Of a DNA stretch of 64,000 bases, positions 1-64,000 are shown piece after piece. Position numbers and translations under genes: made by a program. The stretch is from Dehalococcoidia bacterium (GTDB taxonomy: Bacteria; Chloroflexota; Dehalococcoidia; GIF9; AB-539-J10). The stretch spans positions 1,731 to 65,730 of the forward strand of contig JAUWQI010000004.1 of NCBI GenBank assembly GCA_030611085.1. Reading direction: 5' to 3'. The notes under the pieces are model-generated. The model worked only from the letters and a program-made list of their open reading frames with translations, was not told where the DNA came from and ran no database searches. Every line of letters starts with the position of its first letter. Position 1 is the first letter of the stretch.

Positions 1-331
1 TATCCCTACTGGTTCTGCCAAAAGCAAAGGCATTGGGCATCGCTACCTGTGAGATGCCCACCCTGGGCTTGGGGAGCTGAGCTTTTCCGGCAAGCTCAGC
101 CACCATCCTATGTAGCTCCGGCGCCTCTTTTTCCGAAACCCACTTTATTCTCATTGTCCTGCCTACTATGGCAGGACCGATAAGATACTGGATGCCGAGG
201 AAGATAAAGGCTATGATGAGGTAAATCCACCAAGCGCCTGCTCCCATCCAAATTCCAACTCCAACAACCACGCCGTAAAGGATGCCGAAGAGCAATGCTA
301 CCAAAAGGAACATTCTTGTCTTAAGCCACAT
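1..331 (-). CDS. htpX: HtpX-family zinc metalloprotease, N-terminal part (3' end lies beyond window start)
   Basis: Own translation from the ATG at 331: MWLKTRMFLLVALLFG...RIKWVSEKEAPELHRMVAELAGKAQLPKPRVGISQVAMPNAFAFGRTSRD. It has two TM helices and the PNAFA.GR block typical of HtpX. It is open-ended, so it is absent from the ORF track. Confidence 0.7.
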   Translation of the reverse strand, partial: MWLKTRMFLLVALLFGILYGVVVGVGIWMGAGAWWIYLIIAFIFLGIQYLIGPAIVGRTMRIKWVSEKEAPELHRMVAELAGKAQLPKPRVGISQVAMPNAFAFGRTSRD

Positions 332-424
332 AGAATTCCTTCCTACATATTATGCGTTTATCTCGCTAATAATATACAAGGAAATAGGAATAAGCAATAA
401 AGGAGTATAGCTCTAGGCAGGCAC

Positions 425-1099
425 CTATTCCCTGGTGATGGAGACTAGTCCTTTCTTTATAGCTACCACCACTGCCTGAGTGCGAGCGTTGGCGTTGAGC
501 TTGCGAAGAATGGAGGTTACATGATTTTTGATGGTCTGCTCGCTGACATCTAACGCATCGGCTATCTGTTTATTGAGGTAGCCTCGAGCCATATAATCAA
601 GTATCTCTGTTTCTCGGGGGGTGAGTGGTGAAATAAAAGTGGCTGCCTCTTTTTCTCTGGAGAGCTCGTGAAACTGCTGTAATATTTGCTCGGCTACCTT
701 CGGTCGGTCTAGCAGATTTTCATTCACGGGGTGCTCACCGCGAGCGCATCGCCGGATAATTTGTGCCAACTCATTTGCACTCACATCCCTGCTAAGGTAA
801 GCCGAGGCGTGAGCTTTAATTGTTTGAAAAAGCTGGAAGTCTTCCGTCTGCGGAGTGAGGATAATAATAGCCACAGTGGGCAGTCGCTGCTTTATGACTT
901 GACATAGTTTTAAGCCATCGGAAGAAGTAACACCAGCACCTAAAAGCACCACATCGGGAGGGGAAATCTCGATAATGGAGAGCACACTTTCATCAATATT
1001 GGCTTCTCCCGAAATCTCTATATCTGTCATCTGGGAGAGGGAGGCACGTATGCCTTCACGGAACAAGGGTTGCTCATCAATTATAAATACTTCAATCAA
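425..1099 (-). CDS. NarL/LuxR-family response regulator (REC + LuxR HTH) with atypical receiver
   Basis: 224-aa ORF. N-terminal receiver (IIDEQP...). C-terminal LTPRETEILDYMARGYLNKQIADALDVSEQTIKNHVTSILRKL is a LuxR-type HTH. Confidence 0.85.
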   Translation of the reverse strand: MIEVFIIDEQPLFREGIRASLSQMTDIEISGEANIDESVLSIIEISPPDVVLLGAGVTSSDGLKLCQVIKQRLPTVAIIILTPQTEDFQLFQTIKAHASAYLSRDVSANELAQIIRRCARGEHPVNENLLDRPKVAEQILQQFHELSREKEAATFISPLTPRETEILDYMARGYLNKQIADALDVSEQTIKNHVTSILRKLNANARTQAVVVAIKKGLVSITRE

Positions 1100-1202
1100 T
1101 TTACCCTCTAATGCCTTATCATCTACATTAGGCTTTAAGTCACCTTACTTTAGTTTAGCATAAATCATATATAGTGCAAAATGCAAGCTTTGAAGCCTAA
1201 AA

Positions 1203-2006
1203 TCACATAAGCCCCAAATACCAGTTGAGTATTTGGCTCCCCCACAATAGCGTAACCATAGCGGCTAGGGAGAGAAAAGGGCCGAAGGGAATCATTTCTT
1301 TACGACTTTTCTTTTTAATTATTATCAAAGCTATAGCCACTATAGCACCTAGAATAGCTCCCATGATTAAGGCAATAAGAATTAAAGGAAAGCCAGTGGC
1401 TAAACCAATTAAAGCAGCTAGCTTCACATCTCCCCAACCCATTCCACCTCGGGAGATAATAGCTATCAGCAAGAATAGCACAAAGCCAATGCCTCCTCCT
1501 ATGGCAGCATTAGCAACTCCGTGAACTAGCCATTGGGTAAGCCATGGTTGGGGCAAAAATAAAGCCAGAAGCAAAGCTGCTGCCATACCAGGATAGACTA
1601 CCTTGTTTAAGATAAGCCCATGCCCTAAGTCAATCACGAAAATTATTATGAACAGGCAGGCATAGAAAGCCATAACCCCGAAAGCTGTAATACCCAAGTC
1701 TGGCTTTAAGATAACACACCACCAGTAGAGGAAAGGGAATATGATGCCCAGTGCAAGTTCCACCCAGAGCAACTTCTTGGGGATAGAAGCGTGGCAATAC
1801 CTACAGCGACCCTTAAGCCAAAGATAGCTGAATATGGGAATAAGGTCTTTTGCCGCTAAATGATGGTGGCAGACTTCGCAGTGAGATGGCGGATTTAAGA
1901 TAGATTCATTCCGAGGCAGGCGGTCAATGCATACATTAAGGAAGCTGCCCACTGTCACACCCAGGATAGCAAAGCCAATTATAGCAAGCACTTCCACAAT
2001 CCTCAT
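1203..2006 (-). CDS. pilD: prepilin (type IV leader) peptidase, A24 family
   Basis: 267-aa polytopic membrane ORF. GSFLNVCIDRLP...CEVCHHHL...GRCRYC zinc-binding N-domain and the GWGDVKL aspartyl-peptidase motif. Confidence 0.85.
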   Translation of the reverse strand: MRIVEVLAIIGFAILGVTVGSFLNVCIDRLPRNESILNPPSHCEVCHHHLAAKDLIPIFSYLWLKGRCRYCHASIPKKLLWVELALGIIFPFLYWWCVILKPDLGITAFGVMAFYACLFIIIFVIDLGHGLILNKVVYPGMAAALLLALFLPQPWLTQWLVHGVANAAIGGGIGFVLFLLIAIISRGGMGWGDVKLAALIGLATGFPLILIALIMGAILGAIVAIALIIIKKKSRKEMIPFGPFLSLAAMVTLLWGSQILNWYLGLM

Positions 2007-2085
2007 TGTGACTGTTTGGCAAGTAAATTGTCAACATTTAGTTAGTTGACACCTATTAGGAAATTGACTAAACTTAGATTGAATA

Positions 2086-3444
2086 ATGACAACAGAAGTT
2101 CACAAGCCATGGCAAAATGAGAAGGTAGCAAAGCTCTTGGAGGCAATGCTTCAGGGAACCATCTTGGAGATAAAGCCGCAGCTTAATGTGCAATCCGAGC
2201 TAGGTTTTTCCTTTCCCAGTGTAAACCAGCTTCTCAATATTACAGATAAAGAAGCAGTGGCAATCCTGGAGTCTTTGGCTGAGGAGGGCATATTGGTGAA
2301 GAAGTTCTTCGACAAGTTCCTCCATTGTCCTCAGTGTGGGTCAATGAATCTCAGGCCTGTTTACTGCTGCCCCAAATGCGGCTCGGGCAATATCATCCGA
2401 GGTAGAGTGCTAGAACATTTGGTATGTAAATATGCTAGCACAGAGGATGAGTTCCTTTTTAAGGGTAGGCTAGTATGCCCCAAATGCAAGCAGGAATTGC
2501 ATACCGTGGATGCTGATTACCGCAGCCTGGGAGTGTTATACAAATGTCATGGCTGTGAGGAGATATTCAATCAGCCAACGATAAAATGGAGCTGCCTCAA
2601 GTGTTCTTCCATTACTGTCGGGGGTAAAATCGCTGAGGTAGACGCTTATTCCTATTCCCTGAATAAGGAGAAAAGAAACTGGCTACAATTTGAGATTAAG
2701 CCTAAAGCACGGCTTTTACAGTTTCTCCAAAGCCGGGGATATGAGGTAAAGGAAAATGTCAGGGTGAAAGGCGGGTCAGGTGCAGAACACGCCTTCGACA
2801 TTTTAGCCACCAGAGATGATGGCATCGTGCTGCATAATATCGCCATTGGCGTTGAGGTAACTGACAAGCCTCTGAGTCTAGAGAAGGTATTTGGCTTTGA
2901 TGACAAAACCTACGACACTGGTATTCGGGATAAGGTGTTAATTGCCATCCCTGGAGTTGCTCCAGAGGCAAGTCGCTTCGCTGCCAGACAGAGAATAAAA
3001 ATACTGGAATCTAAAAATTTAGAGCCATTTCTGGCTAGTAGCATTTTCCCCCCGATAGCTAGAGAACCTGAAACTGAACTGGAGAGGGTACCCTTCCACT
3101 TCAAATCAAGGTCAGAGCTCATTAGCGATCTCCAAAACCGTGGCTATGAAATAAAAGAGAATACCAAGATAATAGGCAGGTCGGGTGCAGAGCATAGCAT
3201 AGACATTCTAGCTACCAGGGATGATGGCATAGTGATCTATAATATTATCATTGCCATCGAGATAACAGATAAGCCCATAGGCATAGACAAAGTGTTTGAT
3301 TTCGATGACAAAGCCTATGATTGTGGTATTTTCGACAAGGTATTAATCGCAGTCCCAAGCTTAACTCCAGAAGCCAGCCGCTTTGCCCAAAGGCAGCGAA
3401 TTAAGGTATTCGAAGCCGAGACGCTTGAGTTGGAGTCACGCTAG
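2086..3444 (+). CDS. zinc-ribbon protein with tandemly duplicated C-terminal domain, function unknown
   Basis: 452-aa ORF. Paired Cys motifs (CPQCGS..CCPKCGSG, CPKCKQ..CHGCEE, CLKCSS). Two ~100-aa repeats: RGYEVKENVRVKGGSGAEHAFDILATRDDGIV... and RGYEIKENTKIIGRSGAEHSIDILATRDDGIV... Confidence 0.7.
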   Translation: MTTEVHKPWQNEKVAKLLEAMLQGTILEIKPQLNVQSELGFSFPSVNQLLNITDKEAVAILESLAEEGILVKKFFDKFLHCPQCGSMNLRPVYCCPKCGSGNIIRGRVLEHLVCKYASTEDEFLFKGRLVCPKCKQELHTVDADYRSLGVLYKCHGCEEIFNQPTIKWSCLKCSSITVGGKIAEVDAYSYSLNKEKRNWLQFEIKPKARLLQFLQSRGYEVKENVRVKGGSGAEHAFDILATRDDGIVLHNIAIGVEVTDKPLSLEKVFGFDDKTYDTGIRDKVLIAIPGVAPEASRFAARQRIKILESKNLEPFLASSIFPPIAREPETELERVPFHFKSRSELISDLQNRGYEIKENTKIIGRSGAEHSIDILATRDDGIVIYNIIIAIEITDKPIGIDKVFDFDDKAYDCGIFDKVLIAVPSLTPEASRFAQRQRIKVFEAETLELESR

Positions 3445-3630
3445 GTCTAAATATCGCTGCTCAGCGGAATCTTCAGCAGATTAAAGAAGAGCATCACTTT
3501 TCACGGCGCAGGTACTATTAGCCAGAATATAGCCTTGAGCAGAACCAATTAAGGCTCGTGGCGCCAATAAAATACAAGCTTCTCCATCAATACGGAGTTA
3601 AATAATACTTAAGCCCAGTTGACGCCCATA

Positions 3631-4266
3631 CTATTTTGGGGATAGGAAGAGATGCTTGAATTGAGTCAAATCGCTAAGAGATTCCCGATGGTTTCCTCCC
3701 AATCTATCAAGATGAAAGGCGTTTATGCCAACTTGCTTGGAATTGAGAAAATCAAATTGCCTGTTATCACCCACATGGGCAACTCGATTTGGCTGCACAT
3801 TCATTTCCTGGCATATAGCAAGATAAAACTCAGGATTCTTTATTTGCCGGTAATGGGATATAGCGGAGAAGATGTGGGTGAAATAAGATTCTACATCTCG
3901 CAACAAGTAATGCAACAACTCGATTGGAGTGCCTGAGGCAATAACTAACTTATATTTGCTAGCAAGAGAAGAAAGAACTTCATTTACCTCGGGATAGTAG
4001 CATGCCTTATTCAAACAGCTTTCAATCACTGGTTCGGGAGCACCCAAGCCCAGAGAGTTAAACCAGTATCTTACATCATACCATTCCAGTTGCTGGTCGC
4101 CTATCCTGTCATACTCTTCGGTGAGAACCTTCTTAGCCTGGGAAAGGTCAAGGCCATGTTTTTGGGCATAAAGAGAGGGGATGGCTTCATGCCATAAAGC
4201 CTGGCTGAAGTCAGGCGTCACTAATGTTCCTTCAGCATCAAAGGAAATTACTTCGATTTGGTCCAT
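3631..4266 (-). CDS. HAD-superfamily hydrolase
   Basis: 211-aa ORF. Motif I ISFDAEGTLV and motif IV HVGDNRQFD. Confidence 0.75.
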   Translation of the reverse strand: MDQIEVISFDAEGTLVTPDFSQALWHEAIPSLYAQKHGLDLSQAKKVLTEEYDRIGDQQLEWYDVRYWFNSLGLGAPEPVIESCLNKACYYPEVNEVLSSLASKYKLVIASGTPIELLHYLLRDVESYFTHIFSAISHYRQIKNPEFYLAICQEMNVQPNRVAHVGDNRQFDFLNSKQVGINAFHLDRLGGNHRESLSDLTQFKHLFLSPK

Positions 4267-4344
4267 TTAAGTTGTTAATACTACCATAGTCACAAACTAG
4301 AAGTCTATTTGTTAACCTTTCCCAGTTAAGATAAAATAGCAGCG

Positions 4345-5514
4345 ATGGGGCTGAACTATTACCTAGGCGCGGAGAAACTAACCCACACATTTGAGATGGG
4401 CCCTATAAGGCCTCCCAGTGAGGCTTACTCTTTGCTGATAAGGGCCACTAGAAATTGCCCCTGGAATAAGTGCCAATTCTGCCATGCTTACAAAGGCAGC
4501 AAGTTCGAGCTGAGACCAGTTGAGGAAATCTTAAAAGATATTGAGGCAGCTAAAACTATCAGCGAGGGCATAAAGGAGTTAAGCTGGAGAATAGGCTATG
4601 GCGATGGGATTAAGGAAGTGGCAGAAACGCTTCTTAATCAGCCTCAATATGGGCAATGTGTGCATAATGTTGCCCTATGGTTTTGGGCTGGAGCTGAGTC
4701 AGCTTTTCTTCAAGACTCCAACACGCTTATCATGCGCACTCCGGAGCTAATTCAGGTGATTACTTTTTTGAAGCAGACCTTCCCTAGCTTAAACAGAGTA
4801 ACTTCTTATGCTCGCTCTCATACTACGGCGAGAAAGTCACTAGAGGAGTTAAAAGAGCTTAAAGATGCCGGATTGGATAGGATTCATACCGGACTGGAAA
4901 GTGGATATAACCCTGTGCTCACCTACATGCAAAAGGGGTGCACCGCGGAGCAGCAAATTAAAGGCGGAGTAAAAGTGGTGCAAGCAGGTATCTCCTTATG
5001 TGAATATGTCATGCCTGGATTGGGAGGCAAGAAAATGTCCCAGGAACATGCAAAGGAGACAGCCAAAGTGCTAAATGAAATCAATCCTGATTATATCAGG
5101 TTACGCAGCCTTCATATCCGACCAGATACAACTTTATGGTCCAAGTTCCAAGATGGAGATTTCGAATTGCAAACAGAGGATGAGGTAGTAGAGGAAATAG
5201 GCAATTTTATAAATAATCTGGAGGTTACTAGCTACCTTAAAAGTGACCATATACTTAATCTATTGATGGAAGTGGAAGGCAAAATGCCAGAGGATAAAGA
5301 GAAATGCCTCAATACCATAAATCAATATCTATCATTGCCCGAGGAGGAAAGGCTCAACTTCAGATTGGGGAAGAGGGCGGGCTATTATGAAAAGCTAGCT
5401 GACCTGGCTGATAGCTACAGGCACTACAAAATTGGTGAAGTCATAAAGCACATCCAGTCAAAAGGCGAAAATGTAGACCAAGTGATATTCAGAGTAAAGA
5501 ATAGCTTTATTTAG
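4345..5514 (+). CDS. radical SAM domain protein
   Basis: 389-aa ORF. Cys triad in TRNCPWNKCQFCHAYKG, glycine-rich SAM region and a TIM-barrel-like length. Confidence 0.7.
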   Translation: MGLNYYLGAEKLTHTFEMGPIRPPSEAYSLLIRATRNCPWNKCQFCHAYKGSKFELRPVEEILKDIEAAKTISEGIKELSWRIGYGDGIKEVAETLLNQPQYGQCVHNVALWFWAGAESAFLQDSNTLIMRTPELIQVITFLKQTFPSLNRVTSYARSHTTARKSLEELKELKDAGLDRIHTGLESGYNPVLTYMQKGCTAEQQIKGGVKVVQAGISLCEYVMPGLGGKKMSQEHAKETAKVLNEINPDYIRLRSLHIRPDTTLWSKFQDGDFELQTEDEVVEEIGNFINNLEVTSYLKSDHILNLLMEVEGKMPEDKEKCLNTINQYLSLPEEERLNFRLGKRAGYYEKLADLADSYRHYKIGEVIKHIQSKGENVDQVIFRVKNSFI

Positions 5515-5640
5515 AAAGAAATCAATGGCAAAGGGCTTCTTGAACTTAAACCGCTTTAAGCACGGCAAGGCGATAAAGCAAAACAGCAAGCAAAGGGCTG
5601 ATTTGCAAAGCAGGAAAAAGACTAAAGGCCGTTTAAAAGT

Positions 5641-5690
5641 GTAGTTGCCCAATTTATTGGGCGAGTGTGCCTGATTCATCAGGCAACTAC
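5641..5690. repeat. Family-A structured repeat (GTAGTT-hairpin-hairpin-AACTAC)
   Basis: gtagttGCCCAAtttaTTGGGCgagtgtGCCTGATtcATCAGGCaactac. The outer 6-bp stem encloses two hairpins. It lies just 3' of the radical SAM gene. Confidence 0.85.
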
Positions 5691-5766
5691 GAAAACTTGG
5701 AGATAAATGGCTTCCAGGATACCCGAAATTGAACGGAGGTCAAAATCAAAAAGGAGATAAAACATT

Positions 5767-6126
5767 ATGGCAAAAATTGATAAATTAAGCTTCGGCTCCA
5801 TAGTCATCGATGGCAAGAAACATCGTAAAGATGTCCTTATCTTTGCCGACGGCACGGTAAAGAAAAGGAAAGGCGGTCTTTTGATATTCGGCAGTCACAA
5901 TATCAAAAAAGAGGAAATCGAGGAATTAGCCCAAGGGAAACCCGAAATGATAATCATTGGCACCGGCACTGATGGTAAAGCTAGCTTAGCCGCCGGGGTA
6001 GAAAACTGGGCCAAGGAAAAGAACTTAAACCTGACAGTTCAGCTCTCTTACGAGGCTACAGCCACGCTAAACGAGCTTGTCGAGCAAAAGAAAAAGGTCG
6101 CTGCCCTGATTCATATAACTTGCTAG
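5767..6126 (+). CDS. Mth938-like (DUF498) domain protein
   Basis: 119-aa ORF. SFGSIVIDGKKHRKDVLIF...SHNIKKEEIEEL...IIIGTGTDG resembles the Mth938/NDUFAF3-like family. RBS aaaggag lies upstream. Confidence 0.55.
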   Translation: MAKIDKLSFGSIVIDGKKHRKDVLIFADGTVKKRKGGLLIFGSHNIKKEEIEELAQGKPEMIIIGTGTDGKASLAAGVENWAKEKNLNLTVQLSYEATATLNELVEQKKKVAALIHITC

Positions 6127-6228
6127 AACCCTGGGCTTTATTCGAACTCGTTCTTCCCCATGGCAACAAATATGATTGTTGGTATCCCGCTGTCTATCCA
6201 AATATAATTAATCATATACCAATGTGTC

Positions 6229-6393
6229 TCATAATCCCCCAAGGAGGCTCCCCCACGGTATAAGCGATGGAAGAAACGACATGCCTACCAGGAACACAAT
6301 CAGGCCAATTACTCCGTATATTCCCAAGCTGATAAGAAACATTCTCCAAAACAATCCCCAAGCTAATCTCCAGGTTGGTTTAATCTCATCCAT
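6229..6393 (-). CDS. small hydrophobic membrane protein (54 aa), hypothetical
   Basis: Own translation: MDEIKPTWRLAWGLFWRMFLISLGIYGVIGLIVFLVGMSFLPSLIPWGSLLGGL. It is preceded by a strong RBS (aaaggaggt). It is below the ORF-track size cutoff. Confidence 0.35.
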   Translation of the reverse strand: MDEIKPTWRLAWGLFWRMFLISLGIYGVIGLIVFLVGMSFLPSLIPWGSLLGGL

Positions 6394-6514
6394 TCTCTAA
6401 TACCTCCTTTTATTTTTTAGCGATAAAATACATTTATTGCCTTTCGTTGTCAATACCCTAGAAGCTCAAGTCAATAATATTATAGTAAATGGCAGGGCTT
6501 TTTAGCACCATAAG

Positions 6515-7915
6515 TTAAGGTTGAAGCCCCTTGGCCATATAATCGCCCGTTAATTTATAACCGAGTGAGCGATAATACTCCCTGGCACCGATGCCACTCA
6601 GGATATGCAGTCTTTCGATATGGAATTCCTTCATAGTAATTTGCTCCGCCTCCCAGAGCAACTTTTCCCCCAACCCCTGGTGCTGGGCAGCTTGCGTTCG
6701 CTTTTCACCTAAGGGAACCTCGGGACCAAAGATGTGCAACTCCCTGATGAGAGCCGAGTCAATATTAGAGCCTGTATGGAAACCTTTATTAATTCTCAAC
6801 CTCAATAAGCCAAATAAAGTCTCATTGGCATCCTCGAAGGAAAGAAAAATCTCCTTTCCTCCGTAAGTCTCATAGTCTATTCTGGTTAGCCTGGGCTCGC
6901 CGATTATCCAACCATCCCTTAAGCGATGTCCATATTCTCGACAGCGAATACAGTTACATTGAAGTCCCATTTGGCTCATCCGCTTCCTAATGGTTCCTCT
7001 GAGTGCCAGGTCCTTGCTGCCGGCGATGATAAATTTGCTGGGGATATCTCTCATCAGCCTGGGAACCCGGACATATTTAGGAATTAAGGTTTTTATTTCA
7101 ATAAGCAAATCTATCATTTCCTCTTCAGCATAGGGATGATAGCGGTTATCGCGGTACCAATTTTCCAGCTCGCTTCCCACAACCACCAGCGTGGGGTAAA
7201 GCTTGAGTCCATCGGGGCGGAAGCGCTCATCATTAAATACCTTCTGGGATAGCTCTAAATCATGCTCAGGCGTTGACCCGGGTAAACCGGGCATCCAATG
7301 GTAGTAAACTTTAAAGCCATAATCTCTTAACAGCCTGGTAGCGGAGATGATCTCCTTTATTCCATGACCTCTCTTCGTCAGACGATGAATATCATCATCC
7401 AAGGTTTGCACTCCGAGCTCCACTCTGGTGGCGCCAAAATCAAGCATGCTCCTTATCTCCTCCTCACCACAAAAGTCAGGCCTGGTCTCGATACACAATC
7501 CTACGCAGCGATGTTCAGCAGTTTCATTTAATCTTTTGGCTTCCTCTAAATTGATGGAGGGGATACCATTGAGGGCATCATAGCAATCCCTGATAAATTG
7601 ATACTGATAATCCCGGGGATAGGCTAGAAAGGTGCCCCCCATAACAATAAGCTCCACCTTGTCTAGTGCATGTCCCATATCAGCCAAAGTCTTAAGCCTG
7701 AGCTCCACTTGCTTTCTGGGTTCAAAATTGCACTTTCGGGCACGAAGGACTGCTGGGGATTCCACAGTATAGCTCTTCGGCGCATCGGGAGAACTGGGGC
7801 AATAAACACACTCGCCGGGGCAAGGAAATGGTTTGGCCATAACCGCCACTGGAGTCACCCCTGAAATAGTTCGAGTTGCTTTCTTCAATTTAGGTTTCTG
7901 CAAACTAACGACCAT
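6515..7915 (-). CDS. elp3: Elp3-type radical SAM/GNAT tRNA U34 modification enzyme
   Basis: PFPCPGECVYCP radical SAM cluster, a central Elp3 core and a C-terminal GNAT (QHQGLGEKLLWEAE). I place the start at MVVSLQKPK (ATG 7915). The longer track ORF overlaps the divergent gene. Confidence 0.8.
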   Translation of the reverse strand: MVVSLQKPKLKKATRTISGVTPVAVMAKPFPCPGECVYCPSSPDAPKSYTVESPAVLRARKCNFEPRKQVELRLKTLADMGHALDKVELIVMGGTFLAYPRDYQYQFIRDCYDALNGIPSINLEEAKRLNETAEHRCVGLCIETRPDFCGEEEIRSMLDFGATRVELGVQTLDDDIHRLTKRGHGIKEIISATRLLRDYGFKVYYHWMPGLPGSTPEHDLELSQKVFNDERFRPDGLKLYPTLVVVGSELENWYRDNRYHPYAEEEMIDLLIEIKTLIPKYVRVPRLMRDIPSKFIIAGSKDLALRGTIRKRMSQMGLQCNCIRCREYGHRLRDGWIIGEPRLTRIDYETYGGKEIFLSFEDANETLFGLLRLRINKGFHTGSNIDSALIRELHIFGPEVPLGEKRTQAAQHQGLGEKLLWEAEQITMKEFHIERLHILSGIGAREYYRSLGYKLTGDYMAKGLQP

Positions 7916-7952
7916 AACCTTATATATGCTACAGTTTAGCAAGCTTAGACCC

Positions 7953-8606
7953 ATGACTACAAATAGGGAAGTTTTCGACCAGATAGCTGAGAGCTGGTAT
8001 CGAGTGAGACATTGGCCCCGGCTAAGGGAAGAGCTTGAAGTGCTAGCACAAAAATGGCAGGGAGGAAAGCTGCTAAATGTGGGCTGTGCCCATGGCCCTG
8101 ACTTTCTACCTTTTAAGCAAGGCTTTGAACTCTGGGGCGTGGATTCTTCCCCAGCTATGCTCAAACAAGCTCTGAGATATTCAGCCAAATTCCAGTTCCA
8201 GGTTAAATTGGTGGTAGCTGATGCGCTCTCGTTACCCTTTCCAAATGATTCCTTTGACTGGGCAATATCAGTGGCCGCTTATCATCACATCAAGGGAAAG
8301 GATGAAAGGGAAAGGGTATTTATGGAGTTAAAACGGGTGTTAAAGCCTGGCGGCGAGGCTTTCTTAACTGTGTGGAATTATAGGCAGCCTAGGTTCTGGC
8401 TAAAATCGAAAGACCAGGAGGTGCCCTGGAGGCTGAGGGGAAAGACTGTTTATCGCTATTACCACCTTTTCTCTTATGGTGAGCTTAAAAAGCTTTTGAC
8501 CAAAGCTGGTTTGGAAATCATTACGATGTCAGCGGAGAAATCCTACCACTTCCCCATAAAGAACTTCTCCCACAATATATGCGCTCTGGTGAAGAAACGT
8601 CGCTAA
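7953..8606 (+). CDS. class I SAM-dependent methyltransferase, Trm9-like
   Basis: LNVGCAHGPD (motif I). ISVAAYHHIKGKDERERVFMELKRVLKPGGEAFLTVWNYRQ resembles the Trm9/ALKBH8 methyltransferase core. Start chosen at MTTNREVFDQ. Confidence 0.7.
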   Translation: MTTNREVFDQIAESWYRVRHWPRLREELEVLAQKWQGGKLLNVGCAHGPDFLPFKQGFELWGVDSSPAMLKQALRYSAKFQFQVKLVVADALSLPFPNDSFDWAISVAAYHHIKGKDERERVFMELKRVLKPGGEAFLTVWNYRQPRFWLKSKDQEVPWRLRGKTVYRYYHLFSYGELKKLLTKAGLEIITMSAEKSYHFPIKNFSHNICALVKKRR

Positions 8607-8643
8607 GTAGGCTAGCCTTTCATTATGTCGCTGTGTCTCCTCC

Positions 8644-8703
8644 CTGTCATTGCGGCGAGCCGAAGGCGTGGCAGTCAGCGAAGGGGAAGCGTGGCGATCT
8701 CTC
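8644..8703. repeat. Family-B repeat unit (forward), left flank of GIY-YIG gene
   Basis: ctgtcattgcggcgagccgaaggcgtggcagtcagcgaaggggaagcgtggcgatctc. It closely matches the sequence inserted in hisC (60880-60925). Confidence 0.8.
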
Positions 8704-8989
8704 ATAATTCCTCATACAGGTCACGCAATTCTTTATTCATACCATTAACTAATTCAATCTTCTTTTGCCTCGAGCCAGCCTTAATCTGCTTCTCCCGCCA
8801 GATGGCATTTTCTATGTCCTCAAAGACCTCATAATATATCAACTTTGTAACGTTGTATTTTCTAGTAAATCCGCTAGCTAGTTTTCCTTTATGCTCATAG
8901 GCCCTTCTTTTTAAGTCATTAGTGGCGCTAGTATAAAGCACAGTGTTCCTGCTGTTAGTCATTATATAGACATCGTATTGCTTATCCAT
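8702..8989 (-). CDS. GIY-YIG nuclease family protein (small, COG2827-like)
   Basis: MDKQYDVYIMTNSRNTVLYTSATNDLKRRAYEHK...REKQIKAGSRQKK carries the GIY/YIG, Arg and Glu motifs. The upstream ORF extension (MSLRGTKCRSNL) is a translated repeat. Confidence 0.8.
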   Translation of the reverse strand: MDKQYDVYIMTNSRNTVLYTSATNDLKRRAYEHKGKLASGFTRKYNVTKLIYYEVFEDIENAIWREKQIKAGSRQKKIELVNGMNKELRDLYEEL

Positions 8990-9004
8990 AGTTATATTTT
9001 GCGA

Positions 9005-9043
9005 GAGATTGCTTCGGCACTTTGTGCCTCGCAATGACAAAGG
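9005..9043. repeat. Family-B repeat unit (inverted), right flank of GIY-YIG gene
   Basis: The reverse complement reads cctttgtcattgcgaggcacaaagtgccgaagcaatctc. Confidence 0.8.
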
Positions 9044-9112
9044 GGAGAATACCTTCGCCAGGCAAAGAAGAGAGCCTTCCCCATGATAAGAAGCAATTTA
9101 GCAGGAAGCTAG

Positions 9113-12100
9113 TCATACCTGTGGGTTTGGTTGCTCGCTAGGTGGGTCTTGTCCTATCTTCACTTTCTTGGCAAAGCCATCCTCGACAAGACCAATAAAG
9201 ACCTCCACCAACTCAGGGTCGAATTGTGTGCCCGCACCCTGCCTGAGCTCTTTCATCACTTTCTCTTCACAGAGGGCATTGCGGTAAGGGCGTTTAGAAG
9301 TCATGGCAGAAAAAGCGTCAGCTATAGCTAGAATGCGAGCTTCTATGGGGATATTTTTACCCTTGAGCCCTTCAGGATAGCCAGTGCCATCCCATCTCTC
9401 ATGGTGGTGTAAAATGCCACCGAGGCAAGTAACCAGGTCAGGCATATTACCAACGATATTCGCACCCAGTCTAGGATGAGCTTTAATTGCCTCCCAATCT
9501 TCAGGGCTAAGCTCCCCCTTTTTACTCAGTACCTTATCAGAGACGCCAATCTTGCCAATATCGTGAAGCAAGGCGGCAGTGCTCACTCTGGATACATCAT
9601 CGGGCGATAAGCCAATGGTCTCAGCCAGAGCCACAGCATAGGTATTCACTTTTCTAGAATGGCCGTAGGTGTAGGGGTCTTTGGCATCCACTGTTGCGGC
9701 TAAAGCGTAAACGGCGGATAAACCAGCACCCCTGGCAAAAGTTCCAGTCTCTGTTGCTGGCTCAGACAAAATTTTAGAGGAAAGATAAACCCGATTGCCA
9801 CCAGTGTGTTTGGCATAATAAAGTGCGGTATCGGCCGTGGTAACAAGCTCATCGGATATCACCCCATCTGAGGGATAGCTAGCCAAACCAATGCTACAAG
9901 TCACGGCAATATTCTTTGCCTCCATTTCGACAGCAATCTGCGCTCGAACTCGCTCAGCCACGACGTAGGCATCATCTATAGTCGTGTGAGGCAAAATGGC
10001 AATGAACTCATCACCGCCATATCTGAAAGCCTGGTCGGCACCTCGGATAGAGTTCTTGATAATTCTCCCTACTTGGTTCAAGAGCTTGTCGCCGGAAGGA
10101 TGTCCATATATATCGTTGTAGGTCTTAAAGCTATCGAGGTCAAACAAGAATAAGGAAAATACATTACCATGTCTGGAGTGCCGGGCAAGCTCATCTTTGA
10201 GCCTTTCCTCAAAATGGCGACGATTAAATAAGCCGGTAAGCTCATCAATGCGACTTCTCTGCTCTGCCCTGGAATAAAGCAGGGAATTCTCAATGGGCGT
10301 AGCAATCTGCCAAGCTAGTTGTTCCAGAAGGCGTATTTGTTTTTGGCTATAGGCATTGGGTTGGTGACTGGCTATGATTAAACTGCCGATGGCAGTATCC
10401 TTCACAACCAATGGCAGATGAGTGATAGAGCAAATTCCTTCCTCAACATAATGCCCTGCAGTCCAAAATCTGCTAAGTTGTTTTAGATCAGCTTCATATA
10501 AACTTTTCTTATGCTCAACTACCCATTCAGTAGTCGTCCCTTTAAGTGGCACTCTTTCTCCCATGTGACGCACTGAACTTACTTGGCTAGATAGAGCCAA
10601 GATATGAAGCTGGTCCTCTTCAACTAAAGCAATTGTGGCATAATCGAGGGGAATAACTTCCTTTAGCGCATCAGTAAAGCCCTCAAATATCTCTTGGATG
10701 CTAACGCTGGAAGTTATAATTGAGGTCAACTTGTTTATAAGGATTAATTCTTTATCATGGGCTCGCAATTGTTCATGGAAATATTCCTTCTCCATGCTTG
10801 CTGCCACACGGCTGGCAACAGACTCCAGTAAATCAATATCCTCAACGGTGTAAAGTTTCCCATTTCGCTTATCACCTACTGCCAAAATAGCCACAAGTTC
10901 ACCCCTATTTATTAGAGGAATAAACATCTCTACTTTAGCTGATTGAATGTTTTCCTTTTCTTGTTGCCATATAGATTGGAATTCAGGAAAGATGCTGATA
11001 TTCCTTTCCGGCAATATGGTATTTTCTCGCTTCAGCCACTCCACAACAGGGCTATCGTGCCTCGATTTCAGATTTAACATGGGATTACCTTCTGCAGGAG
11101 GGTAGGTAAAGCGGACGGCGAAATCTCCGCTTCCGCCTTCTGGCAAAAGCAAACAAGCTCCACGGCAATCAATAGATTGAGAAAGTAAAGAAATGAGTCC
11201 GCTGCCAAACTGCTTCAGATTAGGAATGCTGCGTATTTGGGTGATAAAGCTAGCTAATTGTTTGCGATAACTATATTTCTCCCCAATAAAAGCTTGTTCT
11301 ATCTTCCTCTGCCAAGCTTTATCCACTATATGAATAGAAAATGCAATAACCGGGATTCCTACGCACAAAGCTACCGCTAGTGTAGTTCGGTCAATTTCAA
11401 AGTTAAACACCAGGTGGATGAGGAAAAGAAGGAGAACGAAAAGAGCAGTGCCAGCGCCATAACTGCCTAGCAGCTTCAGCCCACGGCGCAAAACGACGTG
11501 GGCATCCACCAGGTGATGTGCTACAACAGCATAGGTTAGGATACAGGCCACGATGAGATTGCCGATATGGGCTATGGGGTATCCCCCTCCGTAGGGAACA
11601 ATGGAGCTGGGGATAAAGATTGCTAGGATGGCAATAGCACCAAGTAAATAAGAAATCTGATTATGCTCTACCGGGTCAGGTGAAATCTTACGCCTTCGCA
11701 GCAAAAAATATATATCCTGGACACCTACGATGAATAGGAAAAGAAAACCTATAACAATAATCCAGATACCATAGTCAACATTGATGCCACTGGCGGTAAT
11801 TTCAACACCCCGCGGGATATAGCCCAACAGTGCCAGTGCAATGGCGCTTACTAAGAAAATATATGCCAGTGGTATCTTGATGCGTGCGGACCGATAAAAA
11901 GGATAGATAAAGTAATGGAGTTGGATTAGCATCCAGATGAGAAGGCAGAGAACAATTGCAACTTCAAATAGTTTATCCACCATTAACAAATTGCTGCGAC
12001 TTATGAAGTCGCAGAGGCTCCAGAAGGTTGCTGAAATCAGGAATAAGAAGAAAAACTTTTGCTTCCTACCCCATGGGCGGTTAGCCAGCAAAATAACAAA

Positions 12101-12154
12101 TAGGGGGATATAAGCGATGGCGGCAATTAAAGGAATTAAAGCATGAATATTCAT
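9113..12154 (-). CDS. membrane sensor with GAF domains, GGDEF diguanylate cyclase and HD-GYP phosphodiesterase domains
   Basis: 1013 aa. About 8 N-terminal TM helices. RYGGDEFIAIL (GGDEF). HDIGKIGV...HHERWDGTGYPEGL (HD-GYP). Confidence 0.85.
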   Translation of the reverse strand: MNIHALIPLIAAIAYIPLFVILLANRPWGRKQKFFFLFLISATFWSLCDFISRSNLLMVDKLFEVAIVLCLLIWMLIQLHYFIYPFYRSARIKIPLAYIFLVSAIALALLGYIPRGVEITASGINVDYGIWIIVIGFLFLFIVGVQDIYFLLRRRKISPDPVEHNQISYLLGAIAILAIFIPSSIVPYGGGYPIAHIGNLIVACILTYAVVAHHLVDAHVVLRRGLKLLGSYGAGTALFVLLLFLIHLVFNFEIDRTTLAVALCVGIPVIAFSIHIVDKAWQRKIEQAFIGEKYSYRKQLASFITQIRSIPNLKQFGSGLISLLSQSIDCRGACLLLPEGGSGDFAVRFTYPPAEGNPMLNLKSRHDSPVVEWLKRENTILPERNISIFPEFQSIWQQEKENIQSAKVEMFIPLINRGELVAILAVGDKRNGKLYTVEDIDLLESVASRVAASMEKEYFHEQLRAHDKELILINKLTSIITSSVSIQEIFEGFTDALKEVIPLDYATIALVEEDQLHILALSSQVSSVRHMGERVPLKGTTTEWVVEHKKSLYEADLKQLSRFWTAGHYVEEGICSITHLPLVVKDTAIGSLIIASHQPNAYSQKQIRLLEQLAWQIATPIENSLLYSRAEQRSRIDELTGLFNRRHFEERLKDELARHSRHGNVFSLFLFDLDSFKTYNDIYGHPSGDKLLNQVGRIIKNSIRGADQAFRYGGDEFIAILPHTTIDDAYVVAERVRAQIAVEMEAKNIAVTCSIGLASYPSDGVISDELVTTADTALYYAKHTGGNRVYLSSKILSEPATETGTFARGAGLSAVYALAATVDAKDPYTYGHSRKVNTYAVALAETIGLSPDDVSRVSTAALLHDIGKIGVSDKVLSKKGELSPEDWEAIKAHPRLGANIVGNMPDLVTCLGGILHHHERWDGTGYPEGLKGKNIPIEARILAIADAFSAMTSKRPYRNALCEEKVMKELRQGAGTQFDPELVEVFIGLVEDGFAKKVKIGQDPPSEQPNPQV

Positions 12155-12187
12155 AATGTAAGGCTAGGGCGTTTGGCAATTCAATTT

Positions 12188-12244
12188 GTCATTCTGAGCC
12201 GCAGGCGAAGAATCTCTGAGACCCTTCGCTTCGTTCAGGGTGAC
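12188..12244. repeat. Family-B palindromic element (unit + inverted unit)
   Basis: gtcattctgagccgcaggcgaagaatctc tgag acccttcgcttcgttcagggtgac. Confidence 0.85.
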
Positions 12245-12390
12245 AATAAACATTCTTACAAGGTAATTATTGACATAAATTTGGGAACTGTCAAGAAGGA
12301 CTAAAGTAACGAAAAAAGTCCCTGGCGATGCCGTGAATTGCGACCTAGGTATTAATCAACCATAGCATTGAAACTTTAAGCCTTCAATTT

Positions 12391-12448
12391 GTCATTCTGA
12401 GCCACAGGCGAAGAATCTCTGAGCCCCCTTCGCTATACTCAGGATGAC
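12391..12448. repeat. Family-B palindromic element
   Basis: gtcattctgagccacaggcgaagaatctctgagcccccttcgctatactcaggatgac. It shares the caatttgtcattctgag left flank with the copy at 12188. Confidence 0.85.
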
Positions 12449-12523
12449 AAATGGGAAAGGCGAGGCTATAGCCTCGCCCTACGATTGTTATATTGTCACC
12501 CAACTCAACAAGCCGCTACACGC

Positions 12524-14170
12524 TCAGCTTCGGCTGGCACAGCTTCCACAACAACTCTGGAAGCTCCAAGCAGGGAAAGCATCTTGTCCGAAGGGTTGAT
12601 GCGTGGGTGTCTTCAGATGCCCCAAATCAGCGTTTTCAGCCTCCCGCTGAGCTATATAATTGGAAAAGGCGCCTTGAGGGAGCAAAGTAACCTCTACTGG
12701 TTTTAAGCCAAGCATAGTTTCCATATCGCCGATGAGGCTGTAGAAGTTGCAGCGATATTTTCCATCTAATTTTTTAAATTGCTCACGTATCTCTGCTGCC
12801 ATGCTTCCTTCGCTGGCAATATAATCATCTCTAAGCTCAAGATAGAGATGCAACACAGGCTTATTATCAATTACTTCCTTGCGTGCCACATAATCCACAT
12901 AGGGAATGCCAGTGTTCTCAATTGCCTCCCAGATTACTCTCTCTGTCAGCCGACCAAGACTAGCAATATCAATGAGGTCATCAGCACGTCTTTCAAATGT
13001 CATTTGCGGTATATCAATGCCTAGCTTCTCATTTCGCAGTGAAGTTATCTTGACTATATCGCCGATTCTGTGTCTGACTAGGACACCACCATGAAAATTG
13101 GTAATGACTATCTCGTAACTCTCACCAGCTTTCACCTCATCCAGCAAAACGGTTTTGGGTTGGTAAGAATGGTCTAACTGCCATTTGAACTGTTCTCTTT
13201 CAGGGATAAATTCAAAGAAGTTGAGATTGGAGATAAAAGTCATACCTTCGTAGTCCCAGGCCTGCGTGGCGTAAACACCACCCTCAGTACCACCATAGAG
13301 CTCCAGAGGGCGCTTCCCCCACAGTTCCTCCACCCTTTTCTGGAAAATGGCGCTATCCGCTCCACCACCCACGACTACCTTAATCGACCACAGGTCTTTG
13401 GGCAACATAGGACGACGAGCTAGCTTGCTCTTGATTAATCCTTTAATTAAGCGAGCAGATGCCGTGGGATGGGATAATAAAAAACGCGTGTCTATATTTA
13501 TTGCTCCTTGCTTAAACATCTCACCGATATAAACCAAGATAGAGGGCAAACCGCCAAAAGCATCGAGACCCCGACACAAAGCTTCTCTAAAACCAGTTTC
13601 TATCTTCTCTTGAAATGCCATTCCCTCAGCATTAGAAGGCAAGAAGTCGTAGCCAAGTGCCTGTTGCATCGAGTGTGCTACGACGCCTGATCCATAATAT
13701 CGAGAGCCCATAGTGGACAGGATTTTCAAATGCTCTTTCACTAGAGAATTGCCCTGAGGGTTGCAAGAGGCCAAAAGCCCAACACCACCAGTCACCTTCT
13801 CCAACTCGTATAAGAATCTCTGGGGTAAGGGTATCCACTTGAAGTTGTATTCACCAGCCCTGCCTATAGTATGCACCCACATTGCAGGCTTTGCCGGCAG
13901 CACATCCTCCCTTTTCTCCACAAGCTCAGGAAGATAATCGGCATAAGTGGTCAAGGGCACCTGTTCTCGGAATTCCTCCACGGTTTCCGGCATAGCGCCA
14001 CACATTATCCTCCTGCCCATCTCGCAATTCTTCAACAGCTCAAGTTGCTCCAATAGCAGCCTTTCCTGGATAACCATAAACTGTTCCAAACTGAGGTCAA
14101 TAAAGCCACAACACATTTGCCATAGCTCTTCCTTTTTCCCCTGCCTCAATAAATCAATCGGCCTTAGCAT
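12524..14170 (-). CDS. GH3-family (acyl-adenylate-forming, auxin-responsive-promoter-like) protein
   Basis: 548 aa. FREQVPLTTYADYLPELVEK...KWIPLP and the overall layout resemble bacterial GH3 family proteins. The family assignment is by eye. Confidence 0.5.
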   Translation of the reverse strand: MLRPIDLLRQGKKEELWQMCCGFIDLSLEQFMVIQERLLLEQLELLKNCEMGRRIMCGAMPETVEEFREQVPLTTYADYLPELVEKREDVLPAKPAMWVHTIGRAGEYNFKWIPLPQRFLYELEKVTGGVGLLASCNPQGNSLVKEHLKILSTMGSRYYGSGVVAHSMQQALGYDFLPSNAEGMAFQEKIETGFREALCRGLDAFGGLPSILVYIGEMFKQGAINIDTRFLLSHPTASARLIKGLIKSKLARRPMLPKDLWSIKVVVGGGADSAIFQKRVEELWGKRPLELYGGTEGGVYATQAWDYEGMTFISNLNFFEFIPEREQFKWQLDHSYQPKTVLLDEVKAGESYEIVITNFHGGVLVRHRIGDIVKITSLRNEKLGIDIPQMTFERRADDLIDIASLGRLTERVIWEAIENTGIPYVDYVARKEVIDNKPVLHLYLELRDDYIASEGSMAAEIREQFKKLDGKYRCNFYSLIGDMETMLGLKPVEVTLLPQGAFSNYIAQREAENADLGHLKTPTHQPFGQDAFPAWSFQSCCGSCASRS

Positions 14171-14228
14171 AGTACACCTCCTAATTTTCTCCGAAGCTTT
14201 TTAATTTTGATTTCTCGTTCAAATCTTT

Positions 14229-14278
14229 GTAGTTGCCTGATTTATCAGGCTCGGTCGCCCAATAAATTGGGCAACTAC
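14229..14278. repeat. Family-A structured repeat (inverted orientation)
   Basis: gtagttgcctgatttatcaggctcggtcgcccaataaattgggcaactac. Confidence 0.85.
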
Positions 14279-14301
14279 ATTTTTAAACAGCCTTTTTCCC
14301 T

Positions 14302-14368
14302 GTCATTCTGAGCCGCAGGCGAAGAATCTCTGAGATTCTTCATTCCGCTTCGCTCCATTCAGAATGAC
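14302..14368. repeat. Family-B palindromic element
   Basis: gtcattctgagccgcaggcgaagaatctctgagattcttcattccgcttcgctccattcagaatgac. Confidence 0.85.
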
Positions 14369-14494
14369 AGGGAATATTGAAGATACTATGACAGACCTTA
14401 AAATAGCTTGGGAAGAGATTGTGTTCTAGAAGATAGTTCTATTTGAAGCTGTAGAAAATATGATTGAGAGGAAAATGCGAGGAGAAAGAGAGAA

Positions 14495-14809
14495 TTAGGA
14501 ATCTTTGCCTTTGCTGCCCAGAGCCTGTAGTCTCTGAGTTAACTGCTCAAATTCTTCATTCTTGGGCTGCTTGCCCAACTCTAAACCATAGCTAATGAAG
14601 AATTCCAAGAAATTGCGCAGTAGTTCTTTCGTTCCTTCCTGAAACTGGTGAAATTCTTCCTGAGTTACGCCGTTATGCCTTTTACCTTCTCCCTTTAATT
14701 GGTTCTCGATAAGAAAGTTGAGGAACTCGGAACGGTCCATATCACCACGATTGTCGTCTATCCTTTTCACCAGTTCAGCACCTACTATAAGCATTCTTTT
14801 CTCAGACAT
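14495..14809 (-). CDS. hypothetical protein (possible ribbon-helix-helix N-terminus)
   Basis: 104-aa ORF with upstream RBS ggagcg. No recognisable catalytic motif. Confidence 0.45.
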   Translation of the reverse strand: MSEKRMLIVGAELVKRIDDNRGDMDRSEFLNFLIENQLKGEGKRHNGVTQEEFHQFQEGTKELLRNFLEFFISYGLELGKQPKNEEFEQLTQRLQALGSKGKDS

Positions 14810-14910
14810 TATAACGCTCCTACCATTTTACAATACTCCCTCTTTTTAAACAGGGGATAACCTTTACCATGCTTCCAGGCACCCCCTCTATAACCCACAA
14901 AGCTCGAGCC

Positions 14911-15195
14911 CTAAGCCCCATTGCCATTATTGAAATTAAGCAACTCTGTTACAGTATTTATACTTTTAAGCACCCCCCGCCCTTTATCAGTTACATAATA
15001 GGTAACTATAGGATTGCCCACCTCCACTCTGTTAATAAGCTCGTGGCTTAAGAGAAAACCAAGGTATTTCTGGAGTTGGCTGTAGCTCATGTTGGCGCTG
15101 TACATAATCTCCGTCTTGCCAGCACCATTTTCCCCCACCCGCAGCATATCAGCTATTATCTCTATGTTAGACCGACGACGATTCATTGCCACCAT
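14911..15195 (-). CDS. winged-helix DNA-binding protein
   Basis: 94 aa. RRRSNIEIIADMLRV...KTEIMYSANMSYSQLQKYLGFLLSHELI... is a typical small wHTH pattern. Confidence 0.5.
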   Translation of the reverse strand: MVAMNRRRSNIEIIADMLRVGENGAGKTEIMYSANMSYSQLQKYLGFLLSHELINRVEVGNPIVTYYVTDKGRGVLKSINTVTELLNFNNGNGA

Positions 15196-15409
15196 CCCAC
15201 CCTATTACTATTTACCTAGTACTATTCTACCATAAGGACAACAGAATTTGTCAATAGAACATAGTTCTTGTGCCAGGGGATTGTTGCCAGGGTAGCAATC
15301 TATTGGAGGGGTGGGTGGAAAGAGCCAAGATCCCTCCTATAAAAGATATATCCCACTCGATTACTTGAATATGGACTAATACCTTATTTTCATGTAACTT
15401 AATATTGGT

Positions 15410-15862
15410 ATGAAAGCGCTAGTGCAGCGAGTCACTAAGGCTTCAGTAAGTGTAGAGGACAATATAGTAGGCGAGATTGGTCAAGGGTTGGTGATTCTCC
15501 TTGGCATCGCCCGGGATGATTTAAGGGAAGATGCGCGTTATCTGGCAAATAAAGTAGTTAACCTCCGTATTTTTGCTAACGAAGCAAGCAAATTTGCCCT
15601 TTCAGCGCTGGAGATAAAAGCAGAAATTCTCATAATAAGCCAGTTCACTCTTTTAGCTGATTCACGGAAGGGGAGACGGCCAAGCTTCATTGAAGCAGCG
15701 CCACCAGATAAAGCGAAGGAACTTTATGAATTCTTCATCAATCAGGTTCGTTCCACCGGGCTCAAAGTAGCGACTGGGCTTTTTCAGGAGCGTATGCTAG
15801 TGGAGATTCATAATGATGGGCCGGTAACTTTACTATTGGAGAGCAAGGGGCAAAACCGATAG
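15410..15862 (+). CDS. dtd: D-aminoacyl-tRNA deacylase
   Basis: MKALVQRVTKASVSV...GQGLVILLGI...SQFTLLADSRKGRRPSF...NDGPVT are canonical Dtd motifs. Confidence 0.9.
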   Translation: MKALVQRVTKASVSVEDNIVGEIGQGLVILLGIARDDLREDARYLANKVVNLRIFANEASKFALSALEIKAEILIISQFTLLADSRKGRRPSFIEAAPPDKAKELYEFFINQVRSTGLKVATGLFQERMLVEIHNDGPVTLLLESKGQNR

Positions 15863-15925
15863 TGAATTTGATGCATTGAGGGTGGTGAATAATATGGAAT
15901 ATGCTAATAAGAAAGGAGGAAGATA

Positions 15926-17527
15926 ATGAGCACTAAGATACCAACTACTCTGGGAGTTACAGGTATGAGATATTTGACTCATCATATGACATTGAGGACA
16001 AGAGTGCTCAATTTCCCCAAAAAAGTTGCATTGGTAGATATGCCGCATGGCTACAAAAAGGAAACCTATGAAGAATTATGGTTAAGGTCAAACAGGTTAG
16101 CTAACGCTCTTACTGTGCTGGGAATAAAGAAAGGGGATAAAGTTGCTTACTGGTCAGAAGAGTGTGCAGAGATTGTAGAAATTTGGTATGCCACATCAAA
16201 GATCGGAGCTGTATGGACAGGGGTGAATGCACGATATAAGGGCAGGGAGGCAGAGTATGTGATTAATCATTCGGATGCGGTGGTAATGATTATAAGTCCT
16301 GAGTATGTTGACCAAATAAAATCCATTCAAGCAAACTTGGAGAATATTAAACATTATATAGTGTTGGGTGAAAGGGCTGTAGCGGGTATGCGTAGCTATG
16401 AAGCACTGTTAGCAAAGACCTCAGATAAAGACCCTGAGGTAGAGGTAAAGGATAATGATTGGGATAGTTTAACATATACTTCAGGAACAACTGGTGTGCC
16501 TTCTGGGTCAATGCGTAGTCACACATCTGGGCTTGGTTGGGAATTTACCCTATGCCTCAGTTGTGGCTTTGCACCTGATACTAGAATGCTATCCTGGTAT
16601 CCTAATTATCACTGGGGAGGGCCTGCTGTATGCACAAGGCCCATCCTAATGATGGGTGGAACTAGATGGATACCCGGAGCCCCTAATGCGAAAGAGGCTT
16701 TGGAAGTTATACAAAGCGAAAAAATAAATTTTTTAGCAACTGTACCTTCTATAGCTGTGATGTTATGTACTTATCCTGATATAGATAAATATGATACATC
16801 TAGTGTGAAAGGATGGTTTATGAGTGGTTCTGCTTTCCTTACACCTCATAGAGAACTTGTAGCAAAACACTTCCCCCATGCTCAAATCAGAGAGGTTTAT
16901 AGCTGCACTGAGGCTTTCTTTACTTGTGCTACCCATGAAGAAACGCTGAAGATTGAAAGAGCTTCTGGCAAAGCGGCTCCAGGGAATGAGGTGAAAATTT
17001 TTGACAGGGAGGGGAATGAACTTTCCCCAGGGGAGTGGGGATTAATATGCGTGAGAGGTATGAGCGTCCATGATGGGTATTACAAAAACATGGAGAAGAC
17101 AAAAGATAGCCTGCTCAATGGAGAGTGGTTTACCGCTGAGGATATAGGCTTTAAAGACGAGGATAATAATGTGTATGTCTCTGATCGAGCCAAGGATATT
17201 ATAAATACTGGAGGTGAATTGGTTTACCCAGTGGAAGTTGAGAATGTGCTCTTGACCTACCCAAAAGTAGCTGAATGTGCTGTGATAGGTATTCCTGATC
17301 CAATATACAATGAAAAAGTTACTGCATGTGTGGTATTGAAACTGGGGGAGAAGGGAACACAAGTCTTAGCTAATGAGCTAAAAGAATTCTGCCGAGCTAG
17401 GATGGCATCGTTTAAAATACCGCGGAGAGTGGATTTCATTGGCGAGATACCCAAAGTTGGCAGTGGTAAGATCGACAAAAAGAGATTAAGGGAACCCTAC
17501 TGGGAGAAAGAAAAATTCAAGGTATGA
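15926..17527 (+). CDS. AMP-dependent acyl-CoA synthetase/ligase
   Basis: 533 aa. LTYTSGTTGVPSG (A3), the TGD-like region, and the C-terminal GKIDKKRL. Confidence 0.8.
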   Translation: MSTKIPTTLGVTGMRYLTHHMTLRTRVLNFPKKVALVDMPHGYKKETYEELWLRSNRLANALTVLGIKKGDKVAYWSEECAEIVEIWYATSKIGAVWTGVNARYKGREAEYVINHSDAVVMIISPEYVDQIKSIQANLENIKHYIVLGERAVAGMRSYEALLAKTSDKDPEVEVKDNDWDSLTYTSGTTGVPSGSMRSHTSGLGWEFTLCLSCGFAPDTRMLSWYPNYHWGGPAVCTRPILMMGGTRWIPGAPNAKEALEVIQSEKINFLATVPSIAVMLCTYPDIDKYDTSSVKGWFMSGSAFLTPHRELVAKHFPHAQIREVYSCTEAFFTCATHEETLKIERASGKAAPGNEVKIFDREGNELSPGEWGLICVRGMSVHDGYYKNMEKTKDSLLNGEWFTAEDIGFKDEDNNVYVSDRAKDIINTGGELVYPVEVENVLLTYPKVAECAVIGIPDPIYNEKVTACVVLKLGEKGTQVLANELKEFCRARMASFKIPRRVDFIGEIPKVGSGKIDKKRLREPYWEKEKFKV

Positions 17528-17599
17528 GGGATATCATGTTATCTTCCTATACTATTTGTAGTAAGCCAAAAAGCGAAGCAATCTATTTGTGCATAAAAT

Positions 17600-17628
17600 C
17601 AACTAATTGCATCAGCAACTTATTGCAA
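17600..17628 (+). promoter_or_regulatory. two direct copies of CAACT(A/T)ATTGCA, putative Fur-family operator
   Basis: caactaattgca (17600-17611) and caacttattgca (17616-17627), about 35 nt upstream of the Fur-family gene. The same 12-mer recurs at 18099 and a variant at 21282. Confidence 0.5.
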
Positions 17629-17662
17629 TAATTTTCCTGCCCTGTTACAATCTTACGTTGAG

Positions 17663-18079
17663 GTGAGCTGCCACAAAGTTCTTCAGGAAAAGGGTTATCG
17701 TTTAACTCCACAGCGCATGCTAGTCATCGAGGCTCTTCATGGCGCTGACGGGCACATCAGCGCTGAAGAAATTTACGAGCAATTACATAGTCGTTACCCT
17801 TATAGCAACATCTCTACTGTGTACCGCACCTTGGAATTATTAAAGAAGCTTAACTTAGTCACTGAAACTGGTTTTGGTGATGGGTGTGTCCGTTATCATG
17901 TTGCTGAGAAGGGGCATCACCACCATCTTGTCTGCCGCACCTGCGGCAAAATAATGGATTTAGATGAATCTGTGCTATATCCGCTAAAAGACGCTTTGCT
18001 TCATGATTATGGATTTGATGCTGATTTGAGGCATTTAGCTATTTTGGGAGAGTGCGGCGAGTGTCATAGGCGAGAATAA
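17663..18079 (+). CDS. Fur-family metalloregulator (Fur/Zur/PerR type)
   Basis: 138 aa with a GTG start. LTPQRMLVIEAL...HISAEEIY... wHTH, the HHHHLVCRTCG and CGEC metal sites. Confidence 0.85.
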   Translation: MSCHKVLQEKGYRLTPQRMLVIEALHGADGHISAEEIYEQLHSRYPYSNISTVYRTLELLKKLNLVTETGFGDGCVRYHVAEKGHHHHLVCRTCGKIMDLDESVLYPLKDALLHDYGFDADLRHLAILGECGECHRRE

Positions 18080-18098
18080 TTTTTTTGCTTGATTAGTG

Positions 18099-18110
18099 CA
18101 ACTAATTGCA
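18099..18110 (+). promoter_or_regulatory. CAACTAATTGCA motif copy upstream of FmdE-like gene
   Basis: Exact 12-mer identical to 17600-17611, located 75 nt upstream of the 18185 start. Confidence 0.45.
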
Positions 18111-18184
18111 AATGCAAGGAGTGTCGGAAAATAAAACTTACTCTGATAAACTAAACAGATTCAAAAATAAATAGGAGGCGTTAC

Positions 18185-19435
18185 GTGATTAAAAGAATCT
18201 CGAAATCAGGTATTCTGGTAGGGCTGGCTATCCTTTTAGTTCTAGGCACGGCACTACTCAGTGGATGCGCCAAGGAAGCATCTGCCCCCTCAGGAAAGAT
18301 ATCGGTAGTTAGTGATTATCCTAGTTTAACGCCACTAGTTGACTTTGTCGGCGAAGAAGATTTATCCGTGCTGAACCTGGTGGGATTCAAAGCCGCAGAT
18401 AGAGCTATGAAAGAATTGGGCTTTGAAAGAGGCGACCCTGATATTCTGGCACTGACAGATGCTGGATATATAGCACAGATTGGAGAATATACCTCAGAGG
18501 GAGCCCTTGATGGGGTGATAATGACTGCTGCCACTTCACAAGGCAAGGCAAGCCTGATAAATGTGCACAAGCCCTACAATTCCCCACTATGGTTTGCCTT
18601 CTTCGATAAGAAGAGCAAAAACTGTGTTTACCTTGAAGCCAAGAGCGATGTTCTCAAAACTTACCTGGATAGGGAGAAAACAGGAAGGGATGCCGCCTTA
18701 ACGGCTTTCATGAAGCTCAAGGATGGGGAGATATTCTCCCCGATTGCCAAGGAGAACATTGATGCTGCTAAGCTGCTGAACAATCCCGAACCGTGGCAGG
18801 AGAAGATGGTAGCCAGGGTGTTCGGCGGGAACGAGTTCAGTCTCATCACCCTTTGTAACCTCTGGGCTATGGGATTGCCCAACGACTTCATGAAGGTGGC
18901 CGAGCTTCACGACCATATCTGCCCAGGGCTAACCAGCGGCTACATGATAACCAAATACATAAAAGAGAATTTTCCCTCCGCAAATCCCAGAAATGAGTAC
19001 ACTGTCATAGCCATCCCGCCCTGGTGTAAGGATGACGCTATGATACAGATCTTTGAGACCAATGTCGGTCACAAAGCAATGTATGTAAAGCACCTGACCA
19101 AGGAACAGCAGAAGGCACTTTCCGGGGAAGCCAAGAAAGTAGCCAACATCTTCATCAATAAGGCGACCAACAAGGGAATCGTGGTGGGCTTTGATTGGCC
19201 TAAAGTATATGAAGTTGCCGAAATGCCTGATGAAGCGATAGCCAAGTTCAGAGATTTTACGACCTACTGGTGGTGGTGGGGGAGGCTAAAGGAGGACATT
19301 GCCCTCATGGGCTATCTAGACAAGCCAGAGGACTTTGTCTGCACCATAAAAGAGTTTGACACCACCCCTGAGCAGATTGAGAAGCTGACAACAGCCGGGG
19401 TAAATCCCTTGGTCGAGCTTGGTATTATGCCTTGA
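18185..19435 (+). CDS. lipoprotein with C-terminal FmdE-like domain
   Basis: Lipobox LLSGC after the signal peptide. HDHICPGLTSGY matches the FmdE-family HxHxCPG motif. GTG start with RBS aggagg. Confidence 0.65.
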   Translation: MIKRISKSGILVGLAILLVLGTALLSGCAKEASAPSGKISVVSDYPSLTPLVDFVGEEDLSVLNLVGFKAADRAMKELGFERGDPDILALTDAGYIAQIGEYTSEGALDGVIMTAATSQGKASLINVHKPYNSPLWFAFFDKKSKNCVYLEAKSDVLKTYLDREKTGRDAALTAFMKLKDGEIFSPIAKENIDAAKLLNNPEPWQEKMVARVFGGNEFSLITLCNLWAMGLPNDFMKVAELHDHICPGLTSGYMITKYIKENFPSANPRNEYTVIAIPPWCKDDAMIQIFETNVGHKAMYVKHLTKEQQKALSGEAKKVANIFINKATNKGIVVGFDWPKVYEVAEMPDEAIAKFRDFTTYWWWWGRLKEDIALMGYLDKPEDFVCTIKEFDTTPEQIEKLTTAGVNPLVELGIMP

Positions 19436-19470
19436 TCTTAGCCAAACCTAAAGAGAGGCTATTTAAAAAT

Positions 19471-19521
19471 GTAGTTGCCCAATTTATTGGGCGATAAGAG
19501 TTTGATAAATCAGGCAATTAC
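19471..19521. repeat. Family-A structured repeat (slightly degenerate)
   Basis: gtagttgcccaatttattgggcgataagagtttgataaatcaggcaattac, just 3' of the FmdE-like gene. Confidence 0.8.
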
Positions 19522-19614
19522 AAAAGTTTGCGAGTGTGAAATATCCTTAATTGCCTAAGATTGAACGGAAAATCAAAATTAAACTGCCTTAAAGAAGAAC
19601 GGAGGTGATACGAG

Positions 19615-19767
19615 ATGTGTGTTCCAATAAGTGTAGTTACGGGTGGGGCGGTTAATAGTTGCACTGGAATTTGCCGCGTGTGGCCCCAGGTTACTGGTTT
19701 GCTAGCTCTGGTTGGCGTCCTGGTCTGGAACTTCAGAAAGTCAATATTTAAAAAACCGAGTACCTAA
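19615..19767 (+). CDS. small Cys-rich peptide with C-terminal TM helix (50 aa), paralog 1
   Basis: Own translation: MCVPISVVTGGAVNSCTGICRVWPQVTGLLALVGVLVWNFRKSIFKKPST. RBS ggaggtga lies 7 nt upstream. It is a paralog of 21321-21488. Confidence 0.5.
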   Translation: MCVPISVVTGGAVNSCTGICRVWPQVTGLLALVGVLVWNFRKSIFKKPST

Positions 19768-19892
19768 TCAGTTACTTGTTATTCGCGTAGGAAAGCAGTC
19801 ATTATTGGCGCATTCCTGCAGGCTTTAGGAAATGCAGGAGGGGATTATTGTATCTATGCAGTAGCAATAAATGATATTTAAGGGGGAATAAA

Positions 19893-21198
19893 ATGGCGAA
19901 AAACAAAGTCAGGCTCATTATTACTGTAATATGCCTCATTGGGATAGGCTTGCTTGCATGGTCTATACATTCTACGCTAGCCAAACAAGATTACAATGCT
20001 TTAGGCAATGCTAAGGTATGAAGAAGGGAATTATGACAAGGCGATTGAGTATTATACCAAGGCGATAGAGCAAGACCCTGAGAATGTAGATGCCTATTAC
20101 AATAGAGGTATTGTTTGCTGTGAGTTCTTTCATCACTATGACAAACTTCCCGAACAGACCTATATTGAGGCCGGGCTCGGAGATGAGGAGCAAGCTTTCC
20201 GAAATGCAATGGCAGATTTTAAAAAAGCATTGGAGTTAGACCCAAATTATGCCCTGGCATATTTCGGCAAAGGAAATGCATATTACCTGTATGTAGACTC
20301 TTATGCTGCCAGAGCAACAAAGGTGATTCCAGAGTACGAGAAGGCGATGGCGGGCAAAGATTGGATACTTGATAAAGTTGGGGTGGAAGGAGTTGCATCG
20401 ATATATACCAATCTGGGTAGAACTTACTTCGCCATGTGCGAAATGGACAAAGCATATGAGAATTACAAAAAAGCGTTGGATTTAGCCGCAATAGATACTG
20501 CACTTGAGCATCAGGCGCCGGTTTGCATAGAGATGGGGAAATATGAGGAGGCATACGAATTAGCTACAAAGTATATCGACATGGCTAAAGGTTCGGAGGA
20601 ATTTGATTTGGCACTTATGCCCGGAATGATAGCGGCGTATCACCTCGAAAAGTATGATGAAGCAATTGAATACGGCAATGAAATAATAGAAACTTTCCCA
20701 GATTCAGGTTATGTAGCCGGGGCGTACAGATTTTTAGCCAAAATATACAAAGAAAAGGGAAATGATGCCCAAGCAAGAGACCATGTTGATGCGGCAATAA
20801 TTATGTGTACCGAAATAATTAGTTCAGAGGAAACAGGAGTGGCAGACATCCCCGGAGCCTACTATGAGAGGGGATTAGCATATTTTGACATTGGAAAGTA
20901 TGAGAAAGCGATAAGCGATTTTAAGTATCTGGTAGAGCATCCAGAAATAGCAAACCGTGAAATCGCCCATGAAAACTATTACTTTGAAGGTTATATCGGG
21001 TTAACTTGTGCCTATTCTCAAGTTGGGAAGAATGATGAAGCAAGGCAGGTTTTAGAGAATGGTCTGAAGTTATTGGATGAGCCTGATTTTCAGGGCTATA
21101 AGAAATACAGAAAGGACGGTGTGGAAGCATTGTTAAATGAAATAAATATGGGCAAATCTATACCGATACCAATGATGTACCAAATAATCGGAAAGTAA
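19893..21198 (+). CDS. membrane-anchored TPR-repeat protein (apparent 1-nt frameshift near 20011)
   Basis: ATG 19893 (RBS aaggggg) gives MAKNKVRLIITVICLIGIGLLAW...DYNALGNAKV*. The track ORF 20008-21198 continues the TPR motif (..YEEGNYDKAIEYYTKAIEQDP) in the next frame. Confidence 0.6.
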
Positions 21199-21281
21199 AG
21201 GTAGCAAGGAGAGAGACTGTCGGATATTAAAGTAGAATTAAGCGAAGGTTTGACAAGACTATTGAATAATGATATCATCTG

Positions 21282-21293
21282 CAATCAATTGCA
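21282..21293 (+). promoter_or_regulatory. CAATCAATTGCA motif (variant of putative Fur-family operator)
   Basis: tgcaatcaattgcaat lies 28 nt upstream of the peptide-2 start. It is near-palindromic. Confidence 0.4.
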
Positions 21294-21320
21294 ATAAGCA
21301 AACTAAAGGAGGCAAAAGAG

Positions 21321-21488
21321 ATGTGTGCACCAATTACCGTAACTACCGGAGGAGCAGTCAGTGGCTGCACCGGAGCCTGCCAAGTTATGCCTCAAATACT
21401 TGCTTCACTGGGTATCCTTGGCGTCCTGATTTGGAACTTCAGGGGCTTAATAGGAAAGCGTCTGAATTTTAGAAAAGTAAATAGCTAA
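21321..21488 (+). CDS. small Cys-rich peptide with C-terminal TM helix (55 aa), paralog 2
   Basis: Own translation: MCAPITVTTGGAVSGCTGACQVMPQILASLGILGVLIWNFRGLIGKRLNFRKVNS. RBS aaggagg lies 8 nt upstream. Confidence 0.55.
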   Translation: MCAPITVTTGGAVSGCTGACQVMPQILASLGILGVLIWNFRGLIGKRLNFRKVNS

Positions 21489-21532
21489 CTTCACTATTTG
21501 CTTTTTCTGTATTTGCCGGTTTTGAGTCACAG

Positions 21533-21570
21533 AGCCCTACTTCAGCAGTAGGGCTTTGCGTTTATTTGAA
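21533..21570 (+). terminator. intrinsic terminator/attenuator after peptide 2
   Basis: agccctac-ttcagca-gtagggct hairpin followed by ttgcgtttattt. Confidence 0.55.
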
Positions 21571-21590
21571 GCAAGGATTTTTCTATTTGA

Positions 21591-22454
21591 ATGGCAGTTT
21601 GGATGAAGCGCTTCATATTAGCTCGGAATTTAACCTTGCAGGTTGAGATTACTAATGTCTGTAATTTAAATTGCAAAATATGCATGAGACACGGCTTCGA
21701 AAGGCCGAATGGATTCCTTTCGCTAGATAACTTTAAGAGAATCCTCGATTCAGGCAATTTTCGCTATGTTGGCCTACATGGTTGGGGGGAACCTCTGTTA
21801 AACAAGCAGTTATTCGACATGGTTAGATATGCTGAATCGAAGGGCGTTTCCACCAATCTCACTACCAATGGGACATTGATCCAGGAAAACATAGACAATA
21901 TCTTAAGCAGTGGTTTATGGGAAATCGCCTTTGGTATATATGAGAAGGAACTTTTTAGTAGAGTAACATCTCAGATTGAAAGGTTAATAGAGCAGAAGAG
22001 GAAACGAAATTCTAAGAGGCCAAAAACCTACCTCGACATCACTATATATGAGGGTAATCTGGAGCAAATTCCTGAGTTAGTCAGGCTTGTCCCAGAACTC
22101 GGAATAGATGCAGTGATCCTCCACAGGCTGTTCAATGTCTATAAAGTAGATTCTTCTGTAAAATATATCTCCGAGGAGGAAGAAGAGGAACTATTTGCCA
22201 GGTTAAGGCAATTGGCAAGTCTACTTAAGCTAGAGTTGTATTTGCCGCCGAAACATTCCTATCCTTGCCGAATCGTTAAACGCAGCATCTTTGTTACATT
22301 GGAAGGGAAGGTCACGCCTTGCACCTATCTTCCTGAGTTTTATCTTGGCGATGCCTTAGAGCAAGGAGTAAGCAAGGTTATGCACTCGAAGGCATATTCA
22401 GATTTTGTTAAGAACATGAAGAATCATCCAATATGTAGTAAGTGTCAATGGTGA
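21591..22454 (+). CDS. radical SAM enzyme with short SPASM/twitch-like C-terminus
   Basis: EITNVCNLNCKICM (CX3CX2C), GWGEPLL, and C-terminal Cys residues (TPCTY...HPICSKCQW). Confidence 0.8.
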   Translation: MAVWMKRFILARNLTLQVEITNVCNLNCKICMRHGFERPNGFLSLDNFKRILDSGNFRYVGLHGWGEPLLNKQLFDMVRYAESKGVSTNLTTNGTLIQENIDNILSSGLWEIAFGIYEKELFSRVTSQIERLIEQKRKRNSKRPKTYLDITIYEGNLEQIPELVRLVPELGIDAVILHRLFNVYKVDSSVKYISEEEEEELFARLRQLASLLKLELYLPPKHSYPCRIVKRSIFVTLEGKVTPCTYLPEFYLGDALEQGVSKVMHSKAYSDFVKNMKNHPICSKCQW

Positions 22455-23014
22455 GGAAGGATAAGTCTTATTTTACTCTGCGAGAATGGGCGATAATCGT
22501 TCCTCTGGCTTTAGCCAGCGTCCTAATAAACACTTATTTGCCCATAAAAAGCATCACTGCGCATTTTGACATTCCGGGACCTGCAGCAGGGATGGCTTTA
22601 TTCGGCGGCTTTATCTTTGTGCTATGGATATCGCTAGCTCATCTTACTATTAAGAAGAAATATAGTGGAATTATAACTTCCATCCTTATAGGTGCCATTT
22701 CTCTATTTATCCACCCATGGTATGGCATCATATCCCCTTCCTGGTTCAGCCTTTATGGCATTCTTGGACTTGGCTTTATGGGCATAATTATTGAGCTAAT
22801 GTCCAAATCTTATTGGCGGAGTGTAGTCGGGGGAGGATTAGGGAATTTATGTTGCCTTGTGATAACCTGGTTAGCCATTGGATTTCATACCGGGACATGG
22901 ATGCCAAAGGAATGGGCGCCGTTTCTTATCCTTGGTGCCATTATTTCAGGTGCCATCGGGGTATTGATAGCGCAGGGAATTACCATGGTAATCAAAACAA
23001 ACCAACCTAGATAG
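22442..23014 (+). CDS. polytopic membrane protein (about 5-6 TM), unknown function
   Basis: 190-aa hydrophobic ORF. Its start overlaps the stop of the radical SAM gene by 13 nt, which suggests translational coupling. Confidence 0.6.
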   Translation: MSMVRKDKSYFTLREWAIIVPLALASVLINTYLPIKSITAHFDIPGPAAGMALFGGFIFVLWISLAHLTIKKKYSGIITSILIGAISLFIHPWYGIISPSWFSLYGILGLGFMGIIIELMSKSYWRSVVGGGLGNLCCLVITWLAIGFHTGTWMPKEWAPFLILGAIISGAIGVLIAQGITMVIKTNQPR

Positions 23015-23073
23015 AATTTCAAATGTGAGCTCCAAACTGGCGTCTAAAAGCTTTGACTGAATGAATTTATTTT

Positions 23074-23126
23074 GTCGCCCTGAGCGATAGTGAAGGGTCT
23101 AGATTCTTCGCTTTGCTCAGAATGAC
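23074..23126. repeat. Family-B palindromic element
   Basis: gtcgccctgagcgatagtgaagggtctagattcttcgctttgctcagaatgac. Confidence 0.8.
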
Positions 23127-23188
23127 AGGAGAGGTTGGTAAACGATAGCTTTGATTGAATGGGGCTAAAGATTTGAAAGATGGCTAAA

Positions 23189-24313
23189 TTAGCTGATCAA
23201 AGAAGTAGCGACTATTACTCGCTGTATTTCAGACACTACTTCATATATCTGGGTAACCTTGGCATCACGATATAAACGCTCAATTTCGAGGTCTTTGGTA
23301 TACCCATACGAGCCATGAATTTGCATTGCCATGTTGGTGACATCAACTGCTGCTTGAGAGGCAACAAGCTTTGCCATAGCTACATCCTTGCGGATGCTTT
23401 TCCCTTCATCCTTAAGAGCTGCTGTTCTGTATGTTAGCCATCTAGCAGCCTCAATCCTGGAAGCCATCTCTCCAATGTATGACTGGATGGTAGGAAGCTG
23501 GAGTATTGATTTACCTTGTACAGGGCGTTTCCTGGCGTAGTCCAGAGACATCTCCAAAGCTGCCTGTGCTGTGCCTACTGCCTCAGCACAAATACCTAAC
23601 TGACCAACATTTATTGATGATAGGAGGATGTCATATCCCTCTCCCTTCTTTCCCAACAAGTTTTCTTTGGGCACGGAAACATCATTCAAAGAGAGCTGGC
23701 ATGTCCCTGAACCTCTTAGCCCCATTGTTTCCAATGGTTTACCGATAATGAAACCCTTAGAGGAAGGGTTGACAATAAAGGCGGTTATTCTCCCTGTCTC
23801 GTCTTTAGCATAAATCACTGCTACCCCCGCTCCAGGTGCTAGTGAGGAAAAGGTCTTATCTCCATTGAGGATATAATAATTGCCACCAGGGCAAGCCGTA
23901 GTGACAATCATTTTTGGGTCTACACCAGTTGCCGCCTCTGTAAAAGCAAACATAGCAGTATACTCTCCTTTAGCTAGAGACTTGAGGAACTTCTGTTTTT
24001 GCTCCTCGCTTCCATAGCGATAGATTGCCTCCTCACTAAGAGCATTAATAGCAATGATTGCTGCCACTGCCATAGAAACTTGGGAAACCTGCTCCACTGC
24101 CAGAACATAACACTTATAACCTGCTCCAGCACCCTCATACTCTATTGGCAGTTGCAACCCAAAGAACCCCAAGTTGGCTATCTCTGGAATCAGGTCGATT
24201 GGCCATTCGCCACTACGGTCAATTTCCACAGTGCGGGGTTTAACCAATTTATTGGCAAAATCTCTCGCCCGCGTTTGTATCATTAGTTCTTGTTCGGTAA
24301 GATTGAAATCCAT
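23189..24313 (-). CDS. acyl-CoA dehydrogenase
   Basis: MDFNLTEQELMIQ...FTEAATGVDP...IHGSYGYTKDLEIERLYRDAKVTQIYEV are ACAD hallmarks. ATG at 24313 with RBS gggagg. Confidence 0.85.
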   Translation of the reverse strand: MDFNLTEQELMIQTRARDFANKLVKPRTVEIDRSGEWPIDLIPEIANLGFFGLQLPIEYEGAGAGYKCYVLAVEQVSQVSMAVAAIIAINALSEEAIYRYGSEEQKQKFLKSLAKGEYTAMFAFTEAATGVDPKMIVTTACPGGNYYILNGDKTFSSLAPGAGVAVIYAKDETGRITAFIVNPSSKGFIIGKPLETMGLRGSGTCQLSLNDVSVPKENLLGKKGEGYDILLSSINVGQLGICAEAVGTAQAALEMSLDYARKRPVQGKSILQLPTIQSYIGEMASRIEAARWLTYRTAALKDEGKSIRKDVAMAKLVASQAAVDVTNMAMQIHGSYGYTKDLEIERLYRDAKVTQIYEVVSEIQRVIVATSLIS

Positions 24314-24344
24314 TTCTATTTTGCCTCCCAAGGGAGTTTAAGAT

Positions 24345-24884
24345 ATGCTATACGAAATGGTCTCTCAACCGCAACTCAAAGTTCTCATCGCCTGTGAGGA
24401 AATAGCTAAGGTTGTTGCCAGGCTGGCTGGCGAAATTAAAAAGGATTATCAGGGAAAACAGCCTTTATTCATTGGTGTTCTCAAAGGCTCCTTTGTATTT
24501 ATGGCTGACCTCGTTCGCCAGCTTGATTTGCCCCTGGAGATTGATTTTATCAAGCTTTCCAGTTATGGCGCTGGCAAAGAGACTTCAGGCAAAGTTAGGG
24601 TAGTTCAGGGGCTCAAGACACCCATAGAAGGCAGAGATGTTCTGGTAGTGGAGGATATTGTGGATACTGGCATCACCATTTCATTTTTGCTTAACTACTT
24701 AAAAAGGAAAAAACCTGCTTCTTTAAGACTTTGTGCTCTAACAGACAAGCCGTCCCGGCGTCGAGTTCCTGTATCCATTGATTATCTTGGCTTCAGCGTG
24801 CCTGACAAGTTTATTGTTGGCTACGGTCTTGATTTTGATGAGAAGTTTCGTTACTTGCCCGATATTTGTGAGCTTAGCTCGTAA
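24345..24884 (+). CDS. hpt: hypoxanthine phosphoribosyltransferase
   Basis: VLVVEDIVDTGITISFL PRPP loop and FIVGYGLDFDEKFRYLPDI. Confidence 0.9.
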   Translation: MLYEMVSQPQLKVLIACEEIAKVVARLAGEIKKDYQGKQPLFIGVLKGSFVFMADLVRQLDLPLEIDFIKLSSYGAGKETSGKVRVVQGLKTPIEGRDVLVVEDIVDTGITISFLLNYLKRKKPASLRLCALTDKPSRRRVPVSIDYLGFSVPDKFIVGYGLDFDEKFRYLPDICELSS

Positions 24885-24903
24885 AATAAGGCTGTTTGGG
24901 AAT

Positions 24904-24953
24904 GTAGTTGCCCAATTTATTGGGCGGGTATGCCTGATAAATCAGGCAACTAC
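24904..24953. repeat. Family-A structured repeat
   Basis: gtagttgcccaatttattgggcgggtatgcctgataaatcaggcaactac, just 3' of hpt. Confidence 0.85.
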
Positions 24954-24979
24954 AGAAATTTTCCCGGGAGGGTTAAGAA

Positions 24980-26710
24980 ATGAATTTAGCTGAACTTATT
25001 TCTGTAGCTAGAGGGAAAAAACCAGCGGATTTGCTTCTAAAGAATGCTCGCATAATAAATACCTTTGTTGGAGAAATAGAGCAGGGCAATGTAGCTATTT
25101 ATGGCGATAGGATTGCCGGCGTAGGGGATTACGACAAGGCTAAAGAAATTATCGATTTACAAGCCAGTTACTTAGCCCCAGGGCTGATTAACGGTCATAC
25201 CCACATAGAAAGCTCTATGCTTCATCCTGCCCACTATGCGCAAGCAGTAGTTCCCCACGGCACCTTAGCGGTGGTCACTGATTTACACGAAATCGCCAAT
25301 GTCTGTGGAATTGCGGGCATAAAATTTGTTATGGATTGGGCACAAAAGCTGCCGCTAGATATGCTATTTATGGTTCCTTCATGCGTGCCGGCAACTACTT
25401 TGGAGACATCAGGTGCCCAAATCAGCGCTGAGGAAATTAAAAAACTTTTAGCCTATCCCAATGTAATCGGCATGGGCGAGATGATGAACTTCCCCGGCGT
25501 GGTTAATGGCATCGAGGAGGTTTTGGATAAGATTGTTGCTTCAAAGGATAGGGTCATTGACGGGCATGCTCCCGGACTTGGTGGCAAGGATTTAAATGCC
25601 TATATGGCTACTGGCATCTTTTCTGACCATGAATCCACTACTCTGGAAGAAGGTAAGGAGAAATTGCAGAAAGGGATGTGGCTGATGATTCGAGAGGGCT
25701 CTTCGGAGAAAAACCTGGATGCCCTTCTCCCTCTGGTGACTGATAACACTTATAAAAGGTGCCTTTTTGTTGTAGATGACCGCAGTTGCTTTGATTTACT
25801 CCACGATGGTGATATCGATGCCGTGGTCAGAAAGGCTATCAGCAGGGGATTAGAGCCAGTCCGAGCAATTCAAATGGCGACAATCAATACTGCTGAGTAT
25901 TTCAGGCTCCATGATAGAGGAGGTATCGCTCCGGGTTATAAAGCCGACCTTATAACCATTACCGACCTTTCCCAATTAGAAATAGACATGGTGTTCTATA
26001 AAGGCAAGCTAGTGGCGAGGCAAGGCAAGTCTTTATTTGCCATGCCACAACTGAAAGCTGATAGCTATCAACTGACAGCTAACTCGGTGTGTCTTAAGCC
26101 TCTTACCATGGAATCACTGTCATTGCGAGCACAGCGAAGCAATCTCAGCAAAGAAAATTACCCCGTCATTGAAATCGTCCCGGGGCAAATTGTTACCAAA
26201 AAAAGAGTGGAAAAGGTAAAAGTTGAAAATGGGACAATTGTGCCTGACTTAGAAAAAGACATCTTGAAGCTCGTGGTAGTGGAAAGACACAAAGCCAGTG
26301 GCAATGTTGGTTTAGGTTTAGTTAAGGGATTCGGCTTAAAGAAGGGAGCATTAGCCTCCTCCGTGGCTCACGACTCTCACAATATAGTAGTTGTCGGCAC
26401 AAATGACCTTGATATCCTCAGAGCAATTGAGGAAATAGACAAATTACAAGGTGGGCTTGTTGTTTGCGCTAACGGCGAGGTTCTCGCCTCTTTGCCCTTG
26501 CCCATTGCTGGACTCTTGTCCTCAGAGCCTTTAGAGATGGTTGTGGCTCAGTTGGAGAAGGTAGAAAAGGCTGCAGCTAGCCTGGGCAATTTGCCTCCAG
26601 CACCTTTCTCTATCCTCTCCTTCCTCGCCTTACCCGTGGTTCCCGAATTGAGGTTAACTGATTTGGGGTTGGTGGATGTGGTGCAATTTAAGCTGATTAC
26701 GCCGCCTTAG
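24980..26710 (+). CDS. ade: adenine deaminase
   Basis: 576 aa. PGLINGHTHIESSM metal site, VIDGHAPGL and VAHDSHNIVVVG. Confidence 0.9.
   Translation: MNLAELISVARGKKPADLLLKNARIINTFVGEIEQGNVAIYGDRIAGVGDYDKAKEIIDLQASYLAPGLINGHTHIESSMLHPAHYAQAVVPHGTLAVVTDLHEIANVCGIAGIKFVMDWAQKLPLDMLFMVPSCVPATTLETSGAQISAEEIKKLLAYPNVIGMGEMMNFPGVVNGIEEVLDKIVASKDRVIDGHAPGLGGKDLNAYMATGIFSDHESTTLEEGKEKLQKGMWLMIREGSSEKNLDALLPLVTDNTYKRCLFVVDDRSCFDLLHDGDIDAVVRKAISRGLEPVRAIQMATINTAEYFRLHDRGGIAPGYKADLITITDLSQLEIDMVFYKGKLVARQGKSLFAMPQLKADSYQLTANSVCLKPLTMESLSLRAQRSNLSKENYPVIEIVPGQIVTKKRVEKVKVENGTIVPDLEKDILKLVVVERHKASGNVGLGLVKGFGLKKGALASSVAHDSHNIVVVGTNDLDILRAIEEIDKLQGGLVVCANGEVLASLPLPIAGLLSSEPLEMVVAQLEKVEKAAASLGNLPPAPFSILSFLALPVVPELRLTDLGLVDVVQFKLITPP
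26119..26146. repeat. Family-B unit embedded in frame in ade
   Basis: gtcattgcgagcacagcgaagcaatctc, translated as ..SLSLRAQRSNLS.. inside the ade ORF. Confidence 0.7.
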
Positions 26711-26711
26711 T

Positions 26712-26795
26712 GTCATTTTAAGAGAGCCCTTCGCTCTCCCTGTCATTCTGAGCGTGTGAGCCGAAGCCCTGAACGAAGTGAAGGGAAAGAATCTC
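26712..26795. repeat. Family-B composite element
   Basis: gtcattttaagagagcccttcgctctccctgtcattctgagcgtgtgagccgaagccctgaacgaagtgaagggaaagaatctc. Confidence 0.8.
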
Positions 26796-26804
26796 AAGCC
26801 TCTC

Positions 26805-28544
26805 TTATTTCTGCCTTGTTGCCCACAATGGCGTTTTTTCGAAGGGCTCGCCGTTTAGCTTGGCTCGTAGGGTTCTCTCTAGCTCCTCTACGGGTACCCG
26901 AATTTGTGCCAGGCTATCCCTGTCCCGGATGGTAGCCTGATTGTCCTCCAGAGATTCAAAGTCTATGGTAACGCAGAAAGGAGTGCCAATTTCATCCTGC
27001 CTCCTATACCTTCGCCCTATGCTTTGAGAATCATCGTAGCAGGTCATAAAGTTGGGGCATAGTTGCTTATAAACCTCTTTGGATAGGGGAGCTAATTTTT
27101 CATTTCTAGAGAGGGGCAAAACCGCTACCTTCATGGGAGCCAGGGAAGGCTGAAGATGCAAAACTGCCCTCTTTTCTCCCTCAACCTCTTCTTCCGAGTA
27201 GGCATCGATGAGCAAAGCCAAAACAGTGCGGTCAACGCCAGCCGAGGGCTCGATAACATAAGGAATATACCTTTCGCCGCTCTCTCCATCAAAATAACTG
27301 AGGTCCTTGCCGCTATGTTTAGCATGTTGTGTTAAGTCGTAATCGCTCCGATTAGCTATACCTTCCAGCTCTGACCAACCCATTGGGAATAGATACTCGA
27401 TGTCATAACAATCTTTAGCATAATGGGCTAGTTCATCTTTGCCATGCTGACACAGGCGGAGGTTTTCCTTCTTCATGCCAAGTTTAATATACCACTCAAA
27501 CCTCTCCTTAACCCAGTAATCAAACCAGGCTTCATCAGTCCCTGGCTTAACAAAATACTCCAATTCCATGTGCTCAAATTCCCTGGTTCTAAAGATGAAG
27601 TTGCCCGGAGTGATTTCGTTGCGGAACGATTTGCCTATTTGGGCAATGCCCAGAGGCAATTTTTTTCGAGTGGTGGTAACCACATTTTCAAAATTAACAA
27701 ACATGCCCTGAGCTGTTTCGGGGCGAAGGTAAACAGTGCTTGCTTCCTCCTCCACAGGGCCCATGAAGGTTTTAAACATCAGATTAAACATGCGTGGCTC
27801 AGTTAACTCACCACCACAGGAAGGACAGTAATGCTTGGGGACTGTTTGAGTAACCTGCATGTTGGCGAAGTCGACAACTATTTCCACTGGCTCGAAGATA
27901 CCGTGTATATCATCGAAAACCAATTTTATGCTGGCACCGAGTCTACCCTCTACTACCTTAAACCCGACCACATACCCTTTTCCGCCTGGGTACAGCTGAC
28001 TGCCAACAAACAATGGGTATTTCTTTGATGCAGGCTTGACTGCCTCAAGAAGAATCTCTTTCGATAACGATTGGTTGAGTCTACCGCTACTTGTAAGTTC
28101 GGCTTGTTTTAGTGTTATGGCGCTACTTGGGGCGTCGATTGTTAAACCCTGCACAAACAGTTGGTCTCCGCTGGATGAGAACCAGCTTATCGGCTTGTCT
28201 AAGCTATGCAGGAGCTTGCGAGTGGAGCCTGCAATCTCGTCTAGTCTGAAGCGTGAGTGACAACGCTTACACTCCACCAAAGGGTCAGTAAAACTATCAA
28301 TATGGCCGCTAGCCTTCCAGACATCGGGATGCATCATAATACTGCTATCTATGCCCACCACATCATCCCGCTCCTGAACAATCGCCTTCCACCACGCATC
28401 CCTAACGTTGCGCTTAAGCTCCACCCCCATGGGGCCATAATCCCAGCAGCTACCCAATCCTCCATATATCTCGCTACTGGGGAAAACAAAGCCCCTCCGC
28501 TTACACAGAGAGACGATTTTCTCCATATTTATATTAGCTGCCAT
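26805..28544 (-). CDS. glyQS: glycine--tRNA ligase (alpha2 type) with large insertion
   Basis: [32 protein letters not shown] and FRNEITP are class II GlyRS motifs. It is 579 aa long. Confidence 0.9.
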
Positions 28545-28691
28545 TCTTAGTTTTCCTAGCTTATCAGCTTTATATACTCAGCGTCAAAGAAGGTGGTTGA
28601 ATATCAGGACCGCACTGTAGGGGATTAAAGGAGCGAATGGTGTAATGGGCCGCTAGAGCGTTGCCAGTTTGTAGGTAAGCAATTGGAATTT

Positions 28692-28720
28692 TTGACGTTT
28701 TGGTAGTGGGTGTTTATAAT
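28692..28720 (+). promoter_or_regulatory. sigma70-like promoter TTGACG-17-TATAAT
   Basis: ttgacg (28692-28697), a 17-nt spacer, tataat (28715-28720). It lies upstream of the 28866 operon. Confidence 0.5.
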
Positions 28721-28744
28721 GCATCAACATTCTTCACTGATGCA
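28720..28744 (+). promoter_or_regulatory. inverted repeat TGCATCA-N11-TGATGCA overlapping -10/TSS (putative operator)
   Basis: The two perfect 7-bp arms begin at the last base of the -10 hexamer. Confidence 0.4.
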
Positions 28745-28865
28745 AGCATCAATATATTCCTAAAAGGAGGTAAGAGAAAACGAGAAGAGCATTAATATGC
28801 AGGTTAAAAGAAAAAATTATATCGATGTGTAAAGATAGTTTGTTGTTAAAAGGAGGAATTTAGTA

Positions 28866-30308
28866 ATGGTAGGAATTACTTCTTATGGGGCATATATTCC
28901 CAGGCTGCGAATAAATCGCAAGGTCATTTCCTCAGCTATGGGATGGTTTAACCCTGGAGCGTTACCTGGTGAGAAAGCAACGGTAAATCATGATGAGGAT
29001 AGCCTTACCATGGCGGCAGCTGCAAGCATAGATTGTTTAAATGGGCTCGAACGGGGGAAAGTCGATGGCTTACACTTCGCTACCACTACTTCTTCCTATA
29101 AGGAGAGGCAGGGTGCAGGAATAATTGCTACTGCTCTCGACCTTCATTCTGATATCAGGACTGCTGACTTTACTGACTCCCTTAAGGCAGGAACTACAGC
29201 TCTTCTCTCTGCTTGTGATGCGATTAAGGCCGGGTCAACAAAAAATATGATAGTTTGTACCTCTGATTGCCGAGTGGCGAGGGCTGGCAGCTCTGAAGAA
29301 CAAATCTATGGAGATGGTGCTGCTGCTTTGCTCATCGGAGATACTAATGTAATTGCCACTGTAGAAGGGGCCTATTCTATTTCTTATGATTTTATGGGCC
29401 AATGGAGGACGGACAGTGATAAATTTACTCGAGGCTGGGAGGATAGATGGATTCGAGACGAGGGCTATATCAAAATGCTTCCCGAAGCTATCTCCGGACT
29501 GTTAAAGAAATATAAGCTGAATATTAAGGATTTTGCCAAGATAGTTTACCCTTGCCCCTATCCTAGAGAGCATGCCGCTATAGGGAAAATGCTAGGAGCT
29601 GAACCAGACCAACTTCAAGACACCATGCTTAGTTCAGTTGGCGATACTGGTACAGCTTGTCCATTAATGATGCTTGTAGCAGCACTTGAGGAGGCTAAGC
29701 CAGGTGACAAGATTCTCGTTGCTAGCTTTGGGAATGGGAGTGATGCTTTATTCCTTCAGGTAACTGAGGAAATAGAGAAGCTAGGTGAGAGAAGGGGAAT
29801 TAAAAAGCACCTTGCTCGTAGAAAAGAGCTAGATAGTTATGAAAAATATGTTTCTTTTTCCAATACGCTCGCGATAGAGAAAGGGCGGCGGGGTGAAGAT
29901 GTAGGTCCTACTCAAGTGACAACCCTGTGGAGAGAGCGCAAGTCGATTTTAGCTCTCAAAGGTTGTAAATGTAAACGTTGTGGCACTCCTCAGTATCCCT
30001 ATCAGAGGGTATGCGTGAAGCCTGGTTGTGGAGCTATTGATGAGATGGAAGAGTATAGTTTCTCTGATAAAAGAGGTGTCCTTTTCACTTATACTGGAGA
30101 CAATTTAGCTTTCTCCATGAATCCGCCAGAGATATATGGCATAGTGAATTTTGAGGGGGGTGGCAGGTATTGGTTTAACCTCACGGATTGCGAACTCGAT
30201 TCGCTCAAAGTAGGCACGCATGTGGAGATGAGCTTCCGCAGGAGATATATTCCTGAGGGACGGGGTATTTATGGATACTGCTGGAAAGCTGTCCCAGAAC
30301 TAACATAG
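28866..30308 (+). CDS. HMG-CoA synthase-like domain fused to DUF35 (Zn-ribbon/OB-fold) domain
   Basis: The N-terminus MVGITSYGAYIPRLRI resembles archaeal HMGCS. The C-terminus CKCKRCGTPQYP...VCVKPGCGA plus an OB segment is a DUF35 pattern. Confidence 0.7.
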   Translation: MVGITSYGAYIPRLRINRKVISSAMGWFNPGALPGEKATVNHDEDSLTMAAAASIDCLNGLERGKVDGLHFATTTSSYKERQGAGIIATALDLHSDIRTADFTDSLKAGTTALLSACDAIKAGSTKNMIVCTSDCRVARAGSSEEQIYGDGAAALLIGDTNVIATVEGAYSISYDFMGQWRTDSDKFTRGWEDRWIRDEGYIKMLPEAISGLLKKYKLNIKDFAKIVYPCPYPREHAAIGKMLGAEPDQLQDTMLSSVGDTGTACPLMMLVAALEEAKPGDKILVASFGNGSDALFLQVTEEIEKLGERRGIKKHLARRKELDSYEKYVSFSNTLAIEKGRRGEDVGPTQVTTLWRERKSILALKGCKCKRCGTPQYPYQRVCVKPGCGAIDEMEEYSFSDKRGVLFTYTGDNLAFSMNPPEIYGIVNFEGGGRYWFNLTDCELDSLKVGTHVEMSFRRRYIPEGRGIYGYCWKAVPELT

Positions 30309-30334
30309 TAGTTGGAATTGTAAAGGAGGGAAAG

Positions 30335-31537
30335 ATGCCAGAGGGTATAAAAGACAAGGTAGCAATTATTGGAATGGGATGCACGAAATTTGGAGAACGA
30401 TGGGATACGGGACCTGACGATTTAATTATTGAAGCGTTTACCGAATGTGTTGAGGATGCCGGAATAGAAAAGAAGGACATCGAGGCTGCTTGGTTTGGTA
30501 CCTGCTATGATGAACTTAATGTGGGGAAAAGCGGCATGCCTTTATCATATATACTGAAATTGCCTTTCTTACCCGTAACCAGGGTGGAGAATCTTTGCGC
30601 CACTGCTACGGAGGCTTTGAGGGGTGCTTGCTATGCGGTGGCAAGTGGAGCCTTTGATATAGTATTAGCCTTGGGCATGGATAAACTTAAAGATGCTGGT
30701 TATGGTGGTCTTCCTCATGTTGATATGGCTCTCGGGGGCACCACAAGGGGTATACTTACATGGCCAATCTTTACTGCACCTGGCGCCTTTGCCATGATGG
30801 CCACTAAATACTTTGCTCAATATGGCCTTAGCCCTGAGGAAGGCAAAAGGACATTAGCCAAGATATCATCAAAGAGCCACCATAATGGCACCCTGAGTCC
30901 TAAAGCTCACCTTCGCAGAGAAATATCTGTAGAAGCAATAATGAAGGCTCCCATGATTGCCTGGCCATTGGGCTTATTTGATTGTTGTGGAGTAAGCGAC
31001 GGAGCCTCGGCTGCTATTGTGACTCGAGCGGACATGGCAAAAAATTTCAGGTCTGACCCCGTTTATGTTAAAGCTCTTCAGATTGCTGAAAGCTCGGGAG
31101 AGGAAATGATGTATACTGACTGGGACAGCGCTCATGTGGAGACAACTTATCGTGCTGGTGTCAAAGCCTATCAAGAGGCAGGGGTGAAAAACCCACGGAA
31201 AGAGATAAGCATGATGGAGACCCATGATTGTTTCTCTATTACTGAGCTCACTGAATATGAAGATTTACAAATATCGCCTCGCGGAAGGGCTAAAGAGGAT
31301 GTCGATGCTGGATTTTTCAACCTGGATGGGCAAATTCCCAATGAGTCAGATGGCGGTTTAAAGTGCTTTGGCCATCCCGTTGGTGCCTCTGGGTTGCGGA
31401 TGGTATATGAGATGTATAAGCAACTTCAGGGTAAAGCTGGCCCAAGACAGATAAAGAATCCCAAACTGGGGCTCACCCACAATATGGGAGGTATCCCGCT
31501 TTTGAACATAGTTAGTGTTGCCATTGTGGGTCTTTAA
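30335..31537 (+). CDS. thiolase-fold protein (SCP-x/archaeal acetyl-CoA acetyltransferase type)
   Basis: RVENLCATATEAL (nucleophile Cys), GGLKCFGHPVGASGLRMV and NMGG. Confidence 0.8.
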   Translation: MPEGIKDKVAIIGMGCTKFGERWDTGPDDLIIEAFTECVEDAGIEKKDIEAAWFGTCYDELNVGKSGMPLSYILKLPFLPVTRVENLCATATEALRGACYAVASGAFDIVLALGMDKLKDAGYGGLPHVDMALGGTTRGILTWPIFTAPGAFAMMATKYFAQYGLSPEEGKRTLAKISSKSHHNGTLSPKAHLRREISVEAIMKAPMIAWPLGLFDCCGVSDGASAAIVTRADMAKNFRSDPVYVKALQIAESSGEEMMYTDWDSAHVETTYRAGVKAYQEAGVKNPRKEISMMETHDCFSITELTEYEDLQISPRGRAKEDVDAGFFNLDGQIPNESDGGLKCFGHPVGASGLRMVYEMYKQLQGKAGPRQIKNPKLGLTHNMGGIPLLNIVSVAIVGL

Positions 31538-31582
31538 TTTGCTTTCTCTTCTTATTACTAGAGTTGCTAGATGGCATTCGGC

Positions 31583-31612
31583 TTGCACATTTTTCTCGGA
31601 ATAGGCTATACT
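31583..31612 (+). promoter_or_regulatory. putative promoter of 5S rRNA (TTGCAC-18-TATACT)
   Basis: The hexamers are at 31583-31588 and 31607-31612, about 10 nt before the mature 5S 5' end. Confidence 0.45.
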
Positions 31613-31622
31613 AGCAACAGAG

Positions 31623-31744
31623 CTTCTTGGTGACTTTAGCGGAGTGGACCCACCCGTTCCCATCCCGAACACGGAAGTGAAACTCTCCAGCGCAGACGAT
31701 ACTTAAGGGGCGACTCTCTGGGAAAATATGTCGTTGCCAGGAAG
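31623..31744 (+). rRNA. rrf: 5S ribosomal RNA (stand-alone, no 23S upstream)
   Basis: cccacccgttcccatcccgaacacggaagtgaaac core. The terminal helix cttcttggtgac pairs with gttgccaggaag. Confidence 0.85.
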
Positions 31745-31746
31745 CT

Positions 31747-32943
31747 CTATTTCTCTTCATTCTTTAATTTCGATATGTGAATGGAGTTGGTTACTTCGAG
31801 GCTGCCATACTCCATGACTTTATCAACCAAGTCTTTGCTCCAGAGACTATTTTCGACAATGCGTGTGAGCGATGTTGTATCAAGCTGAGAAACCTCTGCC
31901 CATTTATTTGCCTCTTTAATTGTACTTTCCAGTTCCTGGCGCTCGGCATCATTCTTGCCCGGAAATTTTAGTTTTTCATCAAATCTGACCCTTGCTTTGC
32001 AATCGTTGCCTTTTATGACCTCAACCTCTTCTCGCCTGGCATAATCAAGCATTGCCTCTCTCACCTTTCCCATCTCGTCTTTTATCCTTGCCTCCTCATC
32101 TCTGAGAGCTACATACTTATTAACGAGTGCGACCCCTGGCTCATTGAGATACTCGTTTACCGGTAGAGTTTCTACCTTGACGAAATGCCTTCTCAGCGGG
32201 CAGAGGTCGGGATATTCGCACCAAGCACACAGTCCAGATTCTCTTGGAGGGAAATCCTGAGCCGACTCTATCTCATTAATCAAGCTCTTAGTATCTTGAA
32301 CTAAGTTTGAGATAGCTTCAGGGGTGCGGTAGGAAACCAGTTCCGTGTCGAAGGCAAGATAGTGCCAGATGAGCCTGATACTCTTAATATCTGGCCACTT
32401 CTTCTGGACTCCAATCTGGTATAAAGCAAGCTGCCTATCATTATCCGCTTGTTCTTGGCTGAGCAGATACGCTGAGGTTTTGTAATCATGAATTTCATAA
32501 ACATCATCTTCGGTTCGCGACAGTCGGTCTATATAGCCCGTCATCCTGTACTTATTCTCGTCATCCAAGGAGAAATTAAGCCCCATCTCGGTGCCTATGG
32601 TTATATCTGAGCCAAAGGGCGAATATCGCTTGTAGTAAGTTTCAATCAGCTTTTCGCCCAAAGCCCTGTAGTGCTCCTGCGTTAGCTCTTTCCTTGTGAT
32701 AACAATTGAGTCGTGCCAGTTCTCCCGCCAGATTTTGTTGTAGTAGGTGAGTAAATCGGGCAAGCTATTTACTTTGGTAAGCCTGACGTCGTCATAGCAC
32801 TTCTTCAAGGTCTCATGAACCATCGTGCCCAAGAAGCCCTCAACGCCTTCGATATCCCGCTTAATCCTGTCCCGATAGCGAAGCTTGTACTTCAAGGGAC
32901 ACTCCTTATACATACTTAGCTGCGAATGAGAATAGATCGGCAT
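31747..32943 (-). CDS. Cas4/RecB-like PD-(D/E)XK nuclease with Fe-S Cys pattern and ~130-aa C-terminal extension
   Basis: MPIYSHSQLSMYKECPLKYKLRY, IDRL...EIHDYKT (D..D/ExK) and CAWCEYPDLC. Confidence 0.7.
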   Translation of the reverse strand: MPIYSHSQLSMYKECPLKYKLRYRDRIKRDIEGVEGFLGTMVHETLKKCYDDVRLTKVNSLPDLLTYYNKIWRENWHDSIVITRKELTQEHYRALGEKLIETYYKRYSPFGSDITIGTEMGLNFSLDDENKYRMTGYIDRLSRTEDDVYEIHDYKTSAYLLSQEQADNDRQLALYQIGVQKKWPDIKSIRLIWHYLAFDTELVSYRTPEAISNLVQDTKSLINEIESAQDFPPRESGLCAWCEYPDLCPLRRHFVKVETLPVNEYLNEPGVALVNKYVALRDEEARIKDEMGKVREAMLDYARREEVEVIKGNDCKARVRFDEKLKFPGKNDAERQELESTIKEANKWAEVSQLDTTSLTRIVENSLWSKDLVDKVMEYGSLEVTNSIHISKLKNEEK

Positions 32944-32948
32944 AGTTA

Positions 32949-34127
32949 TTACTCACTATCGGTTTCTGACTCGTACACTTTCCTGAGTATTCCTTCAACG
33001 TCATCACGTGCCAAACCGGCTTTTTGCATATCTCTATAAGCCTGCTCACGACTAGAGCCACTTTGCTTCATGGCCTGCGCAGATTCGTAAGGATTTGTCC
33101 CGATGAATGCTTCAATATCCCGCCACCTAACGGGTTTTGGTCCGTATACTTGATCCAGAACCCTCTCAACGTTCTCCTGGTTTAGGCCAGCCCTCTGCAT
33201 TTTCTCATGAGTTTCTTTTCTAGTCAGATTACACTCCTGAAATCTCTTGGTAGCTCCCCAAGGATTGTTGACTATCTGACTTCTATTCGGAAATCCTTTG
33301 CAATACTCCGGCTTGTCTGTTTTCAGCTTGCACAAGTAACATTTCGGATCATCTCCTGTGCAAATCTCACCTTCATCCTCAGCGCAAAAATGCCAAATGT
33401 AGCTATCAACATACTTGCGTGGTTTCCCCAGAGCTTCTGCTATTGTTATCCCTGTTTTCCTGATATCTTCTGGCTTTCTGCTGGCCCTCACCTGAGCTCT
33501 ATTAAGGTTGATTCTATTGAGAAACGCAATTGTGTGGGTATCGGGTTTGAACTCATCGATACCTATATTGTTGAAAAACTCGCAACAGGTCGCTAGTCCC
33601 ACGCTGCGAAGCTTAAACGGGCTATTAGGGTCGGTGAAACATTTTATCAAAGGGGCGTCCGCAGGCCGGACATAGCACTTGCACAACGGGTCATAAGCTG
33701 CTGCAGGCAGATAGCTCTTGATGAGGGTACAGACAGACCCATGCGTAGACATAATCTGCTGGAACACTCTTGCATTATTGCGAATAGCAAGCAGTTCATC
33801 TTCAAGGAATCTTGCCTTCACCTTACTCTTGTACTGAGCGAATAGCTTTCCAATGTCGCTGTCGGTTAAAGCGGCGACGCTATTCACGTTGTAATTAAAT
33901 AAGCTGACTTTCAGAGCAGGCAAGATCTTTTTCACAGATGCCCAATTTGCCTGCCTTGTCAGAATAGCCCTGCATAATCCCTTAAATATATAGTTATCGT
34001 CTCCACGAAAGTCACTAGGGGATGTTCGAATATTTTTCAATACTTTAGGCTTTTCAACTTGCAATGTATCCCTGATCCTGTCTATTAACATCTCACAATC
34101 TGGTTTGGACAGAATATTAATATTCAT
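32949..34127 (-). CDS. Tag-like (3-methyladenine DNA glycosylase I fold) domain protein with Cys-rich and repeat C-terminus
   Basis: By-eye alignment to E. coli Tag: RQANWA vs QAGLSW, AIRNNARV vs IIGNARA, VGLATCCEF vs VGTTICYSF. Two C-terminal repeats MQ(R/K)AGL..(N/D)VE.(V/I)L. RBS aggagg. Confidence 0.45.
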   Translation of the reverse strand: MNINILSKPDCEMLIDRIRDTLQVEKPKVLKNIRTSPSDFRGDDNYIFKGLCRAILTRQANWASVKKILPALKVSLFNYNVNSVAALTDSDIGKLFAQYKSKVKARFLEDELLAIRNNARVFQQIMSTHGSVCTLIKSYLPAAAYDPLCKCYVRPADAPLIKCFTDPNSPFKLRSVGLATCCEFFNNIGIDEFKPDTHTIAFLNRINLNRAQVRASRKPEDIRKTGITIAEALGKPRKYVDSYIWHFCAEDEGEICTGDDPKCYLCKLKTDKPEYCKGFPNRSQIVNNPWGATKRFQECNLTRKETHEKMQRAGLNQENVERVLDQVYGPKPVRWRDIEAFIGTNPYESAQAMKQSGSSREQAYRDMQKAGLARDDVEGILRKVYESETDSE

Positions 34128-34136
34128 TTCTACCTC

Positions 34137-34457
34137 CTATTTTCTGCTGAATCTTCCAGTTCCATCTACCCTCTCCCTCAAAGCCTTCAGATTCACCACG
34201 TCTTCCTTGTTATATTCTAACAGCAAACTCAAGGCATCTTGGTCCCCATAATTCTGATATTTCCACCACAGCCATATTGCCGCCAGTCCGTCAACGCCCT
34301 GTAGCTGCCTGGAAATTCCCAATTGTTGCTCTACTGCCTTGAAGCCACCATAAAGATTATTCCTCCAGCAGTCATACATCAGGTCATGATGGCAAAACTC
34401 AGACTCAAGGTCTATTCCCAGAGAAGAATCAATGAAGGGAAGGTCGAATCGTTCAGT
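34137..34457 (-). pseudogene. 3' fragment of a second RNase H-like exonuclease gene copy
   Basis: Encodes ..FDLPFIDSSLGIDLESEFCHHDLMYDCWRNNLYGGFKAVEQQLG.., a paralog of the C-terminal ~105 aa of 35590-36081. It has no 5' half. Confidence 0.7.
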
Positions 34458-34636
34458 GTGTTTACCCCAGTAAACCTGAGGTCGTCATAGCACTTCTTCA
34501 AGGTCTCGTGAACCCTCGTGCCCAAGAAGCCCTCAACGCCTTCGATATCCCGCTTAATTCTGTCCCGATAGCGAAGCTTGTACTTCAAGGGACACTCCTT
34601 ATACATACTTAGCTGCGAATGAGAATAGATGGGCAT
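34458..34636 (-). pseudogene. 5' fragment of a second Cas4-like PD-(D/E)XK gene copy
   Basis: MPIYSHSQLSMYKECPLKYKLRYRDRIKRDIEGVEGFLGTRVHETLKKCYDD is nearly identical to the start of 31747-32943. It then runs into the exonuclease fragment out of frame. Confidence 0.75.
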
Positions 34637-34733
34637 CTTAACCTTTGTTAGTCTCCCTTCGGATTGTTTGTTGGCACCCTTGTTCTTTACCCTACTCCCT
34701 TTGCGTGTTTATTCACAGGCAGTTCTCACCGAG

Positions 34734-35555
34734 TTAATCCAAATTGTTTCTTGGTACTAGTCGGATATGCCACTTATCCAGCTCTTCTAAGAACCACTCG
34801 TAAAATGCTGTTGGATTTCCTATATAAGGAAGCCTTACACTCCGTTGTATCCAAGCATCATTTACTTCAGTCCGGTTCCCACCTTTATCTTTTACCCGTA
34901 GTCCTCCCCACCTATCCCGAAGCTTCTCTGTGAGCCTGTATTGCTTCCCCTTCCCACGTCGTTTACCAATGGGTATGCATTTTGTCAATCTTCCAGATTT
35001 CTCATCCTCACGCTTTCCAAAGACTATAATATCTGCGTCGTTATATTGCCCTCTTGTATGTGCATTCCTACCACGTTCCCCTTTGTTTACAAGGTCTTTC
35101 GCGGAAATTGGCTTACCATCTACAATGTAAAGACCGATGATAGCATAGACAAGTCGATCTTCCTCTGGTTCACGCTTAATAGGCTTAAGACCTGCATAAA
35201 AAGCCAATATGTCACCATCATTTAATTCACGAATGGGCTTGCCCCTGTGGTGAGTCTTCTTAGAAGAGAAATCACACCCATCAACATCACCATATGATAA
35301 TTCATAGAAGTCGGGGTCAAGGTGCACGTTCTTGCCCTTTAATTTGTCCGGCGGAAGGCGTTTCTCAAATTCCTCACAATCGCAATACTTATTGAACTCA
35401 TCGTAAGTCGTTCTATGCTCTGGACAAACTTGCCTGCCTTCTGGTATGGGAACGTAAACGAAATCATAAACGGGGTCAGTGGTATTGTTATTTACTGGAG
35501 CATTCCAGCCACCAGATGTTAAATCTATACCTACTCTAACCAGTAATGCGTGCAT
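34734..35555 (-). CDS. hypothetical 273-aa protein (possibly Nmad3-like nucleotide-modification-associated domain)
   Basis: MHALLVRVGIDLTSGGWNAP...VHLDPDF...GDILAFYAGL. It reminds me of the Nmad3 family, but this is from memory only. Strong RBS aaggagg. Confidence 0.4.
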   Translation of the reverse strand: MHALLVRVGIDLTSGGWNAPVNNNTTDPVYDFVYVPIPEGRQVCPEHRTTYDEFNKYCDCEEFEKRLPPDKLKGKNVHLDPDFYELSYGDVDGCDFSSKKTHHRGKPIRELNDGDILAFYAGLKPIKREPEEDRLVYAIIGLYIVDGKPISAKDLVNKGERGRNAHTRGQYNDADIIVFGKREDEKSGRLTKCIPIGKRRGKGKQYRLTEKLRDRWGGLRVKDKGGNRTEVNDAWIQRSVRLPYIGNPTAFYEWFLEELDKWHIRLVPRNNLD

Positions 35556-35589
35556 GTTTTCCTCCTTTCTTTAATATTGGGGTGCTGTT

Positions 35590-36081
35590 TCACTCCAGCC
35601 TCTCCCGCAAAACCTTCAGATTTACCACATCCTCTTCATTATACTTCAGCAGTGTAGTCAACGCATTTTGGTCACCTCCATTCTGGTATTTCCACCACAG
35701 CCATACCGCCCCCAATCCACCGACGCCCTGTAGCTGCCTGGGGATTCCTAGCTGTTGTTCTACTGCCTTGAAGCCGCCAAAAAGGTTATGCCCCCAACAG
35801 TCATACATCAGGTCGTGATGGCGAAATTCAGCCTCAAGGTCTATTCCCAGAGAAGAATCAATGAAAGGAAGGTCAAACCGCTTGCCGTTATAGGTATAGA
35901 TTGCATTTACGCCGTTGAGGGATTCGAGAAGATTCTCTCTGGTCACGGCTTCGCCCACTAATTGAATGAGCTTATCATCTTTGCTATTGCACAGATAAAT
36001 GCCGACTACGGTTATATAATCATAAAACCGAGATAAGCCAGTGGTCTCTATATCAAGGTATGCATCAGTCAATTGCTTCAT
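35590..36081 (-). CDS. RNase H-like (DEDD/YprB-type) 3'-5' exonuclease domain protein
   Basis: MKQLTDAYLDIETTGLS...YTYNGKRFDLPFI...HHDLMYD is the exonuclease motif I-III pattern. Confidence 0.7.
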   Translation of the reverse strand: MKQLTDAYLDIETTGLSRFYDYITVVGIYLCNSKDDKLIQLVGEAVTRENLLESLNGVNAIYTYNGKRFDLPFIDSSLGIDLEAEFRHHDLMYDCWGHNLFGGFKAVEQQLGIPRQLQGVGGLGAVWLWWKYQNGGDQNALTTLLKYNEEDVVNLKVLRERLE

Positions 36082-36117
36082 AGCTCGTGCCTTTAGATTG
36101 AAGTGTAGCACATACCA

Positions 36118-36149
36118 GTGACAGCTAGATTGTCACAAACTGCTATTTT
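36118..36149. promoter_or_regulatory. inverted-repeat operator-like motif GTGACA-N7-TGTCAC plus conserved tail
   Basis: gtgacagctagattgtcacaaactgctatttt lies upstream of the exonuclease operon. It is near-identical to 39047-39078. Confidence 0.55.
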
Positions 36150-36207
36150 GTTGGTATATGCCTATCGTTGTTGGAACAGCCTCGCTATATAGATATTGTC
36201 CTCTTTC

Positions 36208-36432
36208 TTACTCCAGTAGCTTGCGGAACTTCTCACGAGTAAGGGAGGCTTCTCTCAATATTTCTCGCAGTGTTCCCACCTTTATCTCTCGATGTCTGGG
36301 AATGGCCACAGTGTGGTTGGTCTTTGGGTGATAGTAAACCATATGGCTTCCTCTTTGCCTATCGAACACGAATCCTGCACGCTTCAGAGCTGCGGTCACC
36401 TGCTGCCAGGTAAGGCTGGGCAGTCGGCTCAC
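36208..36432 (-). CDS. hicA: HicA-family mRNA interferase toxin
   Basis: 74 aa. LKRAGFVFDRQRGSHMVYYHP...IPRHREIKVGTLREILR. Confidence 0.8.
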   Translation of the reverse strand: MSRLPSLTWQQVTAALKRAGFVFDRQRGSHMVYYHPKTNHTVAIPRHREIKVGTLREILREASLTREKFRKLLE

Positions 36433-36632
36433 ACGACTACCTCACGCTCCTTAATCTGTGGTAATGATAACCCTCGCTCCTTGAGACTCTCTAGATAAAC
36501 CTCTATGGCCTCTCTGATATTAGCCATAGACTCCTCAATGGTTTCCCCTTGGGAGATACAGCCAGGTAAGGAAGGCACATACACAGTATAGCCACCTTCT
36601 TGCTGAGGCTCCACGATTACCCTACATTTCAT
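36429..36632 (-). CDS. hicB: HicB-family antitoxin (short form)
   Basis: MKCRVIVEPQQEGGYTVYVPSLPGCISQGETIEESMANIREAIEVYLE. RBS aaaggagg. 4-nt overlap with hicA. Confidence 0.8.
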   Translation of the reverse strand: MKCRVIVEPQQEGGYTVYVPSLPGCISQGETIEESMANIREAIEVYLESLKERGLSLPQIKEREVVV

Positions 36633-36766
36633 TTTGCCTCCTTTGTTATCAAAAGTATCTCTTATGCCCCATGCTTGGGTTAATTCTAGTATGACCCAGG
36701 CTCGAAAGCAATGCTTCACAGTGTTCATATTATCATTTACATGAGCGGCAGCATCTAGCACAAATG

Positions 36767-37198
36767 CTATTTCCTTTTAGAGACTTCCAGCGACTCTGAT
36801 TGGGCGGTAGCTTCTAATTTATGGTCGGAAGAAGAAAAAGTTATCGTTGAGCCAAGCCTTGTCTTGAGAGTCAATGCTGAGGCAAGGTGGATGGCGTCGA
36901 ACCCCCTGAGGCTGTGTCGTTCAGCAAGCGCGCCAGCAAGCTTCGATACTGGCCATTAGACATCTATGGCAAAGTAGGCACCCCAGTGCTGCTGCAGATT
37001 AGTTATCACGGTGTGATACTGCTCATCGGTAAAATCGCCTTGTCGGTGTTTCCTGGCAAAAGCGGCACAAGCTTCGGCGTATGCCACCTGCGAGGTAGCG
37101 ACAACTCTAGCTCCGTCGAACAAAGCCTTCACTTCGTCGGAGCCATCTTCTCTAACATACAGCTTCACTAAAGAGCTCGTATCTAAATAAAGAATCAT
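36767..37198 (-). pseudogene. vapC: VapC (PIN) toxin interrupted by an in-frame TAA
   Basis: MILYLDTSSLVKLYV...YFAIDV-TAA(36956-36958)-WPVSKLAGALAERHSLRGFDAIHLASAL... all reads in one frame. Confidence 0.7.
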
Positions 37199-37461
37199 CG
37201 CCTGTCTTCAATAACAATCTCGGAAACAGGTTTACCACTAGCTGCTATGGGTTCTGGTGCGATTGGTTTGCCACCTTCCCAAATTGCCAGTCCTTCTTTG
37301 ACCATCTCCGTCAATCGGCTGTAATTGTCAGACTCTTCCACAGGAACAATAAGCGCCACATCGCGGCCGCGATTGGTAACTACAACCTGTTCTCCACTTC
37401 TGACAAGAGAGATATAGTATTTGAGATTATTCTTTAGTTTTCTAATGCCTGCTTTGGCCAT
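37195..37461 (-). CDS. Phd/YefM-family antitoxin
   Basis: 88 aa. KLKNNLKYYISLVRSGEQVVVTNRGRDVALIVP. 4-nt overlap with vapC. Confidence 0.75.
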   Translation of the reverse strand: MAKAGIRKLKNNLKYYISLVRSGEQVVVTNRGRDVALIVPVEESDNYSRLTEMVKEGLAIWEGGKPIAPEPIAASGKPVSEIVIEDRR

Positions 37462-37632
37462 ACCATCACCCCTTTTGTGGCAACATTATAAAGATTTTGT
37501 ATCCACAATGTCAATCTTTAATCGCCCAGTGCAGCCACTCCTATCTGGGAAAGGTGGCATTTTACTTGGTAGTAGGCAAGATAACGAGGCTGTGACAGGT
37601 CATGCTGCTTTGAAAGAGTATGTCGCCATATT

Positions 37633-39009
37633 CTACACTCGTTTGCCACGGCTGTTCACGAATTTGACGAAATCATCTAGTTTTTTCATAGTACAGACGA
37701 TTTTATCCACCAACCCTTCTCCATTAGTATTCCGGACTTCATCAGGTTCGAAACGTCTTGTTATGCCGAAGGTAATATCATCATAGTCAGCGCCATCTCC
37801 CTCAATCGCTTCCCCTATTTCACCGATGTACTTGACCAGGTCTTGCCTTTTCTTGAACTCGCTTAATTTTACTTCCCACTTATCTTCTGGGAGAAAAGAT
37901 TTGTGATTCTCCTCACTTTGATAGTAGTACAAATCAATGAAGAACCCCTTGGGCATTTTAAACAATATACGGGATATCTCGTCTTTATCTGTCTTTATCT
38001 TTCTAAGCAGCTTCTTCCTCAGGGCATCATTTGTGACACGAACCCAAACGGAAAGGCCTTCGCTACCTAATTGAATACACCGGTGCGCCTTGACTTCTTT
38101 AACTTTCTTATCAGAAGTTCCTTTATTGTAAACAGGGAGGAAATAAAAAGTCGCCCAATCATACTTGTTTTTACCTTTTCGAATTCCTTCCGGGGGGCCG
38201 CACTTAAGATAACATTTCTTAGTCCTCTCAGATATATCCTCGGATAGAGCCAGCATCTTCCGTTTCAGTTCTTTCCTTATTTCTTCTTTTTCCTTCGCAT
38301 CTAGCTCTTTTTGCTTCTGCTCGTTAAAAAAATCAAAGTACTTGTTATCATTAAAGCCAGTGAATCCAGCCAGCCCTTCCAAATATAGAAAGTCGCAGAA
38401 TTGCGTTATTAAGAATTCGTTTTTTACATTGAGCAATCGCTTGTTTTCAGGTTCATCCTTTAATTCGCTAAAGAAGGTATATAACTGCTTCCATGAAATG
38501 ACAGCAGGCTTGTGCAGATCTCCCAGTATCCCTTTGTGATTCTTAATCTGATTTTTGTCTAGTCCATCATAGCGCTTACTTTCAATAAGAATTGTCCACT
38601 TTTTCCCAAGCAACCACGCATCAGGGATGCTTGCCTCAGTTTCAGGCCTTGTGTTTTCCGCGTAGATTTGTTCAGTAAAACCGTGGGGGACTATACCCAA
38701 TATTCGCTTAGCTGTCTCTCGGCCAAGATACTTGTCACCGGGATTCCCTTGCTGAAGTAGGAACTTATCCACTTTTGGGGGCACAAGCTTGACTCCTATT
38801 TTCCCGCTCAGCCAGCTAATAAACCGTTTACATATCTCACCATTACCATCGGTAAGTTCTAAGACATTAATAAGAGCCTTGGTTACATTGTTCTCAAGTG
38901 CTTTTGTTTCTTCAGTATCACCGTTCTCCGTATCACCGCCTTTTGTCGGTCCTCTATAATATTCAAATATGTTGTGACCCTTTATGTTGTGACCCTTTTC
39001 ATAATCCAT
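37633..39009 (-). CDS. 458-aa protein with N-terminal PD-(D/E)xK nuclease-like motif, otherwise unknown
   Basis: ..EASIPDAWLLGKKWTILIESKRYD.. (D..ExK). RBS aaaggaggg. It lies downstream of the WYL regulator on the same strand. Confidence 0.55.
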   Translation of the reverse strand: MDYEKGHNIKGHNIFEYYRGPTKGGDTENGDTEETKALENNVTKALINVLELTDGNGEICKRFISWLSGKIGVKLVPPKVDKFLLQQGNPGDKYLGRETAKRILGIVPHGFTEQIYAENTRPETEASIPDAWLLGKKWTILIESKRYDGLDKNQIKNHKGILGDLHKPAVISWKQLYTFFSELKDEPENKRLLNVKNEFLITQFCDFLYLEGLAGFTGFNDNKYFDFFNEQKQKELDAKEKEEIRKELKRKMLALSEDISERTKKCYLKCGPPEGIRKGKNKYDWATFYFLPVYNKGTSDKKVKEVKAHRCIQLGSEGLSVWVRVTNDALRKKLLRKIKTDKDEISRILFKMPKGFFIDLYYYQSEENHKSFLPEDKWEVKLSEFKKRQDLVKYIGEIGEAIEGDGADYDDITFGITRRFEPDEVRNTNGEGLVDKIVCTMKKLDDFVKFVNSRGKRV

Positions 39010-39046
39010 TCTATTCCCTCCTTTGTTTTTAGAATTACATACCTTT

Positions 39047-39078
39047 GTGACATCTAGATTGTCACAAATTGCTATTTT
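39047..39078. promoter_or_regulatory. inverted-repeat operator-like motif GTGACA-N7-TGTCAC plus conserved tail
   Basis: gtgacatctagattgtcacaaattgctatttt lies between the WYL gene stop and the 458-aa gene start. Confidence 0.55.
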
Positions 39079-40059
39079 TTCTTATAGACATCCAGCATAG
39101 CTTTAGCCGTCTCGATAATATCCTGGCGCAGTTCCTCTGGCTCCAGCACCTCCACCTTCTCTCCCCAGCTCAATATCCAGAAACAGAGTTCGTCTGTAAC
39201 GGTCACCCGCAGTGTCATTATTACCGAGCCATCCTTTTGCCTCTCCACCACCTGTGAGGAATGCCATACTGTCTCCTCCATTATCCTGGCTATTTCAGGG
39301 TCAAACTTCAGCTTAACCGTCTTGGCCTCACCATAAACAGTGATGCCCCAGGAAGAACCCAAAAATTCATTAGCATCAAAACCATGTGGCATAACATAAT
39401 GCTCAAGGGTTGGTTCTATGCTTTCTATGCGCTCTATCTTGAAGGTGCGTATTTCATGGGCACGATGGCAATAGGCAATAACATAGCTTGAGTGCCCTGC
39501 CGCCGCTGGCTCAATAAAATATGGCTCTATTGTGCGTTCAGTTGTCTTCTCTGCCTCCAGTGCCCTATAGATTATTTTAACTCGTTGCTGGGATATCCAC
39601 GCCTCAGCTAGAGTCGCCAGGGTGCGCAAATACCTGTCGTCCTTTGGTTGTTTCTGCATCCACTCCATGGTCTTTTGAATTTGCTCTCTCAACGGAGGTG
39701 AGACTATGGAATTCAACTTCATGAAGGTAGAGGCTACATTGGGGTCATAGCGATGGGTGTAGCTGAGCATCAGCCGGGCAGCGAGAAAAACATTCAAGGC
39801 TTCAGGCAGGGTAAAGTGGATGGGGGGGGAGAAGATAACCTTCTGTGATACCGCGCTTAGTGCTCTCTTCCCAGATGGGCACGCCCAGCTCAGTTTCCAG
39901 GGCAGCCAGGTCACGATATGTAGTTCTTTTGCTGACTTCACACCGGCTAGAGATATCTTCTATCTTCAAACCCCTGGGATTCTGGTAGAGCAGGTGCTCT
40001 ACTTTCAGCAAGCGCGCCGTTCGGTCTGTTTTCCGTCTTTCAGCTTCACTCAATTTCAC
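39072..40059 (-). pseudogene. HTH-WYL-WCX transcriptional regulator split by a frameshift at a C8 tract
   Basis: The HTH ORF (39802-40059) and the WYL ORF (39072-39941) overlap. Removing one C from the C8 run (39822-39829) gives a continuous ..EGYLLPPIHFTLPEALNVFLAARL.. (~328 aa). Confidence 0.75.
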
Positions 40060-40147
40060 TGTCTCTCATTAGCCCAAAGTTGCCTGATTTTCATTATAAC
40101 ACCTGCCATAAGAATATTCGTAAAAAGCTAAAACTCCAGCCAAATTT

Positions 40148-40166
40148 GTGACAGACCGTCGTCACA
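40148..40166. promoter_or_regulatory. related imperfect inverted repeat GTGACA-N7-GTCACA in WYL/AAA+ divergent promoter
   Basis: tttgtgacagaccgtcgtcacatg. It shares the tttGTGACA half-site with 39047, but the spacing differs by 1 nt. Confidence 0.3.
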
Positions 40167-40225
40167 TGCCCATGCTATTCTGATTCTTAGCTGCAAATTA
40201 AAGAGATGGGGAGGGTGAATAAAAG

Positions 40226-41602
40226 ATGACCGCGGAAGAACGTTTTCTGGAGGCTATCGACGAGGAAGATAACGAGGAGCTTGAAGCGCCTGCTCCGTAT
40301 GACCGGTTTGCCAGGAGGCATGAAAAGCTCCAATACAAGAACAAGTCTGCTAGCGAGAATTTCTTGGGCAAAGGCAGCCGAGCAAATGCAGTAGCCATAC
40401 TGCCCAGATACTACGGTGAACTGCTGACCTGGGCACTCGATCGCTACATTGAGAAAGAGGGGTGGAAGGTTATTCGAATCCTCGGCTACCGTGGCCGTGA
40501 ACCCATATATATAGATGTGAGCACGGACTGCGATAAGTGTGAGGACCTTTTGATGAATGGCCAATTATTATTAGAGAAGGGTGATAGCCATTTCATAGTT
40601 ACCGTGGACATAAACCTGCAGTGGAGAAATTCAGTCCAGGTAGAAGGTTCTGCCAAAAGGAGAAAGGAAATAGAGAAATTCGCCGACGGCGTCAAGGCTA
40701 TCGCCAAAGAGCAGAACTTCTACCGGGGTAAGAAAATTGAGTTCGGAGGGCGTATTCACTTTCTGAATATCAAAGACAGGTCGTGGGACAGCATTATACT
40801 GGCTCCTGCCATAAAGCGAGAAATCGAGGCTAATACCATTGATTTCTTGAACAGGAGGAAACACTGGGCAGAATATGGGATACCCCAGAAAAGAGGCGTT
40901 CTGCTCGCAGGTGAGCCGGGGACAGGGAAAACAGTAATCTGCAAGGCGCTGATGGCAAATGCCAATGGAGTAACCTGCATCACGACCAATGCCTATGGGT
41001 TGAGCGCTGATGAGTACATCACCGAGCTTTATGAGATGGCTCAAGACCTCAGTCCATGTATCGTTTTCATCGAGGATATAGACCTAATAGGGCTAAACCG
41101 GGAGGAGTATCTCTACCAGCATGGCCCTGCGTTGCTCTCGTTGCTCAACGTACTCGATGGGGTTGAAGAGAAGCAGGAAATCGTAACCGTGGCTACCACC
41201 AATAACCTGCAGACGCTGGATAGGGCCATAAGCCAGCGCCCATCGCGCTTTGACCGCGTCGTAAAGCTCTCTCTCCCACTACTGGAAGAACGGAAAGAAC
41301 TAATCAGCTCATTGTGTCAGAAAATACCCGTAGATGAACCCACCCAGGATTATATTGCCCGTAGGTCAGAACACTGCACCCCAGCTCAGCTACAGGAGGT
41401 TATCTACAGCCTGGTCATAGAGCACTCTGATGAACTATCCGCTGCTCAGTCGCCAAATCTTGAATTTGGCAAAGATGATATTGACCGAGTCATCTCAAGG
41501 ATAAATGGCAGGAATGGGCAGCACATAGGTTTCAATATCTCTGGTAATCACAATGGTGACAAGATGGCCTGTGTGGAAGCTTTGGAGCAAAGCAAGTGTT
41601 GA
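40226..41602 (+). CDS. AAA+ ATPase (classic AAA clade) with ~220-aa uncharacterised N-terminal domain
   Basis: GVLLAGEPGTGKTV (Walker A), CIVFIEDIDLI (Walker B) and ATTNNLQTLDRAISQRPSRFDR (SRH). Confidence 0.8.
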   Translation: MTAEERFLEAIDEEDNEELEAPAPYDRFARRHEKLQYKNKSASENFLGKGSRANAVAILPRYYGELLTWALDRYIEKEGWKVIRILGYRGREPIYIDVSTDCDKCEDLLMNGQLLLEKGDSHFIVTVDINLQWRNSVQVEGSAKRRKEIEKFADGVKAIAKEQNFYRGKKIEFGGRIHFLNIKDRSWDSIILAPAIKREIEANTIDFLNRRKHWAEYGIPQKRGVLLAGEPGTGKTVICKALMANANGVTCITTNAYGLSADEYITELYEMAQDLSPCIVFIEDIDLIGLNREEYLYQHGPALLSLLNVLDGVEEKQEIVTVATTNNLQTLDRAISQRPSRFDRVVKLSLPLLEERKELISSLCQKIPVDEPTQDYIARRSEHCTPAQLQEVIYSLVIEHSDELSAAQSPNLEFGKDDIDRVISRINGRNGQHIGFNISGNHNGDKMACVEALEQSKC

Positions 41603-41781
41603 GCAGACTGCTAAGAGTGTTTTTGATTCCACCATTGTTAATTGCTGTGACTGCCTTGGTCATCGTTGGGCTCAAAGATTTTAACTTACTGAGCGTAATA
41701 ATTCCCAAACTCATAGTGGCAATTGTTATTATTGGGATTCCGATACTTATCGTGAAGAGAGTGTTTTTCCCTAAATACTAA
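41596..41781 (+). CDS. small 2-TM membrane protein (61 aa)
   Basis: The GTG start overlaps the AAA+ stop (gtgttga). The sequence is strongly hydrophobic. Confidence 0.4.
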   Translation: MLSRLLRVFLIPPLLIAVTALVIVGLKDFNLLSVIIPKLIVAIVIIGIPILIVKRVFFPKY

Positions 41782-41802
41782 GAAGAAAGGAGAGTGAGAA
41801 GG

Positions 41803-41949
41803 ATGAAACATCCGGTAAGGTGTCCAAAATGCGGAGGGACCGGCCAGGTACCTAGAAAAGGCTTGCCGCCTATGCTGAAAGGGGCAATCGGGATTCGTCA
41901 GCACGACGAATGTCCTGTTTGCAACGGCGTAGGTTACGTCGAAGACTAG
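41803..41949 (+). CDS. 48-aa mini-protein with two DnaJ-type CxxCxGxG zinc-finger motifs
   Basis: Own translation: MKHPVRCPKCGGTGQVPRKGLPPMLKGAIGIRQHDECPVCNGVGYVED. RBS aaaggagag lies upstream. Confidence 0.5.
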   Translation: MKHPVRCPKCGGTGQVPRKGLPPMLKGAIGIRQHDECPVCNGVGYVED

Positions 41950-42102
41950 AGAATGTGAACCGAAACCCTGACATTGGATACTCTAGGTTAGAGCAGCCGA
42001 CGTGGCTCGGCAGACACACTGGGAAGTGGCACCATGTGAAAAATATTGCGTGGTGCCACCCCTATGAACTTGCGGGTTCTATATATGAAGGGAAGAGGGA
42101 TA

Positions 42103-42210
42103 GAATTTTATATCCCCAAGGTGGGAAAAGATTTCTATATGCCTAGGGTGGGTAAAGACTTCTATGTGCCTAAGGTAAGCAAGGATTTCTATGCTCCTAA
42201 AATTAGAAAG
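42103..42210 (+). repeat. four tandem 27-bp repeats (encode [D/E]FYxP[K/R][V/I]xK in one frame)
   Basis: gaattttatatccccaaggtgggaaaa / gatttctatatgcctagggtgggtaaa / gacttctatgtgcctaaggtaagcaag / gatttctatgctcctaaaattagaaag. Confidence 0.8.
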
Positions 42211-42264
42211 GGGGGACTCTTCTAATTTTAGGATGAAAATATTTTGGCTTCATCATCTTCCCCT

Positions 42265-42297
42265 GTCATTGCGAGGAGCATAGCGACGAAGCAAACC
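42265..42297. repeat. Family-B single unit
   Basis: gtcattgcgaggagcatagcgacgaagcaaaccc. Confidence 0.7.
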
Positions 42298-42328
42298 CTA
42301 ACATAGGGTTGCCATATCTTCATATCTC

Positions 42329-42349
42329 GGTCGGGGACAAGCCCCGACC
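42329..42349. repeat. GC-rich hairpin ggtcggggacaagccccgacc
   Basis: Perfect 8-bp stem with a 5-nt loop. Confidence 0.6.
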
Positions 42350-42364
42350 CTACGACATATAACC

Positions 42365-42388
42365 GTAGTGGCGGGGTTCATCCCCGCC
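42365..42388. repeat. hairpin repeat gtagtGGCGGGGttcatCCCCGCC, copy 1
   Basis: It matches 42796-42819 at 23 of 24 positions. Confidence 0.75.
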
Positions 42389-42731
42389 TTATACTCGCCA
42401 AGAAGAATTGCCTGATATGTTACCCATCTATCTGAACTAAATCACTGGCAGCACAATGATAAGCATTTTCATTCCGCAGGAGCTCCGGGGTTTAATCTAA
42501 CCACATTGATAATCAGTAAGTCGCCCTTGTAATAGTGGGGTAAATCATCAAAATATTTGGTATCGGTAATTCAGGAGAAGGCATATAGCGGGGTTCGGAA
42601 GATAAAGCCATAGGTTTCTACGGGATGATTATGCCTGATTGGTGTCTCAGTTGATATCACCGCTGTGGTCTAAATGCTTATAGTAAATTATAACAACAAA
42701 ATCTGTTAGAATATTCGCAGATTGCTTGATT

Positions 42732-42790
42732 GTCACCCTGAACGGAAGTGAAGAGGAGATTCTTCGGTCGATTCGCTCCCTCAGAATGAC
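42732..42790. repeat. Family-B palindromic element
   Basis: gtcaccctgaacggaagtgaagaggagattcttcggtcgattcgctccctcagaatgac. Confidence 0.8.
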
Positions 42791-42795
42791 AAATG

Positions 42796-42819
42796 GTAGT
42801 GGCGGGGTTTATCCCCGCC
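42796..42819. repeat. hairpin repeat gtagtGGCGGGGtttatCCCCGCC, copy 2
   Basis: See 42365-42388. Confidence 0.75.
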
Positions 42820-42847
42820 TGATCCCTACAAGCAATATTGAAGGCAC

Positions 42848-43351
42848 ATGGCGGAACTGGAAATAGAAATTGCTAAATTGATAGGGGAATGCCATGTCAA
42901 AACAGGCAAGCTATTGACCATCGGTACTATTGAGTCGGCTACTGGCGGCAGGATAGCTGATAAAATAACCAATGTTTCTGGCAGTTCCGATTATTTTAAG
43001 GGCTCTGTGGTAGCATATAGTAACGAGGCAAAAACTAATGTCGTTGGGGTAAAAAAGGGGACTATAGAAAATTATGGAGCTGTTAGCTCACAAACAGCTA
43101 TGGAAATGGCTCAAGGTGGCAGAGAACTCCTGGATGTGGATATATGCATTTCCGATACTGGCATTGCGGGTCCTTCAGGTGGCAGTCCTGAAAAGCCTGT
43201 AGGACTGTTTTATATTGGCTTAGCTAGTGAGAACGAGTGTCTGAGTCAAAAACATGTCTTTTCTGGTAATCGGGAGGAAAACAAGCGGGATGCTGCTGGG
43301 ACAGCGCTAGTTATGTTGAAGCAACATTTGCTACACTGCATTAGCAAGTGA
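42848..43351 (+). CDS. pncC: CinA C-terminal domain / nicotinamide-nucleotide amidohydrolase PncC
   Basis: TIESATGGRIADKITNVSGSSDYFKGSVVAYSNEAKTNVVGV and TGIAGPSGG. Confidence 0.8.
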   Translation: MAELEIEIAKLIGECHVKTGKLLTIGTIESATGGRIADKITNVSGSSDYFKGSVVAYSNEAKTNVVGVKKGTIENYGAVSSQTAMEMAQGGRELLDVDICISDTGIAGPSGGSPEKPVGLFYIGLASENECLSQKHVFSGNREENKRDAAGTALVMLKQHLLHCISK

Positions 43352-43365
43352 GGGTGTTTAAAAAT

Positions 43366-43416
43366 GTAGTTGCCCAATTTATTGGGCAATAAGAGCCTGA
43401 TAAATCAGGCAACTAC
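43366..43416. repeat. Family-A structured repeat
   Basis: gtagttgcccaatttattgggcaataagagcctgataaatcaggcaactac, just 3' of pncC. Confidence 0.85.
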
Positions 43417-43452
43417 AAATTAATCCTCTCTCATCAAGGGAGAGGAACTTTA

Positions 43453-45000
43453 GTGGAAACTTATGAGGGGGATACTATAAAAATGGCAACTTTTGATTTA
43501 AACGAAATAAAGTCGCAAGCAAAGAGCAATTTTACCGAGGCTTGGAGAGCAACGGCAAAGCTTATCCCAACAGGCACTAAAATCAGTCTGGAGGGAAAAG
43601 GCAAACCCCATCTTGTGCGGGAATTGGTGCAAAAATCTCGTGAAATATTGCTAAATCTAGGTTTCGATGAGGTGGAAAATCCTACAATCTTACCCGACAG
43701 CGATGTTGTTAAGCAGTATGGTCCTGAAGCGCGAGTTATTCTTGACAGGGTTTTTTATCTAGCGGAGTTACCCCGTCCTGAAATAGGGCTGAGCGCGAAA
43801 AGAATAGCTCAGGTAAAGAAGATAGCGGGGGAAATCGACATTGAAAAACTACAGTCTGTTTTAAGAAGCTACAAAAAAGGGGAAATTGAGGCAGATAACC
43901 TTATTGAGGAGCTCATGGCTAGGCTGAGCATCACTGATTACCAGGCTACAGAGCTTTTGAACCAGGCTTTCCCCGAACTTTACAAGCTTCGCCCCTTGCC
44001 TTCTGATAAGACTCTAAGAAGCCACATGACAGCTACCTGGTTCCACACTTTAGCAGCATTGCAGGATAAATCTGGCTTTCCCCTCGCCTTATTCTCCGTG
44101 GGACCTCGGTATCGCAATGAGCAGAGAGAGGATGCCCAACATCTACGAGTCCATCACTCAGCCTCAATCGTTATAATGGATCCTGAGGTGTCATTGGACG
44201 CAGGAAGGGAAATAACAGAAGGAATCCTAAAGCAGTATGGCTTTTCCGATATTAAATTTGAGACGAAGACAGCGACATCTAAATATTATGCTCCAGGGCA
44301 AGAGCAAGAGATATTCATTAAGCATAAAGGGAATTGGCTCGAAGTTGCCGATATTGGAATGTATTCTCCGATAGCCTTAGCAAACTTTGATATTAAGTAT
44401 CCGGTATTTAACGCTGGTTTTGGGGTTGAACGACTAGCTATGCTTCTCTATGAGCTAGATGATGTTAGAAAAGTAGCATATCCCCAGTTTTCCATAGCTG
44501 ACTATTCTGATGAAGAAATAGCCAAATCTATTACCTGCATAGTAAGTCCTAAAACCACGAAAGGAAAGAAAGTAGCCAGGGCAATCGAGGAAACTGCTCG
44601 AAAGTATAAAGACGAGATTGCGCCCTGTGAATTTCTAGCCTGGGAAGATAACTTTATTCAAGTGAAAGTTACAGAGAAGGAAGCAGGCAAGAGGCTAATC
44701 GGGCCCGCAGGGTTTAACGAGATTTGTGTCGCTAATGGCGCTATTTATAGTGATATTGCGCCTTCAGGGGCATATACCGGGATAAACTACATGCGTGCCA
44801 TTGCCGTAGGAGCAGCAGCTTCAATCGAAAGCAGCAAAGATAACCTAAGCTATCAGGTGAAAATGATAAAGCATCTCTCGGACCTCAATTTACAAATTCC
44901 GGAGGCTATTCGGGAGCATATAGAAGGGCAGCAAAAAAAGATTGGGGTTAGTGGTGCTGTATTTGTGACTATAGAGGCAGAACCAGTAAAAGGGTGCTAA
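43453..45000 (+). CDS. sepS: O-phosphoserine--tRNA(Cys) ligase (SepRS)
   Basis: Long colinear similarity to methanogen SepRS: QYGPEARVILDRVFYLAELPRPEIGLS, TLRSHMTATWF, HHSASIVIMD, SKYYAPGQEQE, GMYSPIALANF, GFGVERLAM, VAYPQF. The start is GTG 43453 or ATG 43483. Confidence 0.85.
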   Translation: METYEGDTIKMATFDLNEIKSQAKSNFTEAWRATAKLIPTGTKISLEGKGKPHLVRELVQKSREILLNLGFDEVENPTILPDSDVVKQYGPEARVILDRVFYLAELPRPEIGLSAKRIAQVKKIAGEIDIEKLQSVLRSYKKGEIEADNLIEELMARLSITDYQATELLNQAFPELYKLRPLPSDKTLRSHMTATWFHTLAALQDKSGFPLALFSVGPRYRNEQREDAQHLRVHHSASIVIMDPEVSLDAGREITEGILKQYGFSDIKFETKTATSKYYAPGQEQEIFIKHKGNWLEVADIGMYSPIALANFDIKYPVFNAGFGVERLAMLLYELDDVRKVAYPQFSIADYSDEEIAKSITCIVSPKTTKGKKVARAIEETARKYKDEIAPCEFLAWEDNFIQVKVTEKEAGKRLIGPAGFNEICVANGAIYSDIAPSGAYTGINYMRAIAVGAAASIESSKDNLSYQVKMIKHLSDLNLQIPEAIREHIEGQQKKIGVSGAVFVTIEAEPVKGC

Positions 45001-45009
45001 CTCTCCTTT

Positions 45010-45037
45010 GTCACCCTAAGCGAAGCGAAGGGTCTAG
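45010..45037. repeat. Family-B single unit
   Basis: gtcaccctaagcgaagcgaagggtctag, immediately after the sepS stop. Confidence 0.75.
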
Positions 45038-45162
45038 AAACAGAGGAGCAATATTAAATAATTCAACTTTAGTTGTGCCAAAGGCACAATCAAAATTGAA
45101 GCTGAAACCAAAATTGAAGAGCCGCGTTTTAAGCAGGGGGCGAACCATCGCAAGGGGGAAAC

Positions 45163-46305
45163 ATGGCGAAACAAGCAGAAAGTAAATCATTACAAAAGCT
45201 CGCTAACTTGCGCAGGCAACATAAGAGCTTTATAAATATTATGCCCCTACAGACAGGAGGCATGCTTACCGAGGCTGCCCAAAAAGCTTTAGTGGAATTT
45301 GGAGATGGTTATTCCGTATGCGATTTCTGCCTTGGCAGCTTGTGCAATATAACAAATCCTCCTGTTAGGGAGTTTGCGCATGAGCTTTTACCGGAGTTCT
45401 TGGGCTGCGAAGTTGCTACTTTAACCTATGGGGCAAGGGATGGCATATTTATGATAATGCACTCTCTGGCAAAGCCAGGAGGTTCAATTATTGTTGATGG
45501 TAACAGACATTACACCACGGTTGTTGCTGCTGAAAGAGTGGGATTGAATGTAATCGGAGTGCCTTCTTCGGGATATCCAGAGTTCAAGGTTGATGTTAAC
45601 GACTATGTATCACTTATAAAAAAACACAATCCTAAATTGATTCTATTAACCTATCCCGATGGCAATTATGGCAATATTTCCGATGCCAGAAGACTAGGGG
45701 AAATTGCCCAGGAATATGACATTCCCTATATTGTTAATGGAGCATATGCCGTGGGCCGGATGCCGGTAAATATGGAGGGGTTGGGAGCGGATTTCATTGT
45801 TGGTAGTGGGCACAAAAGCATGGCCTCTGCTGGACCTTGCGGGGTGTTGGGAATGAAAAGGAAATGGGAAGAAATCGTGCTGAGGAAATCCGAGGCATAC
45901 GGCAATAAAGAGCTTGAATCGCTGGGTTGCACCTTGCGGGGAACTCCCCTGGTAACACTTATGGCTTCCTTTCCTTATGTGAAAGAAAGAGTTAATCACT
46001 GGGATGAGCAAGTATCAAAGGCACAATGGTTTTCCCGCGAGCTGGAAAAATTGAGCTTTAAGCAATTAGGAGAAACACCACACCAACATGACCTGCTACA
46101 CTTTGAGACTCCGGCGCTCTATGATATTTCCAAGCATGTTCGGGAGCGGGGATACTTTCTCTACAAGGAGCTGAAAGAAAGAGGCATTTGGGGACCGCAG
46201 CCAGGCCTGACGAAAGCTTTTAAACTTTCCACCTTTGCCGCTACCAAAGAACAGCTACAATTTGTCATAGATTCCTTTAAAGCCATCCTGAATAAATATG
46301 GATAG
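45163..46305 (+). CDS. pscS: Sep-tRNA:Cys-tRNA synthase (SepCysS), PLP-dependent
   Basis: 380 aa. IVGSGHKSMASAGPCGVLG (PLP-Lys plus the Cys-containing loop), fold-type I aminotransferase layout. Adjacent to sepS. Confidence 0.8.
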   Translation: MAKQAESKSLQKLANLRRQHKSFINIMPLQTGGMLTEAAQKALVEFGDGYSVCDFCLGSLCNITNPPVREFAHELLPEFLGCEVATLTYGARDGIFMIMHSLAKPGGSIIVDGNRHYTTVVAAERVGLNVIGVPSSGYPEFKVDVNDYVSLIKKHNPKLILLTYPDGNYGNISDARRLGEIAQEYDIPYIVNGAYAVGRMPVNMEGLGADFIVGSGHKSMASAGPCGVLGMKRKWEEIVLRKSEAYGNKELESLGCTLRGTPLVTLMASFPYVKERVNHWDEQVSKAQWFSRELEKLSFKQLGETPHQHDLLHFETPALYDISKHVRERGYFLYKELKERGIWGPQPGLTKAFKLSTFAATKEQLQFVIDSFKAILNKYG

Positions 46306-46346
46306 CTTGTCTTGTGGGTTAGCTTCAAGGCACCTTGTTTTCGATT

Positions 46347-46372
46347 GTAGTTGCCTGATTTATCAGGCAATA
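46347..46372. repeat. Family-A half element (second hairpin only)
   Basis: gtagttgcctgatttatcaggcaata, between the convergent pscS and rimI-like genes. Confidence 0.7.
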
Positions 46373-46373
46373 G

Positions 46374-47000
46374 CTAGAATAGTCGCGTAGAAACCTCATT
46401 GTGTCTTTGTGCATGGGCCATCTTTAACTGCTGGAAATGTGACTGAAATGAAGCGGAGGCGATATCATCCGTGCACATAAGTATAGCATCTTCACCATCA
46501 TTGGAGTAATACCTGAGGCGTCTCCCCACCGTTTGAAACCCGTACTTTTCATAAAGCGCCTGAGCCATTTTATTGGAAGCACGTACTTCTAAAGTGACTG
46601 CGGTAGCATCTAACTGTGTAGCTAGTCCAATGATTGAGATGAGCAATCCCTCGCCTATACCAATTCGGCGGTAATTATTTCTTACAGCAATAGTGGTGAT
46701 ATGCGCATCTTTTAACATTAACCAGAAACCAGCAAAACCAATGATATATTCTGTTTTAGGTTTCCCCTTATTGGGGGAGTGATTGGGACTAAAAAGCCGT
46801 TTGAACAAGGGTAGTTGTTGCACACCTTGTCGGTTTAGTTCTGTAGAAGCTACTATGTAGCGAGCTATTGGATTGTTGAAGTCTTGTTTATACGAGGGAT
46901 GAGACCGGAATACCCACTCACCAGGGAAAGCCTCATGGTCTATTTCAGCTACCTGAGGGATATCCTTATTTTTTATAGGGCGAATGATATAATCCGCCAT
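46374..47000 (-). CDS. GNAT N-acetyltransferase, RimI-like
   Basis: IRPIKNKDIPQVAEIDHEAF...AVRNNYRRIGIGEGLL...LEVRASNKMAQALYEKYGF. Confidence 0.6.
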   Translation of the reverse strand: MADYIIRPIKNKDIPQVAEIDHEAFPGEWVFRSHPSYKQDFNNPIARYIVASTELNRQGVQQLPLFKRLFSPNHSPNKGKPKTEYIIGFAGFWLMLKDAHITTIAVRNNYRRIGIGEGLLISIIGLATQLDATAVTLEVRASNKMAQALYEKYGFQTVGRRLRYYSNDGEDAILMCTDDIASASFQSHFQQLKMAHAQRHNEVSTRLF

Positions 47001-47136
47001 TGTTTATTTTACCACCTTCACCTTAGTTCCTTTGCTTCACTAGAGAGAGATAGATTCATTACTTGGAATTTTAGCATAGCAGTTGATGGTAAATCATGCT
47101 ATCTTAAAGTTACCTTGTTATAATGAAGTTTTAAGC

Positions 47137-48078
47137 ATGAAAAATATACTAGACCTCCATGTTCAACTAGCTCCCCGCCACTATAAAGGATTAATTCTGG
47201 CTAATCCAGTGATGGCGGCTGCTGGCACGGTTGGTTACGGCGTGGAGTATAGTAAAATTGTTGACATACAGAAATTAGGCGCTATTGTTTGTAAAGGGAT
47301 TACCCTTATGCCACGGAGTGGTAATCCTCAACCGCGGCTGATGGAAACTGCCAGTGGCTTGCTTAATTCTGTTGGTCTGGAAAATATCGGTATTGCTGCC
47401 CTGCTCGAGGATAAAGCGCCTATATGGGCAAATTGGCAGGTTCCAGTCATAGTTAATGTTGCTGGAGAAACAATAGATGAATATATTGCTGTGGCGAGTA
47501 AATTAGAAGGCATACCAGGGATAAGTGGTATTGAGCTAAATATTAGTTGTCCCAATATCTCAACTAATAGTATGGAGTTTGGCGCAAATCCGAGACTCGC
47601 GGCTAAATTGACTTCAGCGGTTAAAGCGGTAACCAGCTTGCCAATCATAGTTAAGCTGAGTCCTAATGTAACTGATATTAAAGAAATCGCCCTGGCAGTG
47701 GAGGAGGCTGGAGCCGATGCTTTAACTTTGATTAATACGGTGAAAGGAATGGCAATCGATATAGCTAAAGGGAAGCCTTGCTTGGGGAATACTACTGGTG
47801 GGCTTTCTGGTCCTGCTATCAAACCTATAGCACTCTACATGGTGTATGAGGTAGCGAAGGTTGCCCATATTCCATTGATAGGTTGTGGTGGTATTGCTTG
47901 TGCCACAGATGCGCTGGAGTTTATTATGGCTGGAGCTAGTGCAATACAAGTTGGCACAGCTAATCTAACTAACCCTCATAGTAGCCTTGTTATATTGGAA
48001 GGGATAGCAGATTTCATGAAGAATAAAGGAATTACGAATTTAACTGAGTTAGTTGGCGTGGCTCAGGATAACTCCTGA
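47137..48078 (+). CDS. pyrD: dihydroorotate dehydrogenase catalytic subunit (class 1)
   Basis: NPVMAAAGT, LNISCPN (catalytic Cys), GGLSGPAIKP and GCGGI. Start at MKNILDLHV. Confidence 0.85.
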   Translation: MKNILDLHVQLAPRHYKGLILANPVMAAAGTVGYGVEYSKIVDIQKLGAIVCKGITLMPRSGNPQPRLMETASGLLNSVGLENIGIAALLEDKAPIWANWQVPVIVNVAGETIDEYIAVASKLEGIPGISGIELNISCPNISTNSMEFGANPRLAAKLTSAVKAVTSLPIIVKLSPNVTDIKEIALAVEEAGADALTLINTVKGMAIDIAKGKPCLGNTTGGLSGPAIKPIALYMVYEVAKVAHIPLIGCGGIACATDALEFIMAGASAIQVGTANLTNPHSSLVILEGIADFMKNKGITNLTELVGVAQDNS

Positions 48079-48125
48079 CAGATTTTTATTTAGCAGTTAA
48101 TTCCTTTCAGATAAAGCTTGCAATG

Positions 48126-49670
48126 TCATTTTGAGCTATATTTTTCTTGTAATAGCCTTCTCAATACCTTGCCTGTAGGCGACCTCGGTAAGCTACCCAC
48201 CACTATCACGGAGCTCGGCACAGCGTAACTTGGCAAATTTTGCTGGCAAAGTTGTGTCACTTCCTCTGATGTTAGACTCTTTCCCTCCTTGACGACTATA
48301 GCAGCTATTGGCACTTCACCCTGTTCATTATCAGGTACGCCGAATACCGATGCTTCTAATATAGAAGGATGATGGTAAATCACTTCTTCCACTTCCACAG
48401 GGTAGATAGTTTTGCCTCCACTGGTGATAACATCTTTTTTCCTTCCGATATGGTAAATATAGCCTTCCTCATCCATAGTGGCTAAATCCCCGGTATACAC
48501 ATAGCCATCACGAAAAACCTCCTTGGTAATCTGTGGCAACTTCCAATATCCCGTCATTGTGTTGTCCCCTCTAACTATAACCTCCCCCGTTTCTCCAGGA
48601 GCTATATCTCTGCCATAATCATCAACAATCCTCACTTCAGTATCGATTGCCTCACGACCACAAGAAGTTAACCTCTTCACCTTTTGAGGAGGTCCCTCTA
48701 ATACCATCTCCACAGCAGGCAAAATAGATACAGGCGTTGCCTCCACAAGCCCGTAAACTTGGTTAAATACTTTACCGAAGGCAGCAACAGCTCGTTTCAG
48801 AACTTCCAATGGCAAGGGGGCACCACCAAACCAAACACAGTTTAGGCCACGAGTGTTGTATTTATTCAGATGAGGGTAATCAAGGAGAGAAATAATCTGC
48901 GCCGGCGTCACAAAAGTGGCTGTTACTCTCTCCTTCTCCATAACTTCCAGAGCAGTTTGAGCATCGAATTCCTTTAAGATAACAAGGCTAGAGCCAACAT
49001 AAAAATAGGGGAAAATATTAAGGATAAGAGGAGCCATCCAGAACAAAGGGACCGCTATAAGAGTAACATCAGTATGTTTTATGCCCCCCGTAATAACATA
49101 GTTCAGGGTGATTGCTATGATGCTTCTATGTGTATGCATAACCCCCTTGGGCAAACCTGTAGTGCCACTGGTGTATAGTAAATAAGCTAAGTCCTCTTCT
49201 TTAATTTCCAAATTTGGCTCATTGGAAGGATGTTGGGAGACAAATTCTTCATAATTTATCAGGCCTTCGCTACTAGCACCGACGATAATAAAATTCTTTA
49301 TCCGGCTTAAACCAGGTCTTATAGAATCAACCAAAGATAGGTAATTATCTCCAAAAACTAATGTATTAGCTTCGGCATCATTCATAAGATAACTTAGATC
49401 CTGACCGCTTAGCATGTGATTGAGGGGAACCAGAACTAATCCGCCTTTCGCTGCAGCACAGTACAACTCCACAAATTGAGGGCAATTATCCAGCAATACG
49501 GCTACCCTATCGCCTTTGTTCAACCCCAAAGCTATTAAGCCATTTACTAGACTGTTTACTCTATTATTAAACTCCTCAAAGGTATATCTACTATCCCCGA
49601 AAATTAAAGCTGCTTTCTTAGGATATCTCTTAGCATTCCTCTTTATTATGTCTCCTATAACCATTAGCAT
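48126..49670 (-). CDS. AMP-dependent acyl-CoA synthetase/ligase
   Basis: LLYTSGTTGLPKGVMHTH, YTGDLA and SPTGKVLRR. Confidence 0.8.
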   Translation of the reverse strand: MLMVIGDIIKRNAKRYPKKAALIFGDSRYTFEEFNNRVNSLVNGLIALGLNKGDRVAVLLDNCPQFVELYCAAAKGGLVLVPLNHMLSGQDLSYLMNDAEANTLVFGDNYLSLVDSIRPGLSRIKNFIIVGASSEGLINYEEFVSQHPSNEPNLEIKEEDLAYLLYTSGTTGLPKGVMHTHRSIIAITLNYVITGGIKHTDVTLIAVPLFWMAPLILNIFPYFYVGSSLVILKEFDAQTALEVMEKERVTATFVTPAQIISLLDYPHLNKYNTRGLNCVWFGGAPLPLEVLKRAVAAFGKVFNQVYGLVEATPVSILPAVEMVLEGPPQKVKRLTSCGREAIDTEVRIVDDYGRDIAPGETGEVIVRGDNTMTGYWKLPQITKEVFRDGYVYTGDLATMDEEGYIYHIGRKKDVITSGGKTIYPVEVEEVIYHHPSILEASVFGVPDNEQGEVPIAAIVVKEGKSLTSEEVTQLCQQNLPSYAVPSSVIVVGSLPRSPTGKVLRRLLQEKYSSK

Positions 49671-49732
49671 TCCTCCTTCATCATGTCTCCTATAACCAGG
49701 GCCAAACTTTGACTTTAGATTTTACCATAGGC

Positions 49733-50164
49733 TTATATTCCACTTTTACCTTCAGCCTCTTTTGTTCCGGTTAACTCCTTCTGGATAAAGCTCACAATGT
49801 CGCTTGTTGAACTGCCTGGACCAAAGACAGCTTTTACGCCCATTTGTTGTAAAGCTGGAATATCATCCTCAGGAATTATACCACCGGCGATAACCAGAGT
49901 ATCACCCTTTCCTTTTTTTCTTAAGTTATCCATAATCAGAGGGAAGAGCTCTAAGTGAGCCCCGGACAGGATGCTCAGCCCGACAACATCCACATCTTCC
50001 TGGATGGCTACCTCAGTAAGCATTTCTGGAGTTTGTCGGATGCCAGTATAAATCACCTCCATGCCAGCGTCTCGTAGAGCCCTGGCTACAACTTTGGCAC
50101 CCCGGTCATGCCCATCCAATCCCGGTTTAGCTACAAGAATGCGAATTCTGCCTTCCTTCGACAT
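49733..50164 (-). CDS. methylmalonyl-CoA mutase, B12-binding subunit
   Basis: [23 protein letters not shown] (DxHxxG) and GGIIPEDD. Confidence 0.85.
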
Positions 50165-50183
50165 ATTTCAGCTTCCCACCTGC

Positions 50184-50582
50184 TTAATCCATCTGGCAAA
50201 GCTCGAGAAGTACGCCCCTGGTTGATTTAGGATGGACAAAAGCAATCATACCTTCTAAGCCGCGGCGTGCCTTTTTATCAATCAACTCCACGCCTTTGCT
50301 GGCTAGTAAATCAAGTGCTTGGTCAACATCGTCTACCTCAAGGGATATATGGTGTAAACCTTCACCTCTCTTCTCCAAAGCTTTGGCCATAGCACTTCCA
50401 GGAAGTGGCTCCAATATTTCGAGTTTGGTAGTACCACCCATGTCAACAAGCACTGATTTCACTCCTTGTTCGGTCACAGTTTCAACTTTACCAGGCTTGG
50501 CATTAAATAAATTCTGGTAAAGCTGTAAAGTCTCATCTAAATTCCTGACCAGAATTGCTACATGACTAACTCCTTTGACCAT
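50184..50582 (-). CDS. mce: methylmalonyl-CoA epimerase (VOC family)
   Basis: 132 aa. VSHVAILVRNLDE...GEGLHHISLEVDD...IAFVHPKST. Confidence 0.8.
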   Translation of the reverse strand: MVKGVSHVAILVRNLDETLQLYQNLFNAKPGKVETVTEQGVKSVLVDMGGTTKLEILEPLPGSAMAKALEKRGEGLHHISLEVDDVDQALDLLASKGVELIDKKARRGLEGMIAFVHPKSTRGVLLELCQMD

Positions 50583-50597
50583 GATTTAACCTCCCTT

Positions 50598-52256
50598 TTA
50601 AAAAGCTAAAAATTCCTTTTGAGTGCCGAAAACTTTGCGGAGCACATCACACATCTCGCCTAAAGTGGCATAAGCCTCTACACATTCAAGGAAGGCAGGC
50701 ATAGTATTATCTTTGCCCCGAGCTACATCCTCCAGGCGCTTAAGGGTCTGCTTCACCTTATCGTTATCCCTTCCATTCTTAATCTGAACCAGCTTTTTCT
50801 TTTGGTTTATTTCTACCTCTGGGCCCACTCTTGACAAGGTTATTTTAGGGGAAGGCGAGATAAATTTATTAACCCCGACTACAACACGCTTACCGCTTTC
50901 AATTTCTTGCTGGTAATGGTAAGAGGCTTCCTGAATTTCCCTTTGCTGATAGCCCTGCTCGATAGCAGCGGCAGCGCCACCAAGATTGTCAATTTTAGCA
51001 ATATATTTGCTGGCCTCTTCCTCTAGTTTATTGGTGAGGAATTCGGTGTAGTAGGAACCGCCAAGGGGATCGGCGACATCAGCAACATTGCTTTCGTAGG
51101 CCAGGATTTGCTGGAGGCGTAGCGATTGTCGGACTGCATCTTCGGTAGGAATACAATGTCCTTCGTCGTAGCAAGAGATTGCCAGAGACTGCACACCCCC
51201 CAACACTGCGGCTAGTGCTTGAACTGTAGCTCTAACGATGTTATTCATAGGTTGTTGACTAGTAAGCGTCACGCCTCCAGTTTGGACATGAGTGCGGAAC
51301 ATCCAGGAGCGAGGATTCTTAGCATCAAATCTTTCCTTCATTATCTTTGCCCAGAGACGCCGCAATGCTCTTAGCTTGGCTACTTCTTCAAAGAAATTGT
51401 TATGAGTTTGAAAAATCCAGGATATTCTTGGGGCAAAGGAATCTACATCTAGTCCCGTATCAATAATTGCCTGGACGTACTCAATGGCATCAGCTAAAGT
51501 GAAGCCAATTTCCTGAGCTGCAGTAGAACCTGCCTCTCTTATGTGATAGCCCGCAATGTTAATGTAATTCCAGCGAGGAAGATATTTGCTGCAGTATGCT
51601 GCCGTATCAGCGATTAAGCGTATGGAGGGCTTGGGCGGGAAAATATAGGTACCCCGAGCAATATATTCTTTTAGAACATCATTTTGAGTAGTGCCATCCA
51701 GTTTAGCTGACTCTATTCCTTGTTTTTTAGCTACTGCGATATACATAGCGAGGATAGGGGCACATGGAGCGTTTATGGTCATTGAAGTGCTAATCTTGTC
51801 TAAAGGAATACCCTCGAATATAGTCTCCATATCTTGGAGGCTGTCTACAGCGACACCAACTTTGCCCACTTCGCCTCTGGCTAAAAGGTGGTCCGAATCA
51901 TAACCAATTTGTGTAGGTAAGTCGAAGGCTACACTTAAGCCAGTTTGCCCTTGCTCTAAGAGGTAGTGGTAGCGTTGGTTAGTTTCCTCAGCAGAGCCAA
52001 AACCAGCATATTGGCGCATCGTCCATACCCTGCCCCGATACATATCAGGTTGGACGCCTCGAGTAAAGGGATACTCACCGGGATAGCCCAAATCTCTGAG
52101 GTAATCAAAGTCTGCGGAATCTTCAGGAGTATAAACGGTGTCAACTTCTATATTTGAAGTTGTTTCAAATTTATCCTGTCGCTCGGGAAAACGCTTTAAT
52201 GCCGAAGCCAATGTGGTTTCACGCCATTCTTGCTTACTTTTGCTCGCCATGGTCAC
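50598..52256 (-). CDS. methylmalonyl-CoA mutase, large catalytic subunit
   Basis: GEYPFTRG, RQYAGFG, GLSVAFDLPTQIGYDSD and FRTHVQTGG. Confidence 0.9.
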   Translation of the reverse strand: MTMASKSKQEWRETTLASALKRFPERQDKFETTSNIEVDTVYTPEDSADFDYLRDLGYPGEYPFTRGVQPDMYRGRVWTMRQYAGFGSAEETNQRYHYLLEQGQTGLSVAFDLPTQIGYDSDHLLARGEVGKVGVAVDSLQDMETIFEGIPLDKISTSMTINAPCAPILAMYIAVAKKQGIESAKLDGTTQNDVLKEYIARGTYIFPPKPSIRLIADTAAYCSKYLPRWNYINIAGYHIREAGSTAAQEIGFTLADAIEYVQAIIDTGLDVDSFAPRISWIFQTHNNFFEEVAKLRALRRLWAKIMKERFDAKNPRSWMFRTHVQTGGVTLTSQQPMNNIVRATVQALAAVLGGVQSLAISCYDEGHCIPTEDAVRQSLRLQQILAYESNVADVADPLGGSYYTEFLTNKLEEEASKYIAKIDNLGGAAAAIEQGYQQREIQEASYHYQQEIESGKRVVVGVNKFISPSPKITLSRVGPEVEINQKKKLVQIKNGRDNDKVKQTLKRLEDVARGKDNTMPAFLECVEAYATLGEMCDVLRKVFGTQKEFLAF

Positions 52257-52396
52257 CCCCGTAGTAAATTACTAGCATTAGTAAATCATTCTAGCATAAG
52301 CTTAATAGAAGTTAAATCACTTATTGCTCAGGCTGTTTAGTTTATTATCCTGAGCACTCCGAGATTGCTTCTTAAAGTCAAAGTGATAAGGCTTGC

Positions 52397-52987
52397 TTAA
52401 CCCTGAATTAACTTCTGGCCTGCAAGGAAGGCTTCCCTTAATGCTGTGGGGTGCTTGTTGATAGCTCCCTTCGCCTCTATTCCCGAAAAGAGCAACTCCC
52501 CAGCATAGCTTATATCTAATGTAGCAAACCAGCTTTTTACTGTGGCTATGGCAGGCCCAAATAAATCAGAGAGCTTTGCGCCGCCTGCAGAAATAAACAG
52601 CCCTTTACGCTCTCCGTGAGAATTGGCGGTGCTGGGAAGATTAAGGACATATTTTGTTACCCACAGTGCTTGACAGCGGTCTATCATAGCTTTTGTTTGC
52701 GCTGTTACACCCATAAAGAAAATAGGGGAGGCGAGAATCAGGTAATCTGCCTCCCTTAGCTCTTGATATAGCCATTGCATGTCATCTTCTATGGCACACT
52801 TGCCTGAGGGCAAGCATTTATCGCAATGGCGACAAGGAGCTATGTCGTGTTCATCAAGAACGACTATCCTTGTTTCAGCCCCTTGTCCGCCAGCACCAAG
52901 CATCGCCGGCTGTAGAAGCAGGTCGGTATTACCGCCGCGTCGAGGACTGCCAGCGATGCCCAAAACCCTGAGCCTCGAAGCTGCCAT
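52397..52987 (-). CDS. iron-sulfur flavoprotein (Isf-like NADPH-dependent FMN reductase fold)
   Basis: GSPRRGGNT flavodoxin-like P-loop. Compact cluster motif CRHCDKCLPSGKC (CX2CX2CX5C). Confidence 0.7.
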   Translation of the reverse strand: MAASRLRVLGIAGSPRRGGNTDLLLQPAMLGAGGQGAETRIVVLDEHDIAPCRHCDKCLPSGKCAIEDDMQWLYQELREADYLILASPIFFMGVTAQTKAMIDRCQALWVTKYVLNLPSTANSHGERKGLFISAGGAKLSDLFGPAIATVKSWFATLDISYAGELLFSGIEAKGAINKHPTALREAFLAGQKLIQG

Positions 52988-53008
52988 ACTGTCTAATGGC
53001 GCTTAAGC

Positions 53009-53770
53009 TTATTTCTTATCAGGATTAGCTCGGCTCAAAAAGGGTGTCACCATATCTATGGGCAAGGGAAATATTATGGTATTGGTTTTTTCTGTGGCAA
53101 TACCAGTCAATGCCTGTAGATAACGAAGTTGCAGGGCTGCAGGTTGAGCAGAAATGATTCGAGCAGCTTCAGTCAATTTTTCTGCTGCCTGATATTCACC
53201 CTCAGCATGAACAACCTTAGCACGCCTTTCTCGCTCAGCTTCAGCTTGGGCTGCCATAGCTCGCTTCATTGTATCTGGCAATTCTACATCCTTAACCTCC
53301 ACCATGCTTACCTTTATCCCCCAGGGATTTGTGCCTTCATCAACAACTATTTGTATCTTCTCATTAAGTCTATCCCGATGTGCCAATAACTCATCCAGTT
53401 CAGATTGCCCCACGATATTTCGCAGAGTAGTCTGGGCAAGCAGCGAAGTTGCCTTTATATAATCGAGCACTTTAAGAATAGAATCTTCGGCAGCAACTAC
53501 ACGAAAATAAATTACAGCATCAACTGTAACGGTAACATTGTCCATGGTCATGCATTCTTGCTGTGGCACATCCATGGTGATTACACGAAGGTCGATCTTC
53601 CTCATACGCTCAACAAATGGTATAAGAAAGACAAGTCCTGGTCCTCTAAGACCAACCCATCTACCGAGGCGGAAAACACCTCCTCTTTCATACTCTTGAA
53701 CGATTTTGATAGCATTTGCCAAGAGTATTATTACTGCTACGGCGATAATGATGTAGATTAATGAGCTCAT
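53009..53770 (-). CDS. SPFH/band-7 (stomatin-like) protein
   Basis: VQEYERGGVFRLGR...RVITMDVPQQE...ERERRAKV. Confidence 0.85.
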   Translation of the reverse strand: MSSLIYIIIAVAVIILLANAIKIVQEYERGGVFRLGRWVGLRGPGLVFLIPFVERMRKIDLRVITMDVPQQECMTMDNVTVTVDAVIYFRVVAAEDSILKVLDYIKATSLLAQTTLRNIVGQSELDELLAHRDRLNEKIQIVVDEGTNPWGIKVSMVEVKDVELPDTMKRAMAAQAEAERERRAKVVHAEGEYQAAEKLTEAARIISAQPAALQLRYLQALTGIATEKTNTIIFPLPIDMVTPFLSRANPDKK

Positions 53771-54072
53771 TTTCCCTCCTTTTCTTCAGTTTTCTTAGCC
53801 ACCCATAACTTCAATCCTTCTACTTTAGTTATAACCACCTCCTCTCCAGGTGCTACTGTATCATTTCCTGCAATGGCTGTCCATAACTCGCCTTCAGCTA
53901 AAACTGTGCCTTTGGGATTGAGTGTCGTTTGTGCTACAGCTTCCTTCCCTATCATGTCCTCGGTGCCAGTAGTGAGTTTTCGCCCTTGAGCTTTAACAAT
54001 CGCATAAATGACAAAGATAACAAAAGCAACGGCAAAAACTATAGCTATGATAATCGGGCCTGTTATTTCCAT
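53767..54072 (-). CDS. NfeD-like short protein (TM + OB-fold)
   Basis: 101 aa. GKEAVAQTTLNPKGTVLAEGELWTA...VVITKVEGLKLWV. Paralog of the C-terminus of 54092-55411. Confidence 0.7.
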   Translation of the reverse strand: MEITGPIIIAIVFAVAFVIFVIYAIVKAQGRKLTTGTEDMIGKEAVAQTTLNPKGTVLAEGELWTAIAGNDTVAPGEEVVITKVEGLKLWVAKKTEEKEGK

Positions 54073-54091
54073 GTGTAGTAAGCCCCCTTTC

Positions 54092-55411
54092 CTATTTTTT
54101 CGATTTTCTTGTCACCCATAATTTCAACTCCTCTACTTTGCTTATTATCACCTCCTCACCTCTTTCTATTCTATCCTTTTCCGTTGTGGCTGTCCATAGT
54201 TCACCTTGGGCAAGAACTGTGCCTGTAGGGTCCAGGGGTGTTTTGGCTATGGCTACTTCCCCTATCATACCTTCAGCCCCTGTGGCCTTGCGCCGTTTTT
54301 GTCCTCTAACGATAGCGCCGATGACAAAGACAGCAAAGGCAGTGATAGCCACTGTTACCCCGGCAATCAACCCACGATTGACCTCTATTCCCGGGCTGTG
54401 GCTGAACAAGATTAGCGAGCCTATGACCAGCGAGACTACACCTCCGGCAGTCAATAATCCGAAGCTTGTAGTAAAATACTCGGCGATAAAAAGTCCCATA
54501 GCAAGCAAAATGAGCGCTATGCCTCCCCAGTAAGCATTAAGCACACCTAAAGAGTAAAACGCCATGAATAAACTGATGCCACCTACCACTCCAGGGAAAA
54601 CCATTCCCGGGTTGGAAACTTCGGTGATTATCCCTATTGTAGCCAGGGTAAACAGGATGTAGGCAATATTGGGGTCACTGAGGACTTGCAAGAACTTCTC
54701 AATGGCGTTCATTTCATTTCTAGTTGGCTCATTGTAACCCGTGGTATTAATAGTAACTTCCGCGCCATTGGCTAAAGTAACTTCCCAACCATTGATTTGG
54801 GAGATAAGGCTTTCCAAATTATCAGCCCGCAGGTCAATAAGGTTATACTCCAGCGCCTCAGTATCCCTAAATGATTTGCTTTCCGTCACTGCCAAGCTTG
54901 CTTCTTCTATATTGCGACCACGCTCCTCAGCAATAGTTTCCATCCACTTAGCTGAGAACTCGGTAATCTTTTTCATCTGGTCTTCTGGTATTTCCTGCCC
55001 TCCACCACTTACGGGATGGGCAGCGCCAATAGTAGTGCCCGGCGTCATAGCAGCTATATGGGCGGATAAAGTGATGAAGGTTCCTGCTGAGGCAGCCCAA
55101 GCGCCTTTAGGGGAGACGTAAACTACAATAGGCACTTTGGCATTCATAATTCTTTGGACTATCTTCTCAGTTGAGGTGAGCAGCCCTCCCGGTGTGTTTA
55201 GCTCGATAACGCAGGCAGTAGCATTCTCTCTTTCGGCATGGCTGATGCCCCGATCGATATAATCAGCCACAACAGGCACGATAGTGCCTTCTACATGGAG
55301 GACTTCAACAATGGGGGGATTGGAGGCGCTGAGTATGCTGCCTCCCAAAATCCCGACTATTGGGAGCGCAAACAAAGCAAGGGAGAAAATCCTAAACAAA
55401 GTCCTACGCAT
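54092..55411 (-). CDS. NfeD-family membrane-bound ClpP-class serine protease
   Basis: 439 aa. TPGGLLTSTEKIV and AASAGTFI (ClpP-like), 4-5 TM helices and a C-terminal OB-fold. Confidence 0.8.
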   Translation of the reverse strand: MRRTLFRIFSLALFALPIVGILGGSILSASNPPIVEVLHVEGTIVPVVADYIDRGISHAERENATACVIELNTPGGLLTSTEKIVQRIMNAKVPIVVYVSPKGAWAASAGTFITLSAHIAAMTPGTTIGAAHPVSGGGQEIPEDQMKKITEFSAKWMETIAEERGRNIEEASLAVTESKSFRDTEALEYNLIDLRADNLESLISQINGWEVTLANGAEVTINTTGYNEPTRNEMNAIEKFLQVLSDPNIAYILFTLATIGIITEVSNPGMVFPGVVGGISLFMAFYSLGVLNAYWGGIALILLAMGLFIAEYFTTSFGLLTAGGVVSLVIGSLILFSHSPGIEVNRGLIAGVTVAITAFAVFVIGAIVRGQKRRKATGAEGMIGEVAIAKTPLDPTGTVLAQGELWTATTEKDRIERGEEVIISKVEELKLWVTRKSKK

Positions 55412-55512
55412 CTATCCTTAACCTCAAGGTAATTATAAACTAGGCAAGCAAAAGCAACAAATTTGGCTGCTATCTTTCGTTATTGAAGCTGTTTGGCAAC
55501 CCGACTGTAGAC

Positions 55513-55614
55513 GCTGAGCCCTTCGCCTTCTGTCATTTTGAGGAAGCCCTCCACTCCCCGTGTCATTCTGAGCGAAGCGAAGAATCTAGACCCTTCGCTA
55601 TCGCTCAGGGTGAC
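55513..55614. repeat. Family-B composite element (three units)
   Basis: gctgagcccttcgccttctgtcattttgaggaagccctccactccccgtgtcattctgagcgaagcgaagaatctagacccttcgctatcgctcagggtgac. Confidence 0.85.
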
Positions 55615-55671
55615 AAAGTAAACAATTTCGTTATTGAAGCTAGATGCGGCTTAGTGTAGAATAGGCTAAGG

Positions 55672-56916
55672 ATGAAAAGCCAAAAGTGTAAAGGAATGCA
55701 AGACCTACTTCCCAGGGATATGTTGAGATTCCGCCGTGTTGAAGATGCCTTTCGAGACTGTTGTTATGAATGGGGATATCAAGAGGTAAGAACGCCAACT
55801 TTAGAGTATCTCCATTTATTTACAGCTACAGGAACACTTACCCCGAGCAAGTTAGGCAGAGTATATTCCTTCCTTGATTGGGATGGCTGGAGTGGTGAGA
55901 GAGTAGTCTTACGCCCTGATGGCACTATTCCTGTAGCCAGGCTATATATTGATAATCTAGGTGAGCGTGAAGTAGCCAGGCTTTTCTATATAACTAACAT
56001 CTTTGCCTTTGAAGGAACGGGCAAGGAGAATAGGGAGCGATGGCAATGTGGTGCCGAATTTCTCGGTGGAGCTAAATTTACCGCTGATGTGGAGATAATT
56101 CTGTTGGCCAGGGAGATTATACGAAGACTTGAGCTTAATAGCGTTAAATTGCAATTGTCTCACGCTGGCTTGGTGAAGGCAATGATTAAAGAACTTAAGC
56201 TCAGCTCCAGTGAAGAAGCTAAGGTAACAAGTCGCGTTGTGGAAGGAGACTGGCAGGCATTAACAACCTCAAAATCAATTAACCCTGAGTTAGCTAGTCT
56301 TCTATCTCAGCTTCTGAGCCTCAAGGGAAAATCGAGTAGCTTTTTACAAAATATAAAAACTTTATCCCCAGAAGTTTCATCGGACTTCAGGTCTAATCTG
56401 GAGAATTTCATAGATACCACTGCATTGTTAGATAACCTGAGTTGTAATTATGAAATCGATATCACGGCGATACAGGGTTTTGAGTATTATACTGGAGTTT
56501 GTTTTCAGTTACTGACTGGTGGGAAAAAAGTGGGTGGTGGAGGAAGATACGATAACCTCGTGCCTCTTATGAGTGGAAGAGATACCCCAGCCTGTGGATT
56601 TGCTCTATATGCTGACTCCATAGCTAAAATTCTTCCATTAGAAGAGGAAAACAAGAGTGAACCTGAGATTTTAATCAGAGGTGAGGAGCTAACTCTGGAA
56701 ATAGCAAAAAGATGCTTCACCTTGGCTCAGTCGCTTCGTGGTGCTGGGCACACCACAGAGATTGGTCTTACTGGGCAAGGGAAATCCGATTATCGATGGA
56801 TTATTTCAGTTTCAGGAGGGGAGCCATCTCGGCTAGTACTCATTAATTGCAAGGAGGAGCGACAACGAGATGTAACTTCCATAGCAGAGGTTCTTGCTGT
56901 ATTAGGTGAAGGATGA
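55672..56916 (+). CDS. hisZ: ATP phosphoribosyltransferase regulatory subunit (HisRS paralog)
   Basis: GMQDLLPRD...VRTPTLEY...LRPDGTIPVAR (HisZ-type rather than the LRPEGT of HisS). It lies directly upstream of hisG. Confidence 0.75.
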   Translation: MKSQKCKGMQDLLPRDMLRFRRVEDAFRDCCYEWGYQEVRTPTLEYLHLFTATGTLTPSKLGRVYSFLDWDGWSGERVVLRPDGTIPVARLYIDNLGEREVARLFYITNIFAFEGTGKENRERWQCGAEFLGGAKFTADVEIILLAREIIRRLELNSVKLQLSHAGLVKAMIKELKLSSSEEAKVTSRVVEGDWQALTTSKSINPELASLLSQLLSLKGKSSSFLQNIKTLSPEVSSDFRSNLENFIDTTALLDNLSCNYEIDITAIQGFEYYTGVCFQLLTGGKKVGGGGRYDNLVPLMSGRDTPACGFALYADSIAKILPLEEENKSEPEILIRGEELTLEIAKRCFTLAQSLRGAGHTTEIGLTGQGKSDYRWIISVSGGEPSRLVLINCKEERQRDVTSIAEVLAVLGEG

Positions 56917-56968
56917 GAGATTGTTTTAACCCTTACCTCAATCCTCTCTCGTCAAGAAAGAGGAGAAA

Positions 56969-58510
56969 ATGAATAACAATATGGAAAATCAACCTGTCAA
57001 GCTTGCTTTGCCCAAAGGTAGGTTCCTATCTCCTACAGCCAATCTGCTTGGTGAGATAAACCTGGGCTTCGCTGGCTATAGCAGCAAAACAAGGCGCTAT
57101 CGCCTTCAGTCAGCAAGATTTCCCTATCTCTCAGCTAAGATATTTCAGGAAAAAGATGTTCCTATTCAGGTAGCTGTAGGGAATTATGACTTGGGTATTT
57201 GCGGTTCGGATTGGATTGAAGAAGTTGTGGTGAAGTATCCTGCAGGTGCTCTGGTAAAAATGGCAGGTCTAAACTATGGTGAGGGCAGTATATATGTGGT
57301 AGCTAGCACTCAGGCGGGATTCTCTAATCTTGATGAATTATTAGCCAGGCAAAATGATTGGCGCATAGTAAGCGAGTATCCTAATTTGGCTGAAGCTTTC
57401 GCCTTAAAAAATAGAGTGAGAAGGTTCAGGATTTTCCCAGTATGGGGAGCTGCTGAAGTTTATCCCCCAGAGAGTGCCGACCTAGCTATATTGCAGGGAA
57501 AGAATGAAAGTGACCTGAAGGCTCAAGGCGTGCTCCCTTTAATGAGATTGTTTAAGGTGACTGCTTTTCTCATCGCCAATCGAGAAAGCTTAGGGAGTAA
57601 AAATCTGAGTCAAATATTGACTTGCTTAAGCAATGTCAGCTCAAGCCAAAGTAACATCACTGTGAGACAGGATAATTTCATTGCCGTGAGCCAAAGCCCT
57701 GAGCCCTTCGCCTCCTGTTATTTTGAGCGAAACGAAGAATCTCGTGGCGCTCAGGATAAACTCCGTGAAGGGGAAGCAAAGCAATCTCCCAGCAAAAGGG
57801 AAGTGACAGCGCAGCTAGCCTGGCAGTCGAAGGAAATTAAACTGGCTCTGCCTGATGGACACCAGTCTCCCCCCACTTCGCAATTTTTGAAACGAACTGG
57901 GCTTAGTCCCCTGGGATATTCTGGCAAGGCACTGAATCGCCGCCCCTCTATCAATTTAGATTGGGTTGGCATTAAGGTAATCAGACCTCAGGATATGCCT
58001 CTTCAAGTGGCCAATGGCAATTTTGATTTAGCTGTGACTGGTGAGGATTGGTTGCTGGAACATCTCTATCGTTTTCCCTCAAGTCCGGTGGCAAAGCTGC
58101 TAGACCTTGGCTTTGGCAGGGTAAAAATCGTAGCTGCAGTGAGCCGAGATATGCCCGTGGCTAATATCGCGGAACTCAGGTCGCTCGTTCAAAGTGGCGA
58201 GTTTGCTCCTTTCAGGGTCGCTTCGGAGTACATAAATATCGCCGACAAATATCTTCGAGACAACTACATTAGCCCATACAAGCTAATACCAACCTGGGGA
58301 GCAAGTGAGGCTTTCCTGCCTGAAGACGCTGATTTACTTATAGATAATACTCAAACCGGAAGGACATTGGCACAACACGGACTGAAGGTTATCGATGTGC
58401 TTTTCCAGTCCACAGCCTGCCTAATTGGCAACAAAGATAGCCTTGACTCCCGTGGTAAAAAGGAGAAGATTGAGTCCCTTATTCGGATATTTCAATCGGG
58501 GTTATTATGA
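56969..58510 (+). CDS. hisG: ATP phosphoribosyltransferase, single ORF with two tandem short-HisG-like halves
   Basis: Half 1: VKLALPKGRF...VAVGNYDLGICGSDW. Half 2: IKLALPDGHQ...VANGNFDLAVTGEDW...DLLIDNTQTGRTLAQHGL. The linker is repeat-derived. Confidence 0.75.
   Translation: MNNNMENQPVKLALPKGRFLSPTANLLGEINLGFAGYSSKTRRYRLQSARFPYLSAKIFQEKDVPIQVAVGNYDLGICGSDWIEEVVVKYPAGALVKMAGLNYGEGSIYVVASTQAGFSNLDELLARQNDWRIVSEYPNLAEAFALKNRVRRFRIFPVWGAAEVYPPESADLAILQGKNESDLKAQGVLPLMRLFKVTAFLIANRESLGSKNLSQILTCLSNVSSSQSNITVRQDNFIAVSQSPEPFASCYFERNEESRGAQDKLREGEAKQSPSKREVTAQLAWQSKEIKLALPDGHQSPPTSQFLKRTGLSPLGYSGKALNRRPSINLDWVGIKVIRPQDMPLQVANGNFDLAVTGEDWLLEHLYRFPSSPVAKLLDLGFGRVKIVAAVSRDMPVANIAELRSLVQSGEFAPFRVASEYINIADKYLRDNYISPYKLIPTWGASEAFLPEDADLLIDNTQTGRTLAQHGLKVIDVLFQSTACLIGNKDSLDSRGKKEKIESLIRIFQSGLL
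57679..57788. repeat. Family-B composite sequence embedded in frame as linker of the HisG didomain ORF
   Basis: cattgccgtgagccaaagccctgagcccttcgcctcctgttattttgagcgaaacgaagaatctcgtggcgctcaggataaactccgtgaaggggaagcaaagcaatctc. Confidence 0.75.
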
Positions 58511-59856
58511 TAAAAGTCAAAGGATTTGCTAAGGCAAAACAACTGTTGACCAGGAAAGATCTCCTGGAATCTTTCGCTGCCTCGCCACAAATAGCAACAC
58601 AAATAAAGCAAACTTTCGGGAAGGAGCTTTCTCTTCAGCAAGTAGTTGACCTTATCATAAACGAAGTTCGTAACAAAGGCGATAAGGCTCTTTTTGATTA
58701 CACTAAGAAACTGGATGGCGCCGAACTTGATTCCCTCGAAGTAAGCAGGCAGGAGGTTACCGCAGCCTACGACGAAGTGGACAAGAAGCTCATTCCGGCA
58801 CTTGAACTAGCAGCTGAAAGAATACGAAGTTTCCATCTTGCTTGTGGACATAAGGCTGGCGTAATTCCCATTGACAGGTATTTAGGACAACAGATTTGCC
58901 CCTTAAATAGGGTAGGTCTATATGTCCCCGGTGGCACTGCTGCTTATCCCTCTACAGTGTTGATGATGGCTATACCGGCTAAGGTAGCGGGTGTGAAAGA
59001 AATCATTATGGTTTCACCACCAGGAAAAGATGGTAATATCCCTGCACCTACATTAGTAGCTGCTGGCATCGCTGAGGTCAACCATATTTTCAAAGTTGGT
59101 GGTGCTCAGGCGATTGCTGCTTTAGCTTTTGGCACTGAGTCAATACCCAAAGTGGATAAAATTTGTGGCCCAGGCAACATTTTTGTGACATTGGCTAAGA
59201 AGATGGTTTATGGCACAGTAGCTATTGACGGTCTTGAAGGGCCAAGCGAGTTAGTGCTCGTAGCCGATGAGGCCGCTGACACTGTCCTTTGCGCCGCTGA
59301 CCTTTTAGCTCAAGCTGAGCATGACCCCCTGGCTTCGGTGATTTTAATTACTACCTCATCTGAATTAGCTAATCGTGTGGATAGGGAAATTGAGATACAA
59401 CTAAGAAAATTGAAGCGCCGTTCCATTGCTAGACAAGCTATTGATAGGGGAATAGCTGTAAGTGTCCATGGCATTGATGAAGCAATCGAATTGGTTAACC
59501 TTTTTGCCCCAGAGCATCTTTCCCTTATGGTATCTGATGCCTCTTCCCTGGTTTCCCGAATTCATAATGCTGGCTGTATTTTCGTTGGTGAAAATTCGCC
59601 TGTGGTTTTGGGGGATTATGTTGCTGGTCCCAGTCATGTATTGCCCACAGGCGGCAGTGCCCGTTTTAGCTCTCCCCTGGGTGTAGCGGATTTCTTAAAA
59701 GTCAGTAACATTGTTGCTTTGGATAAGGCTACTATGCAAGAGCTAAGCCAGTCAGCTATAGTGATAGCCGAGGCTGAAGGGTTGGACGCCCACGCTCAGG
59801 CAGTGGCTCTCCGTGTCATTGCAAGCAAAGCGAAGCAATCTCAACCATTTTCATAA
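58507..59856 (+). CDS. hisD: histidinol dehydrogenase
   Basis: VPGGTAAYPSTVLM, GPGNIFV, QAEHDP and the GDY..G.SHVLPT motifs. Confidence 0.9.
   Translation: MIKVKGFAKAKQLLTRKDLLESFAASPQIATQIKQTFGKELSLQQVVDLIINEVRNKGDKALFDYTKKLDGAELDSLEVSRQEVTAAYDEVDKKLIPALELAAERIRSFHLACGHKAGVIPIDRYLGQQICPLNRVGLYVPGGTAAYPSTVLMMAIPAKVAGVKEIIMVSPPGKDGNIPAPTLVAAGIAEVNHIFKVGGAQAIAALAFGTESIPKVDKICGPGNIFVTLAKKMVYGTVAIDGLEGPSELVLVADEAADTVLCAADLLAQAEHDPLASVILITTSSELANRVDREIEIQLRKLKRRSIARQAIDRGIAVSVHGIDEAIELVNLFAPEHLSLMVSDASSLVSRIHNAGCIFVGENSPVVLGDYVAGPSHVLPTGGSARFSSPLGVADFLKVSNIVALDKATMQELSQSAIVIAEAEGLDAHAQAVALRVIASKAKQSQPFS
59815..59842. repeat. Family-B unit forming the C-terminal tail of hisD
   Basis: gtcattgcaagcaaagcgaagcaatctc, translated as ..VIASKAKQSQ.. 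just before the stop. Confidence 0.7.
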
Positions 59857-59985
59857 AAAGGACGAGAGCTAAATAAAGGATTAGAAGGCAAAAATACAGA
59901 GCAAAAACTATGATAAATCCTGAGCACGAAATACGAAATCCTATTTGTTTAGGATTTAGAGTTTAGATATTAGGATTTCATAAAA

Positions 59986-61221
59986 ATGGACATAGAAAAG
60001 CTAATAAGGCCTGAACTAGCAGCTATGGGGGGTTATACTCCTATTGAGCCAATAGAGATTTTGGAACAGCGGGCTGAGAGAAAAATAATAAAGCTTGACG
60101 GCAATGAAAATCCTTATGGTTGCTCCCCCAATGTCTATCAGTCTCTAGCTAGTTACCCTTACTATCATATTTACCCTGACCCGGAACAAAGGGAGTTGAG
60201 GCAAGCTCTGGAGAAATACACCGGCTTAGACTCTCGGCACATCGTTTGTGGCAGCGGCAGTGACGAATTGATTGACCTTATTCTGAGGCTCTTTCTTAGG
60301 CCTGGGGATGAGGTTATCAATTGTTCACCGACATTCGGCATGTATCCCTTTAATACTGAGCTTTGTGGAGGCAGAGTGGTTGATGTACCCAGAGATGAGA
60401 ATTTTGCCATTGATATAGCTGGTATTAAAAAAACGCTGAATGAAAAAACAAAGGTCATTTTTGTCGCCTCACCTAACAATCCTACAGGCAATACCATTAC
60501 TGAGCAGGAAGTTATGAAGCTTGTTGATACTGGAAGAATCGTGGTGGTAGATGAGGCTTACTTTGAGTTTAGCGGTGTAACTATGGCTAACTTGGTGCCT
60601 AACTACCCCAACCTGATAGTGCTGCGCACCTTTAGTAAATGGGCGGGGCTGGCTGGCTTAAGAATAGGCTATGGCTTTTTCCCTGTTGAAATTGCTGGCT
60701 ATCTAATGAAAATTAAGCCACCATATAATATCAATGTAGCAGCGCAAGCAGCCGTGCTAGCTTCTCTGGCGGATATAGATTATCTTCGTGACAATGTGGC
60801 AAAGATAGTTGATGAACGAGAAAGGTTATTTGCTAAGCTAAATGTCGTTGCGGTGAGCCGAAGCCCTGAGCCAAAGTTGCGAGCCGAAGGTGTGGCAATC
60901 AGTGAAGGGGAAGCGAAGCAATCTCATTGGCTAAAGCCCTACTCCTCCAGTGCCAATTTTATTCTTTGCTCCTTGCGCTGTCACTCTGAGCCCTTCACTC
61001 CTTGTCATTCTGAGGGAGCGAAACGACCGAAGAATCTCGCTCAGGATAAACTCCACGAAGAATCTTATGCCAGAGAAATCTGGCGACAGTTACAAAAAAA
61101 AGGTATTTTTGTTCGTTACTTTGATACTCCAAGATTAAAAGATTGTCTGCGAATGAGCGTGGGCAAGCCTGAAGATACCGATGCCTTAATTGAGGCTTTG
61201 AAGGAGGTTAAACATGTTTGA
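59986..61221 (+). CDS. hisC: histidinol-phosphate aminotransferase (with two repeat-derived insertions)
   Basis: LDGNENPYG, ASPNNPTG, RTFSKWAGLAGLRIGY (PLP Lys), SSANFIL and LRMSVG. Confidence 0.85.
   Translation: MDIEKLIRPELAAMGGYTPIEPIEILEQRAERKIIKLDGNENPYGCSPNVYQSLASYPYYHIYPDPEQRELRQALEKYTGLDSRHIVCGSGSDELIDLILRLFLRPGDEVINCSPTFGMYPFNTELCGGRVVDVPRDENFAIDIAGIKKTLNEKTKVIFVASPNNPTGNTITEQEVMKLVDTGRIVVVDEAYFEFSGVTMANLVPNYPNLIVLRTFSKWAGLAGLRIGYGFFPVEIAGYLMKIKPPYNINVAAQAAVLASLADIDYLRDNVAKIVDERERLFAKLNVVAVSRSPEPKLRAEGVAISEGEAKQSHWLKPYSSSANFILCSLRCHSEPFTPCHSEGAKRPKNLAQDKLHEESYAREIWRQLQKKGIFVRYFDTPRLKDCLRMSVGKPEDTDALIEALKEVKHV
60844..60925. repeat. Family-B composite insertion 1 inside hisC (in frame)
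   Basis: gtcgttgcggtgagccgaagccctgagccaaagttgcgagccgaaggtgtggcaatcagtgaaggggaagcgaagcaatctc. Confidence 0.75.
60980..61064. repeat. Family-B composite insertion 2 inside hisC (in frame)
   Basis: gtcactctgagcccttcactccttgtcattctgagggagcgaaacgaccgaagaatctcgctcaggataaactccacgaagaatc. Confidence 0.75.
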
Positions 61222-61804
61222 AAGAAAAGCGAAAGTAACTCGTGAAACTGCGGAAACAAGTATTAAAGTGGAACTAAACATCGATGGCAGTGGGCAATTT
61301 GAAATTGCTACTGGAATAAGAATGTTCGACCACTTTCTCACTCATCTAGCGCAGCATGGAGCATTTGACATAACGCTCTCAGCTACAGGCGCTGACCAGC
61401 ATCATGTAGTTGAGGATGTAGCTATTTCCTTAGGTAGGGCTTTCAGCCAGGCGTTAGGAAAAAAACTAGGCATTACTCGAATGGCACATGCTGTCGTGCC
61501 TATGGATGAAGCGTTAGCAGCAGTAGTGATAGATATAGGGGGAAGGGGTTATAGTGTAATAGAGGCATCCTTTACCAGGGCTAACATAGGTGACTTATGT
61601 GCTGATTTAGTTCGCCACTTCTTAGCTTCCTTCGCCTCTGAAGCCAAAATCAACCTTCACGCCAAAGTAATCACTGGCGAAAATGACCACCACAAGGCTG
61701 AAGCTTTATTCAAAGCCTTAGGTCGAGCGTTGGATTCCGCCACCCGCATTGACGAGCGAATTGTGGGGCGAATTCCCAGCACCAAAGAGGTTATCGAGGG
61801 ATAG
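61214..61804 (+). CDS. hisB: imidazoleglycerol-phosphate dehydratase
   Basis: RETAETSI, FDHFL, DQHHVVED, HAKVITGENDHHKAEALFKALGRAL. Confidence 0.9.
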   Translation: MFERKAKVTRETAETSIKVELNIDGSGQFEIATGIRMFDHFLTHLAQHGAFDITLSATGADQHHVVEDVAISLGRAFSQALGKKLGITRMAHAVVPMDEALAAVVIDIGGRGYSVIEASFTRANIGDLCADLVRHFLASFASEAKINLHAKVITGENDHHKAEALFKALGRALDSATRIDERIVGRIPSTKEVIEG

Positions 61805-61871
61805 AAGGATACATGAGTAATTGGGAAAGCTTTTCCGAGAAACTCTTGAAGGTTCTGCGTATTAACAAGCT

Positions 61872-61946
61872 TGGCTCCCCGGGCAGGATTCGAACCTGCA
61901 ACCAAGCGGTTAACAGCCGCCTACTCTACCATTGAGCTACCGGGGA
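61872..61946 (-). tRNA. tRNA-Asn (GTT)
   Basis: Hand-folded cloverleaf: TCCCCGG/CCGGGGA acceptor, anticodon loop CTGTTAA, TTCGAAT T-loop, CCA encoded. Confidence 0.85.
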
Positions 61947-61957
61947 ATATCCTTATT

Positions 61958-62031
61958 TGGCTGCCGAGCCTGGATTCGAACCAGGGCTTAAGGATCCAAA
62001 GTCCTCCGTGCTACCACTACACAACTCGGCA
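61958..62031 (-). tRNA. tRNA-Gln (TTG)
   Basis: Hand-folded: TGCCGAG/CTCGGCA acceptor (U1-A72), anticodon loop CTTTGGA, TTCGAAT T-loop, CCA encoded. Confidence 0.85.
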
Positions 62032-62044
62032 CAATCCAATTTCG

Positions 62045-62129
62045 TGCCGAAGGTCGGACTCGAACCGACACGAGAGTCGCCCCCCAACAGTTTTTGAGAC
62101 TGCCGCGTCTACCATTCCGCCACTCCGGC
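62045..62129 (-). tRNA. tRNA-Leu (CAA)
   Basis: Hand-folded: GCCGGAG acceptor, anticodon loop CTCAAAA, long variable arm, TTCGAGT T-loop, no encoded CCA. Confidence 0.8.
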
Positions 62130-62139
62130 ATTTAAAAAG

Positions 62140-62211
<72 letters not shown>

Positions 62212-62253
62212 CCGCAGGTATTCTAGGTTTTATTTCCTTCAGTGTCAAGCAGG

Positions 62254-62805
62254 CTAGCTTTGCCCACCAAGCCTGACTAAAGGGATATGAGCAATACAGA
62301 GAGGACATTCTTCAGATGGATAAGTTATAGTTGGAGCATGAAGGCAGCTAAAGAAAGGCACACCAAAATCTATTTCTTGCTGGCTACGGTCGACGAGCAC
62401 TCCAATGCCTACAATAATTCCGCCAAACCTGTCTACAGCACTCATCGTCTCTCTAATCGAGCTACCTGTGGTCAGGATGTCATCAACAATAAGGACATGT
62501 TCTCCAGCTATAATATCAAAGTCCCGTCGGAAGACTCTTTTTTCCCCTTCTTTCTCAGCGAAGATACTCCTCACCCCCAATTGACGAGCAGTTTCGAAGG
62601 CGAGGATGATGCCTCCAGTAGTTGGTCCAGCAACTACCTCTATTTTTTGATTTTTGAAGTGTTGGGCAATAAGGCGACACAGTTTCTCAGTATAATGGGG
62701 GTATTGCAAGACACGAAACTTCTCCCAGTAAACAGGTGAATGTAATCCCGAAGCGAGGCGGAAATGGCCCTCCTTTATCGCTCCAGCCGCTTTGAATATC
62801 TCCAT
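62254..62805 (-). CDS. pyrE: orotate phosphoribosyltransferase
   Basis: GHFRLASGLHSPVY and VLIVDDILTTGSS PRPP loop. Start at MEIFKAAGAIKEG. Confidence 0.85.
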   Translation of the reverse strand: MEIFKAAGAIKEGHFRLASGLHSPVYWEKFRVLQYPHYTEKLCRLIAQHFKNQKIEVVAGPTTGGIILAFETARQLGVRSIFAEKEGEKRVFRRDFDIIAGEHVLIVDDILTTGSSIRETMSAVDRFGGIIVGIGVLVDRSQQEIDFGVPFFSCLHAPTITYPSEECPLCIAHIPLVRLGGQS

Positions 62806-62816
62806 TATCTCATCGT

Positions 62817-63392
62817 TCAAATTATGCCTCCAACTGAACAGCAAACCATTGCCTCATGCTCCTCCCCTTCAGTCAACTCTGGGTAGCTGTAATGCTTTAT
62901 TACCCCCCATTTACCCGGTGGCCAGTAAATAAACCAGGCCTTGCCGATGATATTCTCGCGAGGCACTGTGCCCCAGGAGCGTGAATCACTCGCATTGTTA
63001 CGGTTGTCTCCCAGCACGAAGTATTCATCTGGGGGAATTTCTTTAGAGGGCATCGTGTAACGCGGTGGCTCTCTAATATAGTCCTCTTCTATAGGGATAC
63101 CATCGATAAAAACCCTACCTTTTTTGACTTCCACAGTCTCGCCGGGCAATCCAATAACTCGCTTGATAAAGGGAACCTCTGATTTGAAAGGTGGCCAAAG
63201 AACTACTACATCTCCTCGCTCAGGGTCTGAGAAGAAATAGCTTGCTTTGCTTACCATAATCCCTTCACCTTCTTCAACATTTGGCAGCATGCAGGAACCG
63301 TGTACTTTATAATTCGCCACGACAGCTTGGAGAAGAGCGAAGATAGCAATAGCAATGAGGATGGTTATGCCCACTTCGCGAAGGATTTTCAT
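62817..63392 (-). CDS. lepB: signal peptidase I (with Cys at the usual nucleophile Ser position)
   Basis: N-terminal TM helix, HGSCMLPN (box B), FIKRVIGLPGETV (box D Lys) and YFVLGDNRNNASDSR (box E). Confidence 0.85.
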   Translation of the reverse strand: MKILREVGITILIAIAIFALLQAVVANYKVHGSCMLPNVEEGEGIMVSKASYFFSDPERGDVVVLWPPFKSEVPFIKRVIGLPGETVEVKKGRVFIDGIPIEEDYIREPPRYTMPSKEIPPDEYFVLGDNRNNASDSRSWGTVPRENIIGKAWFIYWPPGKWGVIKHYSYPELTEGEEHEAMVCCSVGGII

Positions 63393-63464
63393 TTGTGAAA
63401 GTTATTCTATCATTCCTTCCCAAACTTGTCTCTCGCCCTTGCTCGATGATAATATATTACCAGT

Positions 63465-63537
<73 letters not shown>

Positions 63538-63606
63538 CTTTCCATTTTGTCTGTTATCAGACTACAATTGTCAGCAAATATCCTGAAAATTCTGGGGGTA
63601 GCATAA

Positions 63607-64000
63607 ATGAAACAAAGTAAGAGGGTACTTGTTACTGGAGGGGCTGGTTTTATTGGTTCACATCTTGCTGAAGAGCTAGCAAGGCGAGGCTATCAAGTTA
63701 TTATCCTCGATGACCTCTCCACCGGGAAGATGGAAAACATTGCTGGCCTAATCAACTCAACAAACTCCATAAACTCTATAACTCCACAAACTCGAGGAGT
63801 GGAGTTCATCCGCGGCAGCATCACCAATCCTCCTCTGCTTCAGAAGCTCTTCCAGGACATTGACTATGTCTTCCATCAGGCAGCCATCCCCAGCGTTCCC
63901 CGAAGCATAGAAAACCCTTCAGCATCTCATGAGGCAAATATAACGGGAACGCTCAATGTGCTTCTAGCCGCCAGGGATAAGAGCGTTAAAAAAGTAATCT
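63607..64000 (+). CDS. NAD-dependent epimerase/dehydratase (SDR, GalE-like), 5' part; continues beyond window end
   Basis: Own translation: MKQSKRVLVTGGAGFIGSHLAEELARRGYQVIILDDLSTGK... (Rossmann GxxGxxG). Confidence 0.8.
   Translation, partial: MKQSKRVLVTGGAGFIGSHLAEELARRGYQVIILDDLSTGKMENIAGLINSTNSINSITPQTRGVEFIRGSITNPPLLQKLFQDIDYVFHQAAIPSVPRSIENPSASHEANITGTLNVLLAARDKSVKKVI

Follow-up and report, generated by a model that had tools for sequence, protein, structure and literature searches.

A probable SRM–ssn–SRM cassette, a minimal GIY-YIG nuclease gene between inverted hairpin repeats, in a Dehalococcoidia genome

The window analyzed here is a stretch of 64,000 nucleotides from the genome of a Dehalococcoidia bacterium, and the locus of interest lies in it between two convergent host genes, one encoding a class I SAM methyltransferase (7956–8606, forward strand) and the other a GAF–GGDEF–HD-GYP protein (9113–12154, reverse strand). 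Between them lies a gene for a single-domain GIY-YIG nuclease, ssn (8702–8989, reverse strand), enclosed by two inverted, TGTC-tagged hairpin units of the SRM type and the ATTGC stem class. As originally predicted, the ..CTC ends of both units point toward the gene. Units and gene together form a core cassette of 395 bp (8645–9039).

The two units differ in quality. The gene-upstream unit (9005–9039, reverse strand) reads TGTCATTGCGAGGCACAAAGTGCCGAAGCAATCTC, runs forward on the sense strand of the gene, and has a predicted hairpin fold when modeled as DNA (−7.4 kcal/mol, z −2.7); the same variant has an exact copy elsewhere in this genome (C25:65228) and is present, exactly or nearly so, in genome G007. 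The gene-downstream unit (8645–8701, forward strand), which starts with TGTCATTGCG and ends with GCGATCTC, is a 57-nt compound and degenerate form with a T·G pair in its outer stem. It folds poorly (z +2.3), and a similar compound form is found at C7:1140–1193. This unit had been described as overlapping the stop codon of the gene; it adjoins that codon (8702–8704), and there is an overlap only when its trailing TC is included. An inverted-repeat search extended the terminal inverted repeat to 19 nt (TCTCCYCCYTGTCATTGCG; 8636–8654 against 9030–9048, 84% complementary), giving a whole cassette of 8636–9048, but the extension is ruled out as a general feature, since no conserved 5′ leader precedes the other ATTGC units. 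The short spacer that separates the ATG from the upstream unit (8990–9004, reverse strand) reads gcaaaatataact on the gene strand. In ssn homologues this spacer contains a TATAAT-like box 7–12 nt before the start codon, which may point to a leaderless transcript; a scan for consensus promoters upstream of the resident gene found none.

The product of ssn is 95 residues long, one fewer than had been counted, and the gene is real: Pfam returns a single match, to the GIY-YIG family (PF01541, E 9e-14, residues 7–77). The AlphaFold model (pLDDT 94.8) is one compact GIY-YIG domain, whose closest solved folds are BH0048, of the UPF0213 family, and Slx1. BH0048 is also the sole match, a weak one (E 1.4e-3), in a sequence search of the PDB, and no NCBIfam model matches the protein. 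Residues Y8, Y19, R29, H33, E66, and N85 are all retained. The resident protein nevertheless departs from its family at four positions (Y6D, G21S, V22A, and W88L), the second of which replaces the glycine of the Y-x-G motif by serine. Y6D, G21S, and W88L fall on positions that are 97–99% conserved among the 120 closest homologues, and G21 is conserved in 98% of 150 representatives. With G21S and W88L the resident copy looks degenerate, and with substitutions at near-invariant positions and a degenerate downstream unit, it may be inactive.

Hairpin units of this type are abundant in the genome. A strict hairpin pattern finds 222 of them in 1.16 Mb, against 3–8 when the tags are scrambled, and the genome total, counted by class-restricted pattern scans, is about 230 units of several stem classes. 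All classes share the consensus T-GTC-A-stem ... stem-T-CTC, and the stems here are ATTCT, ATTGC, and ACCCT, each with a TGTC tag and a CTC tail. A literal search of the literature for the unit sequences returned matches only in unrelated primers. The ATTGC class comprises about 42 copies, most of them solo (36 of 42). It is the only one of the genome's stem classes that matches the resident nuclease lineage; roughly 80% of the units belong to classes that have no association with that lineage.

Where units occur as gene-less doublets, their polarity is nearly uniform, with 48 tail-to-tail, 2 head-to-head, and 1 in tandem. One such tail-to-tail doublet lies in the window at 12188–12244 and had been read as one unit, a short loop, and the same unit inverted. 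The doublet is there, but it joins a forward ATTCT unit to an inverted ACCCT unit across a spacer of 1 nt after the CTC, and it can also fold as a single long hairpin through two T·G pairs (predicted −13.1 kcal/mol, z −3.1). The original prediction saw in these gene-less palindromes the architecture of the ssn locus with its gene deleted. The shared polarity agrees with that idea (48 of 51 doublets); the stem classes do not. ATTCT+ACCCT pairs make up 30 of the 48 tail-to-tail doublets and the gene-flanking ATTGC class is mostly solo, and thus the doublets are not this cassette minus its gene.

The association of ssn with its flanking units extends well beyond this genome. Within it, ssn is present in a single copy, and a crude gene set contains 3 genes in 1114 (~0.3%) with units on both sides and CTC ends inward, a filter that missed the ssn gene itself; a remA-like housekeeping gene, identified by eye (C13:8671–8940), is also placed between inward-facing units. 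In related Dehalococcoidia, 11–12 of 13 close homologues are preceded by a forward unit and carry an inverted one at their stop codon, and none of five distant GIY-YIG genes in the relatives has flanking units. Among loci in other phyla, which were searched with an eight-sequence alignment of homologues, the arrangement recurs at 45 of 80 by a generic hairpin test, and units specifically of the ATTGC class are found at 58 of the 85 scorable loci from relatives and other phyla, covering at least 15 phyla. Unit number follows the gene as well: all nine relatives with an ssn of the ATTGC lineage carry at least 22 ATTGC units, and that lineage appears in 0 of 15 genomes with fewer than 20 (Mann–Whitney p 2e-4, phylogeny ignored). 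The converse does not hold, as 17 relatives contain 20–127 ATTGC units and no detectable ssn, although some of these genomes are 98–99% complete. Several homologues are pseudogenes, with in-frame stops (L066 and L068), a split copy (G039), or a truncated copy (G007). The gene and the hairpin repeats belong together.

This pairing is real, and it is largely explained already by work published in 2025. Small GIY-YIG proteins had been thought to lack an established function; that statement is outdated, for the Ssn enzymes are site-specific single-stranded DNA endonucleases that act on their own hairpin repeats (Chenal et al. 2025, Nat Commun 16:2388, PMC11893778). Family members bind the folded hairpin only as ssDNA and in one orientation only, and their cut falls a few bases to the 5′ side of the GTC tag; the insertion sequence-like layout NTS–ssnA–NTS was pointed out in the same study (PMC11893778). 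The protein in the window resembles SsnA of Neisseria meningitidis, an enzyme of 94 residues in which Y6, Y17, and E64 are essential (PMC11893778), in being a single GIY-YIG domain of about that length with no additional DNA-binding domain, and its Y8, Y19, and E66 have the same spacing. Its gene, like ssnA, is enclosed by inverted copies of its own hairpin repeat. In these units an HGTC tag lies 5′ of the palindrome, in the form (C/T)GTCAT directly before the stem, and a C follows immediately 3′, and in both systems hundreds of copies are dispersed through the genome, mostly between genes.

Published members are recognized by CDD cd10448 (GIY-YIG_unchar_3) or by a tblastn match to N. meningitidis SsnA at E < 1e-10; here the placement in the Ssn family was made indirectly, through proteins enclosed by NTS cores. 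We collected 120 metagenome stretches solely by their inverted NTS cores (GTCATTCCCGCG, 325–355 nt, CGCGGGAATGAC). Homologues of the window protein are encoded in 100 of them (E 1e-10 to 4e-29), in 99 cases between the cores. By another measure the locus does not conform, as none of the ~230 units fits the published SRM pattern, HGTCWYN(0-2)YYVSBRHN(0-5)WNVSBRGN(0-2)RNCYNB, which gives 2 hits in the whole genome and 0–6 in ten shuffled ones. However, that pattern serves for searching and does not define the repeats, and the mismatch limits the pattern, not membership in the Ssn family. There are also differences from the NTS system: the stem here is ATTGC (ATTCT or ACCCT elsewhere in the genome), the interior is of the GAGCGAAGCGA type rather than ATTCCCGCG, the protein belongs to a separate clade, and the copy, known here from its sequence, is possibly impaired. 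Further, the genome here is a small one, from an uncultured member of the Dehalococcoidia and not from a symbiont or pathogen. Taken with these differences, the locus is best read as an SRM–ssn–SRM cassette, that is, a minimal GIY-YIG member of the Ssn family with two inverted cognate repeats of the ATTGC class, which would be selfish, horizontally moving, and now decaying in this genome; we put the probability of this reading at about 0.8.

The nuclease lineages and the hairpin classes sort together. In the protein tree, a single clade holds 78 of the 82 tips flanked by NTS and 0 of the 59 flanked by ATTGC units. The two groups differ at residues 71–76, where proteins of the NTS class read KKW[NR]RxWK and those of the ATTGC class K[AG]GSRxKK; homologues with ATTCT, ATCCT, ATTCC, or ACCCC stems mostly have W or Y at position 72. 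The clean covariation of these residues with stem class makes the segment a concrete candidate for the specificity determinant, which would be relevant to the use of the Ssn family as the toolbox of programmable ssDNA cutters that has been proposed. The published pattern misses the ATTGC, ATTCT, and ACCCT classes, the first of which is found beside genes of this nuclease clade in at least 15 phyla. Thus, cognate repeats may after all accompany a part of the 29% of Ssn homologues for whose flanks no SRM was reported (PMC11893778).

Comparison with relatives indicates how the cassette came to occupy its site. Among the 19 relatives whose methyltransferase locus was fetched, the methyltransferase and GGDEF genes are convergent and adjacent in 17, with a spacer of 20–35 nt in some, and none has ssn between the two genes. 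This comparison shows the cassette to be an insertion, made in this genome's lineage, into the conserved spacer between two convergent genes. The relationship is found in the other direction at other sites: in one relative (G027) ssn lies between two his-like genes, assigned by reading their sequences, which are 6 nt apart in this genome, and the ssn site of another (G020) corresponds to a solo unit here. Insertion polymorphism is seen at three orthologous sites in all. The original prediction had named unflanked paralogues and a lack of such polymorphism as the observations that would count against it; homologues elsewhere do carry flanks, and the polymorphism is found between relatives. The gene occupies different loci in different genera and is distributed patchily even inside one family of genomes, the nuclease tree extends across phyla without a change of hairpin class, and some genomes hold two nuclease lineages, each with its own stem class. 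Together these comparisons support the view of the cassette as a unit that is inserted into sites and has spread horizontally.

The ends of the insertion are partly defined. ATTGC-class cassettes have a median span of 384 bp, and when cassettes from different genomic contexts are aligned, similarity begins and ends at the TGTCA/TGACA tags. In 29 ATTGC-class and 87 NTS-class cassettes, direct repeats of 2–5 nt occur at about the chance level, giving no sign of target-site duplication, and the cassette ends show no target motif except a pyrimidine before GTC. Against 400 kb of a genome of the same genus (G001, 84% DNA identity), unit boundaries include cases of presence and absence, in spacers too diverged for clean junctions. 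Orthologous sites with and without the cassette show that such cassettes are gained and lost whole, from one predicted cut site to the other, which bears on a possible role of a hydrolytic GIY-YIG nuclease as the driver of a repeat system like that of REP and RAYT.

How might such a cassette work? By analogy with the characterized family members, the Ssn protein would bind the folded hairpin only in ssDNA and only in one orientation, and would cleave a short distance (a few bases) 5′ of the GTC tag. Because the flanking units are inverted, this geometry would give each strand of the cassette a cleavable hairpin at its 5′ edge, so that the predicted cuts coincide with the two outer boundaries of the cassette. 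The ~230 scattered units are SRM-type repeats of several stem classes, and the module would be a selfish combination of nuclease and hairpin that moves horizontally and whose decay has begun in this genome.

It is less clear what relation the nuclease has to the spread of the repeats. Several readings, which share much of the evidence above, can be considered. The first, for which we see a sizable but minority chance, is that the cassette moves autonomously as a mobile element, from which the units derive as non-autonomous forms; Ssn nicks 5′ of ssDNA hairpins would start copying or homing of the cassette, and of gene-less units and doublets, into new sites, often into existing hairpins, in the manner proposed for RAYTs and REPINs. 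The same hypothesis was raised by Chenal et al. (PMC11893778). It would account for the cassette-like polarity of the gene-less doublets, for similarity that stops at the tags where the family cut site lies, for the three polymorphic sites, for a nuclease tree that crosses phyla, for genomes with two lineages that each keep their own stem class, and for the units nested within other units that we also find. Oppositely, no strand-joining activity is known for hydrolytic GIY-YIG nucleases, and one cleavable hairpin per strand leaves simple single-strand excision unexplained. Neither a target-site duplication nor a target motif accompanies the cassettes, units are abundant in genomes that lack ssn, the doublets here are not of the resident cassette's class, and unit copies are diverse and give no indication of a recent burst. 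Insertion of cassettes, or of units without a gene, might plausibly be driven by the nuclease itself. In its most complete form, the reading would make the SRM–ssn–SRM cassettes of ~360–400 bp true autonomous elements whose sole protein is the 95-residue hydrolytic GIY-YIG nuclease, which insert by way of ssDNA and without target duplication, possibly homing into hairpins, which generate the gene-less hairpins and doublets, and in which residues 71–76 (G against W or Y at position 72) match lineage to stem. We consider this version doubtful as a whole. If true, this genome would contain one ATTGC-type element in decay, together with two large repeat classes orphaned by the loss of an element of the W72 type.

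A second reading, which seems improbable, is that ssn is a domesticated host nuclease, for which the dispersed hairpins serve as recognition sites and which restricts or modulates incoming or exposed ssDNA (in transformation, conjugation, infection by ssDNA phages, or replication gaps), the repeats having spread by other means. Such a role has a precedent in Neisseria, where SsnA lowers transformation by NTS-containing DNA (PMC11893778), and it fits the single copy of ssn and the depletion of units within genes, 35% of them lying in ORFs when 86% of the genome is coding. A host function is harder to reconcile with the patchy distribution within one genome family, with loci that differ between genera and a phylogeny that runs across phyla, with the several pseudogenes among homologues, and with a resident copy substituted at near-invariant positions. 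Finally, that abundant intergenic repeats, e.g. RNA-level stabilizers or terminators, happen to fill both spacers is contradicted already by the recurrence across genomes and is exceedingly improbable: units do occupy many intergenic spacers, including those around the remA-like gene, but double flanking of ~0.3% of genes compares with a matching stem class at most homologues across phyla, and the units show no T-run terminator signature, only a slight orientation preference relative to neighboring genes (61 same, 44 opposite), no excess of G·T over A·C mismatches (8 versus 12) that would point to selection on a transcribed strand, and no Rfam family at the gathering threshold.

The reading of the locus as an SRM–ssn–SRM cassette, by which it mainly adds another member to the pairing published in 2025, can be set against other known systems. 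One close parallel is the REPtron, a RAYT gene with its REPs or REPINs (Nunvar 2010; Bertels & Rainey 2011; Ton-Hoang 2012). There, too, a single-copy nuclease gene lies between inverted short hairpin repeats that are present hundreds of times, often as inverted doublets, that are recognized as folded ssDNA (here by analogy with the Ssn family), and that persist in genomes without the gene. The inverted flanking layout is common to both, but the REP tag is GTAG rather than TGTC, and the RAYT is an HUH/Y1 transposase of the IS200/IS605 superfamily, able to rejoin strands by way of a covalent intermediate, whereas the enzyme here is a hydrolytic GIY-YIG nuclease. Elements of HUH transposases with subterminal hairpins are similar in their very small size, in the recognition of hairpins as ssDNA, and in the lack of a target-site duplication. 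However, no HUH transposase is present here, a single hairpin, present in inverted copies, forms both ends instead of distinct left and right ends, and no conserved target tetranucleotide is found at these cassettes. Classical insertion sequences and MITEs have a target duplication at both ends, which is absent here. GIY-YIG homing endonucleases such as I-TevI and the Seg proteins have a tethered DNA-binding domain and cut dsDNA at the intron-less or gene-less allele, in contrast to the 95-residue protein here with no second domain.

The units themselves resemble the CGTC-tagged REPs, which include dRS3 of Neisseria and RPE-4 and RPE-6 of Rickettsia and for which no associated transposase was reported (Di Nocera, De Gregorio & Rocco 2013, PMC3733652); Chloroflexota is not among the five phyla listed for them. 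The four families of those repeats that were described have stems of 8–9 bp, loops of 4–5 nt, and a CCA tail (PMC3733652), whereas the units here have a 5-bp outer stem around a GA-bracketed inner mini-hairpin and a CTC tail. Both kinds, on the other hand, carry a C/TGTC tag at one end, a stem that begins with A–T pairs, and a short unpaired tail, and in both, units with different stems frequently form heterodimers (PMC3733652).

The small GIY-YIG gene (ssn) lies on the minus strand at 8702-8989 of the window, which corresponds to positions 1731-65730 of contig C17 in a 1.16-Mb assembly of 30 contigs that is 83% complete. It encodes 95 residues, one fewer than originally claimed, with the GIY-YIG catalytic domain as the sole Pfam match (E 9e-14), and its closest database homologues come from Dehalococcoidia. 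The protein is modelled with confidence as a GIY-YIG fold, to which BH0048 and the Slx1 nuclease domain come nearest. Directly 5' of the start codon, beyond a spacer of 13-15 nt, stands a minus-strand unit (9005-9039; TGTCATTGCGAGGCACAAAGTGCCGAAGCAATCTC), which folds into a DNA hairpin (-7.4 kcal/mol, z -2.7). An inverted, plus-strand unit of the same stem class follows directly after the stop codon (8645-8701); it is a degenerate compound form of 57 nt whose outer stem includes a T.G pair, and it folds poorly. In this cassette, the TGTCA tags point outward and the ..CTC ends toward the gene, and the inverted repeat at its ends continues over 19 nt. The coordinates and polarity given for gene and flanks in the original prediction hold essentially; the left unit adjoins the stop codon and does not clearly overlap it, in contrast to what had been described.

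The ssn ORF can also be extended through the upstream hairpin unit, giving a 112-aa TTG-started ORF (8702-9040; MSLRGTKCRSNL...). Many database entries of the family (e.g. P0004, P0007, P0045, and P0055; 119-169 aa) are 25-75 residues too long because gene callers run the ORF through that unit. At the other edge, the left unit's outward tag ATGACA and a CATAAT 17 nt on make up a minus-strand sigma-70-like site (8622-8650; 10/12 matches), which points out of the cassette, antisense to a methyltransferase gene; the outer end of every unit carries the -35-like TGACA.

Units with inward CTC ends on both sides are found at only 3 of 1114 crude genes in this genome, a coincidence rate of about 0.3%; one of the three we take, by eye, to be remA-like. 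Besides this small GIY-YIG gene, the genome contains only one other, a long ORF of 644 aa, presumably UvrC. The 40 related genomes hold 13 close homologues (E below 1e-15) and five distant GIY-YIG genes (E above 1e-6). In 11-12 of the close set, a forward unit stands 10-40 nt ahead of the start codon and an inverted one at the stop codon or a few bases from it; none of the distant five has units beside it. Two distant small genes, at 348-590 of locus L015 (genome G018) and 1501-1710 of L020 (G010), are 28-36% identical to the ssn protein; both adjoin tRNA-like 3' ends (ggttcgaatcc...) and have no TGTC hairpins. A generic test of 80 loci from named genomes in at least 15 phyla (including Chloroflexota, Cyanobacteriota, Planctomycetota, Nitrospirota, Bacteroidota, Ignavibacteriota, Pseudomonadota, Bacillota, Elusimicrobiota, Omnitrophota, and several Patescibacteria) scored 45 as having inward GTC-tagged hairpins on both flanks, against 14-24% per side in control regions 700 nt away. 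The ATTGC outer stem itself recurs at 58 of 85 scorable loci, those of other phyla and of the relatives taken together. The bracketing of the nuclease gene by inverted units that had been noted was borne out, and it recurs among both close homologues and loci of other phyla.

Genes of this kind, termed Ssn, with their Ssn-related motifs (SRM) were already published in 2025, and the locus probably adds a new member. SsnA of Neisseria meningitidis, a 94-aa single-domain GIY-YIG protein (CDD cd10448), binds its hairpin repeat NTS (CGTCATTCCCGCGMAVGCGGGAATCYRG) solely in single-stranded form and solely when given the forward strand; its cut falls a few nucleotides upstream of the repeat, and Y6A, Y17A, and E64A abolish cutting (PMC11893778). 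The cytosine right behind the palindrome is most important for binding and the three bases ahead of it for cleavage, and a stem of altered sequence leaves no activity even when the hairpin is preserved (PMC11893778). Homologues number thousands across phyla, 42% with an SRM on both flanks, and the authors likened NTS-ssnA-NTS to an insertion sequence and to REP/RAYT (PMC11893778). The stem of the window units likewise starts A-T-rich, with the GTC tag before it and a C after it, and the ssn protein keeps Y8, Y19, and E66, spaced as are the SsnA catalytic residues. We searched contigs from metagenomes for canonical NTS cores in inverted arrangement, at a spacing fit for a 94-aa gene, and fetched 120 stretches; 100 of them hold a homologue of the ssn protein (36-56% identity, E 1e-10 to 4e-29), in 99 cases situated between the cores. 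On sequence grounds, we file the locus as a putative member of the Ssn/SRM kind, and we infer the biochemical activity of its protein from that of relatives. The published SRM pattern has two sites in this genome, equal to shuffles, despite ~230 units. The hairpin class of these units is wholly invisible to that pattern, which is too narrow.

Another finding beyond the published work (PMC11893778) is that the hairpin class covaries with nuclease residues 71-76. One clade of a joint tree (support 0.80) holds 78 of 82 NTS-flanked proteins and none of 59 ATTGC-flanked ones, the two sets having been chosen differently, one by flank and the other by protein similarity. Columns 71-73 and 76 discriminate best (K[AG]GSRxKK for ATTGC versus KKW[NR]RxWK for NTS), and columns 11-12 and 16-17 do so likewise. 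Among nine homologues examined with ATTCT, ATCCT, ATTCC, or ACCCC stems at their flanks, position 72 is W or Y in most, the exception being that of L123, with L. The resident lineage (AGS at 71-73) associates with ATTGC units, and not all stem classes of this genome fit the resident enzyme. W72-type nucleases occur in the same-family genomes G011 and G020, and none was found in this incomplete assembly, several contigs of which start at units, so that a missing repeat-flanked gene is weak evidence.

The units themselves are abundant. A pattern of GTCA, 4-nt stem, loop, exact complement, and TCT has 222 copies genome-wide, versus 3-8 with scrambled tags; once nested duplicates are dropped, ~226 units are counted, with outer stems ATTCT (126), ATTGC (42), ACCCT (41), and ACTCT (8). 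All share T-GTC ahead of the stem and CTC behind it, usually around an interior of GA-GC-GAA-GC-GA or an extended form thereof; stem differences are compensatory, with 178 perfect stems among the 205 scored. Only 35% of units lie within ORFs, while 86% of the genome is coding. ATTGC units are chiefly solo (36/42), and 48 gene-less doublets are tail-to-tail (ATTCT+ACCCT 30, ATTCT+ATTCT 9, ATTCT+ACTCT 6), with only two head-to-head pairs and one tandem. The proposal that the short palindromic copies are this locus minus its gene therefore stands as to shared polarity and fails as to derivation from this cassette, the doublets being mostly of other stem classes.

The gene-repeat observation is confirmed, and its earlier interpretation partly supported. 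Relatives have been shown to bind the folded hairpin where single-stranded DNA is exposed and to nick it a few bases to the 5' side of the tag, and the resident protein would act likewise. By geometry, the hairpin open to cleavage would on each strand stand at the cassette's 5' edge, so that the two predicted nicks would bracket the conserved unit; tail-to-tail doublets would be bracketed likewise. We consider it possible, with a probability of roughly 0.3-0.35, that such nicks set off the copying or homing of both cassettes and units, a reading for which the match in polarity between doublets and cassette speaks.

Insertion polymorphism also favors copying or homing. The convergent methyltransferase and GGDEF/HD-GYP pair is kept in 17 of 19 relatives with the methyltransferase locus fetched, across spacers of ~20-35 nt (G012, G030, G028) up to ~200 nt, and ssn occupies the spacer in this genome only, being absent there in the relatives fetched. 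In the same spacer (orthologous to window 8607-9112), the same-genus G001, as well as G007 and G015, carry another small cassette (~2150-2670 of L024, L025, and L030, respectively), which encodes a 123-aa 23S-rRNA-IVS protein (PF05635, E 3e-20) and whose boundaries are AT-rich 'aaatcctaaa / ttttgcatttt' repeats ending in TGACA/TGTCA. With a different cassette at the same spot in three relatives, the spacer resembles a hotspot for small cassettes of selfish appearance. The ssn cassette of G007 and G015 adjoins the orthologue of C17:3050-3730, a site with no unit here; that of G027 stands between two genes, his-like as we read the sequences, only 6 nt apart in this genome; and the spacer that holds it in G020 matches one here with a solo ATTGC unit. 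The presence/absence polymorphism to which the original prediction had looked was found, with cassettes at differing sites and corresponding sites without them. A further point beyond PMC11893778 is that cassettes come and go as units.

Aligned cassettes from differing contexts begin to be similar at TGTCA and cease at TGACA, boundaries that count for copying or homing as well; median spans are 384 bp (ATTGC class) and 360 bp (NTS class). At the ends of these cassettes, no target duplication was found, nor a target motif beyond a pyrimidine ahead of GTC. The spread across phyla points the same way: the protein tree mixes them, with Daviesbacteria, for example, grouped with Gammaproteobacteria, and Heliobacteriaceae with Melainabacteria. 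Across 41 genomes, ATTGC units number 22 or more wherever an ATTGC-lineage ssn is present, and no genome with under 20 has the gene (p ~2e-4, with no phylogenetic correction). Oppositely, 17 genomes with 20-127 ATTGC units, 98-99% complete ones among them, have no ssn, and repeats that thrive without the gene weigh against its copying them. So does enzymology: a hydrolytic nuclease is unable to rejoin strands, and a single cut per strand excises nothing. The main alternative, by analogy a domesticated role in restricting incoming single-stranded DNA as in Neisseria, seems to us less likely still. An RNA-level or chance origin of the gene-repeat pairing is not supported.

The resident copy looks worn, in its residues as well as in its degenerate downstream unit. 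It deviates at Y6 (97% conserved among the 120 closest homologues), at G21, the G of the Y-x-G motif (98% in the closest 120 and likewise across 150 representatives), at V22, and at W88 (99% and 80%, respectively). Elsewhere, ssn pseudogenes retain their flanking hairpins: L066 has an in-frame TAG within SR*KK and L068 a TAA within VY*E, the copy at G039:C2:460739-460976 is split over two frames, and that at G007:C4:187484-187699 is truncated, without its N terminus.

Several arrangements of units were also seen. In the ATTCT+ACCCT doublets (12188-12244 and 29 others), one strand can form a single long hairpin via T.G pairs and the opposite strand has C.A mismatches at the same positions, a built-in strand asymmetry in which a perfect long palindrome is avoided. 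Nested or stacked units occur at ~1480-1535 of L013 (G020) and at C3:17191-17237, C12:831-878, and C15:58700-58750, for example a GTCATCCTGAAC...CAGGAT unit within the loop of a GTCATTCCGAAC...CGGAATCTC unit, as do truncated units with a complete unit directly after. There are hints that hairpin loops or tags themselves serve as insertion sites. Finally, a three-unit cluster of ~150 nt at C18:20489-20587, absent from the same-genus G001 (L048), lies right at a gene's start codon, with the ATG region apparently duplicated on either side of the insert.

Follow-up and report, generated by a model that had tools for sequence, protein, structure and literature searches.

The anaerobic sulfatase maturase (anSME) is a leader-independent radical SAM enzyme of ~370 aa that recognizes a short Cys-x-Pro motif (C/S-x-P/A-x-R) in an unfolded polypeptide; the motif lies inside a sulfatase, encoded next to the enzyme, and the two auxiliary clusters of anSME are fully Cys-ligated. 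PapB, CteB and AlbA are radical SAM/SPASM enzymes whose genes adjoin that of a short Cys-containing precursor, and they come with a leader, an RRE domain, a second auxiliary cluster and a protease or exporter. SkfB carries an N-terminal peptide-binding domain, and the substrates of BtrN and BlsE are sugars or nucleosides. Among proteins that handle nickel or iron, the extreme N-terminus of NikM is an invariant Met-His, and the Ni-hook of NiSOD (HCxxPC), CooT (MC…) and HypC (MC[LIV][GA][LIV]P) have an invariant Cys2 at a free N-terminus with a Pro nearby. Cysteines are also enzymatically modified for periplasmic metal handling in the RiPP metallophores called methanobactins and bufferins (PMC11626156). 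Here we describe a cassette that pairs a membrane peptide starting Met-Cys-x-Pro (MCxP) with a radical SAM enzyme, for which no description was found in the databases and literature searched.

The window, a 64-kb stretch of DNA, contains two unannotated mini-ORFs at 19615-19767 (50 aa) and 21321-21488 (55 aa), both present as an earlier note on this DNA had claimed (genes, promoter-like element and hairpin are all on the plus strand). The two peptides are 54% identical and find each other in reciprocal tblastn (E ~1e-15). Their strong ribosome-binding sites were likewise found, the Shine-Dalgarno sequences GGAGGTGA and AAGGAGG lying 7-8 nt 5' of the starts. Peptide 1 belongs to a 'W-P' type (…CRVWPQ…) that co-travels with a TPR protein, and peptide 2 to an 'M-P-Q' type (…CQVMPQ…) that co-travels with FmdE-like and S-component-like proteins. 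In a database clustered at 90%, 71 homologues were found, and a search of 1.84 billion proteins gave 28 representatives at the 50% identity level. All are ~50-57 aa long, and every alignment starts at residue 1. In total, the family comprises 137 distinct homologues, and pairwise dN/dS among eight orthologues is 0.08-0.30, indicating the purifying selection that the earlier note had asked about. Together, the homologues and the dN/dS values go far beyond chance and confirm both mini-ORFs as genuine genes.

Residues M1, C2 and P4 are invariant in 137/137 sequences, and the universal feature of the family is an extreme free N-terminus, M-C-x-P-[IV]-[ST]-V, with Ala or Tyr at position 6 in some members. 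Residues 1-9 contain no charged residue. An uncharged Gly/Ala/Thr-rich stretch follows, then a single helix with N-[FY] at its end, and the chain closes with a basic tail; the net charge is +3.5 in the last 15 residues vs +0.5 in the first 25. The conserved segment had been placed at the very N-terminus without a leader, and indeed no residues precede the MCxP motif. Two other parts of that description did not hold. The supposed Cys-rich core is lacking in 22 of the 137 members, mainly archaeal, which have Cys2 only and neither C16 nor C20; and the membrane anchor is not variable, since the helix end (N39-F40, or N-Y) and the basic tail are kept in bacteria and archaea. Both ORFs belong to one conserved family, made up of membrane proteins of ~50 aa with a single membrane pass.

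The 287-aa protein encoded downstream of peptide 2 (21591-22454) is a radical SAM enzyme as proposed, matching Pfam Radical_SAM (PF04055) with 47 bits vs a cut-off of 29.5. The residues of its C24-x3-C28-x2-C31 motif are invariant among 28 enzyme sequences. In all, seven Cys never vary in the clade: these three, which serve the SAM cluster, and C226, C244, C282 and C285 at an auxiliary site. The SPASM profile suggested for its C-terminus does match (PF13186, 42 bits vs a cut-off of 21.5), but the domain is truncated, with four Cys only. While a full SPASM domain binds two auxiliary clusters through a seven-Cys motif (Cx9-15Gx4C … Cx2Cx5Cx3C … C), the window enzyme has just C226-x12-G-x4-C244 and C282-x2-C285, and the chain ends two residues past C285, directly after CxxCxW. 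A Twitch domain is defined by a single auxiliary cluster site made of a beta-hairpin Cys pair and a CxxC; the four invariant Cys follow this pattern, in a region that can be aligned to BtrN residues 164-223. Judged by its sequence, the SPASM domain of the enzyme is thus shortened to a BtrN-type Twitch with one predicted auxiliary cluster site. The C-terminal 73 aa have PDB matches to BtrN and anSME only, both weak (E 0.2-0.35); C244 aligns with anSME C276, and C282/C285 with C317/C320 (CSKCQW vs CKKCKW). No RRE leader-binding domain was found in the enzyme, whose chain starts ~13 residues before the first barrel strand in the AF2 model (pLDDT 87). With no RRE and a single four-Cys auxiliary site, the likeness to sactipeptide or ranthipeptide maturases that the earlier note supposed is not supported.

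Peptide and enzyme were then compared across loci. An MC.P ORF lies directly upstream of the enzyme gene, on the same strand, at 44/44 loci of the radical SAM clade (L013-L056), 43 of which have at least 47% identity to the window enzyme and one (L053) is an outlier at 36%. Conversely, the enzyme is present at 12/12 loci reached from the peptide side, and further loci with both (L093-L099) were found. None of the cassette accompanies outgroup radical SAM genes of at most 31% identity. The co-occurrence that the earlier note had proposed to check is therefore borne out, and the MCxP peptide and the radical SAM enzyme are supported as an obligate pair. The cassette hosts are methane-seep bacteria and archaea, with the same architecture in both, and the pair is usually joined by a secreted FmdE-type protein and an S-component-like membrane protein, and often by a membrane-anchored TPR protein. 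The adjacency of peptide and enzyme persists in four TPR-only loci (L007, L024, L034, L040) that lack both the permease and the FmdE-like gene. No sulfatase gene was found in the loci examined, and the same holds for proteases and exporters.

In the window, the FmdE-type protein is a secreted lipoprotein (18185-19435; lipobox LLSGC), assigned by its domain match (Pfam FmdE, PF02663; 2.7e-18, 66.8 bits vs a cut-off of 22.9) together with an FHGHxC…C metal site. Among 23 FmdE-like orthologues, all with a signal peptide, 90% or more keep its His2Cys2 residues H242, H244, C246 and C281. These residues correspond to the Zn/Ni site of FmdE structures, which held Zn/Ni in crystals with zinc dominating, and most FmdE family members adjoin metal transporter genes (PMC2954224). 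The TPR protein gene (19893-21198) is split by a 1-nt insertion into an anchor (19893-20021) and a TPR domain (20008-21198); its orthologues are single ORFs consisting of a basic N-terminus, a TM helix and a TPR domain. The third partner is a six-helix membrane protein (22448-23014, alternative GTG start at 22442) whose gene is translationally coupled to that of the enzyme. Its start overlaps the enzyme stop as claimed; its length, given earlier as 190 aa, is more likely 188 aa, as in homologue P0072, from an ATG at 22448 that lies 7 nt before the end of the enzyme TGA. No Pfam or NCBIfam family was found for it, and its 211 homologues are all unnamed. The AF2 model (pLDDT 88) has an ECF S-component-like fold, with 5EDL as the best Foldseek match (TM 0.64, prob 1.0, E-value only 0.026), followed by RibU, 4HUQ_S, FolT and BioY. 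The likeness is one of fold: the protein belongs by sequence to no known S-component family, use of EcfT/EcfA was not found, and there is no sequence similarity to CbiM (hhalign probability 1%). No ECF energizing genes (CbiQ, CbiO) occur within the 64-kb window; they adjoin the cassette in ANME-2 loci only, where a CbiM is also present.

What had been noted as a Fur-family motif upstream is an actual Fur-family gene (17663-18079; Pfam FUR 4.8e-30; start at 17717 and 120 aa in an independent gene call, L097) plus four palindromic operator copies. Two adjacent operator-like palindromes, ATCAACTAATTGCA and AGCAACTTATTGCA (17598-17627), lie upstream of the regulator gene. A third, TGCAACTAATTGCA (18097-18110), precedes the FmdE-like gene, as it does at the same place in seven other loci (L001, L008, L013, L015, L017, L018, L027). 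The fourth, TGCAATCAATTGCA (21280-21293), follows a TG-extended promoter-like TTGACA-17-TATCAT (11/12 matches; whole element 21250-21293), and in 10 other loci the distance from an operator to the peptide start codon downstream is 48-58 bp. Every match to TGCAAYNAATTGCA in the window falls in promoters of this locus, and all 17 exact copies of TGCAA-N4-TTGCA in 569 kb of loci are in cassette-gene promoters, the palindrome being a feature of the bacterial cassettes. The regulator is nearest to Nur (best PDB match 3EYY, 5.2e-32; next-best 1.5e-25), with the same recognition helix NISTVYRTLELL, and a Fur-family gene adjoins the cassette in five bacterial loci. Nur binds nickel through His70, His72 and His126 and its box is tTGCaa-N5-ttGCAA, 6-5-6 (PMC2691836). 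The half-sites TGCAA/TTGCA match this box, whereas the spacer is 4 instead of 5 in 17/17 exact copies; in the alignment to 3EYY, H70 is replaced by Glu and H72 by Gly, and H126 is kept. The hairpin reported after peptide 2 was also recovered, as a GC-rich stem-loop (21530-21558; 12 bp stem, 6 G-C pairs) followed by a T-rich tail, CGTTTATTTG, the whole (21530-21568) being a putative partial terminator or mRNA stabilizer. At least 14 bacterial loci have a strong hairpin, unrelated in sequence, at this place between peptide and enzyme, and such hairpins or T-runs suggest that the peptide is made in excess of the enzyme.

The genomic context is rich in metal genes. In ANME-2 loci the cassette sits between cfbB/C/A-like genes (coenzyme F430) and DUF4198-CbiM-x-CbiQ-CbiO plus CfbE, a linkage of cfb with a nik-type ECF transporter that recurs on four distinct contigs, and in an ANME-1 locus (L032) cdhA/cdhB are directly upstream. 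Bacterial neighbors include CooT, HypA, DUF8180, DtxR, FeoAB and TonB-dependent receptors. Loci with TPR and TonB-receptor genes that lack the FmdE-like and S-component-like genes also have an ECF sigma factor, an anti-sigma factor and weak matches to Metal_resist and DUF4198. The cassette is probably a transition-metal acquisition module, with nickel as the leading candidate. The earlier note's alternative, in which the enzyme matures small metal-related membrane proteins under Fur-type control, fits this context far better than a secreted RiPP.

With somewhat better than even confidence, we favor a metal-acquisition module in which the radical SAM enzyme acts on the small membrane subunit, modifying it at Cys2 or close by. 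The Fur-family protein would bind the TGCAA-N4-TTGCA palindrome and repress the cassette. The enzyme would recognize the N-terminal motif directly, as anSME does its own, and, in the cytoplasm, abstract a hydrogen from Cys2 or a neighboring position. We would expect a two-electron oxidation; although the chemistry is guesswork, our leading guess is that the beta-carbon of Cys2 is oxidized as by anSME, with a thioether ring at Cys2 nearly as likely. The short uncharged N-tail may then be flipped outside, giving an N-out, C-in topology by the positive-inside rule, and the mature peptide would stay in the membrane as a stoichiometric subunit. Its modified N-terminal 'hook' would be offered to two partners, the S-component-like permease and either the secreted FmdE-like protein or the TPR protein, and the module would capture and import a scarce transition metal, nickel being the best candidate, in sulfidic sediments. 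Oxidizing Cys2 away would leave the archaeal peptides without any thiol, which fits poorly with a thiolate metal ligand. The favored reading is also weakened by the low significance of the BtrN and anSME matches at the enzyme C-terminus, by the absence of ECF energizing genes from the window and by the S-component-like protein being unlike CbiM in sequence and absent from the TPR-only loci.

The same module may serve iron or zinc instead of nickel, a possibility we take seriously while holding it unlikely. The nickel assignment is weakened by the replacement of two of the three Nur Ni-site histidines and by the spacer of 4. FeoAB and DtxR point to iron, and a Fur-family regulator and neighboring TonB-dependent receptors also suit this alternative. 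The His2Cys2 site is typical of zinc, which dominated the FmdE crystal site (PMC2954224), and the first characterized DUF4198 protein, the zinc-capture protein Zcp, binds zinc (PMC12663993), which also speaks against regarding the metal as settled. However, the only tight and repeated functional linkage is to nickel genes (cfb with nik-type ECF, cdhAB, CooT, HypA), and both the operator half-site and the recognition helix agree with Nur rather than with the boxes of Fur, Zur or PerR.

Rather improbable, in our estimate, is that the enzyme acts on a small molecule imported by the S-component-like permease (a tetrapyrrole, metal chelate or cofactor precursor), the peptide being no substrate but a CbiN/NikN-like transporter accessory or a membrane tether for the enzyme. 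The nearest named families of the enzyme are cofactor-type, namely the tungsten-cofactor maturase TIGR04317 (1e-36, far under the family cut-off), AhbD/NirJ and MoaA; by fold it is closest to BlsE, which decarboxylates a small molecule (TM 0.74-0.75, as for SkfB), and viperin, BtrN and NifB are also among the top folds. These matches weaken the favored reading. The four-Cys auxiliary site is as in BtrN, whose substrate is a small molecule, and the ANME-2 cassette adjoins F430 biosynthesis genes. Yet the peptide and the enzyme stay adjacent in the four loci without permease or FmdE-like gene, and the charge distribution predicts the conserved N-terminus to face outward, away from a cytoplasmic enzyme. 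Moreover, the intergenic hairpins argue for unequal expression rather than a 1:1 complex, and the absolute conservation of the free N-terminal residues 1-7 is hard to square with a mere anchor.

A conventional RiPP, with a sactipeptide- or ranthipeptide-like thioether in an N-terminal core that is cut off a C-terminal 'follower' and then secreted to act as an antimicrobial or diffusible metallophore, would account for the short Cys-containing ORF beside a radical SAM/SPASM gene, the terminator-like hairpin, the alignment of the PapB and SkfB families across most of the enzyme and the C2-x3-[ST]6 spacing, which resembles the Cys-x3-acceptor spacing of ranthipeptides, but it is very improbable given that no protease, ABC exporter with peptidase domain or immunity gene occurs in the ~60 loci examined, that the enzyme has no RRE and scores far under the NCBIfam cut-offs for PapB, StsB and CcpM, that the N-[FY] helix end and basic tail are conserved as strongly as the N-terminus, that archaeal members have a single Cys and some members Ala or Tyr at position 6, and that regulation is of a metal type in cassettes of one architecture in bacteria and archaea.

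The fullest form of the metal-acquisition reading, to which we give only about one chance in four, is a new metal-uptake machine in which a minimal radical SAM enzyme matures the first positions of the ribosomal mini-protein, which then acts in trans as the membrane-tethered metal hook of the S-component-like permease, is fed by the FmdE-type protein, is horizontally shared and supplies nickel. If true, mini-protein and permease would be a split, post-translationally upgraded NikM analogue, with the secreted FmdE-type protein feeding metal to the peptide hook. Such a machine, transferred horizontally among ANME-1, ANME-2, sulfate reducers and Dehalococcoidia, would, in sulfidic sediments, provide the nickel that coenzyme F430, CODH/ACS and hydrogenases need.

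The anSME substrate motif is matched in part: C-x-P is invariant in the peptides (137/137), but position +4 is S or T, never R. The C-terminal regions of the two enzymes can be aligned. In contrast to anSME, the motif opens a membrane peptide of 50 aa, and the enzyme is smaller and has one auxiliary site. The C-x17-C … C-x2-C arrangement at the C-terminus is that of BtrN, the best sequence match there, although neither sugars nor nucleosides are the proposed substrate, and the enzyme has no peptide-binding domain like that of SkfB. The gene order of peptide, hairpin and enzyme recalls PapB, CteB and AlbA, but leader, RRE, second auxiliary cluster, protease and exporter are all missing, the core would be residues 1-7, the remainder is a conserved membrane anchor and many members have one Cys. 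With NikM/CbiM (and NikN/CbiN) the cassette has in common a six-helix S-component-like fold, physical linkage to CbiM-CbiQ-CbiO in ANME-2 and a partner helix with an invariant extreme N-terminus, here Met-Cys; it differs in having a radical SAM enzyme and an N-terminal arm that would be its own polypeptide chain, and in lacking CbiM sequence similarity and, at most loci, T or A components. NiSOD, CooT and HypC, whose N-termini may be comparable to that of the MCxP peptide, are soluble proteins not known to undergo radical SAM maturation; CooT and HypA genes themselves adjoin the cassette. Nur, the nickel-responsive Fur homologue of Streptomyces, remains the closest solved relative of the regulator despite the altered spacer and histidines. 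Finally, methanobactins and bufferins are products of MNIO (DUF692) enzymes; they have signal or leader peptides and occur in soluble or secreted form, whereas the MCxP peptide is anchored in the membrane and paired with a radical SAM enzyme.

The two short open reading frames at 19615-19767 (peptide 1, 50 aa) and 21321-21488 (peptide 2, 55 aa), each with a strong Shine-Dalgarno sequence, exist as the earlier note reported, and both are real genes. They encode single-pass membrane peptides that are 54% identical (tblastn E about 1e-15). A profile of both found 71 homologues in a 90%-clustered database, and among 1.84 billion proteins the family counts 28 representatives at 50% identity. All homologues are about 50-57 aa long and align from residue 1, and pairwise dN/dS among eight orthologues is 0.08-0.30. 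For neither peptide was a match found in Pfam, NCBIfam or PADLOC. Pooling the database matches with the small ORFs of related loci gave 137 distinct peptides, every one of which has M1, C2 and P4. Position 5 is I, V or L throughout (the single exception, an Ala, occurs in the peptide of locus L098, outside the 137), position 6 is S or T in 129 and position 7 is V or I in 136; none of the 137 has a charged residue at positions 1-9 or any residue preceding Met1.

Two features that the earlier note ascribed to these peptides, a Cys-rich N-terminal segment and a variable membrane anchor, do not hold across the family. Cys2 is the sole cysteine in 22 of the 137 peptides, essentially the archaeal ones (e.g. 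MCAPITVAAVGGVVAVQAIIATKMIGAVVLGSVFVANYLHPLKKRTLRKVEE), which lack C16 and C20. These two cysteines are thus a bacterial elaboration, and the universal element of the peptide is its free N-terminus, M-C-x-P-[IV]-[ST]-V. As for the anchor, the helix closes with N-[FY], which reads WNF in bacteria and ANY or LNF in archaea, and a basic tail comes after it. Because net charge is +3.5 over the last 15 residues as against +0.5 over the first 25, the positive-inside rule predicts a topology with the N-terminus outside and the C-terminus inside.

The peptides belong to a cassette with a 287-aa radical SAM enzyme (21591-22454 in the window). Starting from five peptides, we reached 12 metagenomic loci, and in all 12 the enzyme gene lies directly downstream of the peptide gene. 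The converse scan, from the enzyme side with one genome per GTDB species, delimited a clade of 44 loci, 43 of them at 47-77% identity and one outlier at 36%, with a sharp break to an outgroup of more distant radical SAM loci at 31% or less. An ORF starting MC.P lies directly upstream on the same strand in 44 of 44 clade loci, the same pairing recurs in loci L093-L099, and no outgroup locus has any cassette gene. Peptide and enzyme are an obligate pair. The earlier note would have given up the association if the peptides were unconserved or the enzyme regularly occurred without them; given the universal adjacency and its absence from the outgroup, the surveys of homologues and loci clearly speak against both.

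The enzyme was described as a radical SAM-SPASM protein, and its Radical_SAM and SPASM matches do exceed the Pfam cut-offs, but its C-terminus has the single-cluster Twitch arrangement, short of a full SPASM domain. Seven cysteines are invariant in 28 sequences from both domains of life, namely C24, C28 and C31 of the SAM cluster motif, and C226, C244, C282 and C285. The last four form the auxiliary-site pattern C-x12-G-x4-C, gap, C-x2-C, and the enzyme ends two residues further on. PDB matches to its last 73 residues are restricted to BtrN, whose hairpin cysteines align with C226 and C244, and the anaerobic sulfatase-maturating enzyme (anSME), whose C276 aligns with C244 and whose CKKCKW (C317/C320) aligns with CSKCQW. 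In the AF2 model (pLDDT 87) no domain precedes the barrel, and the enzyme therefore has no RRE.

The reaction is not assignable from homology, since fold and family matches are mixed or generic. Foldseek neighbours at TM 0.57-0.77 include the peptide modifiers SuiB, PqqE, SkfB and anSME and equally the small-molecule enzymes BlsE, viperin, BtrN and NifB, with no one functional class singled out. The best NCBIfam match, a tungsten-cofactor maturase family, falls far under its cut-off (127 vs 380 bits), and a PDB profile search with the 28 sequences returned generic radical SAM matches only. A role in defence was dropped because PADLOC gives nothing beyond generic viperin similarity. Two Aenigmatarchaeota loci (L075, 1128-10427; L076, 2805-12104) carry an unusual row of seven to eight radical SAM paralogues in tandem; identity to the window enzyme is about 22-27% for each, and the arrays are unrelated to the cassette.

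Other proteins join the pair in varying combinations. Upstream of the peptides lies the gene of a 416-aa FmdE-domain protein. A signal peptide or lipobox opens each of the 23 orthologues examined, and they conserve H242-x-H244-x-C246-P-G and C281, in which H242, H244, C246 and C281 make up the His2Cys2 ligand set of the FmdE core domain. This site carried mixed Zn/Ni in a crystal structure, and metal transporters adjoin most FmdE family members according to the same authors (PMC2954224). Downstream of the enzyme is the 190-aa polytopic membrane protein, whose likely ATG (22448) overlaps the enzyme stop codon, as had been noticed. It has no Pfam, NCBIfam or PADLOC family and its 211 homologues are all unnamed, and the structures that best match its AF2 model (pLDDT 88) are those of ECF S components (5EDL, TM 0.64, probability 1.0; next RibU, FolT and BioY). 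A kinship with CbiM was rejected by hhalign. Many loci also encode a TPR protein whose basic N-terminus and single TM helix predict an extracellular TPR domain. Peptides of the M-P-Q type (peptide 2) travel with the FmdE-like and membrane proteins; those of the W-P type (peptide 1) travel with the TPR protein. Because some W-P loci, among L007, L024, L034, L038, L040, L043 and L098, hold only a TonB-dependent receptor, the TPR protein, peptide and enzyme, the minimal unit is peptide plus enzyme.

Several cassette genes look broken or rearranged. In the window, the TPR gene (19893-21198) is split by one extra base near 20017 (AAGGTAT; an intact frame needs AAGTAT), parting a 42-aa membrane anchor from a 396-aa TPR domain. 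The same split occurs in an independent assembly (2 mismatches over 6153 bases) and the 10 orthologues checked are all single ORFs; the gene may be a pseudogene, restart at an internal ATG or reflect a shared assembly error. The enzyme gene of L007, a TonB-receptor/TPR/peptide locus, lies in two frames (5113-5924, break near residue 225) through either a frameshift or an assembly error. At L054 2780-2887, the ORF MCVPVAALLSELSELSELNTGKSIPIPMMYQILGK resembles a W-P-type peptide start fused to the final residues of a TPR protein, and is probably what a deletion has left of a TPR-peptide pair. L098 has, upstream of its TPR gene, an ORF (7948-8265) matching the C-terminal end alone of the FmdE-like protein and then a TM helix, and downstream a separate 307-aa FmdE gene and a flavin reductase gene, the latter present in L035 too. 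An ANME-1 contig (L041) carries two archaeal-type peptide copies (971-1129 and 5570-5728), one of them 4.7 kb from the enzyme beside a fragment that resembles a small FmdE protein and that recurs in several ANME loci (L022, L026, L028, L051, L055), where it separates the peptide from the large FmdE gene.

The hairpin recognized earlier behind peptide 2 is a 12-bp GC-rich stem with a T-rich tail (21530-21568); at least 14 bacterial loci have a hairpin behind the peptide gene, where archaeal loci have T-runs. Within the 64 kb, a palindrome occurs only at the cassette locus, in four copies. Two precede the Fur-family gene, a third precedes the FmdE-like gene, and the fourth comes directly after the region's best promoter-like site, upstream of peptide 2. 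The exact pattern, TGCAAYNAATTGCA, is absent from the first 12 loci. Relaxing its centre to N4 (TGCAA-N4-TTGCA) recovered a conserved operator-like motif, with 17 exact copies in 569 kb of related loci against about one that we estimate to arise by chance, all 17 being upstream of FmdE genes or 48-58 bp before a peptide start codon. In five independent loci (the window, L015, L018, L024 and L098) the cassette has a Fur-family gene as its neighbour. The closest solved relative of this regulator is Nur, a nickel-responsive Fur homologue (3EYY, 5e-32; next match 1.5e-25), with an identical recognition helix. The Nur box, tTGCaa-N5-ttGCAA (PMC2691836), has the same half-sites as the cassette palindrome, whose spacer is one base shorter; two of the three nickel-site histidines of Nur are unconserved in the cassette regulator, which we thus regard as Nur-like in DNA recognition only. 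Rfam detected no riboswitch in the cassette locus. Elsewhere in the window a 5S rRNA gene (31626-31742) stands alone, neither 16S nor 23S rRNA genes being detected in the whole stretch; tRNA genes for Asn, Gln, Leu and Phe are tightly clustered (61872-62211, minus strand), and a tRNA-Lys gene lies apart from them (63465-63538, plus strand).

The cassette occurs in uncultured anaerobes from seep and hydrothermal sediments, both bacterial (Dehalococcoidia, Desulfobacteraceae including Eth-SRB2, Latescibacterota, Spirochaetales) and archaeal (ANME-1, ANME-2, Altiarchaeota, Hydrothermarchaeota, Archaeoglobaceae, Thermoproteales). The window enzyme is closest to that of another Dehalococcoidia locus (L013, 77%), and the 50-60% enzyme identity between bacteria and archaea points to horizontal transfer across the two domains of life.

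If the cassette serves metal uptake, the chances are about even that the metal is nickel. Nickel is favoured by genomic context. On four distinct ANME-2 contigs the cassette lies between CbiA, NifH-like and CbiX-family genes, the cfbB/C/A pattern of F430 synthesis, and DUF4198-CbiM-x-CbiQ-CbiO with CfbE_C; in the ANME-1 locus L032, CODH/ACS alpha and epsilon genes are directly upstream; and bacterial neighbours include CooT, HypA and DUF8180. The loci with a TPR protein and without FmdE-like or S-component-like genes add to this, with an ECF sigma factor, an anti-sigma factor and weak Metal_resist and DUF4198 matches downstream. In L034 these follow the enzyme at 6967-9710, the anti-sigma factor being of the zf-HC2 type, and L040 has size-matched ORFs, known by size alone, in their place (7089-10003); we take the arrangement to be reminiscent of the cnrYXH nickel/cobalt sensor. 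The same module could instead serve iron or zinc, as FeoAB, DtxR and TonB-dependent receptors are also among the neighbours, the His2Cys2 site is typical of zinc, and the metal bound by the first DUF4198 protein to be characterised is zinc (PMC12663993). A link to the 17(2)-methylthio-F430 of ANME-1 was rejected because bacteria that have no F430 carry the cassette equally.

Going beyond gene content and conservation, we infer that the enzyme would bind the N-terminal motif of the peptide directly, as anSME takes C-x-P-x-R without a leader, and abstract a hydrogen in the cytoplasm, from Cys2 or next to it, perhaps while the peptide is still emerging from the ribosome. By comparison with the dehydrogenases BtrN and anSME, the four-Cys auxiliary site would hold a cluster that accepts electrons, and the reaction would be a two-electron oxidation overall. 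In a rough ranking of the chemistry, an anSME-like oxidation of the Cys2 beta-carbon, to formylglycine or a derived product, is a tentative candidate; any other reaction, epimerisation included, is given equal weight, and a thioether ring at Cys2 ranks just behind. YydG-like epimerisation was itself ranked lower, since the 28 enzyme sequences have no invariant eighth cysteine as hydrogen donor. The uncharged N-tail would then be translocated, the peptide staying as a membrane subunit. The hairpins and T-runs behind the peptide gene agree with a substrate or subunit that is produced in larger amounts than a catalytic enzyme.

The peptide might instead be merely an accessory subunit, with the enzyme acting on an imported small molecule, a reading that its cofactor-type family matches favour. 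However, the peptide-enzyme pair persists without the permease, the peptide is predicted to face outward with its N-terminus, and the expression signals are unequal. A conventional secreted RiPP is disfavoured, there being no leader, RRE, protease or exporter, a conserved anchor, and single-Cys archaeal members.

Radical SAM enzymes paired with small ribosomal peptides are known already; the architecture and context of this cassette are not. Source annotations read only "hypothetical", "radical SAM protein" or "MoaA/NifB/PqqE/SkfB family", and a literature search (FmdE, radical SAM, TonB, nickel, ANME, S-component, metallophore) found no description of it. That it constitutes a genuinely new type of metal-uptake device we regard as unlikely. 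If the enzyme does modify the peptide within a metal-uptake module, radical SAM peptide chemistry would gain a leaderless peptide that is modified at its N-terminus and retained in the membrane, and three nameless families would gain functions, namely the 190-aa membrane protein, the peptide itself and the secreted FmdE-like proteins, a group with an open role ever since its first structures appeared in 2010. Given its place inside an ANME-2 F430/nickel-transport cluster and beside ANME-1 CODH/ACS, the cassette may also bear on how anaerobic methane oxidisers meet their large nickel demand in settings that trap metals as sulfides. Peptide and enzyme are small and readily co-expressed, making modification of the peptide directly testable.

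The invariant Cys2 at the free N-terminus of the peptide has counterparts among known metal sites. An invariant residue 2 at a free N-terminus is a hallmark of several nickel and iron sites, such as Met-His in NikM, the His-Cys hook of NiSOD and Met-Cys in CooT and HypC. In NikM, an S component, the metal-binding N-terminus sits on one additional N-terminal helix. As a lead rather than a result, the single-helix peptide and the six-helix, S-component-like protein could together be a split analogue of NikM.

Follow-up and report, generated by a model that had tools for sequence, protein, structure and literature searches.

A WYL regulator-linked nuclease locus with an exchangeable middle gene in Dehalococcoidia, probably directed at DNA with unusual bases

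The window analyzed, a 64,000-nucleotide stretch of DNA from a Dehalococcoidia bacterium, contains at 31.7-41.6 kb a variable island that recurs across Dehalococcoidia. Its conserved frame consists of an AAA ATPase gene, a divergent HTH-WYL-WCX regulator gene, an exonuclease gene (exo) and a gene for a RecB/Cas4-type Fe-S nuclease, either a Cas4-like protein (Cas4L) or a DUF2779 protein. The original prediction had proposed a chassis formed by the two nucleases; this was supported, but the WYL regulator and the AAA ATPase also belong to the frame. The left border of the island is formed by the AAA+ ATPase (40226-41602, plus strand, 458 aa, Pfam AAA), which adjoins WYL in most related loci and matches PADLOC IetA (1.4e-21) and the FtsH/PAN-type AAA models of NCBIfam. 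The regulator gene (39072-40059, minus strand) matched HTH_11, WYL and WCX, as well as the PADLOC model WYL (1e-40) and the WYL part of 'Cas3c' (1.8e-66). Compared with the ENA assembly of the same contig, the regulator gene of the window is frameshifted by an extra G at 39822 (G8 to G9), which splits the HTH from WYL-WCX.

The gap between WYL and exo is occupied, on the minus strand, by a gene for a 458-aa protein without known family (37633-39009; IPDAW...ILIESK) and by two toxin-antitoxin pairs: a Phd/YefM antitoxin (37195-37461) with a PIN toxin (36767-37198), recognized by Pfam and spanning 36767-37461, and an annotated HicB antitoxin (36429-36761) with a HicA toxin (36208-36432), spanning 36208-36761. 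The PIN gene has a stop at codon 81, caused by a nonsense change at 36957 relative to the same ENA assembly. The 458-aa protein matched no Pfam or PADLOC model; homologs lie in the same position in L129 and L169, and it shows a weak collinear match (E 0.02-0.2) to the PDDEXK_4-type genes found in this gap in other loci. It is possibly a PD-(D/E)XK nuclease, which we take as a lead only.

The adjoining row at 31747-36149 comprises exo, a gene X1, a Cas4L 5' stub followed by a second-exo 3' stub, a gene X2 and an intact Cas4L, tightly packed and all on the minus strand; all six elements were found at the predicted coordinates. The exo gene (35590-36081) encodes an intact DEDDy 3'-5' exonuclease of 163 aa (Pfam RNase_H_2, 3.3e-37) carrying the motifs YLDIETTG, FDLPF and YNEEDV.

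X1 (34734-35555, 273 aa) is the first occupant of the slot between exo and the Fe-S nuclease. It belongs to the Nmad3 family (PF18754, 1.5e-21, 77.6 bits against a cut-off of 27), bearing out what had been a guess, and its invariant residues are R7, D11, H78, D80, D82, D90, H166, R168, Q237 and R238. Fold matches of its structure model (pLDDT 88.8) to EVE/PUA-like modified-base readers were weak (E 0.02 or worse) and pointed in the same direction, suggesting a faint likeness to such readers.

X2 (32949-34127, 392 aa), the second slot occupant, has a different fold; X1 and X2 are unrelated, as originally stated. It is a DNA-glycosylase-like protein of the HhH superfamily matching Pfam Adenine_glyco (3.5e-6; 27.4 against a cut-off of 25, over only positions 21-117 of the 177 in the profile). 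The best PDB match of its AlphaFold model (pLDDT 95.1) was Tag (probability 1.00, target TM 0.63), the fold originally proposed, followed by MutY and EndoIII. The catalytic Asp (Asp196, invariant in 'PDTH') and an EndoIII-type Cys loop of the [4Fe-4S] type (C256-x6-C263-x2-C266-x9-C276) are kept, and the two repeats noticed earlier are real and helical (41-residue C-terminal self-alignment, score 76). Since X2 lacks the HhH lysine, it is predicted to be monofunctional. Neither X1 nor X2 reaches any housekeeping equivalog model. No PADLOC model matched X1, X2 or any other tested slot protein, and slot proteins fell below all curated repair-enzyme cut-offs.

The intact Cas4L gene (31747-32943) encodes a RecB/AddB-type PD-(D/E)XK Fe-S nuclease of 398 aa (PDDEXK_1, 1.2e-30) whose C-terminus is extended by about 140 aa; its start was placed at the ATG at 32943 because homologs begin MPxYSHSQLS. 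Among 29 aligned full-length sequences (28 homologs and that of the window), the Fe-S cysteines C15, C239, C242 and C248 and the motifs D139/D153/K155 and Q171..Y175 are conserved in at least 95%, in agreement with the predicted Cas4/AddB-type Fe-S pattern. Among solved structures, AdnAB-type nuclease domains come closest (E 0.004). DUF2779, a fusion of Cas4-like and DEDD exonuclease domains, stands in for Cas4L in many loci, and the two nuclease modules look equivalent.

The locus could be the relic of a CRISPR adaptation or phage recombination module composed of Cas4 and a DEDDh-type trimming nuclease. Prespacer trimming is done by Cas4 and DEDDh exonucleases, the PADLOC model for Cas-associated DEDDh matches exo weakly (E 0.003) and the WYL regulator resembles CRISPR-associated WYL proteins. 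However, Cas4L scored just under the cut-off of Pfam Cas_Cas4 and also below that of TIGR00372, the window contains no CRISPR array, no cas gene is annotated at 30-52 kb, and no relatives were found on viral contigs or phage genomes. We therefore disfavour this explanation as highly improbable.

The two stubs, both on the minus strand, are pseudogene remnants. That of Cas4L (34452-34636; PDDEXK_1, 4.5e-9) keeps about 60 codons, and that of the second exo (34137-34451; RNase_H_2, 4.5e-16, profile positions 93-163) keeps the last 105 or so, without the N-terminal D-x-E catalytic motif. The near-identity of the Cas4-like 5' ends, predicted over about 180 nt, covers 190 nt at 92% identity (32754-32943 versus 34447-34636), the first 167 nt being 96.4% identical (copy 32777-32943). 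The exo 3' repeat extends over 292 nt at 82% identity (34160-34451 versus 35589-35880) and 81% at the protein level, where about three-quarters had been estimated for the C-termini. The predicted chimeric junction is real and was mapped to 34451-34456, on a CGATT microhomology common to both sides; the exo-derived frame is offset there by 2 nt, so that the ORF starting at the Cas4L ATG ends after 74 codons.

The window holds two units, exo-Nmad3-Cas4L and exo-HhH glycosylase-Cas4L, joined by an old, microhomology-mediated illegitimate recombination. This event cost the first Cas4L its body and the second exo its head, leaving an intact copy of each nuclease gene together with two different slot genes. 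In the closest relative, L019, exo, Nmad3 and a Cas4L stub lie beside the same 5S rRNA gene as in the window, which fits different deletions of a two-module ancestor. Cas4L 5' stubs of 56-99 codons with different breakpoints were found in L008, L019, L020, L026, L088, L100 and L141, and a 5' truncation has reduced the separate exo to a stub in L012, L016, L078/L149, L155/L156 and L140. Recurring stubs of both nuclease genes point to repeated cargo replacement.

We surveyed about 160 related loci, 80 read from an exo anchor and 80 from a WYL anchor. The recurring order in Dehalococcoidia/Chloroflexota is HTH-WYL-WCX (with the AAA ATPase divergent), exo, a variable gene and Cas4L or DUF2779; WYL lies directly upstream of exo or cargo in L008, L012, L013, L020, L026 and most of L100-L179. 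The exo-X-nuclease triplet, whose recurrence had been proposed as a test of the original prediction, was found in several other loci: exo-Nmad3-Cas4L (L144, L145), exo-Nmad3-DUF2779 (L009, L162), exo-X2-Cas4L (L160, L118) and exo-X2-DUF2779 (L148 with full exo; L016 with exo lacking motif I and DUF2779 split), while in L012 X2-DUF2779 follows an exo stub of 57 aa. In every locus that has all three genes, exo and the nuclease flank the slot gene. The middle gene is exchangeable as predicted, with at least eight slot families (Nmad3, X2-type HhH/Fe-S, OGG-like at 5.8e-34, three more HhH-motif families, UDG-like and unknowns), but about half of the exo+nuclease loci have nothing in the slot, some 21 of 49 holding one or two slot genes (two in tandem in L008, L125 and L155/L156). 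At least 16 of 39 slot proteins have a direct glycosylase or Nmad3 Pfam match and most others carry an HhH motif.

Taken together, these genes probably form a regulator-linked system, so far undescribed, for attacking (or repairing) DNA with unusual bases. In our best reading, held at about an even chance, it is a WYL-linked "base-excision restriction" locus, in which foreign or modified DNA would be tagged by a plug-in glycosylase or base reader and the two nucleases would enlarge the lesions; on that reading, the short exo-nuclease gap would take in genes for base-recognising or base-excising proteins. The domain identities, the folds, the conserved catalytic residues, the junction and the recurrence and diversity of the slot are observed, whereas the following account of regulation, substrates, joint action of the proteins and a role in defence is inferred. 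The WYL regulator would sense single-stranded DNA or damage and control expression, as do its relatives CapW and BrxR. The slot protein would flip out and remove (X2), or bind and possibly remove (Nmad3), a particular non-canonical base, typically one that phages use, and exo (3'-5') and Cas4L (5'-3') would enlarge the resulting abasic sites or nicks from the two ends until the marked DNA is destroyed. A slot-gene swap would change the target base. The locus encodes neither an AP endonuclease nor an AP lyase, which counts against base-excision restriction; because X2 also lacks the lyase lysine, nicks would need a host enzyme or spontaneous cleavage.

On the other hand, the locus may be a recombination hotspot without functional coupling, where exo and Cas4L are conserved neighbours with a role of their own and the gaps take up independent single-gene defence or repair genes by homologous recombination, both the exo-Cas4L and the WYL-exo gap being easy landing sites because their flanks are conserved. 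The 5' 50 codons are the most conserved block of Cas4L, and exo copies do not cluster by slot-gene type, indicating that X moves independently. X genes occur under the same regulator without nucleases (L166, L178, L013, L102), which also counts against base-excision restriction, and nucleases occur without slot genes. Among 33 WYL loci with at least 3 kb downstream, exo was present in 24, a nuclease in 22, both in 19 and a recognised slot gene in 12; a slot gene was not significantly more frequent where exo was present (exo in 10 of 12 loci with X and in 14 of 21 without), which also counts against base-excision restriction. The known defence glycosylases Brig1/2 and Dag act as single genes, and the WYL-exo gap gathers unrelated cargo such as PD-(D/E)XK nucleases and toxin-antitoxin pairs. 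The cargo of the exo-nuclease gap, in contrast, is strongly biased to base-recognising proteins, and spacing around X2 is operon-like (5-9 nt). Wherever downstream sequence is visible, truncated exo is followed by DUF2779; exo tends to decay in loci in which DUF2779 supplies another exo domain, implying that the nucleases are under selection within the same unit. We consider a mere hotspot unlikely.

Slightly less unlikely, in our estimate, is specialised damage-inducible repair, in which slot glycosylases would clear the host genome of particular lesions, endogenous or environmental in origin, exo and Cas4L/DUF2779 would process the intermediates in a long-patch excision manner, and the WYL regulator would act like PafBC or DriD. 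Exo, whose subfamily is specific to Dehalococcoidia, has relatives in more than 527 species-level genomes and looks like a vertically inherited core gene, often alone amid housekeeping genes. Exo-Cas4L pairs in L027, L055 and L096 lie beside genes that on sequence reading alone are housekeeping-like (e.g. DNA polymerase III delta'-type), AddB/AddA-like giants come after exo in L090, L153 and L154, and X2 homologs adjoin polA and fpg in L013-15; in L004 the Nmad3 gene comes two genes after fpg, and polA lies another 2 kb or so upstream. DUF2779 is quasi-essential in JCVI-syn3.0, a minimal Mycoplasma cell, and its exo domain is similar to the repair nuclease MrfB. Nothing connected the locus to mobile elements or phages: neither an integrase nor a transposase was seen, and the search of viral contigs and phage genomes gave the negative result noted above. 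G+C content does not deviate. These last two results, together with the core-gene character of exo, the quasi-essential DUF2779, the X2 homologs beside polA and fpg, the empty slots, the lack of PADLOC matches to slot proteins and the weakness of the Nmad3 fold hits, count against base-excision restriction. However, an exchange of glycosylases from at least eight unrelated families among close relatives, with the slot empty in half of them, would not be expected of a housekeeping repair pathway, many copies are decayed, and the slot proteins score below the repair-enzyme cut-offs.

Known defence cargo in the same WYL-adjacent position also argues against repair. The context is of defence type, with two toxin-antitoxin pairs and an IetA-like ATPase in the window, a reverse transcriptase after WYL in L105, Nmad3 followed by a type I R-M methylase at that position in L102, and GmrSD and FRG genes after the triplet in L009. 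WYL regulators built in the same way are found next to a variety of defence systems (PMC9122601) and sense ssDNA (PMC11662680). An anti-phage function, as base-excision restriction would imply, is a prediction.

Solo-Cas4 is already known and in Chloroflexi evolves vertically like ordinary genes (PMC5704561), which is in line with repair. The literature searched held no description of the multi-gene architecture or of Nmad3 in a glycosylase slot. HhH ('Dag') and UDG (Brig1, Brig2) glycosylases provide anti-phage defence against modified bases, and anti-phage glycosylases are polyphyletic, some being near Tag/AGOG (PMC11078745; bioRxiv 10.1101/2025.10.29.685425). Those defence glycosylases are single-gene systems, whereas the architecture in the window is multi-gene.

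All six minus-strand elements of the original prediction were recovered by ORF listing and Pfam searches. Read along that strand, these are the exonuclease gene exo (35590-36081; RNase_H_2, 3.3e-37), X1 (34734-35555; Nmad3, 1.5e-21), a 74-codon ORF (34412-34636) with a PDDEXK_1 match (4.5e-9) in its first ~58 codons, a 3' fragment resembling exo (34137-34451; RNase_H_2 profile positions 93-163, 4.5e-16), X2 (32949-34127; Adenine_glyco, 3.5e-6, partial) and Cas4L, encoding a 398-aa PD-(D/E)XK protein (31747-32943; PDDEXK_1, 1.2e-30). The exo protein matched RNase_H_2 (PF13482) with 128.4 bits against a cut-off of 22, over profile positions 1-164 of 165, and its DEDDy motifs D10/E12 (YLDIETTG), D70 (FDLPF) and Y147..D151 (YNEEDV), read from the sequence, are kept in the alignment. 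TIGR03491 was matched as well, weakly and at the C-terminus (22.5 bits; cut-off 97). The first motif (D-x-E) is absent from the second exo copy.

The two Cas4-like 5' ends, described as near-identical in the original prediction, were found by repeat finding and local alignment to share 92% identity over 190 nt (96.4% over the first 167 nt), and the similarity claimed for the exo 3' ends extends over 292 nt at 82% identity (81% for the protein). The chimeric junction between the two gene fragments is likewise real, and base-by-base comparison places the join at 34451-34456. The sequence CGATT is common to both sides of this join and the exo-derived frame is offset by 2 nt from the Cas4L ATG; the two fragments are therefore dead remnants, brought together by illegitimate recombination at a microhomology.

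The intact Cas4L protein scored 107.7 bits against PDDEXK_1 (PF12705; cut-off 22). Its scores fell below the curated Cas4 cut-offs (20.2 against 22.7 bits for PF01930 and 28.2 against 65 bits for TIGR00372), so that it is Cas4-like and not Cas4 proper. The proposed Fe-S cysteines (C15, C239, C242 and C248) are kept in at least 95% of 29 aligned full-length sequences, as are the RecB-type motifs D139, D153, K155, Q171 and Y175, and AdnAB-type nuclease domains are the nearest solved relatives. No CRISPR array was detected in the window and no cas genes among those annotated between 30 and 52 kb.

To see how far the arrangement recurs, related loci (numbered with the prefix L) were surveyed for exo-X-Cas4-like triplets, X being the gene in the slot between exo and the nuclease gene (Cas4L or DUF2779). 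The arrangement was found again, as had been anticipated. Among close relatives of the Nmad3 gene, L008 reads exo-Nmad3-[83-aa Cas4L stub]-UDG-like-DUF2779 and L009 exo-Nmad3-DUF2779; among relatives of X2, L012 reads WYL-[57-aa exo stub]-X2-DUF2779 and L016-18 exo-X2-split DUF2779. In an exo-anchored genome scan, over 527 species-level genomes, almost exclusively of Dehalococcoidia or Chloroflexota, encoded an exo relative. Three states were common among the 80 loci read in this survey: exo followed directly by Cas4L, exo alone amid housekeeping genes, and exo followed by one or two inserted genes and then a nuclease. Cas4L is about 398 aa long in the exo-Cas4L loci of the exo-anchored survey. 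A ~430-aa gene found after exo in many loci was considered as a divergent nuclease and rejected, its sequence being that of a multi-pass membrane transporter that matched no nuclease profile. Some Dehalococcoidia have, next after exo, genes for AddB/AddA-like proteins of 1000-1100 aa with PDDEXK_1 and UvrD_C (L090:492-5477, L153:6288-9241, L154), linking exo to double-strand-break end processing.

A WYL-anchored metagenome scan placed the triplet in a larger frame, consisting of an AAA ATPase gene (-) divergent from an HTH-WYL-WCX regulator gene (+), which is followed by an optional gene, often for a PD-(D/E)XK nuclease, and then by exo, X and Cas4L or DUF2779. Among the 33 WYL loci with at least 3 kb downstream, 24 carried exo, 22 the nuclease, 19 both and 12 a recognised slot gene. 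In both surveys together exo and nuclease lay on one strand in 49 loci, with a gene between them in about 21. Slot genes and nucleases also occur one without the other, with no significant association, which speaks against a defence-type role.

A Pfam census of 39 slot proteins found Nmad3 in seven, Adenine_glyco (the X2 type) in five, OGG in three (best 5.8e-34) and UDG, NERD and PDDEXK_4 in one each, the rest having no match. The unmatched L020, L021/L024 and L026 types aligned pairwise at one HhH-Asp segment (E = 1e-7, 3e-4 and 7e-4), and the L026 type gave sub-threshold matches to OGG and N-glycosylase/DNA lyase. The census and these alignments show that the slot is dominated by base-recognising proteins, namely two glycosylase superfamilies plus Nmad3. 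Nature has here assembled at least eight modules for base recognition, several of them unannotated, which are candidate modified-base-specific enzymes. Tandem slot genes occur in the window, L008, L125 and L155/L156. The WYL-exo gap holds other cargo than the slot, with PDDEXK_4 and NucS_C/YhcG-like nucleases and a DUF6884 protein in some, and a 458-aa protein, Phd/PIN and HicAB in the window.

The X2 protein, for which a Tag-type glycosylase fold had been proposed, scored 27.4 bits against PF03352 (cut-off 25), covering only profile positions 21-117 of 177, 13.3 bits against the Tag equivalog TIGR00624 (cut-off 232.5) and 14 bits against PF00730 (HhH-GPD; cut-off 26.2). When its model (pLDDT 95) was searched with Foldseek, the best PDB match was Tag, followed by MutY, EndoIII, MUTYH and ROS1, with probability 1.00 and target TM up to 0.68, in agreement with the proposed fold; the two C-terminal repeats are also real. 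All 44 sequences compared have the Asp D196 of 'FKPDTH', which by eye lines up with 'VDTH' of E. coli Nth. The Cys loop reads C-x6-C-x2-C-x9-C (the EndoIII/MutY Fe-S loop taken as reference reads C-x6-C-x2-C-x5-C), with C256 and C266 invariant and C263 and C276 present in at least 90% of sequences. The family is small, with 53 clusters, mostly from Chloroflexi. Since the HhH element has no Lys, the prediction for X2 is an HhH glycosylase that is monofunctional and carries an Fe-S cluster. Its fold is the one common to the housekeeping enzymes Tag, EndoIII/Nth and MutY; its 'xDTH' Asp motif is EndoIII-like, and its Cys-x6-Cys-x2-Cys segment is a putative Fe-S loop. It differs from these enzymes in the C-terminal repeats, from Nth in the missing Lys, and from Tag in its Fe-S-type Cys spacing. 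Tag has a zinc site, and such spacing is not known in Tag.

The suggested likeness of X1 to Nmad3 was borne out by a PF18754 score of 77.6 bits (cut-off 27), and PF18754 was found in all listed homologs. Membership is a family label and does not imply function. The X1 model (pLDDT 88.8) had no significant structural neighbour; the weak top matches in both libraries were PUA-like modified-base readers throughout (McrB N-domain with m5C DNA, THYN1 with 5mC DNA, PH1033, VcaM4I, and ASCH, EVE and DUF3850 proteins), a likeness that we take from the model as a lead. The invariant His/Asp/Arg set in Nmad3 looks, from the alignment, more like an active site than like a passive reader. Neither the Nmad3 profile nor the slot proteins of L020 and L021 retrieved anything useful from the PDB by sequence search, and no relevant work on Nmad3, or on Dehalococcoidia WYL with glycosylase, was found in the searchable literature. 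The NMAD domain of the DefensePredictor paper is Nmad2 and not Nmad3.

Nmad3 is rare, with 1,196 clusters at E<=1e-3 in 1.84 billion representatives searched. It is not always placed between exo and Cas4L, since other partners occur in other phyla (L004, L007, L010). Outside Chloroflexi, Nmad3 is fused to, or precedes, an unannotated domain of ~200 aa ('DPFWEFGSFGCTGCH'; homologous proteins P0065, P0087, P0100 and P0116, and loci L007:6735-7361 and L099). The C-terminus of the fusion matched the separate neighbour with E = 1e-48, and the domain is a second, different obligate partner of Nmad3. Distant Nmad3 homologs adjoin a 7-cyano-7-deazaguanine synthase and a PfkB kinase on the Halorientalis plasmid pHOS300 (L182), and ParDE and a restriction endonuclease on the Cupriavidus necator pHG1 megaplasmid (L181). 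We tentatively propose, as an idea with the probabilities still against it, that Nmad3 is a base-flipping enzyme or sensor on a PUA/EVE-like fold doing the same job as the HhH/UDG glycosylases, within a modular base-excision restriction system in which an exonuclease/Cas4-like nuclease pair would have its target base reprogrammed by the swap of one gene. If true, no glycosylase defence system with several components would have been known before this one, and the Nmad3 family would acquire a function.

Traces of repeated replacement were found at both ends of the slot. Cas4L 5' stubs of 56-99 codons occur in L008, L019, L020, L026, L088, L100 and L141; their breakpoints differ, ranging from ~nt 110 to ~nt 350, and a single precise recombination site was therefore rejected. 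A 5'-truncated or D-x-E-less exo precedes the slot gene in L012, L016, L078/L149, L140 and L155/L156, and the nuclease downstream of such copies is DUF2779 wherever visible (all but L140 and L149), which fits the loss of a redundant exo. Both exo copies of the window are closest to the exo of L019, the closest relative of the window locus, and do not group by slot type or with other X2-linked exo genes. This argues against exo and slot gene co-evolving as modules and indicates that slot genes move independently of exo. In L019, exo-Nmad3-Cas4L(codons 1-117) is followed after ~600 nt by a 5S rRNA gene matching the one that abuts Cas4L in the window; the shared flank had been taken for plain intergenic synteny and is this gene, the position of which still shows synteny. 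A two-module ancestor with different deletions in each lineage would explain both the window and L019; alternatively, an ancestor with one module may have received a second. The locus is a clean case of cassette-like turnover through recombination of conserved flanks in uncultivated Dehalococcoidia.

The regulator and neighbours were analyzed against the ENA assembly of the same contig, which is 99.98% identical over 21.4 kb. In its intact allele the WYL gene encodes HTH_11, WYL and WCX (PADLOC WYL, 1e-40), and the window protein strongly matched CRISPR-associated WYL models. In the window copy (39072-40059, -) an extra G at 39822, extending a G8 run to G9, causes a frameshift between HTH and WYL, and a G-to-T change at 36957 introduces a stop at codon 81 of the PIN toxin gene (36767-37198, -), which encodes a 143-aa VapC/PIN protein in the other assembly. 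These differences may be real variants or assembly errors; the homopolymer at 39822 could reflect slipped-strand (phase-type) variation of the regulator or, again, misassembly. A real frameshift would mean an inactive WYL regulator in this genome. Of the five single-base differences in the 21.4 kb, three lie in the 3-kb segment that runs from WYL to the toxin-antitoxin genes, with two being disruptive.

The 458-aa protein of the WYL-exo gap (37633-39009, -) matched no family; its motif 'IPDAWLLGKKWTILIESK' resembles PD-(D/E)XK, but membership in PDDEXK_4 was not upheld, the similarity being weak and collinear, and stays a lead. Its homologs lie in the same gap in L129 and L169, and its G+C of 0.41 is the lowest of the island. 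A perfect sigma-70-type promoter (12/12, TTGACA-18-TATAAT; 37485-37514, -) just upstream of the phd antitoxin gene is the sole strong promoter-like site of the island; promoter and terminator scans gave sites no more numerous than in shuffled sequence. A distance of 4 nt separates the stop codon of Cas4L from the 5S rRNA gene (31626-31742, +; Rfam 94.6 bits), which stands alone, the window containing neither a 16S nor a 23S gene; a 104-aa ORF overlapping the 5S gene (31358-31672, -) is spurious. The right, housekeeping border of the island (28866-31537, +) holds a 480-aa protein with C-terminal OB_ChsH2_C, which we take from its sequence to be HMG-CoA-synthase-like, and a thiolase; on the opposite side, past the AAA gene, come CinA and PheRS. 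The gap that separates cinA from the AAA ATPase region contains a degenerate 27-nt tandem repeat (42105-42211; ~3-4 copies, 76-79% matches), which is not a CRISPR array. A tRNA cluster (Asn, Gln, Leu, Phe; 61872-62211, -) and tRNA-Lys (63465-63538, +) were also found.

A defence-type role is favoured by the WYL architecture, which is like that of BrxR and CapW, by the precedent of non-housekeeping HhH/UDG glycosylases, established antiviral effectors against modified phage bases with just such polyphyly and exchange, and by the neighbouring cargo. The slot context is variable, with toxin-antitoxin pairs, GmrSD, reverse transcriptase, R-M and WYL among its defence-type neighbours: a reverse transcriptase follows WYL in L105, in the same position of L102 a type I R-M methylase comes after an Nmad3 gene, L009 has GmrSD and FRG genes next to the end of its triplet, and the window AAA ATPase is IetA-like. 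On the other hand, exo resembles a vertically inherited core gene, DUF2779 (PF11074) is quasi-essential elsewhere (according to the literature, in JCVI-syn3.0), X2 can adjoin polA and fpg (WYL-X2-polA...fpg in L013-15), and the locus encodes no AP endonuclease. In addition, the slot proteins (X1, X2, OGG-like, UDG-like, L020, L021 and L046 types) had no match in PADLOC-DB v2, no integrases were seen near the slot, and there is neither a G+C deviation nor a sign of mobile elements. A phage or plasmid origin was rejected on searches that found no Cas4L relatives on viral contigs, no X1 or X2 relatives in 50,697 phage genomes and one Nmad3 match in IMG/VR, with a few distant megaplasmid matches.

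Weighing these lines and the points against them, we favour a base-excision restriction system that is linked to WYL and takes its specificity from a plug-in gene, a reading that we hold to be evenly poised between right and wrong. Specialised damage repair is unlikely, and would represent an unusual excision pathway in a reduced-genome lineage; a recombination hotspot of functionally independent genes is slightly less probable again, and what little remains falls to other readings. The locus provides a testable context for three orphan families: Nmad3 (~1,200 clusters in 1.8 billion representatives), DUF2779 and the Chloroflexi solo-Cas4.

The components of the locus are of known kinds: defence-type glycosylases, solo-Cas4, DUF2779/TM0106 fusions and WYL regulators. 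In the searchable literature, which leaves subscription journals outside, we found no description of a split exo/Cas4-like pair as a frame, of the exchangeable slot, of Nmad3 at the glycosylase position or of a stub record of repeated replacement. DUF2779 is, by sequence and literature, a fusion of a Cas4-like nuclease and a DEDD exonuclease (PMC3985635; PMC13621843), and both it and TM0106/COG2251 (TIGR03491) resemble the locus in combining a Cas4-like PD-(D/E)XK Fe-S nuclease with a DEDD 3'-5' exonuclease; DUF2779 takes the place of Cas4L in many related loci. In the window, however, the modules are separate genes in reversed order (exo first) with a cargo slot between them, and Cas4L has its own C-terminal extension. 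The locus works like a DUF2779/TM0106 fusion yet is not a member of it. The Chloroflexi solo-Cas4 belong to the Cas4/RecB family, have four Fe-S cysteines and no CRISPR link, and are monophyletic and largely vertical in many Chloroflexi (PMC5704561). Cas4L resembles them in its features, being stand-alone with four Fe-S cysteines and no CRISPR link. That study (Hudaiberdiev et al. 2017, PMC5704561) focused on PF01930/COG1468, with PF12705 treated only briefly, and the exo partner, slot and WYL frame are absent from its main text.

BrxR and CapW adjoin diverse defence systems and sense ssDNA (PMC9122601, PMC11662680). In its intact allele the WYL protein shares their three-domain architecture, also that of PafBC and DriD, and lies directly upstream of variable defence/damage-response cargo, but it differs from BrxR/CapW in its divergent AAA ATPase partner and in the frameshift of the window copy. 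The proposed mechanism has its concept in common with R.PabI base-excision enzymes and type IV EVE/PUA enzymes (McrB-N of T. gammatolerans, VcaM4I), which recognise foreign DNA by a flipped base and destroy it, either via an abasic site or with an attached nuclease (PMC10273834). Such readers are the best fold matches of the Nmad3 model, at a level that is not significant. R.PabI differs in its HALFPIPE fold, and in type IV enzymes reader and nuclease are fused, whereas here they are separate genes.

The recognition of glycosylases as antiviral effectors is recent and so far covers single genes only. Brig1/Brig2 (UDG fold) and Dag1/Dag2 and relatives (HhH fold) are divergent, non-housekeeping glycosylases; the defence glycosylases are polyphyletic and strain-exchanged, excise modified phage bases, and in some cases lie near Tag/AGOG in fold space (PMC11078745; bioRxiv 10.1101/2025.10.29.685425). 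The slot is like Brig/Dag in that the HhH and UDG superfamilies are both present. Brig/Dag, however, are single genes, often integron cassettes in Proteobacteria, whereas the slot gene lies between a DEDD exonuclease and a Cas4-like nuclease, downstream of WYL, in Dehalococcoidia, and includes in Nmad3 a family not known as a glycosylase. From a two-nuclease frame conserved around a plug-in slot one would learn how abasic sites can lead to DNA destruction.
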